Origin: Promethearchaeota archaeon
GTDB taxonomy: Archaea > Asgardarchaeota > Lokiarchaeia > Sigyniarchaeales > SOKP01
NCBI GenBank assembly: GCA_048941265.1
Contig: JBHLNT010000141.1
Span: forward strand, 1 to 10,921
Length of the DNA stretch: 10,921 nt
Reading direction: 5' to 3'
This document shows positions 1 to 10,921 of the stretch, one piece after another. The position numbers and the translations under genes were made by a program. Below the pieces are notes generated by a model, which searched no databases, was not told where the DNA came from, and saw nothing but the letters and a program-made list of their open reading frames with translations. Numbering within the stretch: the stretch's first letter is position 1; each line of letters starts with the position of its first letter.

Positions 1-823
1 GAACACCTATAATCAGCAAGTTATAATAATCATTTAAAAACTCCCACTCACGTTCAAGCTTCACTACCGTGTCTCCGGCATATTTAAACTCATAATATGA
101 AAGAATACCATCTTCTGAATATTTGAAGATGTAATCCATATCCCCTAGGTCCTCTCTATCATAACCTAGAGAAATATGAAGCGTATTCTCAAAATTATCA
201 TATGTCACCTTTATATCGTCATAGTCATATTCTTCTCTGTGAAAAGAGTTATCCAAATCATTTGTTAGTTCCTTAAAATCAATCTCCTCTGGTATGATAT
301 AAACAGCAGGAATACCTTTAGGATAGATTTTAACACTTCTATAGGAATAGATAAATCCATCAAAATACTCATAATCAACTTCTATCCAATCTTCTTTAAA
401 TTCTTTATAAAAATCCCAACTATATATGAGATTAAGTGTTCCACTTGATTTTTTTTTCCATATATTATCAGCACGTGATTTAGACTCGTGCATAATATAC
501 CACGCTCTCCCTTCCTCTATTTTAGTGATCTCTATATCTATAGCTTCAACTTTATCATCTAAATTGAATTTAGGAATGGCATAACCAGAATATTCAACCC
601 ATGTCACATTTGGATCAGAAAATACCCAATTAAACCTACCTACCCTTAAATAATCATGGTAAATATCATCTGAGGTGCTATCGGAATACTCAGCCTTCCA
701 TACGAACACGTCTCCTTCATTGAAACGCTGTGAGCCTGCGTTCTGAGCCTGTACATTACTCATAAAAGGGGTAATAAACAGCATAATTAAAGATAATGCA
801 AGCAGAATTTGAAACTTATTTAT
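1..823 (-). CDS. Secreted/cell-surface protein with signal peptide, running off the left edge of the window (partial, >=274 aa)
   Basis: Not in the ORF track because it has no stop codon in the window. My translation is open from 823 to 2: (M)NKFQILLALSLIMLFITPFMSNVQA-QNAGSQRFNEGDVFVWKAEY...YIFKYSEDGILSYYEFKYAGDTVVKLEREWEFLNDYNLLIIGV. It has a Sec-type signal peptide ending VQA and an acidic, aromatic-rich body. A hydrophobic stretch starting at the edge may be a C-terminal anchor. The SD-supported start codon is ATA at 823 and the first ATG is at 784. Confidence 0.8.
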   Translation of the reverse strand, partial: MNKFQILLALSLIMLFITPFMSNVQAQNAGSQRFNEGDVFVWKAEYSDSTSDDIYHDYLRVGRFNWVFSDPNVTWVEYSGYAIPKFNLDDKVEAIDIEITKIEEGRAWYIMHESKSRADNIWKKKSSGTLNLIYSWDFYKEFKEDWIEVDYEYFDGFIYSYRSVKIYPKGIPAVYIIPEEIDFKELTNDLDNSFHREEYDYDDIKVTYDNFENTLHISLGYDREDLGDMDYIFKYSEDGILSYYEFKYAGDTVVKLEREWEFLNDYYNLLIIGV

Positions 824-829
824 GATTCT

Positions 830-837
830 TCACCTCC
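830..837 (-). promoter_or_regulatory. Shine-Dalgarno sequence GGAGGTGA
   Basis: Plus-strand tcacctcc reads GGAGGTGA on the minus strand, the full archaeal SD consensus. It lies 6 nt upstream of the ATA codon at 823. Confidence 0.7.
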
Positions 838-887
838 AGATAATTTTTTATAACATCTCTTTTTATTTTAGTTCTTTAATTATTTAT

Positions 888-2027
888 CTAAGTAGCTTTT
901 TTCCCCTCCTTAGATAATTCCCAATCTTTATATTCATTAAGTAATGCGTCAATACTTTCTTCTATCGTTTTATATTCCCCTCCGATTTCTTCTCCAAATA
1001 ATTCACGACTGACATAACTTTTTATTAACTCCTTTATTTCATTTCTGATTGGTGTACTCTCTTCAAAACAGTCATTTTCTAATAGAGACATTTCATAACT
1101 TGAGAGGTCATATCCTTCCATTCTTAGATAATTGCGGAAATCACCAATTCTCGTGTTTATCTGACTTTTAACTCTATTATCAACATCATCATATTTGATA
1201 TCCCTAAATTCATTACGTAATGACCGGAGTTGATGGTATACGTAATTTCTTATAAGATTAGTTAAATTAGGTATTTCTTGATAATTTGAGGTCCTCTGTA
1301 TCTCAGCAAATTGGAATCTTTTAAATAAAATAAATTCGATAATACCAACCACAGGGAGCGGTAATAGAAATATGTAAAATAACAAAAATAAAAATTCACC
1401 AAAGATAAATTCTATTAAAAACAAAACCATAGAGGCAATACTATAAATTGAAAACGGGATATGCCTCTTGAAAAATGAAATATTTCTTATTATGTAAAGT
1501 AATGCTATTAAACTAAATACCCCGGTACCAATATTTATGTAAATCGGATCCACGAAATTATAATATACTAAACCGATAAAAATGTAGACCGATATGCTAA
1601 AAATAATAAAAAATATTAAATAAAAGTATTTTTTGAGGATATCTATAAAACATTTGGTTTCTTCCTTAGTAACTATCCCGACTTTCTTTATATATAATGA
1701 GTGGTCAATTAATACAATCGGAATTAAAATTATAAATACTGGATAATAAAAATAATAGGTTAAACTAAGAATATCTCCAATCATGAAGTTTATATATAAT
1801 ATCCACTGTAAAATTATGAAAATAAAGCTATATGAGCAAAGTAAGATGTGTTCTTTGAAATAATCACGGTAGCTTATCGTAAGTATTAATATTGTTGCAC
1901 TACAAATAAGGGCCGTAAGTATTAGAGTTATTGAATCAATGAAGATATATTCATAAAACAAAATGAGTATAAAATCTAAAACAACCATTGTACATATAAA
2001 AATGCTAAATATTGTATTGGACTTCAT
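888..2027 (-). CDS. Polytopic membrane protein (~8 TM, internally duplicated 4-TM unit) with a soluble helical C-terminal domain and conserved IDxL...WE...GKK tail
   Basis: 379 aa. Residues 1-237 are strongly hydrophobic with about 8 segments, followed by a charged helical region. It ends EESIDALLNEYKDWELSKEGKKAT, a motif shared with the two upstream genes. Confidence 0.8.
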   Translation of the reverse strand: MKSNTIFSIFICTMVVLDFILILFYEYIFIDSITLILTALICSATILILTISYRDYFKEHILLCSYSFIFIILQWILYINFMIGDILSLTYYFYYPVFIILIPIVLIDHSLYIKKVGIVTKEETKCFIDILKKYFYLIFFIIFSISVYIFIGLVYYNFVDPIYINIGTGVFSLIALLYIIRNISFFKRHIPFSIYSIASMVLFLIEFIFGEFLFLLFYIFLLPLPVVGIIEFILFKRFQFAEIQRTSNYQEIPNLTNLIRNYVYHQLRSLRNEFRDIKYDDVDNRVKSQINTRIGDFRNYLRMEGYDLSSYEMSLLENDCFEESTPIRNEIKELIKSYVSRELFGEEIGGEYKTIEESIDALLNEYKDWELSKEGKKAT

Positions 2028-2094
2028 TCACATAGTTAATTATTGGTTTTTTCGAACAAACATTTTTGGATTAGATAAAAATTCGTTTTTCTAG

Positions 2095-2109
2095 TATTTA
2101 TAGTTTTTA
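2095..2109 (-). promoter_or_regulatory. Candidate archaeal BRE/TATA promoter for the 888..2027 gene
   Basis: The minus strand reads TAAAAAC-TATAAATA in a 100-bp gap, about 68 nt upstream of the ATG. The AT-rich background makes this weak. Confidence 0.3.
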
Positions 2110-2127
2110 TTATTTAATTTCCTTAAG

Positions 2128-3102
2128 TTAAATCTTTTTTCCCTTACCAGTTTGCTCCCACTCGTTAAATTTCTCCATTAGATCATCGATTTCACCTTCT
2201 AAAAATGTAAATTCTATAGCCTGAGACTCCTTATCATATTTTGCTGGTATTAAATTATCTTTAATGAATTGCTTCGTGATCCTTTCAACCTGAGATTGGT
2301 TCATTTTCACATCGTCAACTATTTCCTTTAAAAGAATTCGTGGATATTTCTTAGAGAACATCAATAGGGATGTGTGAATCTTCTGGTATGCGTTATATTG
2401 CTTCTCAGATTGTATTAAATCTTTTTTCATTTTGGTAATAACGGCGATGTAGTTTTTAACATCAATAGTTTCTAAAGGCAACGATTTTGCTTGGTTGTTT
2501 AATTCTATAAGTATTTTTCCTGCCCTCTCAAATTCGTTTTGATTCATATAATTTTGAACCTCTTGTAGTTGGGTTTGAAATTGAGGAAACTTTACCTTTA
2601 TTATATTAGGATAAATTATTTTACTGATTCTTCTCTTGTAGTAAATAGAAAGAATAAGATACACAATATTTGGCAAAAAATTAATTATAAAAGCTATAAT
2701 AACCCAATAAAAGAAAATTATCATTAAAACGGATGAGATAATAAGATTAGTAATTATTATTTTCAGAATTTTTTTGTATTTCTTTATTAGTGGTATCCAA
2801 CTGTATTCATCATTATCCTTATATTTCCATATTAAGAAGAGCTTATTATGTCCCCTGTAAAACATTACCATAGACAGTAAATTAAAAATAGGTCCACTTA
2901 TAGAAAAAATGAACATAATTGATAGGGTTAAGGGCACATTTCCAATTAAAAAAGTCCCGAGAGGTGTTTCCCTCAAAAAATAGCCTATAACTATGAGTCC
3001 AGAGGCAATAAATATAGGGATTAATAGTGATAGATAGGAAAAAACTAGAGAATTATTTAAATATGAAATTCCAGAATCTTCAGCTTCATTTATATCACTC
3101 AT
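2128..3102 (-). CDS. Membrane protein (~4 N-terminal TM) with helical region and C-terminal PCI-like winged-helix domain; paralog of 3147..4088
   Basis: 324 aa with a hydrophobic N-half. YPRILLKEIVDDVKMNQSQVERITKQFIKDNLIPAKYDKESQAIEF fits the PCI winged-helix pattern (Y..I.L..LA......VE..L..LI....I.AKID......F). Tail is EGEIDDLMEKFNEWEQTGKGKKI. Confidence 0.8.
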   Translation of the reverse strand: MSDINEAEDSGISYLNNSLVFSYLSLLIPIFIASGLIVIGYFLRETPLGTFLIGNVPLTLSIMFIFSISGPIFNLLSMVMFYRGHNKLFLIWKYKDNDEYSWIPLIKKYKKILKIIITNLIISSVLMIIFFYWVIIAFIINFLPNIVYLILSIYYKRRISKIIYPNIIKVKFPQFQTQLQEVQNYMNQNEFERAGKILIELNNQAKSLPLETIDVKNYIAVITKMKKDLIQSEKQYNAYQKIHTSLLMFSKKYPRILLKEIVDDVKMNQSQVERITKQFIKDNLIPAKYDKESQAIEFTFLEGEIDDLMEKFNEWEQTGKGKKI

Positions 3103-3146
3103 AATTCCATCAGTATTTTAATTCTTAAAATTTTAATTTTTTTAAG

Positions 3147-4088
3147 TTAAATCTTTTTTCCCTCCTCGGTTAGCTCCCATTCTTCGTATCTTTTCATTAA
3201 GTCATCTATTTCCCCTTCTAAGAAAGTAAATTCTATAGCTTTAGAATCCTCGTCATATTTTGCTGGTATTAAGTTGTCCTTAATGAACTGTTTCGTAATT
3301 CTTTCTACTTTATTTTGGCTTATTTTCACGTTATCAACTAATTCTTTCAAAGTAATTCGAGGATATTTCTTAGAAAACATCAATAACGACGTATGAATTT
3401 TCTGGCGTTCAGCAAATTGCTCTTGAGAGTGAATAATGTTTTTTTCTAATTGGTCGAAATCAATGATATTTTTTTTATCACTGAAAGTTTTTAAATGCAA
3501 CAATTTAGCTTGACTTTTTATTTCTGAAATTAAGTTTATTGCCTTATTAAATTCGTTTTGGTTAATAAGATCTTCAATTTCTTGAATTTGGGATTTAAAA
3601 TGGGGGAATTCGCTATTAAATTTGCTTGAATATCTCAATATGACATCAATTTTCCTTTTCCAATAAAATAAAAGAATAATATATAAAATATTTAAGAAAA
3701 AGCTAATAAAGAAGAAGATAAAAACATAAAATGATAAAACGAGGTTTAGAATAATAAATATTAAAATCTTTTTATATTTTTTAATAAATAATATCCGTTT
3801 AAGTTCAGGGTTTTCAAGATCTTTCCATGATAATAATACCTTTTGATATACACTATAATACTTTTTGATTGAGATTATTACTAATACTGGTCCAAATATA
3901 AAGAAAAAAAGAGAAAAAGTTAATGACAGTACAATAGGCTCCCCCCAAAATAATAAATAGACATATGAGTATATATAAAGTATGATTATAGGGATAATTA
4001 GTGCAAAAGCTTCAGAGATTATTGAATAATTCAAACTAGAAATGCCATTTTTTTCTTTAGGATTTTTATTATTCATTATCAATACCAT
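3147..4088 (-). CDS. Membrane protein (~4 N-terminal TM) with helical region and C-terminal PCI-like winged-helix domain; paralog of 2128..3102
   Basis: 313 aa, with a possible start at the ATG at 4076. Same architecture as 2128..3102. The last 85 aa are 68/85 identical to it by manual count. Confidence 0.8.
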   Translation of the reverse strand: MVLIMNNKNPKEKNGISSLNYSIISEAFALIIPIIILYIYSYVYLLFWGEPIVLSLTFSLFFFIFGPVLVIISIKKYYSVYQKVLLSWKDLENPELKRILFIKKYKKILIFIILNLVLSFYVFIFFFISFFLNILYIILLFYWKRKIDVILRYSSKFNSEFPHFKSQIQEIEDLINQNEFNKAINLISEIKSQAKLLHLKTFSDKKNIIDFDQLEKNIIHSQEQFAERQKIHTSLLMFSKKYPRITLKELVDNVKISQNKVERITKQFIKDNLIPAKYDEDSKAIEFTFLEGEIDDLMKRYEEWELTEEGKKI

Positions 4089-4103
4089 TCAAGCATCTGA
4101 ATC

Positions 4104-4127
4104 TTTTTTAGCCTATTTTTTAGCCTA
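4104..4127. repeat. Perfect 12-bp tandem direct repeat (TTTTTTAGCCTA x2)
   Basis: 4104-4115 and 4116-4127 are identical. The repeat fills most of the 42-bp gap downstream of the UFM1-UFC1 gene. Confidence 0.8.
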
Positions 4128-4130
4128 ATT

Positions 4131-4943
4131 TTAACATTCTTTTTTGTCAAATTCATTGATTATAATATTTTGCTGTGCGGCCCACCACACCCAGACCTGT
4201 CGAATAAAAAAATGAACGATACCAAGATTTTCTTTCCATGCATGCGTGTTCGACATGTGCTCGTGACATATCATCACGTATTTCTTATTATCCTGTTCCC
4301 AGATATTTTTTAAAAATATTTTCCCGCAATAATCAATAATATTTGATTCTGCAAAACATCGTGGACAGACTTTGGGGTATTCTGAGGTTAGGAGGACTTT
4401 TATATCAAAATTAATTTCCGGTCGTTCTGGAACAAGTAAATTTCCATTCCAGATTAAATAATTATAGCGGGGATTTTTCTCAGGAAATAATTTAAACCAC
4501 GGCTTATTCTGGGTCATTTTTAGGTAGTTAATATACTTGAGGATCTTTTCGATTTCGAGTTTGACGCGATCTTTCCAAGCGGGATGTTTTGGTCCAATAC
4601 CTTCCCATTTCTCATGAAATTCTTGAATTAATTCGTCAAGAATAGATCGTTGCCAACTAATATCGGTCGATTTTGAGCCTACAATACCTCGATCTATAAT
4701 ATCAAAAGTATTCCCGAATTTATTAACTAATTCATTAATTGAGCTTAGTAAATCTGTAGTTGTGAGAACTTGCCCTCCAATATTGGCTATACATACATTT
4801 TGTGAAGAAATTCCAAATTTTTTTGAAATTTCGGGAATTATATCCATCAATTTTAAATTAGGGGCAACAGGAAAGGGTATTTGCTTTTTTTCAGAGCCAA
4901 ATTTATTCACGAAATAAATCGTATTTAATTCTGGTTGCGACAT
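4131..4943 (-). CDS. ufc1: Fusion of a UFM1-like ubiquitin-fold modifier (aa 1-89) and a UFC1-like E2 conjugating enzyme (aa ~100-270)
   Basis: The N-domain ends KFGNTFDIIDRGIVGS (human UFM1 as recalled: KHGSELRIIPRDRVGSC). The C-domain has GPKHPAWKDRVKLEIEKILKYI...PWFKL, FDIKVLLTSEYPKVCP, MICHEH (Cys226, nt 4266-4268) and LGIVHFFIRQVWVWWAAQ. The UFC1 equivalents are [23 protein letters not shown]...DWFRL, FDIEFDIPITYPTTAP, KICLTDH and FGLAHLMALGLGPWLAVE. Confidence 0.88.
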   Translation of the reverse strand: MSQPELNTIYFVNKFGSEKKQIPFPVAPNLKLMDIIPEISKKFGISSQNVCIANIGGQVLTTTDLLSSINELVNKFGNTFDIIDRGIVGSKSTDISWQRSILDELIQEFHEKWEGIGPKHPAWKDRVKLEIEKILKYINYLKMTQNKPWFKLFPEKNPRYNYLIWNGNLLVPERPEINFDIKVLLTSEYPKVCPRCFAESNIIDYCGKIFLKNIWEQDNKKYVMICHEHMSNTHAWKENLGIVHFFIRQVWVWWAAQQNIIINEFDKKEC

Positions 4944-4973
4944 TCTATATCCTTAACCTCGGGCTTTTCTCTT

Positions 4974-4990
4974 TATTTATAAATTTCTTT
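4974..4990 (-). promoter_or_regulatory. Candidate internal BRE/TATA promoter for the UFM1-UFC1 gene
   Basis: The minus strand reads AAAGAAA-TTTATAAATA, with the TATA box about 33 nt upstream of the ATG at 4943. A purine-rich GAGGTTAAGGA lies between them. Confidence 0.45.
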
Positions 4991-5013
4991 AATACTTTTT
5001 ATTTTTTTTATTT

Positions 5014-6255
5014 TTATAATTCTAATTTTTTTTTATCAGAATTTATACTTTTTTCAAGATTTATAATAATATTTATTAGTTCATTCTGCCATGCGAAATT
5101 TTTGGAGACTTTTTTTATATCATTAAGAAATGTCATAATATGACTTTTTACTTTCTTAGACAATTCTAAATTTGAAAATGAATTAAAAGAAACTAAGATC
5201 TTATTAAAAAACTCAAAATTCTTCTGAGAAAATCCAAAATTGTTTAATTCTGGTTTGTTAAAGCATAAAATTTTTAGATAAAATCCGAAAAAATTGAGAT
5301 GATATTCAATAGGAGCAATTATTTTTCGATTTTTGTCATCAATAACGGAATTAAACACTTTTTGAAGCAAATTATTGAAAACAATTTCTGATTTGATTAG
5401 ATTATTTAGATCTTTGAACGTTTTGGTTTCAATACTACTATAAATGGGTATTTTTAAACTCAAATCTAAAGAAAAAGGTATATAATCATTGTTTATAAAA
5501 TCATCTTTTGAAATTGGCTTTTCATCATCATTAATTATCAACTGCTCGATACTGTTAGTTTTCAGGATTGAAGGGATTTTAAGTTTGATCGGCTCTGCTG
5601 TTAATTGATTTACTAAATATTTTTTTATTAATTTATCTTCTGATACTTTTAAATTCTTTAAGAATAGTTCCATGTTGCTCCAAGCATTTTCTAAATAGTT
5701 ACTCATGGCATTAACAACTCTAACTTTCAAGTTGTTAGCATCATTTATATTATCTAAGATAGTTTTTTTTATTTTGATTAAAAATTTCTCACTTAGGCTA
5801 ATTAATAAAAATTTGGGGATTTCAGGGGAAATATTTTTTGCCTTAATTTCTTTGATTTGACTTTTGTTTCCCATTTGATAAAAATGAGTTTGCTTTCCAT
5901 TTGTTACTATTGATACACAGTTAGGGAATTGATTACTCAAGCTAATGAGAGTTGCATCATCAGTATGACTATGAAAAACTTCACTTGAGAAGGGATGTGA
6001 ATGATAGATACCAATAGGACCTATACCTTGCGGCATTACAGAGCTAATCTCATGGAACTCCTTAACATCTGGAATTGCACTTATCGTGGATTGTTGTTCA
6101 AATCGTTTACATTCAAGTATTGCTAACACATTAGGGATATCATCCTTTTGAAATCCTAACAGCCATCCATATATCTCATGTTCACTTGATAGAGCTTGAT
6201 TCTTGATTACGTTGAGCAGTATTTCAGGAATATAAAATAATTTTATAGTTACCAC
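5014..6255 (-). CDS. JAMM/MPN+ (JAB, Mov34/PAD-1) metalloprotease with a long C-terminal extension; putative Ubl-processing/deconjugating enzyme
   Basis: 413 aa with a GTG start. EIYGWLLG supplies the catalytic E27, and GIYHSHPFSSEVFHSHTD supplies H85, H87, S96 and D99, a complete JAMM motif. I cannot assign the remaining ~280 aa. Confidence 0.88.
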   Translation of the reverse strand: MVTIKLFYIPEILLNVIKNQALSSEHEIYGWLLGFQKDDIPNVLAILECKRFEQQSTISAIPDVKEFHEISSVMPQGIGPIGIYHSHPFSSEVFHSHTDDATLISLSNQFPNCVSIVTNGKQTHFYQMGNKSQIKEIKAKNISPEIPKFLLISLSEKFLIKIKKTILDNINDANNLKVRVVNAMSNYLENAWSNMELFLKNLKVSEDKLIKKYLVNQLTAEPIKLKIPSILKTNSIEQLIINDDEKPISKDDFINNDYIPFSLDLSLKIPIYSSIETKTFKDLNNLIKSEIVFNNLLQKVFNSVIDDKNRKIIAPIEYHLNFFGFYLKILCFNKPELNNFGFSQKNFEFFNKILVSFNSFSNLELSKKVKSHIMTFLNDIKKVSKNFAWQNELINIIINLEKSINSDKKKLEL

Positions 6256-6258
6256 CTA

Positions 6259-7095
6259 TTATTCTTTAATTTTATCAATGAGATCATTTAGATCTCCTTG
6301 AGTTATTTTAGGTTTTATTATCTGTTTTTTCAATTTAGATTTTTGGCTACAAATAGGACAATTTTCATCTCGTTTGGTTTCATATTCTAAGAATTTACCT
6401 GTTATCATATTATACATAGTATAATCGATCATTCGACCAAATTTTAGAAGATACTTTAGCATTTCTTGGATTTGAATGCTTGCTAAAATTGCCATAGTTG
6501 AAGGTAAAGAGGCTACACAGGGCTCACCTCTCTCATCGGGAATATCTATTGCTATGCTACTTAAACATTTGGCACAAGCAGTTTTAAATGGGATCACAGG
6601 ATGGACATATCCGGATAAGCCGCTTCTTGAAGCGCCAGCATCAATATAAGGGATATTTAACAGTATACATTTAGCATTAAGATATTCCCTCGCGGGAATG
6701 TTATCTAAACCATTTAGGATAACATCCATATTATTTATTTCGGTTTCGAATTTAGGTTCAAACTTCATATCCATAATATCGCAATCAAAATATTGGATTT
6801 CAACATCGGGATTAATTTCTTTTAGTATTTTAGTAGCAACGATGACTTTTGGCTGCCCTACATGTTCCTCTTTAAACATATGCCGGTTCAAATTAACAGT
6901 CTCAACAATATCAAAATCAAAAAGAGTTAGTTTTCCTACTCCACATCTTACAGCCATTTCAGCAGAAACACAACCAAGCCCTCCAACACCGATTATTCCA
7001 ACATGATATTTTTTAAGATCATCCCAATTAACTTCATAACCGAATTCTTTAATTGCCTTAAGTCTTGTATATCTATCTTGGGTCATAATTACCAT
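6259..7095 (-). CDS. uba5: UBA5-like E1 activating enzyme (ThiF/MoeB/E1 superfamily)
   Basis: 278 aa, with a possible start at the ATG at 7086. General E1 motifs: GVGGLG nucleotide loop, DFDIVETVNLNR, Zn pairs CAKC and CPIC. UBA5-type motifs: YTRLKAIKEFG (UBA5 YSRLMALKRMG), AEMAVRCGVGKL (AEMLTRCGIGKL), catalytic PCVASLPSTM with Cys193 at nt 6517-6519 (VCAASLPTTM), LKYLLKFG (LKFLLNFG), and C-terminal DLNDLIDKIKE (SLEDLMAKMKNM). Confidence 0.9.
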   Translation of the reverse strand: MVIMTQDRYTRLKAIKEFGYEVNWDDLKKYHVGIIGVGGLGCVSAEMAVRCGVGKLTLFDFDIVETVNLNRHMFKEEHVGQPKVIVATKILKEINPDVEIQYFDCDIMDMKFEPKFETEINNMDVILNGLDNIPAREYLNAKCILLNIPYIDAGASRSGLSGYVHPVIPFKTACAKCLSSIAIDIPDERGEPCVASLPSTMAILASIQIQEMLKYLLKFGRMIDYTMYNMITGKFLEYETKRDENCPICSQKSKLKKQIIKPKITQGDLNDLIDKIKE

Positions 7096-7104
7096 AAATA
7101 TAAT

Positions 7105-8187
7105 TTAATATCTTAATGCTTTAGGAATTTTTGAAATTCTACTGCAATAGATGCACTCAACTACTCCATTTACATCTACATTATTTATTGGAAGATTTGC
7201 TCCACACTCAGGACATTGAGCGCGAACTACTTCTACTTTTTGTTCTAAACCTTGCTTTAATTGAGAAATAATGGTATCATATTTTTCTAATAACTCTGAA
7301 ATAATTTTTTCATTTTCTCCTGTAACCCATATTATTAGTGTTCCTGTTTGTCCAGAGGCCATTATTTGAATATCGATTAATTGAATCGAATCTGGACTAT
7401 GACTACTAAGGAAAACTACTGATGCAAGATAATCTTGCTCTACTTCATCGAATATATGTTCTTCAGGTTCCTCTATGGAATCAAATCCTTTAAATACATT
7501 GAGAATTGATTTAAATAACTTCTTGGGGTTAGTCGCCTTAAATTTATATTTTTGTCCTAAATTTGGATAATTTTTCTGTTTGATTTCTCGTATTGATTTA
7601 AGCGTTTTTTGCTTTATTTGAGTTGTTAATATGTTGACGCGTTCCTCTTGGATCATTATTTTATCCCTCTTTATTTCTGAGAGTAACTCATTAGAACTTT
7701 TTTCTAAAAAAATTCGTGTTTTCTCCCCAATAATCACTGGCGGATTAGGAAGGGTTGAATTGATAATTCCTGTAACAACTATAGGTGCTCCACCTTCCCA
7801 TGGAATCATGAAAGAAACTTCTTGACCATAATCTATGAGCTTATTCAATAAAGAGGGTTTAATATTTGAAGTCCATTCTCCTTTAGTAATTATCCGATAT
7901 TCATTTGAAATATTTATATTAACTTCCAAAGCTACGGCAGGATTATATTTTAAAATAAAGACGTCATCGTTTTCTGCAAAATTTCCCAAAATTCTTTTGT
8001 TAATAAAAATTTTTGGCTCGTCACTGTATTCAAATTTCTCAATTTTAGTGATTATTGAATATTTTTTAGCAGGTAGATCTGAAAGTAAAAACACCGTATC
8101 TCCTATTTTAAATTCTGACAAACTTTCTTTTCTTCCTTGAATGACAGAATTTTCCCTTAATTGAGGAATTAATTTGTAAGTCTGCAT
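7105..8187 (-). CDS. CDC48-N/UFD1-like domain protein with coiled coil, alpha/beta domain and C-terminal Zn ribbon; no AAA ATPase
   Basis: 360 aa. Residues 1-162 have FKIGDTVFL, KIFINKRILGNFAENDDVFILK, ALEVNI and IINSTLPNPPVIIGEKTRIFL, which resemble the two subdomains of the CDC48/VAT N-domain. The Zn ribbon is CPECGANL...VECIYC (C325-C348). No Walker A or B motif is visible. Confidence 0.7.
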   Translation of the reverse strand: MQTYKLIPQLRENSVIQGRKESLSEFKIGDTVFLLSDLPAKKYSIITKIEKFEYSDEPKIFINKRILGNFAENDDVFILKYNPAVALEVNINISNEYRIITKGEWTSNIKPSLLNKLIDYGQEVSFMIPWEGGAPIVVTGIINSTLPNPPVIIGEKTRIFLEKSSNELLSEIKRDKIMIQEERVNILTTQIKQKTLKSIREIKQKNYPNLGQKYKFKATNPKKLFKSILNVFKGFDSIEEPEEHIFDEVEQDYLASVVFLSSHSPDSIQLIDIQIMASGQTGTLIIWVTGENEKIISELLEKYDTIISQLKQGLEQKVEVVRAQCPECGANLPINNVDVNGVVECIYCSRISKIPKALRY

Positions 8188-8245
8188 AGGATTTCAAATT
8201 ATAATTATTGCTAAATTTAGTTTTACACATCAAATATATTCGAAA

Positions 8246-9124
8246 TTATTTGTTTATTAGTTTTCCTTCTAATTCTCCTAATTCCTTTTCGGTTTCATTC
8301 ATGAATGTTTCTATTTGAATTTTCTTATTTTCATACTCTTCCTTAGAAATTTTATCATTAAGGAGAAGATCTTGTTGTTCCTTAAGTTTTTTCTTTAATT
8401 CTTCAATTCTTTTTTGTATTTCCTTTTTTTGATTAATTAAATATTCTGTTCTCTCTTTTTCTTCTTTAAATAAACTTGCAACGTCTTCTGGAGGGTTAAT
8501 CCCAATTACATTAAAAGTTTCAAGTTCAAGACCATATCTCAAGAATTCTTCAGTGACTTTAGAGATTAGAAGATTTATCACATGTTCCCGATCTACTAAA
8601 ATGATATTTTTAGCATTATAATTTTTAAAAATATCTCTTAAAGACGTGTGCAATAGACCTATAATCCATTTTCTAAGGTCTTGAAGGGTCCATGTTTTTA
8701 TTCCTGCTACAACATCATTGTAAAAGGTTTTAACATCGTTTATTTTTAATTTTAAATCTCCATACACTCCAATTATGCATCCATCTTGAGTAGGAATACC
8801 CTCCGTACGCGGAATCCCCCAGGGAATGTCTTTAAAAGAAGTATCAATCCACACTATCTCAGTTCCTTTGATTCTCGCCGTTTTATCAAGCTCATAAACC
8901 CCTCCTCCTAACATACTAATTAATTCTCCCTTGTTATAAAAAAGTACTTTCTCGTAATCTTTAACTGCAAAATATTTTTTATTTTTAATGTTATCATCTG
9001 GCTGAGGAAAAGAATACATTAAAGGTGTTGAGAGATCTCCTTTATCTTCTCTTACCCAAGCAACTATTTTTGGATCATAATCTTTAAACTTTTTTCCTTC
9101 AATTTTTTTATACATTTTTATCAC
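8246..9124 (-). CDS. SPFH/band-7 domain protein (soluble YdjI-like type) with coiled coil and SHOCT-like C-terminus
   Basis: 292 aa, probably starting at the ATG at 9115 behind GTGAT. SPFH-type motifs are AVKDYEKVLFYNKGELISMLGGGVY, IPWGIP, GVYGDLKLKINDVKTF and EEFLRYGLELETFNVIGINPPE. LKEQQDLLLNDKISKEEYENKK is SHOCT-like. Confidence 0.82.
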   Translation of the reverse strand: MIKMYKKIEGKKFKDYDPKIVAWVREDKGDLSTPLMYSFPQPDDNIKNKKYFAVKDYEKVLFYNKGELISMLGGGVYELDKTARIKGTEIVWIDTSFKDIPWGIPRTEGIPTQDGCIIGVYGDLKLKINDVKTFYNDVVAGIKTWTLQDLRKWIIGLLHTSLRDIFKNYNAKNIILVDREHVINLLISKVTEEFLRYGLELETFNVIGINPPEDVASLFKEEKERTEYLINQKKEIQKRIEELKKKLKEQQDLLLNDKISKEEYENKKIQIETFMNETEKELGELEGKLINK

Positions 9125-9186
9125 ATTAGGTATTTTTTTTTTATTTACATAATTTTAGTGTTTTTTTTTTATAGTTCTATATTTCT

Positions 9187-10581
9187 TTAACTATTAGTTT
9201 CAGAAACAATATACCAGCGATTACCATGTAAAAATGATTTTGAAAATTTTAGGATGCCTAAATCTGTAAGGTGATCCAAGATTTTAAGTATTTTTTCACT
9301 GCTCCAACTAGTTTTTCCAATCATATCTGTTAAAGTGAAATTCTGAAATTTTAATGCATGAGAGATAAGTTCCTGTTCATCATCCTTAATGTCATACGGT
9401 TTTAATTGAACGATTTTTAAATAATGATCTTCATCTCCTTGAATAACTTTAATTCCCGAGATATAACCTTTATCTGCGAGTGAATTTATTACTCTCTCTA
9501 ATTGGTCAATATTTATATTTAGATTTGGCTTTTCGTCTAATATAAACTGATATAATGCAAATAATGGTATATTTTCTTTAATTTCATTAAAACCCTTATT
9601 AAATTGTGTTTTACCAATTGTTAGCTTATTGTGAAGTTCTAATACTGCTTCTTCAATAGTTTTGATTTGTTCTTCTTCTGGCAATGAAATATCTATTATA
9701 TCATCTAGGATATCTGAATTGTACTTATTTAAAGATAGTAGCTTTAACTTCTCCTTTGAAAGAATATGAAAATCGATATTTAAAGATTCTCTATTATTAA
9801 TTAGACTCTTTACTATTCTAATTTCTTCTCTTAAATCTTTTGCCACCGAAAATGCATTAGAACTTCCTCCATTTTCCAAAAGTTTTGACAATCTATTACT
9901 AAGATCCTCTATCCTTTTTAATTGATTTACAATCAAATAATTAAAAAATAATATTTCTTTAAACAAATCATTTTCTTCTGATTTTGATAGCTTTTTCTCC
10001 TTTTCATCCTTTTTTTTCAATTTATAGCTGGTGATGGGATTTTTCGGTAAATTTGAGATTTTTTGTCTGAAAAATTTTAGTCTTCTTATGATAATACTCA
10101 TTAAATCTTCAAAAGCAGGATTATCAAGGTTCAATACTGTCCCAAGCATTTTACTTAGTTCAATTTGGAGGGAATTTAAGGTAGATTCAATCAAGTCTTG
10201 TTTTACTTTACATTGTTCTTTTATATTTTCAATCTTTTCAGGTATTATGATTCCCTGTAGTAATTCTTCTTCTTTACTTAAAAATTTAATTTCCCGATTT
10301 AGTACTTCAGCTTCTTTTAAAACTCTTTTTCCAAACTTTGTAATTTTCCATTTTGGGAGAATATTATTTTTTTCCACTACTCTCTCTACTTGATTAAATC
10401 GTTCTAATTGCAAGAGAATATTTTTTACAACTCTCATTGAAAGTCCAGTATTTTCGCTTATGTTTCGAATACTCTCAGCTTTTTTCGAAATCTCATTTAA
10501 ATAAAGTAATGTTTTTTCAATCCCTTGTAGGCTTATTGGTAATTCTCTTATTGGATTGGGTTTTTCATTTAAATCTGGCAT
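9187..10581 (-). CDS. N-terminal winged-helix + coiled-coil + C-terminal tandem winged helix resembling ESCRT-II Vps22/Vps36 (EAP30 domain)
   Basis: 464 aa. The N-terminal wHTH is SIRNISENTGLSMRVVKNILLQLERFNQVER...WKITKFGKRVL. Residues ~338-460 (IPLFALY...DQLERVINSL...VQLKPYDIKDDEQELISHA...FTLTDMIGKTSWSSEKILKILDHLTDLGIL...RWY) parallel Vps22 (ITLEEL...DDLIRAIKKL...IQSVPAELNMDHTVVLQLA...VTVSEIKASLKWETERARQVLEHLLKEGLA...HYW). Confidence 0.72.
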   Translation of the reverse strand: MPDLNEKPNPIRELPISLQGIEKTLLYLNEISKKAESIRNISENTGLSMRVVKNILLQLERFNQVERVVEKNNILPKWKITKFGKRVLKEAEVLNREIKFLSKEEELLQGIIIPEKIENIKEQCKVKQDLIESTLNSLQIELSKMLGTVLNLDNPAFEDLMSIIIRRLKFFRQKISNLPKNPITSYKLKKKDEKEKKLSKSEENDLFKEILFFNYLIVNQLKRIEDLSNRLSKLLENGGSSNAFSVAKDLREEIRIVKSLINNRESLNIDFHILSKEKLKLLSLNKYNSDILDDIIDISLPEEEQIKTIEEAVLELHNKLTIGKTQFNKGFNEIKENIPLFALYQFILDEKPNLNINIDQLERVINSLADKGYISGIKVIQGDEDHYLKIVQLKPYDIKDDEQELISHALKFQNFTLTDMIGKTSWSSEKILKILDHLTDLGILKFSKSFLHGNRWYIVSETNS

Positions 10582-10634
10582 AGATTAAAAAACTAATTCT
10601 TTTTTAATAATTAAATATTATAATTTTTTTCATA

Positions 10635-10662
10635 TATATAAATGTTTCCATATGGAATCATT
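10635..10662 (-). promoter_or_regulatory. Operon promoter (BRE + TATA) overlapped by a 22-bp inverted repeat
   Basis: The minus strand reads GGAAACA-TTTATATA (TATA at 10635-10642), about 54 nt upstream of the ATG at 10581. The palindrome AATG-T-TTCCATATGGAA-T-CATT spans 10641-10662. Confidence 0.55.
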
Positions 10663-10921
10663 CTGCAATATATGAATTTGATCATAAATAGATAAGTTAG
10701 GACATAATTAAAGTAATAAAAAGAGATTGTTAAATAAGTTCTTTATTAAAAACAATTAATTTTTATATTTTTGCATCCTTCTTGTCTATTCTTCTTTTTG
10801 ATATTTTTTTATGGCATTTTACAGATTATTAAAAAAACTTATTTTTCTCATAAATTTTAATTATATATTATTTCATATTGATTTTTAAAGACAATTTAAC
10901 AATAGAGTATTATGAGTGAGA

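Follow-up and report, generated by a model that had tools for sequence, protein, structure and literature searches.

A UFM1-like modifier fused to a UFC1-type E2 in an Asgard archaeal operon, most likely a precursor released by a JAMM protease

In positions 1 to 10,921 of a contig of a Promethearchaeota archaeon (JBHLNT010000141.1, assembly GCA_048941265.1; this whole stretch is referred to as the window), the gene at 4131..4943 on the minus strand joins a ubiquitin-like modifier (Ubl) of UFM1 type to an E2 of UFC1 type. It is a conserved minority fusion within a UFM1-type operon, and its product is most likely a precursor from which the neighbouring JAMM metalloprotease would release the modifier. 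The operon is conserved across Asgard archaea and consists of a CDC48-N-like protein, a UBA5-like E1, the JAMM protease, the Ubl and the E2. Tag, E1 and E2 are all UFM1-pathway-like, as their best structural or sequence matches are UFM1, UBA5 and UFC1.

The fused gene and its two domains

The window has a G+C content of about 25-34% (1-kb windows) and contains ten ORFs of at least 261 aa, every one of them on the minus strand. The fused gene encodes 270 aa plus stop and is uninterrupted both in the ORF list and in the sequence, as the original prediction had described it; orthologous fused ORFs are present at loci L001-L005 and L021. Residues 1-89 (4677..4943, minus strand) form the UFM1-like domain, which ends in IIDRGIVG and is followed by SKSTDISWQRS. 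The proposed cut site, G89|S90, therefore lies at 4674..4679 (minus strand; codon of G89 at 4677-4679, of S90 at 4674-4676), and the UFC1-type E2 domain, defined by Pfam, the family profile and VIA-align, extends over residues 96-270 (4134..4658, minus strand).

AlphaFold2 modelled the fused protein from a 76-row alignment with a mean pLDDT of 94.2 and a pTM of 0.90; its lowest internal 10-residue block (pLDDT 81) is residues 91-100, directly after the VG. Foldseek found 42 matches to this model at E <= 0.001, and every E2 match among them is UFC1; the best beta-grasp matches are UFM1 (5hkh_A, TMt 0.85; 5ia7_B, TMt 0.82). With VIA-align, ranks 1-28 are all UFC1 and cover residues of about 94-270 (Z 13.8-17.2, the next E2 being UBE2S at Z 10.1), and ranks 29-36 are all named UFM1 and cover residues 1-91 (Z 11.7-13.1, rmsd 1.2-3.2 over 76-86 residues); the first beta-grasp of another name after these is the TBK1 Ubl at Z 10.1. 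The original prediction of a beta-grasp, UFM1-like N-terminal domain and a UFC1-like E2 is thus borne out by the structure comparison. At the sequence level, the Ubl part gave no match in PDB or Pfam, and the family profile searched against PDB at E < 1e-5 matched UFC1 chains only (26 of 26). The Pfam UFC1 match of the fused protein (residues 116-194) scores 22.5 bits, under the curated cut-off of 25, and three relatives score above it (P0089 with 28.6, P0091 with 27.1 and P0113 with 38.7 bits). Judged by the modelled structure, the E2 appears to be a divergent member of the UFC1 family, and by the Pfam PF08694 sequence model it is borderline.

The thioester cysteine of the E2 is probably Cys226 (4266..4268, minus strand) in the motif MICH[ED]H, the best candidate by conservation: it is at least 90% conserved in alignment A1 and retained in most rows of alignment A3. 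The HMMER alignment to UFC1 ends at residue 211 and places the GKIC stretch of UFC1 on GKIF (207-210) and not on Cys226, and the C-terminal 79 aa of the E2, compared with PDB sequences in order to place Cys226 relative to UFC1, gave no match at E <= 10. The C-H-x-H motif resembles the arrangement described in the accessible text of PMC1779556 for some prokaryotic E2-like proteins, which have a conserved His just C-terminal to the Cys.

Fused and split relatives

A word-based search recovered 43 relatives, 16 of which are fused (266-275 aa, 52-81% identity), and the remainder are mostly E2s of about 180 aa that begin just past the VG position. Searching with the Ubl part gave 43 proteins as well; 34 end exactly at VG, 6 have tails of 1-4 aa and 3, among them a truncated fused form, extend further. 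The VG is invariant in the 44 rows of alignment A2, and NCBI locus tags place free Ubl and E2 in adjacent genes. The exhaustive representative search returned 65 clusters only, with fused forms down to 36% identity (P0089, P0090 and P0095), and a search for longer Ubl-containing proteins gave 9 matches, which were only the known fused forms and P0042. From Promethearchaeota (Loki), Hermod-, Heimdall-, Sigyn- and Odinarchaeota we recovered 32 genome loci, and both parts could be read in 25. Six of these carry the fusion (L001-L005 and L021), and the other 19 have the split form. As a minority variant of the operon, the fusion can not be taken as the design of the system, as first proposed, since most relatives encode a Ubl that is already mature.

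The Ubl ends as VG-stop in 15 of the 19 split loci, and in eight split loci the stop codon TGA overlaps the E2 start as NTGA (ATGA, GTGA or TTGA). The other four carry tails after the VG, namely GN (in the cultured Lokiarchaeum ossiferum, L015), L, WYE and ART. The G89|S90 junction corresponds to the NTGA overlap, at which a small frame-joining indel would yield the fused form. Stand-alone E2s start with M-S/T and have a conserved Trp at position 8, a spacing that equals S90...W97 in the fused protein. By this spacing the "short linker" that had been described between the domains would be the E2's own N terminus with nothing added, and a cut after G89 would consequently recreate both native proteins. 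Indeed, the split relatives encode exactly the two proposed cleavage products, a Ubl with VG-stop and an E2 with M-S/T.

Twenty of the 23 fused forms retain the VG and one carries AG; the two divergent forms P0090 and P0095 have lost the Gly, and P0095 the Cys too. Where the Gly is retained (21 forms), it is followed by S in 9 cases, by T in 2 and by A, L, D, G, V, N or M in the other 10. The original prediction had seen here an intact VG|S maturation site comparable to the VG-SC of pro-UFM1. Its VG part is supported by this conservation across fused and split forms, yet the likeness to VG-SC is coincidental, because S90 is residue 2 of the E2 and the residue in this place is non-nucleophilic in 10 of 21 forms. 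The same residue bears on whether an N-to-O acyl shift of the intein, Hedgehog or pyruvoyl type could make the protein self-cleaving at G89|S90, in which case it could load the E2 without an E1. Although the Gly-Ser site would suit such chemistry, and the Ubl of P0123 runs with its VVG straight into a Hint/Vint Cys, this is very improbable: the fused protein shows no Hint-like fold, the E1 match is retained, and the nucleophile after the scissile Gly is not conserved (S/T in 11 of 21 fused forms), the ground on which self-cleavage was rejected.

One small indel at the NTGA overlap would also suffice to turn a split Ubl/E2 pair into a single ORF through a sequencing or assembly frameshift, a reading that we consider hardly credible here. 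The contig of run X1 spans 4620-4820 with zero differences; X1, which provides the best matching DNA, is possibly the source sample and so may not be independent. In another sample belonging to the same study (X2), a contig covering 4455-4976 differs by 34 substitutions and by two 1-nt indels, at 4664 and 4668, that compensate each other; its frame was judged from the unchanged net length and not from the letters, so that a stop within those few bases is conceivable. X3 has no depth over the junction, and about 1% of the raw-read run X4 gave 0 mapped reads. Furthermore, the 16 fused database proteins and the six fused loci come from different assemblies and their linkers have diverged in frame. 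Relative to L001 (94% identical), the Ubl has a dN/dS of 0.06 and the E2 one of 0.03; these low values indicate purifying selection on both domains within the fused lineage. Taken together, the 16 database proteins, the six of 25 loci and the X1 and X2 contigs confirm that two adjoining operon genes have been joined in a real and inherited fusion, which is no assembly slip.

How often the two genes were joined was followed on trees. Resolution is poor in the E2-only analysis (63 rows, quick method), whose best tree has 12 fused/split changes, although the starred branches force only 2. A four-gene tree (16 loci, 947 columns) has 4 changes in the best tree and 3-4 in the bootstrap trees, and a single clade of the six Loki-type fused loci was not rejected by the AU test (p 0.18).

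Other members of the family have the Ubl or the E2 joined to TIR, SIR2-TPR or LRR modules. In P0121, a family Ubl lies inside a larger protein and has no VG end (FTGG followed by a long tail). In P0123, the VVG end of the Ubl runs directly into the Cys that opens a Hint/Vint domain (Pfam Vint, E 3.2e-6), and LRRs come next; this form implies that thioester-forming autoprocessing at the Gly is used somewhere in the Ubl family.

The operon and release of the modifier

Upstream of the fused gene lies the JAMM/MPN+ metalloprotease (5014..6255, minus strand; 413 aa), with its catalytic domain at the N terminus (Pfam Prok-JAB 26.2 bits, JAB 23.8 bits). Its JAMM motif (E27, H85, S86, H87, S96 and D99) is intact and invariant in 16 of 16 aligned orthologs, in line with the JAMM neighbour that had been predicted. 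The UBA5-type E1 follows (6259..7095, minus strand; 278 aa; Pfam ThiF 179 bits). UBA5 takes the top five places among its PDB sequence matches (E 2.6e-45, 158 bits), ahead of MoeB at 98.6 bits, and the Cys-bearing stretches ACxxC and C-x-A-S-L-P-x-T-M of the E1 align with UBA5. Its last 40 aa, compared with PDB to look for a UBA5-like UFC1-binding tail, gave chance zinc-finger matches only. Matches to E1 and JAMM adjoin Ubl/E2 in 24 of the 25 loci, all six fused ones included; the 25th locus has no upstream DNA, and the E1 of L021 is partial at a contig end.

The first gene of the operon (7105..8187, minus strand; 360 aa) encodes a CDC48/p97-N-like protein and is syntenic in most loci. Its AlphaFold2 model (pLDDT 85) matches p97 N domains by Foldseek (E 4.6e-9, TMt 0.69) over residues 1 to about 175, and Atlas gave the same lead. 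After the N domain come a long helix or coiled coil, an alpha/beta domain and a C-terminal CxxC...CxxC zinc ribbon with the conserved end IPKxLRY. p97 N domains bind UBX-type beta-grasp domains. The same CDC48-N-like domain is found fused to the Ubl in P0123 (31% identity, E 4e-12).

In many loci an SPFH/Band-7 protein (8246..9124, minus strand; Pfam Band_7_1 and Band_7) lies close to the operon, on either its upstream or its downstream side. The 464-aa product of 9187..10581 (minus strand) has several winged-helix domains and is syntenic in many Loki-type loci; it gave weak wHTH Pfam matches only and no match against PDB sequences, and its Atlas lead, EAP30/Vps36-like tandem winged helices, is below the Atlas bar. 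Downstream of the fused gene are two paralogous membrane proteins with a C-terminal PCI domain by Pfam (3147-4088 and 2128-3102, minus strand), the first of which gave only weak PCI and ZorA matches against PDB (E >= 0.05). On another contig of the genome (G000:C92), unlinked to the operon, a 790-aa ORF matches E3_UFM1_ligase (61.8 bits summed) and DDRGK (37.4 and 30.7 bits).

The explanation that we favour, and to which we give a somewhat better than even chance, is that the fused product is a precursor and that the adjacent JAMM metalloprotease would cut the peptide bond after Gly89. The cut would free a mature Ubl ending in VG and an E2 starting from Ser90, which equals the native E2 minus its initiator Met. 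The E1 would then adenylate the free Gly and hand the Ubl to the E2 cysteine, probably Cys226, after which the Ubl would be conjugated to targets. The same JAMM protease would trim the short tails in other lineages and remove conjugates. We infer in this scheme the cut, the identity of the protease, the catalytic cysteine and the targets.

Release of the Ubl is argued for by what the genome has kept. Within the 91%-complete genome of the window, searches with the whole protein and with the Ubl profile (E <= 1; 32 candidates scored, 1 match) each matched the fused copy alone. A fused copy is likewise the only Ubl found in four of the five other fused-type genomes; in the fifth, an additional Ubl lies within an ORF of 615 aa. 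A further Ubl gene could, on the other hand, sit in the missing part of the 91%-complete genome. An adenylating E1 requires a free C-terminal carboxylate. With the UBA5-like E1 retained and the sole Ubl in fused form, the Ubl would have to be released, and the original view that the Gly is blocked and must be freed for the E1 agrees with this. VG-specific processing moreover seems to belong to the system, as four split lineages and six database Ubls have tails after the VG.

The fusion may instead never be cut, the Ubl being a permanent cis domain of the E2 that docks the E1 or the CDC48-N-like protein, or regulates the active site, with tagging absent or performed by another modifier. We regard this as unlikely, but as deserving serious attention. 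P0090 and P0095 are fused yet have no terminal Gly (and P0095 no Cys), so a fused Ubl may persist in a non-conjugatable form; P0121 offers a family Ubl within a larger protein. The interdomain confidence of the AlphaFold2 model is also high, as its pTM reflects, and this confident placement could mean stable intramolecular docking rather than a loose precursor. Nevertheless, the VG is retained in 20 of 23 fused forms, five of the six fused-type genomes have one Ubl each together with retained E1 matches, the same Ubl serves as a free protein in the closest relatives, and what lies between the domains is simply the N terminus of the native E2, where the model is internally least confident.

As to the protease, JAMM is the obvious candidate for the precursor cut, because no Peptidase_C78 match was found, the tails need trimming and the Caldiarchaeum system gives a precedent. 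The search for UFSP-type Peptidase_C78 in the 91%-complete genome is a weak negative, the control genomes being silent too. A complex prediction with the JAMM domain (residues 1-135, alignment A4) and the Ubl (A2) scored 0.00 against a mark of 0.32, which is no evidence either way. It could still be that another protease cuts after Gly89 and that JAMM only removes conjugates: the JAMM gene is kept even though 15 of the 19 split loci encode a Ubl that requires no trimming, so deconjugation is probably the conserved role of JAMM. We hold this to be distinctly improbable for the precursor cut, as no further protease gene is conserved in the operon across the 25 loci, a UFSP-type match is missing from the genome, and JAMM enzymes cut after the terminal Gly of a Ubl in other archaeal systems, according to the accessible part of PMC6043591.

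Perhaps the precursor reading with JAMM can be carried further. JAMM would then be an obligate and possibly regulated maturase, tag and E2 would lie inactive in one zymogen that a single cut arms, and the Ubl would tolerate any C-terminal extension, be it a tail, an E2 or a Hint domain. This extension we find doubtful; if it were true, P0123, in which the Ubl is joined to a Hint domain, would form a Ubl thioester independently of an E1. The on-switch of the original prediction, with a system latent until the cut, is likewise a conjecture that the present data neither favour nor disfavour.

Known systems and biological meaning

The closest known arrangement is the split Asgard UFM1-type operon, with a Ubl of about 88 aa and an E2 of about 181 aa, which is orthologous to the operon of the window (identity up to 89% for the Ubl and 84% for the E2) and has the same neighbours. 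The difference is that an in-frame Gly-Ser junction replaces the stop/start overlap, so the Ubl C terminus would be blocked until cut.

In the eukaryotic UFM1 pathway (pro-UFM1, UFSP1/2, UBA5, UFC1 and UFL1-DDRGK1), the counterparts are the best matches of the Ubl, E1 and E2 described here, and the tag ends in Val-Gly in both. UFM1 is likewise made as a precursor that needs trimming (PMC11354881, in its accessible text). However, the archaeal protease is a JAMM metalloenzyme whereas the eukaryotic one is a UFSP cysteine protease, the extension is a whole E2 rather than the two residues of pro-UFM1, and the UFL1/DDRGK-like ORF is on a separate contig. Ubiquitin precursors such as polyubiquitin and the ubiquitin-ribosomal protein fusions (the latter in PMC11354881), from which deubiquitinases release the modifier, also carry the modifier at the N terminus and need the bond after its terminal Gly cut, but here the partner is the modifier's own E2 and the fusion is lineage-specific and not universal.

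The ubiquitin operon of Caldiarchaeum subterraneum also combines an archaeal Ubl, E1 and E2 with a JAMM protein, and its Rpn11-type JAMM (CsRpn11) processes the ubiquitin precursor, as reported in the accessible parts of PMC6043591 and PMC5654768. That system is of ubiquitin/UBC/RING type with a short precursor tail, in contrast to the UFM1/UFC1/UBA5 type found here with the E2 as tail. Fusions of a Ubl with a partner of the same pathway are known from prokaryotes, including MoaD-MoaE, ThiS-ThiG, Ubl-ThiF and E2-E1-JAB triple modules (PMC1779556); like them, the present protein holds components of one Ubl pathway in a single polypeptide, and among the Ubl-partner fusions described in the accessible text of that paper there is none of a Ubl to an E2 N terminus.

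In the literature, a 2023 survey found UFM1, UFC1 and UFSP2 in eukaryotes only (PMC10183829, in its accessible text). Nine Asgard clades have Ufm1 homologues according to a 2026 paper (PMC12962969), some of the matches being partial or multi-region; UFC1 and UBA5 are not mentioned in its main text as accessible. A row of its supplementary table (Loki__BC1__01875; ESP; "Liu et al, 2021") assigns residues 4-90 to UFM1 and 101-265 to UFC1; BC1 is the isolate of L004, whose fused protein is 75% identical to that of the window. The UFM1/UFC1 domain pair is therefore already on record at table level, without discussion of a fusion. We found no main-text treatment of an archaeal UFC1-like E2, of this operon or of a Ubl-E2 fusion in the literature searched, though bioRxiv 10.1101/2020.10.19.343400 or "Liu et al, 2021" may already list the E2 family.

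UFMylation has so far been described as a eukaryotic pathway, and the UFM1-type operon described here is archaeal. The fused gene is compact genetic evidence that the Ubl and the E2 cooperate, and it illustrates how overlapping, translationally coupled genes easily become a polyprotein. The fused protein is in addition a simple, ready-made assay substrate for asking whether an archaeal metalloprotease can do the job of the UFSP cysteine proteases, and, if it is cut by JAMM, it would supply tag and E2 in equal amounts for reconstitution of the cascade.

Surroundings of the fused gene

Immediately downstream of the fused Ubl-E2 gene lie two paralogous genes on the minus strand (3147-4088 and 2128-3102), each encoding a membrane protein whose C terminus carries a PCI/winged-helix domain (Pfam PCI scores of 33.5 and 29.2 bits, respectively), and PCI-like matches are also found close to the operon in three related loci (L007, L008 and L011). 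No DDRGK match to these membrane proteins was listed in Pfam at E <= 0.1. The genome of the window (G000) holds, without linkage to the operon, a 790-aa open frame on the plus strand (L035, L037, L038; G000:C92:1882-2634) with family matches to both UFL1 (E3_UFM1_ligase, 61.8 bits summed) and DDRGK (37.4 and 30.7 bits).

The fused gene is preceded by an A+T-rich spacer of 70 nt (4944-5013), in which a TATA-like tttataaata (4974-4983) and a GAGGT (4956-4960), 13 nt before the ATG, are present; the gene may have its own promoter. Upstream of 4978, one contig of X1, a sequencing run possibly from the source sample, departs from the window sequence.

Start codons and binning in related loci

In several loci where Ubl and E2 are encoded separately, the stretch from the preceding stop codon to the conserved N terminus of the JAMM protein contains no ATG, GTG or TTG (L006:4346-4560; L007:6736-6950), which may point to the use of an unusual start codon. 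In Heimdallarchaeum endolithica (L017:8252-8300), the Ubl terminates as VG-L-stop and, past two stops, E2 homology resumes in the frame of the Ubl, with no canonical start codon at the position of the ATG in another locus, L024. Two further loci, L023 and L032, carry E2 fragments 81-88% identical to the Asgard E2 of the window on contigs binned as 'Patescibacteria group bacterium'; these contigs are probably mis-binned.

Divergent fusions and other domain combinations

In two divergent fused Ubl-E2 proteins, P0090 and P0095, the terminal Gly of the Ubl is gone, and P0095 also lacks the Cys of the MICH motif, the E2 stretch with the presumed thioester Cys; both are probably non-conjugating derivatives. 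The database protein P0123 (874 aa) begins with a CDC48-N-like domain, a homologue of the protein encoded at 7105-8187 in the window; a UFM1-like Ubl, a Hint/Vint domain and LRRs follow in that order. Its Ubl ends in VVG and the very next residue is the Hint/Vint Cys, at which Hint chemistry would be expected to yield a thioester at the Ubl terminal Gly without requiring an E1. Conflict-type modules are attached in P0042, P0088 and P0092 (TIR-Ubl, SIR2-TPR-E2 and E2-LRR), and the TIR-Ubl form ends in VG-GSKI. Some paralogues of the family may have a defence-like role.
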